Assembly: GCA_031372065.1 (NCBI GenBank)
Contig: JANMKN010000357.1
Location: 1-14,832, forward strand
Reading direction: 5' to 3'
DNA: 14,832 nt
DNA from: Abditibacteriaceae bacterium
Lineage (GTDB): Bacteria; Armatimonadota; Abditibacteriia; Abditibacteriales; Abditibacteriaceae
The position numbers were made by a program, and so were the translations under genes. Position 1 is the stretch's first letter; each line of letters starts with the position of its first letter. Under the pieces are notes generated by a model. It was not told where the DNA came from and did no database searches. It saw only the letters and a program-made list of their open reading frames with translations. Below are positions 1-14,832 of this stretch, in pieces.

Positions 1-680
1 TATTCCCATTCGGCTTCGGTGGGCAAGCGATATTTTTTGCCCGTTTTGTTCGACAGCCACTTGCAATACTGCTCGGCGCCGTTGCGATGAATGCTAATCG
101 CGGCAAAGCCTTCGTGACCATAGCCACGATCTGGAGCGCCATACGGCAAGCTGGGACGCAGTTTTACATCAATTTTGGCCGCTTCATTGTCTGTCATGTC
201 GAGTTTGAACATATAAGCGTCATATTCTTCCCAACCAACCTCTTTTTGGCCGATCCAAAAGGGTTTTAGCGTGACTTCCTTGCCATCGGCCAGCGTAATG
301 CTGCCGCCGGGCAGTTTTACCATCTTGAACGAAATCATCGTTTTCGACAGTTTTTCTTCCATTATCTGTGTGCCGCCCTCGCCGCCCGTAACCTTGGCCG
401 GAGCCGGTTGCACAGGCGGTTTAGTGGCAGGAGGAGTAGCGGGTTTGGCTGCTGGCTTAGCCGTTGGTTTAGCCGTTGGTTTAGCTGCGGGTTTAGGCGT
501 GTTTTTGACGGCGGGTTTGACCACATTAACAGTAACGTTCTTGTCGTTCTCCACAGGGCCGCCGGCTTGCGCCACACTAAAAGCACAAAAGGCAAGTGCC
601 ACGGTAAAACTACCAATCACACTTTTCCATTGAAATCGGGAGCGAGGAACCATGTCCACGTCTCGCTGCAAAATTATCAT
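1..680 (-). CDS. Secreted formylglycine-generating-enzyme-like (FGE-sulfatase / SUMF1/EgtB/PvdO family) protein with Lys/Pro/Ala-rich linker; runs off the left edge of the window
   Basis: Manual translation of the minus strand (not in the ORF track because its stop lies outside the window): MIILQRDVDMVPRSRFQWKSVIGSFTVALAFCAFSVAQA-GGPVENDKNVTVNVVKPAVKNTPKPAAKPTAKPTAKPAAKPATPPATK...WLSNKTGKKYRLPTEAEWE(Y). RLPTEAEWEY is the hallmark FGE-sulfatase motif. Signal peptide ending in AQA. AGGAG at 689-685 precedes ATG 680; alternative in-frame ATGs at 683 and 653. Confidence 0.9.
   Translation of the reverse strand, partial: MIILQRDVDMVPRSRFQWKSVIGSFTVALAFCAFSVAQAGGPVENDKNVTVNVVKPAVKNTPKPAAKPTAKPTAKPAAKPATPPATKPPVQPAPAKVTGGEGGTQIMEEKLSKTMISFKMVKLPGGSITLADGKEVTLKPFWIGQKEVGWEEYDAYMFKLDMTDNEAAKIDVKLRPSLPYGAPDRGYGHEGFAAISIHRNGAEQYCKWLSNKTGKKYRLPTEAEWE
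417..509 (-). repeat. Degenerate 12-bp tandem repeat encoding a KPxA linker (KPAA-KPTA-KPTA-KPAA-KPAT)
   Basis: TTAGCCGTTGGT-type units recur on the + strand around 457-486, with degenerate copies on either side, in frame within the FGE-domain gene. Confidence 0.7.
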
Positions 681-699
681 CATTCTCCTGAAATACACC

Positions 700-1713
700 A
701 TGTTTGGGTGCGGAATTTTCGCTCTGTCCCAGTTTAGCGCGTGCGCGGCTCCGAGTCAGCCTCCGAATCAACCTTACAGGCAAGAAACAGACGCAAAAAT
801 CCGACTTCATCAAGCACCGCAACGTGCGGCGTTAGACCGTTTCACATTTGCTGAGTTGCACATGGGCGTGCGCACGACGCTCACGGTTTATGCCCGCGAC
901 GAAGACCACGCGCGCCGTGCCTGCCGCCTTGCTTTTGACCGCATCGCGGCACTGGAAAATAGCATGAGCGATTATCGCAAGAACAGCGAAATAAATCATC
1001 TGAGCCAAAATGCGGGCGGTGCGCCGATGAAAATCAGCGACGATTTATTTTTCGTCCTTGCACGGGCGCAGCAAATCGCGCGCTTAAGCGACGGCGCTTT
1101 CGATGTCACCGTTTCGCCGCTCATTCGCTTGTGGCGCACGGCGCGGCGCGAAAAAACTTTGCCCGACGCGCAAAAAATCGCCGCCGCGCGCCTCTTGGTG
1201 GATTGGACAAAATTAAAATTAGATCGCCAAAACCAAACCGCGCAATTGTTGCTGAAAGCAATGCAAATCGATTTAGGCGCCATCGCCAAAGGCTATGCAG
1301 GCGACTGCGCCATCGAAATTTTGAAAGCGCAAGGCATCAATAGCGCGCTCTTTGAAGCGGGGGGTGATGTGGTAGTGGGCGATGCGCCGCCGGGCACGAA
1401 TGGTTGGAAAATCGAAATCGAAAATGCCACTTCCAGTGGCGCACCGCGCGTGGTGACATTGCACAACGCGGCCATCGGTGCATCGGGTGACACCAGTCAA
1501 TTCGTTACCATTGGCGGCAAGCACTATTCGCACGTTGTCAATCCGAAAACCGGCATGGGACTGACAAACCGCGTAGCTGTGACAGTCATTGCGCCACGCG
1601 GCATTACAACAGATAGTCTCGCAACAGCGTTTAGCCTCGCTGACAAAAACGTGCGCCGTCATTTGCAACGCGCCTTTCCCCAAGCGCAGGTTTTCATTCG
1701 CTATCTCAAATAA
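700..1713 (+). CDS. apbE: FAD:protein FMN transferase (ApbE family)
   Basis: Motifs HMGV, SDGAFDVTV, IDLGAIAKGYA, EAGGDV, ASGD, HVVNPKTG, DSLATA. The track start at 652 overlaps the start region of the divergent gene. ATG 700 (MFGCGIFALSQFSACAA, signal-like) is more plausible, but the start is uncertain. Confidence 0.93.
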   Translation: MFGCGIFALSQFSACAAPSQPPNQPYRQETDAKIRLHQAPQRAALDRFTFAELHMGVRTTLTVYARDEDHARRACRLAFDRIAALENSMSDYRKNSEINHLSQNAGGAPMKISDDLFFVLARAQQIARLSDGAFDVTVSPLIRLWRTARREKTLPDAQKIAAARLLVDWTKLKLDRQNQTAQLLLKAMQIDLGAIAKGYAGDCAIEILKAQGINSALFEAGGDVVVGDAPPGTNGWKIEIENATSSGAPRVVTLHNAAIGASGDTSQFVTIGGKHYSHVVNPKTGMGLTNRVAVTVIAPRGITTDSLATAFSLADKNVRRHLQRAFPQAQVFIRYLK

Positions 1714-1747
1714 AAAGGCCCGCTTCTTGAAGAAGCGGGCCTTTTTT
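1712..1747. terminator. Bidirectional rho-independent terminator
   Basis: AAAAA-GGCCCGCTTCT-tga-AGAAGCGGGCC-TTTTTT: a perfect 11-bp GC-rich stem with A and T tracts on both sides, lying between convergent stops at 1713 and 1761. Confidence 0.93.
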
Positions 1748-1760
1748 CTGCGTCCGTCTT

Positions 1761-2363
1761 TTAAATGACAGTGCGGCCTGTGTTGTCATCCAAACGGTCA
1801 CCGGTAGCGGCATCAGCGATGCGCTCCATTGTGCCACGCGTGTCCTGACTGCCGGTTTCAACCGAAGTGCCACGGCCCAAATTGTAATCGGGATTGGCGG
1901 ATGTATCTATGGTATTGTGTTCGTTGCCCATGTCTTTGGTTACGTCACCGGCTTCGGCGCCTAACATTCCACCGGCTACAGCACCGGCTACAGCACCCAC
2001 CGGGCCGCCAACCACACCGCCGACTACAGCTCCAGAAAGTCCGCCCGCACCACTGCCAACAGCACGGGCGCCATCGCCATCGCGCCCCGTGTCAACGTTG
2101 ACATCATCGTGATCGTCGCCAACATGATGTGCGGCATCGCCGGCTGCCGAACCCAAAGCGCCGCCAGCCACGGCGCCGATAACGGCACCAATCGGGCCAG
2201 CCATAGCCGCGCCAATAACGCCGCCGGAAATCGCACCTGAACCGGTGCCTGCTACGCGGCCCATAGTGCCGTCGCTGTCATGCGCTCCTGCGACTTCCGA
2301 AGCCGGAACATGAACGTCGCCACCATCGGTCACTGTTGCATCATTTACACGAATTTCATCCAT
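1761..2363 (-). CDS. Acidic protein with two glycine-zipper hydrophobic hairpins (200 aa); possible general stress protein
   Basis: GGAGG at 2375-2371 lies 7 nt before ATG 2363, a better start than the track's 2453. Two homologous GxxxG-rich segments (GTGSGAISGGVIGAAMAGPIGAVIGAVAGGALGSAAGD and GSGAGGLSGAVVGGVVGGPVGAVAGAVAGGMLGAEAGD) are separated by Asp/His-rich linkers. Confidence 0.8.
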   Translation of the reverse strand: MDEIRVNDATVTDGGDVHVPASEVAGAHDSDGTMGRVAGTGSGAISGGVIGAAMAGPIGAVIGAVAGGALGSAAGDAAHHVGDDHDDVNVDTGRDGDGARAVGSGAGGLSGAVVGGVVGGPVGAVAGAVAGGMLGAEAGDVTKDMGNEHNTIDTSANPDYNLGRGTSVETGSQDTRGTMERIADAATGDRLDDNTGRTVI

Positions 2364-2434
2364 TGTTTTGCCTCCAAAATCTGGCGCTAATTTGAGTTTT
2401 TTCCACTGGGCCAGAGTTGTAAGCGCTCTTAACG

Positions 2435-2449
2435 GCAAATCGCGTTCCA
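2435..2449 (-). promoter_or_regulatory. Putative sigma-54 (-24/-12) promoter for the glycine-zipper gene
   Basis: Minus strand TGGAACGCGATTTGC versus consensus TGGCAC-N5-TTGC. GG-N10-GC spacing is exact, with one mismatch. It lies about 70 nt upstream of ATG 2363. Confidence 0.5.
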
Positions 2450-2472
2450 CCAACGCAATAACTTCAATTTAT

Positions 2473-2495
2473 TTCAACGCAACACGCGATTGTCA
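2473..2495. repeat. 23-bp direct repeat, distal copy (duplicate of the selB 3' end; att-like)
   Basis: TTCAACGCAACACGCGATTGTCA, identical to 5058-5080. The flanking bases differ on both sides. Confidence 0.95.
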
Positions 2496-2575
2496 AAGGC
2501 ACAAGGCGCGGCAATATGATAGTCTGATGATAGGTTAGGGTGGATTATTCCCTGGACATTAGCCGAGGTGTATTT

Positions 2576-5039
2576 ATGCAGCGTTTCCCTTTTTCTTCGT
2601 TTTGTCTTTTGTTGTGCAGCGTGCTGTTGGGCACGCCCTCGCAATCCGCACAGGCGGCGACGTTTACCGTTACCAACACCAATAACACTGGTGCGGGCAG
2701 CTTGCGCAAGGCACTCAACGATGCCAATGCCACGCCGGGAGCCGACAGCATCGTTTTCACGATTCCCGGCTCTGGTCTTCACACCATCGCGCCCACTTCG
2801 CCGCTGCCCACCATCACCGAGGCTGTGACCATTGATGGCTACTCGCAACCGGGCGCCACTCCCAATACGCAGACCAATAGCGACGATGCGGTTATCCTCA
2901 TCGAACTTGACGGCAGCAACGCGGGTGCGCAGGCCTACGGTCTCAAAATCACCAGCGGCAACTGCACGGTGCGCGGTTTGTGCATCAATCGCTTCAACCT
3001 GCACGGCATTCTCATGCACACGCGAGGCAACAACCTCATTACCGGCAACTTCATTGGCTGCGACCCCGGCGGCACGCTCAACCGCGACAATGGCGGGCAT
3101 GGCATCGCCATTCCCAGCGGCAACGGCAACCGCATCGGCGGCACCACGCCCGCCGAGCGCAACCTGCTATCGGGCAACCGCAACATGGGCGTGCAAATTT
3201 CCAGCAATCTGACCAGCGGCAATGCGGTGCAGGGCAACTTCATCGGCACCGATAAGAGCGGCGCGGCGGCCTTGCGCAATGGACAGAACGGTATCTACGA
3301 CCAACAACCTCATCGGCGGTATCGGCTCCGCAGCGCGCAACATCATTTCCGGCAATGAGCGGCGCGGGGTGCAGATTGCCAACGGCGCTAACGGGAATCA
3401 GGTGCAGGGCAACACCATCGGCTTGAACAGCGCGGGCTTGCAGAAAGTGGGCAACGGCAGTGATGGCGTGGCGATTACCGAGAGCAGCAACAACCTGATT
3501 GGCAGCAGTCAAGCGGGCGGAGGCAACCTGATTAGCGGCAATGGCAGCCGACTTTATGGCGGCAACGGCGTTGCTCTTAGTGGCAGTGGCGCCAGCAACA
3601 ACCGTATCGAAGGCAATCTCATTGGCACCAATGTCAATGGTGTTTTTCCTCTTAACTTTAACACGAGTAACTACATTTACGGCGTAACTATTAGCGACGG
3701 TGCTTCCAACAATATGGCGGGTGGCACAGCGAATGGGACTGGCAATTTGATTGGCGCCAATGGGAATGAGGAGTTAGCCGGCACGTCCCGGCTTTATGGG
3801 ATGGGCGTGGTGATTGAAGGTGCGGCGACAACGGGAAATCAAGTGCAGGGCAATCGCATCAAGCGCAATCAGGGCAACGGCATATGGATCAATCAGTCAG
3901 CGGGCAACCTGATTGGCGGCACCGCAGCCGGAGCGCGCAATGTCATCAGTGGCAATGCCGAATTTCCGCGTGCCGGAACTGGCAATTCTGGGATAGAAAT
4001 TTCTGGCAGTCAGGCTACCAACAATCAGGTGCAGGGCAACTACATCGGTCTGGATGAAACAGGCACTGCTACCCAAGGCAATGGTCGGGGCAGCAGCAGT
4101 GGAGGAGGCATATTTCTCAATGATGCTCCGAATAACACTATCGGCGGCACCCTCAGTGGCGCTCGCAATGTGATTTCAGGGAATGCACGAGACATCTCGA
4201 TTACCGGTTCTGCTGCGCAGAATAATCAAATTGTGGGCAATTATATTGGCACCGATGCCAGCGGCACTCAGGGTTTTGACATCGGCACAGGAGTGTTACT
4301 TGAAAATGCTGCTAACAATATCATCGGAGGCCCTTCAAGTAGTGAGAGAAACGTCATTTCTGGGAGTGGTGCAAATATTGTCTTGAGGGGTAGCGGCACA
4401 TTCGGAAATCAGATTTCAGGCAATTTTATTGGCACCCAAGCTGATGGCACAACTGCTTTGTCGAATGGACAAGGGGATACTGGAATTGGAATTTTTCAAG
4501 CTGTAAACAATCTCATCGGCGGCGCATCCGCAGGTCAAGGCAATGTAATTGCTTTTAACAACGCACAAGGAATTTTTGTTATCGAAGGAAATGGTAATGA
4601 GATTGTGGGTAACTCAATTTTCTCCAACGGGGGACTGGGTATTGATCTTGGCACTGCTGGAGTGACCGCCAATGATGGGGGCGACGCCGATACCGGCGCC
4701 AACAATCTGCAAAATTATCCGGTGCTGAGTGGGGCGAGTGTCTCTCAGGCATCGGGCACAATGACGGCCATTGACGGCACGCTCAACAGCACGGCTAACA
4801 AACTCTTTCGCGTGGATTTTTATGCCAGCCCATCGGCAGACCCCAGCGGCTTTGGCGAGGGCAAAACCTATCTGGGCCGCACTATCGTCACAACCAATGG
4901 CAGTGGGGATGTGACGTTCACCTTCGCCGCCACCGGTGATCTCAGCGGTCAGGTCATCACCGCCACGGCGACGCGCAACGATACCGGCGACACCAGCGAG
5001 TTCAGCCAAGCCGTGACCGTGGCACCAACGGGGCCGTAA
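2576..5039 (+). pseudogene. Secreted CSLREA-like / parallel beta-helix repeat surface protein (~820 aa), split by a frameshift at ~3299
   Basis: GAGGTG (2565-2570) precedes ATG 2576. Signal peptide ...SAQA, then ATFTVTNTNNTGAGSLRKAL and TIDGYSQPGATPNT. Repeated GNFIGT..., NNxIGG...RNVISGN units and a C-terminal NSIFSNGGLGIDL...NNLQNYPVL...GEGKTYLG...DTSEFS. The repeat pattern is in the frame of ORF 2540..3358 up to NGQNGIY (3298) and continues in the frame of ORF 3222..5039 from TNNLIGG (3300). Confidence 0.85.
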
Positions 5040-5057
5040 AAGTGTTTTTCGCGCGAC

Positions 5058-5080
5058 TTCAACGCAACACGCGATTGTCA
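5058..5080. repeat. 23-bp direct repeat, proximal copy overlapping the selB stop
   Basis: TTCAACGCAACACGCGATTGTCA. On the minus strand it encodes DNRVLR-TGA of SelB. Confidence 0.95.
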
Positions 5081-7002
5081 GCGGCGCGGCGCGTTAGACC
5101 GATGCGATCATAATATTCCAAAAGCGGCACCAGCCATTTGCGGGTTGTGTTCAATAAATCGCGTGCCCCGCTGATGGAAAGCGTGCCGTTTTTTTGCAAA
5201 TGTGCCTTCAGAATCTGCGCGCCTTCTTCAAGGCGCTGACGGCTAAAAACGAAATCGTCGGCGCGCACCAATTTGTTTTCTTTTATTAAGCTGAAGCACA
5301 ATTTTTTAGCGAGGTCGCGCTGCGCCGCCGCGCATCCTCCCACTAATTCATCCAGCGTCTGCGCTTGCCATGCTGCGTCATGCGCCGCCTTCAGCAGTTG
5401 GTTTTTTAAGCGCGTTTCGTCTTCGCTCAAAGTCACGCGATGCAGCGCCAAACGCACACCGGCAGGCTCCAACGCGATAGTTCCGGCACGGCTCAGGTCT
5501 ATTAATAAAGCGTCGAAAGCGTGCTGCGACAAGGAGGGAGGCAACGCGGCGCGCAAGGCTTCGCGGGATAAGGCAGGCGATAGCGGTTCGTCTTTATGAA
5601 ACACGGATAACGTTTGGGTAATCGTCTTTTTTAGTGTGGCAACTGTGTTCGCGTGCAGCAAAATTTCCTCACCGCTTTCGGGTGTGCCACGCCATAAAAT
5701 GCCGCCTTTTTCAAGGGTAGTCAGAATGGTCGTTACATCCGCCAAATGCAGTTCCACTTGCAATTGTGCTTCGCTCAAACCGGCGACATCCGCACGGCGC
5801 AAAAGGATTTCAGAAAGGGACGCGACATCGTCTTTTTCCAAGGCATCCTGCAAAAGAGGCAGCCAGTGCGCCGCTTGCGCGCGTGAGCCATCGGTTGCCA
5901 AATCTAAAATCATGCCGCCGCCGATAACGCGTTCGGTGCCGACTTCGCGCAACACAAAACGATCACGGCGCGCACAGGCCAAGGGCGAAGCAAAGCGCAA
6001 GCGCGCCATGCCCTTTTCGCCCGCCAAAAGGCGCGCTGCTTCGAACAAATGCACGCGCGCTTCCAGTTCGGTGGTGCCGAGGTGAAAGCGTAGCGGCGCT
6101 TTGTCTTTCAACGGGCACGGCGCGTCCGGCACGAGGCGCATCCACACATCAATTTGCGTCACAGCGCGCAAGGTTTTGGGCGCCGCCAAAGTGCCGCCGC
6201 GCGTCGCATCATCCAAATCCACACCCGCCAAATTCACCGCTGTGCGCTGTCCACGCGCCACGCTGGGCGCCGCTTCGCCATGCACTTCCAAGGTGCGCAC
6301 GCGCGCCGTTAAAGCGCGCTCGCTGCCCGGCTGCCACACTTCGACGGTTTCGCCGACAGAAAGCACGCCCTGCGCCGCTGAACCCGTAACCACGGTGCCA
6401 AAACCGCTGATGCTAAAAGCGCGGTCTATCGCCATTCTAAAAGGATGCAGGCGAAAGGATGAGGGCTGAGACGTTTCGAGACGATGGCAGATTTTTGCTA
6501 ATTCGGTTTTTAGCTCGTCCAAACCGGCGCCAGATAGGGCAGAGACTTCCAGCAGCGGCGCGTTGCCGAACATCGTGCCGCTTAATTTGTCGCCGATTTC
6601 GAGGCGCACCAGTTCGAGCCATTCTTTTTCGACGGCGTCGCACTTGGTTAAAACCACAATGCCCGCGCGAATTTGCAGCAGTTCTAAAATGCGCAAGTGT
6701 TCCGTTGTTTGGGGCATCACGCCTTCATCGGCGGCGATCACCAAAAGCGCGATGTCCACGCCCGTTACACCCGACAACATATTTTTGAGAAAGCGCTCGT
6801 GCCCCGGCACATCCACGATGCCCGTGACCCGTTCGGGCACGTTTTTCACGGCGGGCAAAGTCAGGTGCGCAAAGCCCGGCACGATAGAAAGGCCGCGCTC
6901 TTTTTCTTCGCGCAAACGGTCGGTTTCGATGCCCGTCAAAGCGCGAATCAGCGTCGTTTTGCCATGATCTACATGGCCCGCCGTGCCAATAATGAAGTGC
7001 AT
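5059..7002 (-). CDS. selB: Selenocysteine-specific translation elongation factor SelB
   Basis: IIGTAGHVDHGKT (G1), DRLREEKERGLSI, DVPGHERFLKNMLSG (G3), AADEGVMPQTTEH, TKCD (G4), IDRAFSISGFGTVVTGS and RGQRTAVNL. C-terminal winged-helix SECIS-binding end TRKWLVPLLEYYD. 647 aa. Confidence 0.98.
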   Translation of the reverse strand: MHFIIGTAGHVDHGKTTLIRALTGIETDRLREEKERGLSIVPGFAHLTLPAVKNVPERVTGIVDVPGHERFLKNMLSGVTGVDIALLVIAADEGVMPQTTEHLRILELLQIRAGIVVLTKCDAVEKEWLELVRLEIGDKLSGTMFGNAPLLEVSALSGAGLDELKTELAKICHRLETSQPSSFRLHPFRMAIDRAFSISGFGTVVTGSAAQGVLSVGETVEVWQPGSERALTARVRTLEVHGEAAPSVARGQRTAVNLAGVDLDDATRGGTLAAPKTLRAVTQIDVWMRLVPDAPCPLKDKAPLRFHLGTTELEARVHLFEAARLLAGEKGMARLRFASPLACARRDRFVLREVGTERVIGGGMILDLATDGSRAQAAHWLPLLQDALEKDDVASLSEILLRRADVAGLSEAQLQVELHLADVTTILTTLEKGGILWRGTPESGEEILLHANTVATLKKTITQTLSVFHKDEPLSPALSREALRAALPPSLSQHAFDALLIDLSRAGTIALEPAGVRLALHRVTLSEDETRLKNQLLKAAHDAAWQAQTLDELVGGCAAAQRDLAKKLCFSLIKENKLVRADDFVFSRQRLEEGAQILKAHLQKNGTLSISGARDLLNTTRKWLVPLLEYYDRIGLTRRAADNRVLR

Positions 7003-7006
7003 TTCT

Positions 7007-7091
7007 TTAGCTTTGAGCGGTGAGCATTTAGCTGTTAGCCATTCAGTGCGAAGAGGTAGCTAACAGCTAAATGCTCATAGCTAACCGCTTA
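7007..7091. repeat. Inverted array of 5+5 heptamers (T[T/G/A]AGCNN) forming a hairpin with a 19-bp perfect stem
   Basis: Left arm TTAGCTT TGAGCGG TGAGCAT TTAGCTG TTAGCCA (7007-7041); right arm TAGCTAA CAGCTAA ATGCTCA TAGCTAA CCGCTTA (7057-7091). 7021-7039 is the exact reverse complement of 7059-7077, with a 19-nt loop. Confidence 0.9.
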
Positions 7092-7818
7092 TCAAAACCG
7101 CATCGGGCACAGCGCGGCCAGAGCGCAGGTGCAAGCGACGCGAAGGGGTTTGCAACGACAGTTGTGAGGACGGGCCACCATCAAGATTGAGCGCGTCGCG
7201 GCAATTTAATCCAGCGGGCGCGGCCCAGAATTTGGCCCATTCGGGCAGCGACACATCGCTATCGGCGACGGCGATGACGACTTTTCCATCACGTTGAATG
7301 CCCATTCCGGTGCGCCGCGCCCATTGGAATTTCAGTTTCAAAACTTTGCCGTTTTCCACCAAGCGTGGGCCGCATTGCACGGCTTCGCGCATATCGCTTT
7401 TCCACACGAATTTTTCCGTCGGCATAATTTGCGCCTGCGGATGGCTTTTGCTGCCACGCGTAAAAAATACGCCCCACATTTTTCCGTGCAGAACACTTAA
7501 TCGCTTGCCGCCGGAGGCACGCAGGCCAAGCGGTTTGTCCTGCGCATCAAAAAAGCCGCCGTTGACCGCCGCCAGCGCTTTGTTTGCTTTGCGCCACTCT
7601 TCGGCTTGGCGCGGTGTGCCCGAAACCACGCGCAAATGCTCTGGCGTGGTGCGCAAAGCAACAACAGAACTCGAATTATTGCTGCCCGGTGCGCGCAACA
7701 AGCGCAGTTCAACGCCCGGCGCAATAGTGGCCCAAACATCTTCGCCGGGCGAGCGCCAATGATGCCGCCCCCACGCCAGCGCGCCGAACAAAAAAACCAG
7801 CAAAAACCAATATCGCAT
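7081..7818 (-). CDS. Phosphodiester glycosidase (NAGPA / DUF2233 family), exported or membrane-anchored
   Basis: Motifs AAVNGGFF, AVQCGPRLV, ARRTGMGI, ALNLDGGPSSQL. Hydrophobic N-terminus MRYWFLLVFLFGALAW from ATG 7818 (alternative GTG 7842). Confidence 0.9.
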   Translation of the reverse strand: MRYWFLLVFLFGALAWGRHHWRSPGEDVWATIAPGVELRLLRAPGSNNSSSVVALRTTPEHLRVVSGTPRQAEEWRKANKALAAVNGGFFDAQDKPLGLRASGGKRLSVLHGKMWGVFFTRGSKSHPQAQIMPTEKFVWKSDMREAVQCGPRLVENGKVLKLKFQWARRTGMGIQRDGKVVIAVADSDVSLPEWAKFWAAPAGLNCRDALNLDGGPSSQLSLQTPSRRLHLRSGRAVPDAVLISG

Positions 7819-7857
7819 GAGTGAAACGCAATTCCGGCGCACCTTGGCGCCGCTTTG

Positions 7858-7866
7858 ATTTTAGCA
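7858..7866 (-). promoter_or_regulatory. Putative extended -10 element for the NAGPA-selB transcript
   Basis: Minus strand TGcTAAAAT in the short divergent intergenic region. No convincing -35. Confidence 0.4.
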
Positions 7867-7921
7867 GGATACGGGCAACTCACACACGGCTCTGGACAAT
7901 TGCCGCCGCACAAAGCAGAAT

Positions 7922-8761
7922 ATGAACGTGACCCCTAATTCCTTGAACTATCGCCTGACGGAAGACGAAAAACAGACTTTTAACACAACTGGAATTTTGC
8001 AAATCGAAAACGTGCTGTCCGATACGCAAATCGAAGCCTTGACCAACGCCACAGATCGCATTTTTAATGAGAAAATCGCGGGCGGGCACGCGCCGGATCA
8101 GGCATTGTTTTATCCGAATTTCATCCCCGACGACGACCTGTTTTTCGATCTTGTGGATTACGAACGGGTGCTGCCCAAAGTGTGGGGCATTTTGGGTTGG
8201 AACATTTATTTGTATCACGCTCATCTCATCGTCACGCCGCCGAGCGGACAAGAGAAATCGGACAAAACGTTCGGGTGGCATCAGGATTCAGGGCGCGTTA
8301 ATCAGGAAATCGAGTGTCATCCGCGCCCGCGATTATCGCTCAAAGTCGCTTATTTTCTCTCCGACACCTCCGAAGCGGGGCGCGGCAATTTTTGGGTCAT
8401 TCCCGGCAGCCATTTGTGGGACAGTTTGGAGCGTCCCGCCGACGGTATCGGCCAGCCAGAGAGTGCGGTTCCGGTTTTAGCCAAGCCCGGCACGGCGGTT
8501 TTATTTGATCGCCGCTTATGGCACACCGCCAGCCCGAATTGGTCGGATGTCACACGAAAAATTCTCTTTTACGGCTACGGTTATCGGTGGATTCGCACCA
8601 AAGACGACATGACGGTGCAATCGCTGTGGGACAAATGCGACCCGATTCGCCGCCAGATGCTCGGCTACGGCGTCAACTGCAACGGCCACTTTTCGCCCAC
8701 CGACGAAGATGTGCCCCTGCGTGTCTTTTTGCGCGAACATTCGCCAGAGGAAGCGAAGTAA
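7922..8761 (+). CDS. Phytanoyl-CoA dioxygenase (PhyH) family Fe(II)/2-oxoglutarate dioxygenase
   Basis: N-terminal LTEDEKQTFNTTGILQIENVLS, HxD motif in FGWHQDSG, GNFWVIPGSHL, AKPGTAVLFDRRLWHTASPN, and the conserved Arg in VTRK. Confidence 0.92.
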   Translation: MNVTPNSLNYRLTEDEKQTFNTTGILQIENVLSDTQIEALTNATDRIFNEKIAGGHAPDQALFYPNFIPDDDLFFDLVDYERVLPKVWGILGWNIYLYHAHLIVTPPSGQEKSDKTFGWHQDSGRVNQEIECHPRPRLSLKVAYFLSDTSEAGRGNFWVIPGSHLWDSLERPADGIGQPESAVPVLAKPGTAVLFDRRLWHTASPNWSDVTRKILFYGYGYRWIRTKDDMTVQSLWDKCDPIRRQMLGYGVNCNGHFSPTDEDVPLRVFLREHSPEEAK

Positions 8762-8818
8762 AACCTTTGAATCAGCAGATTTGCGCGAAACTATTTTAAA
8801 GCCAACTTGCTGCCTATA

Positions 8819-8939
8819 AGCCCACCCGTAAACGAGTGGGCTGAATCATCAAAAGCCTCGTAAACGAGGCTGGACTCCCAGTGTTTAGCCTCGTTTACAA
8901 GGCTTTGGAAGGTTCAGCCCATTGCTTTGGCGATGGGGC
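8819..8939. repeat. REP/BIME-like cluster of four short palindromes arranged as one larger inverted repeat
   Basis: Units AGCCCACCCGTAAACGAGTGGGCT (8819-8842), AGCCTCGTAAACGAGGCT (8854-8871), AGCCTCGTTTACAAGGCT (8887-8904) and AGCCCATTGCTTTGGCGATGGGGC (8916-8939). Units 1+2 mirror units 3+4. Confidence 0.8.
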
Positions 8940-9027
8940 GTGATAAAGAACAACATGGGTTATTTTTAGGCGAGGCCGGAAACATAGGAGAATTTGGCAT
9001 CTCAAATGTTTGGCTAAAATGACCACC

Positions 9028-11244
9028 ATGAGATTGCTGCTTTTGTTGTTCTCGATTGTTCTGATTTGTCCCGTCCCGGCGCAGGAAAACCCCGATTGGA
9101 AACCGGCTGTCAGCCCGCTCTCGACGCGCTGGGCCAAAGATGTCAAACCGCAAAATCCGTTACCCGATTATCCGCGCCCGCAAATGGTGCGGGCTAATTG
9201 GCTTTCGCTGAACGGCTTGTGGCAGTTTGAAAACGCCAGCAACGCTGCGCCTTTGCCGCATAATCGCGAACTCAAAGCACGCATTTTGGTGCCGTTTCCC
9301 ATGCAAGCGTCGCTGTCGGGCGTCGGCGAGAAATTCAAGCAAGTTTGGTATCGCCGCACCTTGGAAATTCCCGCCGCGTGGAAAAATCAAAACGTGCTTT
9401 TGCACTTTGGCGCAGTGAATTATGAATGCGGCATTTATTTCAACGGCAAACTCGTCGGCACGCACAAAGGTGGCTACGATCCGTTTTCCTTCGACATCAC
9501 CGAGCGTTTGCAAGACGGCGCCAATGAACTCATCATCGGCGTCATTCACAACGCCAGTTGGAGCGATATTGTGCGCGGCAAGCAAAGCAACGATCAGCGC
9601 AACGATTTTTATTTGGCGTCCAGCGGCATCTGGCAAACGGTGTGGCTCGAACCTGTCGCGCTTTCACATCTCGAAAATTTAATCATCACGCCCGATGTTG
9701 ATGCGGGCGCGCTGGAAGTTCACACCGAAGCGGCAAACGCCGAAGGCGACAGCGTCACTGTGGAGGTTTTGGATGGCGAAAAACTCATCGCGCAAGGCAA
9801 AGGCGCAGCGGGCACGAGCATCCGCATTGCGATTCCCAACGCGAAATTGTGGTCGCCTGATAATCCATTTTTGTATTCGTTAAAAATCAATTTACTGCAC
9901 GATAAAGCTGTGGTGGACAGCGTGAATTCTTATGCGGCGCTGCGCAAAATCAGCGTCGGCAAGGACGAAACCGGCAAATCGCGCTTGCTGTTAAATAACA
10001 AGCCTTTATTTCAAGTCGGCGTGCTTGACCCCGGCCAATGGCCCGATGGACTGTATACGGCGCCGACAGATGACGCCTTAAAATTCGACATCGAAGCCGC
10101 CAAGAAACTCGGCTTCAATCTTATTCGCAAACACGCCAAAATCGAACCGGAACGCTGGTATTATTGGGCCGATAAATTGGGAATGTTGGTGTGGCAGGAT
10201 ATGCCCGGCGGCGAAAACAAAACGCCGCAAACCAAGCGCCAATTTGAAACCGAACTGCGCCAAATGGTTGACAACCTGCGCAATCACCCTGCGATTATCA
10301 TGTGGGTGCTGTTCGACGAGGGCAAAGGGCAATTCGACGCCGAACGTTTGTCACAAATGGTAAAAACCCAAGACCCGACGCGCCTTGTTTCGAATGCCAG
10401 CGGCGGCGATGACAAATACGCAGGCGATGTGCATGACGCGCATAATTTCCCGTCGCCGCGTTCTAACGTGCCCGAAACCGGGCGCGCCGCTGTCGCCGGA
10501 GAATTCGGCGCGCTGCCATTTTATGTCGCCGACCATTCGTGGCGCGATCAGTTTGAAAGTCAAGACAAACCCGGCAATCAAGAAAAATTCACCGAAGCCG
10601 AAGGTCTGACGCGCCGCTATGAAAACCTGATGCGACAGTCGTGGAAGTTAAATAAAAATACCGGCACCAGCGCCGTGGTTTATGCGCAACTGACCGATGT
10701 CGAAGGCGATGTCACCGGTTTTTATTCGTATGACCGCAGCGTCTTAAAAATGGACGAAAATCGCGTGCGCGCCGCGAATTTTAGCCCGACACTGCCCAAA
10801 CCGTTGACGATTTTGGCCGCTACTGGGCAAGACGCGCCTGTGGAATGGAAATACACCACCAAACGCCCACAGGATGGCTGGGAGCGCATGGGCTACGATG
10901 AAGCCGATTGGCAAACCGGCCCCGCGCCGTTTGGCACTTTGAATGTGCCTGCTATGCTCGTGCGCACCGAATGGAAAACACACGAAATTTGGCTGCGCCG
11001 CGAAATCGAAGTGCCCGCCGGTTTCAAAAATCCGCTTTTGCTGCTTTTGCACGATGACGAAACCGATATTTATATCAACGGCATCTTAGCCGCCAAAATG
11101 AGGGGCCAAAGCGACGGCTACGAAGAAATTCCTTTGCTCATTTCAGGCCGCGAAGCCCTGCAACCCGGAAAAAATCTCATCGCGGTTCGCGTTTATCAAA
11201 AAGAAGGCAATCAGATTTTCGATTTAGGTTTGGGGGCGTATTAA
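9028..11244 (+). CDS. Secreted glycoside hydrolase family 2 (beta-galactosidase/glucuronidase-like) with a C-terminal galactose-binding-like domain
   Basis: Signal peptide MRLLLLLFSIVLICPVPAQ. Motifs DYPRPQMVR, LNGLWQF, LLHFGAVNY, HKGGYDPFSFDIT, SGIWQTVWLE, LWSPDNPFLY, WPDGLYTAP, GFNLIRKH, NHPAIIMW, GEFG and TDVE. C-terminal W-T-EIWLRR / HDDETDIYING module. Start is ATG 9028 or 9019 (track gives TTG 9010). Confidence 0.93.
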   Translation: MRLLLLLFSIVLICPVPAQENPDWKPAVSPLSTRWAKDVKPQNPLPDYPRPQMVRANWLSLNGLWQFENASNAAPLPHNRELKARILVPFPMQASLSGVGEKFKQVWYRRTLEIPAAWKNQNVLLHFGAVNYECGIYFNGKLVGTHKGGYDPFSFDITERLQDGANELIIGVIHNASWSDIVRGKQSNDQRNDFYLASSGIWQTVWLEPVALSHLENLIITPDVDAGALEVHTEAANAEGDSVTVEVLDGEKLIAQGKGAAGTSIRIAIPNAKLWSPDNPFLYSLKINLLHDKAVVDSVNSYAALRKISVGKDETGKSRLLLNNKPLFQVGVLDPGQWPDGLYTAPTDDALKFDIEAAKKLGFNLIRKHAKIEPERWYYWADKLGMLVWQDMPGGENKTPQTKRQFETELRQMVDNLRNHPAIIMWVLFDEGKGQFDAERLSQMVKTQDPTRLVSNASGGDDKYAGDVHDAHNFPSPRSNVPETGRAAVAGEFGALPFYVADHSWRDQFESQDKPGNQEKFTEAEGLTRRYENLMRQSWKLNKNTGTSAVVYAQLTDVEGDVTGFYSYDRSVLKMDENRVRAANFSPTLPKPLTILAATGQDAPVEWKYTTKRPQDGWERMGYDEADWQTGPAPFGTLNVPAMLVRTEWKTHEIWLRREIEVPAGFKNPLLLLLHDDETDIYINGILAAKMRGQSDGYEEIPLLISGREALQPGKNLIAVRVYQKEGNQIFDLGLGAY

Positions 11245-11270
11245 GCCCAAAACCAAAATCCCAAAACCTC

Positions 11271-12038
11271 ATGAACAACATCAAACATTTTTTCGACGAG
11301 AACGGTTATTATTTGGCGAAGGGCGTTTTTTCGCCGCAGGAAGTGCGCGAATTAGAAGACGATTTCGACCACATCGTCGCGCAATTGCAAGGCGGCGGCG
11401 AAAGCATTAACGCGCGCTGGGGCGGCGAAGAAATGAAGCGGCTTGACGGCGGCGACAGTGTGATCGTCCATACGCACAACGTGCAATGCTTTTCGGCGCG
11501 TTGGCTGCAAGCCTGCCAGCACCAGAAGTTTTTGGACGTGGCCGAAGCGATTCTTGGCCCCGACATCATTTTGCATCACACCAAACTGTTTCAAAAGCCG
11601 CCGGAAAAAGGCTCGCCGTTTCCGATGCATCAGGATTGGGGCTACTTTCCAACCGTCAACGATTCGATGATCGCGGGCATTATTCACGTTTCGCGCGCCA
11701 CCGATGAAATGGGCTGTTTGCGCGTTTATCCCGGCTCGCACAAATTGGGTCGCGTGCCCGGCACGCTCGGCCAAATGCCCGCGCACCTGATGGACGATTA
11801 CGCCATTGAAAACGCCACCGTTGTCGAAGCCGAACCCGGCGATGTCATCTTTTTCCACTACTTCACGCTGCATGGTTCGATGCCCAATCGCTCCGCCGAG
11901 GCGCGCAAAACGGTGCTGATTCAACTCTACGCGGGCGACGATGCGGTTGAAGACGCCAATCGCCATCCGAATATGAAACTCACCCTGCGCGGCTGGAACG
12001 GGCGTATCGGACGCAAAGGCGCCGGCGAAGCGCGCTGA
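11271..12038 (+). CDS. Phytanoyl-CoA dioxygenase (PhyH) family Fe(II)/2-oxoglutarate dioxygenase
   Basis: FFDENGYYLAKGVFS, KLFQKPP, FPMHQDWGY (HxD), MGCLRVYPGSHK, EPGDVIFFHYFTLHGSMPNRS and ARK. Starts 26 bp after the GH2 stop, so it is probably co-transcribed. Confidence 0.93.
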   Translation: MNNIKHFFDENGYYLAKGVFSPQEVRELEDDFDHIVAQLQGGGESINARWGGEEMKRLDGGDSVIVHTHNVQCFSARWLQACQHQKFLDVAEAILGPDIILHHTKLFQKPPEKGSPFPMHQDWGYFPTVNDSMIAGIIHVSRATDEMGCLRVYPGSHKLGRVPGTLGQMPAHLMDDYAIENATVVEAEPGDVIFFHYFTLHGSMPNRSAEARKTVLIQLYAGDDAVEDANRHPNMKLTLRGWNGRIGRKGAGEAR

Positions 12039-12043
12039 ATACT

Positions 12044-12343
12044 TTAAGAAGATGGTGGAGGTGGCGCAATGGGATCGCGTTCGTGTTCGAGACGATTGAC
12101 ACGTTCTTTCAAGCGATCTATTTGCCGCCACTGAGTTTCTTCTGCGTCGCGTTGCCTTTCTTCCTCTTCGATGCGAGAATTGCCGCGCATAAAAGCGTAA
12201 AATCCCGCCAACAGGGGAAAGCCCCAGAGGCCAAACGCGCCAGCATTAATATGGGATTGAGTGAGAATAGCCAATCCCACTATAAGCAACCAAAACGTGC
12301 CATAAGCCGCCGCGAAATCGTAATAAAATTTCGACCAGTTCAT
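12044..12343 (-). CDS. Small hypothetical membrane protein (2 TM helices plus charged coiled-coil-like tail)
   Basis: 99 aa. Hydrophobic segments FAAAYGTFWLLIVGLAILT and AFGLWGFPLLAGFYAFM, followed by EEEERQRDAEETQWRQIDRLKERVNRLE. It fills the gap without overlap and has a promoter-like motif directly upstream. Confidence 0.7.
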   Translation of the reverse strand: MNWSKFYYDFAAAYGTFWLLIVGLAILTQSHINAGAFGLWGFPLLAGFYAFMRGNSRIEEEERQRDAEETQWRQIDRLKERVNRLEHERDPIAPPPPSS

Positions 12344-12349
12344 GAATCT

Positions 12350-12379
12350 ACTTTAACAAACCGCTATTCCGAGGCGCAA
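12350..12379 (-). promoter_or_regulatory. Putative sigma-70 promoter giving a leaderless mRNA for the 99-aa gene
   Basis: Minus strand TTGCGC-N18-TAAAGT with a TGn extension. The -10 box ends 6 nt before ATG 12343 and there is no Shine-Dalgarno. Confidence 0.5.
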
Positions 12380-12415
12380 AACCGTCACGATGCTGTTGCC
12401 CGCCTTTGTCTTCCC

Positions 12416-12444
12416 TTGTCCGTTGCACTATCTTTTGCTACATT
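12416..12444 (+). promoter_or_regulatory. Putative sigma-70 promoter for the TPR gene
   Basis: TTGTCC (12416-12421)-N17-TACATT (12439-12444), with an extended -10 TG at 12436-12437. Confidence 0.5.
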
Positions 12445-12554
12445 TGGTTTACGCCTTTTGGTTGTGCTGTTTTGAATTTATTATCGAGCCACGCAGCGGC
12501 CCGCCGTTGTTATCAAAACGCGATCAAGAAGATAAATGAAGGGGCGATGATACT

Positions 12555-14741
12555 ATGAACGCAGTAATATCGGGCGAAGCGGTCAAGGGCGCCGACGCGT
12601 TGCGCGAGGCGCTGATGGTGCTTGATGGCGAACTATCTACGGAACGGCGCCTTGAAATCTCCCATAATCTCAGTGCATTGATGGCCGATGACGCCGTGCG
12701 CCATTATGTGCGCGGCGTTTTATTCGCGCGTCCGCTGGCTGCCGATTCCGACATCGAAGGCGCCTTGCGTGTGGCGCGGGCTGCCGAGGCCAAACCATTA
12801 TTTGAGTTCTGGCAGGATGTGCGCGATTCCCAACCCGATATTGAAGCCGTCTGGCTGGCGTGGGAAGCGCTTGATAGCGCGCTATTTTCATCGCCCCCGG
12901 AGCGCGACGAACTGCGCGACGCTTTAGTGCGTGCCGGACATTTCGCCGAGTTGGTGCAGGCGATTCACGATAATAAAGTGGGATTGTTCTTCGTCAACCT
13001 CACCCTGAAGCGTGATTTCGCCCGTTACAAGTCGGTCTTGATGGCGTGGACGAATTCGTTCCGCAACACCACTTCGCGCCGCGTGGTGACACCCGATGAT
13101 GATGCAGAATGGGCCGAATACAACGAACGCGGGCACAAAGAATACATCCATGTCGTTTACACGCGGGTCGAAAAGCAAAAAGCGGCCATTGTCGAAGCCA
13201 TGCGCGCCCACAATTGGCCGCGCGTTGAGACATTCATCGCCGATTTAGTGCGAGATCAAATGCATAACGGCGGCCCTGAGTTCGTCGTGAAATCACTCTG
13301 CGATTTGTCAATGGATGCCAGAAGCCTTGGCTTATACAATTTGCAAGTGCAATTGACCGAACAAAGCATCAAATTAAACCCCAATGATGTTCAAGTCTTT
13401 AATCACCACGCCGATGCTCTGCTGTCGCAGGGTCGCTTAGACGAGGCCTTGGCCGGTTATGAGCAAGCCGCTACTCTTTTCCCGCACAATGTGGTGGCGC
13501 GCAGAGGCCGCGCGGAAGTTTTGAAGTCGCTGGGCCGCTGGGACGAGGCGCTGGCCGCTTATGGAGAGGTGATTGCTGAATTTCCGCCTGAGACATTCTC
13601 TTATTCGGGCCGCGCGCAGGTTTTGAAGTTGCAAGGTCACTTAGACGAGGCGTTGGCGGCTTATGAGGATACCATTCGCTTGTTTCCCGATGAGCCAGTC
13701 GGACGCACGGGCCGCGCGGAGGTTTTCAAATCGCAGGGGCGCTTGGACGAGGCGTTGGACGCTTATGAGCATATTATTGAGCAATTTCCGCACAACGAAT
13801 TTGCACGCAATGGGCGCGCGGAAGTTTTAAAGTTGCAGGGGCGCTTGAGTGAGGCATTGGCGGCTTTTCAGGACACCATCGCGCTCGTTCCGCAGGACGT
13901 TGTCCCGCGCAATGGGCGCGCAGAGGTTTTAAAGGCGCAGGGGCGCTTGGGCGCGGCGCTGGCCGCTTATGAGGACACGATTCGCTTATTTCCGCATGAC
14001 GCCATTGCACGCGCGGGCCGCGCGGAAGTTTTGAAGACGCAGGGGCGCTTAGAGGAGTCGTTGGCTGCTTATGAGCAAGCCGTCACTTTCTTCCCGGACA
14101 ATGTCGTAGCACAGCGGGGCCGCGCAGAAGTTTTGAGGTCGCTGGGCCGCTGGGACGAGGCGCTGGCCTCTTATGAGCGCATTATTAAACAATTCCCGCA
14201 CAACCAATTTGCAACAACGGGCCGCGCCATGGTATTGGTGGCCTTGCGTCGCCCAGATGACGCCTTGTATAGTTTGCCGGCGTTTGAAATGAACACGCTG
14301 CCCGCTTGGGCAAGCTATCACATTCGCGGCTTGATTTTGTTGGCGGAGGGGCAAAACGACGAAGCCGGTGAATTATTTCAGCGAGGCGCCGCAGAGTGTC
14401 TGTTTCTCGGCCAGTGCGCTTATTTCCGTTTGGCGTTGGCGATGGTATGGCTGCGCCAGCGCCGGTTCGCGGAAGTCGTGGTGCTGTTGAAAGACGAAAA
14501 GGTGCCCGCGTTGCACTACACAAAGGGTGCGATGCTGGCTCATGCGCACGGCGAACTGCACGAACAGCAAAAAGCGCAGGCGGCTTACAACCACATGATA
14601 AATTTAAAAGGGTTTCGCCCGCTGGGATTTTTCGATTTGATGGGCGAACTTCGTCAGCGCTATCTCGACGACGCCACGTCGCAGCACGACGATGAGTGGG
14701 TGTTTGAACGCGAATTCGACTTGCTGATGGCGCAGTTGTAA
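12555..14741 (+). CDS. Tetratricopeptide repeat protein (728 aa) with unassigned helical N- and C-terminal regions
   Basis: Nine 34-aa-period units of consensus GRAEVLKxQGRLDEALAAYExxIxLFPxxxxAxx, the last being degenerate. AAGGGG RBS-like sequence at 12539-12544. No signal peptide. Confidence 0.92.
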   Translation: MNAVISGEAVKGADALREALMVLDGELSTERRLEISHNLSALMADDAVRHYVRGVLFARPLAADSDIEGALRVARAAEAKPLFEFWQDVRDSQPDIEAVWLAWEALDSALFSSPPERDELRDALVRAGHFAELVQAIHDNKVGLFFVNLTLKRDFARYKSVLMAWTNSFRNTTSRRVVTPDDDAEWAEYNERGHKEYIHVVYTRVEKQKAAIVEAMRAHNWPRVETFIADLVRDQMHNGGPEFVVKSLCDLSMDARSLGLYNLQVQLTEQSIKLNPNDVQVFNHHADALLSQGRLDEALAGYEQAATLFPHNVVARRGRAEVLKSLGRWDEALAAYGEVIAEFPPETFSYSGRAQVLKLQGHLDEALAAYEDTIRLFPDEPVGRTGRAEVFKSQGRLDEALDAYEHIIEQFPHNEFARNGRAEVLKLQGRLSEALAAFQDTIALVPQDVVPRNGRAEVLKAQGRLGAALAAYEDTIRLFPHDAIARAGRAEVLKTQGRLEESLAAYEQAVTFFPDNVVAQRGRAEVLRSLGRWDEALASYERIIKQFPHNQFATTGRAMVLVALRRPDDALYSLPAFEMNTLPAWASYHIRGLILLAEGQNDEAGELFQRGAAECLFLGQCAYFRLALAMVWLRQRRFAEVVVLLKDEKVPALHYTKGAMLAHAHGELHEQQKAQAAYNHMINLKGFRPLGFFDLMGELRQRYLDDATSQHDDEWVFEREFDLLMAQL
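13404..14260 (+). repeat. 102-bp-period tandem repeat array encoding the TPR units
   Basis: GRA codons start at 13506, 13608, 13710, 13812, 13914, 14016, 14118 and 14220, exactly 102 nt apart. A divergent first unit (HHADALL) starts at 13404. Confidence 0.92.
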
Positions 14742-14832
14742 CGTGTCTGGACACACGCTTGTCTCTAAGGCGAAGAAGCGTTTGGAGCGACGCATCGCCG
14801 CCACCATAGGCATCAACTTAAGCCCCTCACCC

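Follow-up and report, generated by a model that had tools for sequence, protein, structure and literature searches.

A 2.56-kb insertion between two copies of the selB 3′ end, and a genome-wide class of gene-end scars in an Abditibacteriaceae bacterium

The window analysed here, a 14,832-nt stretch of contig C44 of an Abditibacteriaceae assembly (G000), carries a beta-helix gene lodged directly behind selB. The features of this locus are as follows, each with its window coordinates, strand and content and, in brackets, the basis of the call.

1761–2363, minus strand: glycine-zipper gene, the ancestral downstream neighbour of selB (gene call; weak Pfam glycine-zipper matches below cut-off; orthologues after selB in G001, G002 and G003)
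2435–2449, minus strand: GGAAC-N4/5-ATTTGC motif of the ancestral selB/glycine-zipper spacer (conserved in G000, G001, G002 and G003)
2473–2495, minus strand: displaced copy of the selB 3′ end, reading DNRVLR-stop plus 1 nt (sequence comparison)
2496–2575, plus strand: cargo leader of 80 bp with an RBS-like GAGGTG at 2565–2570 and no homology to the leader of the C338 paralogue (alignment)
2576–5039, plus strand: cargo pseudogene for a predicted secreted right-handed beta-helix repeat protein (Pfam NosD, alignment with the C338 paralogue)
5040–5057, no strand: 18-bp spacer between the convergent stops of cargo and selB (sequence)
5058–5080, minus strand: functional selB 3′ end, the second repeat copy (sequence repeat search)
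5059–7002, minus strand: selB, selenocysteine-specific elongation factor of 647 aa, intact (TIGR00475, 346 bits versus a cut-off of 242; Pfam)

The sequence TTCAACGCAACACGCGATTGTCA is identical at 2473–2495 and 5058–5080, and the right copy consists of the final 22 nt of selB plus 1 base. This confirms the perfect 23-bp duplication reported in a preliminary description of this DNA, which had also stated that selB is left intact and that the insert encodes no recombinase; both statements hold. Within the 6.14-Mb, 410-contig assembly these two copies are the only ones, even when 4 mismatches are allowed. We therefore rejected the idea, raised in the same description, that the 23-mer is a common dispersed repeat. 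Gene-internal control windows gave 0/3704 hits at the same threshold, and the selB duplication is thus beyond chance. There is no tRNA gene within the window to serve as a target, and selC lies on contig C287. A hybrid promoter combining TTGTCA of the left repeat with TATGAT at a distance of 19 bp is not claimed: its spacing is off and it is absent from the consensus scan list. Among the data sets listed as containing the sequence there was none of RNA.

Misassembly at the repeat was rejected because each copy is bridged by contigs with more than 31 letters on either side. The left copy is covered by a contig of run X1 (2350–2618) and the right copy by contigs of X1 (4721–5325) and X2 (4847–5249). 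Runs X1–X4 all stem from a single study, the window itself may derive from X1, and among the matches listed no contig spans both junctions. Run X4 contains a selB end that is 90% alike, with unrelated sequence after it; this comes from another organism and is uninformative. The empty site that the preliminary description expected in relatives was found in 3/3 same-genus genomes (G001, G002 and G003), in which selB directly adjoins the glycine-zipper gene. The conserved spacer motif lies just beyond the left copy, which places the former selB end at that copy. The motif precedes the glycine-zipper gene, and its GG-N10-GC spacing resembles that of a sigma-54 promoter. The 2.56-kb segment was inserted here, has a copy of the selB end on either side and leaves selB whole.

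The cargo frame that starts at ATG 2576 stops at 3358 after 260 aa (stop codon 3356–3358), and the remainder lies in another frame. The shift is caused by a 14-bp deletion at 3297/3298, as judged against an intact 831-aa paralogue on contig C338 (2583–5078). The same deletion is present in one X3 contig (3166–3520) that aligns with no gaps and no differing letters. The insert had been described as exactly one gene with its own RBS. The RBS-like GAGGTG, the antiparallel orientation to both neighbours and the 18 bp between the TAA (5039) and the right copy all stand, but the gene is frameshifted and not a single intact one. The proposal of a minimal excisable surface-protein cassette is not supported, the cargo being a pseudogene. 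Among 15 of 18 joints, in assembled contigs that drop rare forms, neither a circle nor an empty-site form was found.

Cargo and C338 paralogue share 81–85% nucleotide identity, with homology running from 5 nt before the ATG to the stop codon. Their similarity is a mosaic, about 40–97% per 100 columns, so the cargo is not a fresh copy of this paralogue. Pfam NosD matches the cargo above cut-off (30.3 bits) and Beta_helix below it, and ESM Atlas matches to the intact paralogue at 0.96–0.98 carry Beta_helix/NosD. The N-terminus looks like a signal peptide by eye. AlphaFold run on the intact paralogue with no alignment gave a pLDDT of 32, and searches of PDB and NCBIfam with the beta-helix protein gave no match. 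Homologues of the cargo occur at 79 loci, at 34–50% identity and in records of many phyla; the best match in three congeners reaches 54%. On C338 the intact paralogue sits in a 6.9-kb block (1945–8799, L075) that is absent from G002, with a degenerate ~30-bp repeat near 1940 and 7250 and a decayed gene fragment ahead of the paralogue. Two giant ORFs, C228:52632–67496 (4954 aa) and C287:2746–9507 (2253 aa), consist of tandem copies of the cargo's beta-helix unit.

A scan for exact repeats first revealed that other short inserts in this genome also lie between copies of a gene terminus. Gene calling by a hexamer model gave 5068 genes, of which the 3704 that were complete and no shorter than 450 nt were tested at a score of at least 20 and a length of at most 130 bp, leaving out in-frame copies inside paralogues. 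A downstream copy of the gene's own last 40 nt was found for 22/3704 genes; the same window searched upstream gave 2, and four internal windows gave 0, 0, 0 and 0. The genome search for gene-end duplications suggested in the preliminary description thus yielded many. Counted by distance from the stop in 40-nt steps, hits fall off as 24, 15, 9, 7, 3, 0, 1, 1, 0 and 1. A mirror form at gene starts was found 5 times upstream versus once downstream. Mirror scars at C305:11177–12464, C407:7394–8332, C393, C58 and C172 have the gene start, some with its RBS, duplicated upstream of the insert. With the length cap lifted the counts rise to 24 for the 3′ form and 7 for the 5′ form, the two 3′ additions measuring 146 and 216 bp.

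The displaced copies of the 22 scars are 20–90 bp long (median 38), and 15/22 exceed 30 bp. Among the host genes are those for a NuoI-like 4Fe-4S protein, an RluD-like pseudouridine synthase, an acetyltransferase, a prolyl oligopeptidase and proteins with DUF1501, DUF1552 and DUF444. The 31 inserts range from 147 to 8156 bp, with a median GC of 0.50 versus 0.53 for the genome. Most cargoes comprise a gene or two with no Pfam family (based on 63 proteins from 20 of the loci); others encode WD40, ankyrin, DUF1559, Imm5 and, on C118, one IS200-like transposase. No restriction-modification family was found among the sister cargoes scanned. The 22 scars are a mixed set in which every row was kept, including two without an ORF (C94 and C286), the C118 transposase and a toxin-immunity-array-like locus (C368). 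Twenty of the scars contain an ORF by crude ORF calls, and in 11/20 no more than about 30 nt separate the end of the last ORF from the displaced copy. Random breakage would be expected to pack them less tightly, and the packing fits recycled cassettes. At C67:15334–16890 (L059:1455–3045), four variant copies of the last 12–21 codons of a DUF1552 gene are separated by one short ORF each; this array is sequential gene accretion behind one gene end.

The paired copies at these scars differ in the manner of two coding alleles. Their 69 mismatches fall 47:17:5 at codon positions 3, 1 and 2, and the position-2 share lies below the 25% expected for decay after exact duplication (P = 1.4e-4). Changed codons are synonymous in 45 cases and not in 15. 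The stop is kept at the same codon in 19/22 displaced copies, often as a different stop codon, and lies within two codons in 22/22. Third-position mismatches and retained stops indicate that both copies were once working gene ends. At the NuoI-like gene, the sequence past the displaced copy resembles, by eye, the G001 sequence after the stop. The two copies at selB are identical, so for this site the two-allele argument is borrowed from the sister scars.

We think it rather probable that the selB insert is trimmed, circularised donor DNA that integrated through one short-homology crossover, with no site-specific recombinase involved. The incoming DNA would have come from a relative and carried the last codons of a related selB with a neighbouring beta-helix gene. 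This fragment would have been trimmed and ligated into a circle, and one crossover within the short homology would then integrate the circle. The product would be a complete selB followed by the cargo and, 2.6 kb downstream, the old end. The 14-bp deletion came later and broke the cargo. Two survival filters may explain why short gene-end scars accumulate: only fragments holding a terminus would leave the host gene whole, and short duplications would be expected to pop out rarely. We infer the donor, the circle, the RecA dependence and both filters. The genome encodes recA, comEC and dprA. Against this reading, no Ku gene was found in 4/4 genomes of the genus. A donor arrangement with a beta-helix gene beside selB was found at 0/21 other selB loci, and cargo followed by a displaced selB end likewise at 0/21 (0.7–11.9 kb downstream examined; the stop may be misplaced in a few). 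One of the 21, L308 of G030, carries a tandem duplication of 138 bp, made up of the selB end and downstream DNA, with no cargo. The homology of 23 bp also counts against the crossover, being near the lower limit for RecA.

The closest experimental parallel is in Escherichia coli, where partly degraded linear DNA was ligated and integrated by a recA-dependent single crossover (Amarir-Bouhram et al, 2011; PMC3240628). Duplications were found there in 56/60 clones, measuring 109–950 bp where sequenced, and the circle route was 10 times commoner than homology-facilitated illegitimate recombination (HFIR). Single-crossover insertion-duplication shares with our class the lack of an integrase and a duplicated homologous segment of variable length with foreign DNA between the copies; our duplications of 20–216 bp, which have no shared motif, are of the same variable-length, non-sequence-specific kind. 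It differs in being a laboratory plasmid system with duplications of 109–950 bp, whereas the scars described here are natural, 20–216 bp long, placed at gene termini and marked by cross-allele differences. The 23 bp at selB are far below the length range in E. coli.

The second precedent is insertion with long target duplication, which is defined by restriction-modification cargo and repeats above 30 bp and is attributed to double-strand breakage (Furuta, Abe and Kobayashi, 2010; PMC2853133). Its cases are short inserts that lack a mobility gene, are flanked by a direct repeat found nowhere else and correspond to an empty site in a relative; two 46-bp Haemophilus cases overlap gene 3′ ends. 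The selB insert likewise is shorter than 20 kb, lacks a mobility gene and has a unique repeat and an empty site. It differs in its beta-helix cargo and 23-bp repeat, and its sister repeats follow the codons of gene ends up to the stop. We do not file it as a long target duplication because the repeat does not exceed 30 bp and the cargo is not a restriction-modification system; the supplements of PMC2853133 may list similar cases. Given these two precedents for the architecture (PMC2853133, PMC3240628), the earlier suggestion of an undescribed system is not supported. A literature search covering main texts only, and few subscription papers, returned no genome-wide account of the gene-end class and no report of selB as an integration site. 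The category that suits the selB insert best is single-crossover insertion-duplication, as a natural instance of it.

A different, unlikely reading is that the insert is a portable cassette anchored at gene ends. It would excise between the repeats, or move as linear DNA anchored by the displaced end, and re-integrate at the same gene end elsewhere, refreshing both copies, possibly with a dedicated annealing or recombination factor. Cargo is packed tightly against the displaced copy in about half of the scars, as this would predict, and in the C67 DUF1552 array each of the four copies is another variant, with TAA or TGA as its stop. The same phosphoesterase gene end is targeted in both G000 and G002, where the cargoes are related and the displaced stretches differ. 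Against this, the cargo at selB is dead, the 15 of 18 joints gave no circle or empty-site form in contigs that drop rare forms, and a bracketed beta-helix gene was the cargo at 0 of the 79 cargo-homologue loci scanned. There is a small chance that the genus runs an undescribed integrase-free cassette system in which the last 7–30 codons of any host gene act as a portable attachment site; cargo and gene end would excise as small circles, which enter further strains at that gene end and give rise to arrays like the one on C67. The selB insert would then be a dead representative of a set of at least two dozen in the genome.

We consider it improbable that the end was duplicated by HFIR of linear transforming DNA, with selB as a long anchor and an illegitimate joint 23 bp before the host stop. 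HFIR would give the same product and the same two-allele pattern, and comEC and dprA are present. It has also been invoked, in Vibrio, for displaced 3′ ends at T6SS effector and rhs loci (Kirchberger et al, 2017; PMC5361080). In those cases the old 3′ end is pushed aside by a new one that arrives with a downstream gene, and repeated events give arrays like that on C67; the end that is replaced there encodes a different toxin domain and is under selection, whereas here the ends are near-identical and belong to housekeeping or ordinary genes (selB, NuoI-like, RluD-like, DUF1501/1552). In PMC3240628, however, HFIR is predicted to delete target DNA, and the duplications, in 56/60 clones, came from circles. 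An 8-nt GC-rich match just past the core would suit an illegitimate joint, but it is weak because about 2% of random 25-mers have one, and for the same reason we do not claim it as an extension of the repeat.

The preliminary description had read the repeats as attL and attR of a tyrosine or serine recombinase acting in trans at selB, or the segment as the trimmed remnant of a larger island, which we now find very improbable. Integrase-driven islands reconstitute the 3′ end of the tRNA or protein-coding gene that they target. They share with the selB insert a gene-restoring direct repeat, here a perfect one, and the genome encodes 11 tyrosine and 4 serine recombinase domain matches. None of these is on C44, however, and only 1/31 inserts shares a contig with a recombinase gene, at a distance of 10 kb. 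Unlike such islands, the class has no integrase in cis, no common core, varying repeat lengths and about two dozen unrelated targets in a single genome. No 5–7-mer is shared among the 22 cores beyond the null. The 23-mer folds into a small hairpin (−3.9 kcal/mol), but 12% of ordinary gene ends fold as well as the last 30 nt of selB, and the 22 cores show no hairpin excess over other gene ends (P = 0.78). Repeats of 20–90 bp at unrelated hosts, their synonymous differences and the lack of such a scar at the 21 other selB loci all speak against selB as an attachment site, and the literature co-mention of selB and attB proved to be a match to an author's name. An island remnant would presuppose precise trimming on either side, repeated many times, as the non-coding DNA amounts to only 80 + 18 bp.

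An integron gene cassette would carry attC behind its ORF; here only 18 bp follow the cargo stop. No attC was found in the 31 inserts, and the attC-like repeats of the genome amount to 29 hits on 8 contigs. Arrays of attC-like palindromic repeats lie on C2 near 28300, at C109:150–2050 and on C351, where an integron is possible, as a tyrosine recombinase gene is present there too. In G003 one attC-like repeat (L294:2200–2290) directly follows the gene behind which G000 has the C338 block. C183 holds two tyrosine and one serine recombinase genes, tRNA-Pro, cas1 and CRISPR-like repeats, and C272 has a cluster of eight tRNA genes.

That a staggered cut by a transposase, a casposase or break repair inserted a copy of the C338 paralogue with target-site duplication seems highly improbable: identical copies at selB and a close paralogue homologous from 5 nt before the ATG to the stop would fit, but the insert has no terminal inverted repeats (the longest inner-end match is 5 nt, equal to the null mode) and no transposase or casposase gene by Pfam, the sole cas1 of the genome adjoins a CRISPR-like repeat on C183, the paralogues are mosaic, and the synonymous differences at sister scars are left unexplained. 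Inverted ends were seen in only one insert (C286, no ORF).

Scars of this kind also occur outside G000. For relatives we scanned samples of 0.4–0.8 Mb, not whole genomes. The G002 sample gave 4/535 genes, of which 2 were accepted (the rejects were a paralogue in a frameshifted gene and a dispersed-repeat-like case), and the G003 sample gave 1/316 genes, which was accepted, plus two 5′ hits, of which 1 was accepted; the samples of G005 (0/251) and G012 (0/228) gave none. The 79 cargo-homologue loci, with 245 genes, yielded 4 raw hits, and 1 was accepted (L186, a Verrucomicrobia record). A metagenome scan with the SelB C-terminus returned 4 distant loci only, and there was no E. coli DNA match.

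Taken alone, the selB insert is a scar with a dead passenger; what makes it useful is that it marks a route of gene gain whose events can be counted. In about 0.6% of the genes of this genome, the end has been exchanged for that of another allele and one or two accessory genes have been added behind it, with no mobile element. This route escapes island finders that need an integrase or a tRNA. A simple scan, for a gene end repeated downstream with synonymous mismatches, measures it in any genome, and this measurable genome-wide scar class is the part worth following. If the cassettes can be re-mobilised, they would be a general, sequence-independent counterpart to integrons.

The SelB C-terminus was detected in 5/27 genomes of the family (E ≤ 1e-20; in G010 selB is cut by the contig end), so selenocysteine decoding looks patchy in this family. 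Elsewhere in the window, 38-nt inverted arms (79% complementary) lie between a NAGPA-like gene and the selB start at 7002–7096, and a perfect 17-bp hairpin at 1712–1746 is probably a two-way terminator.
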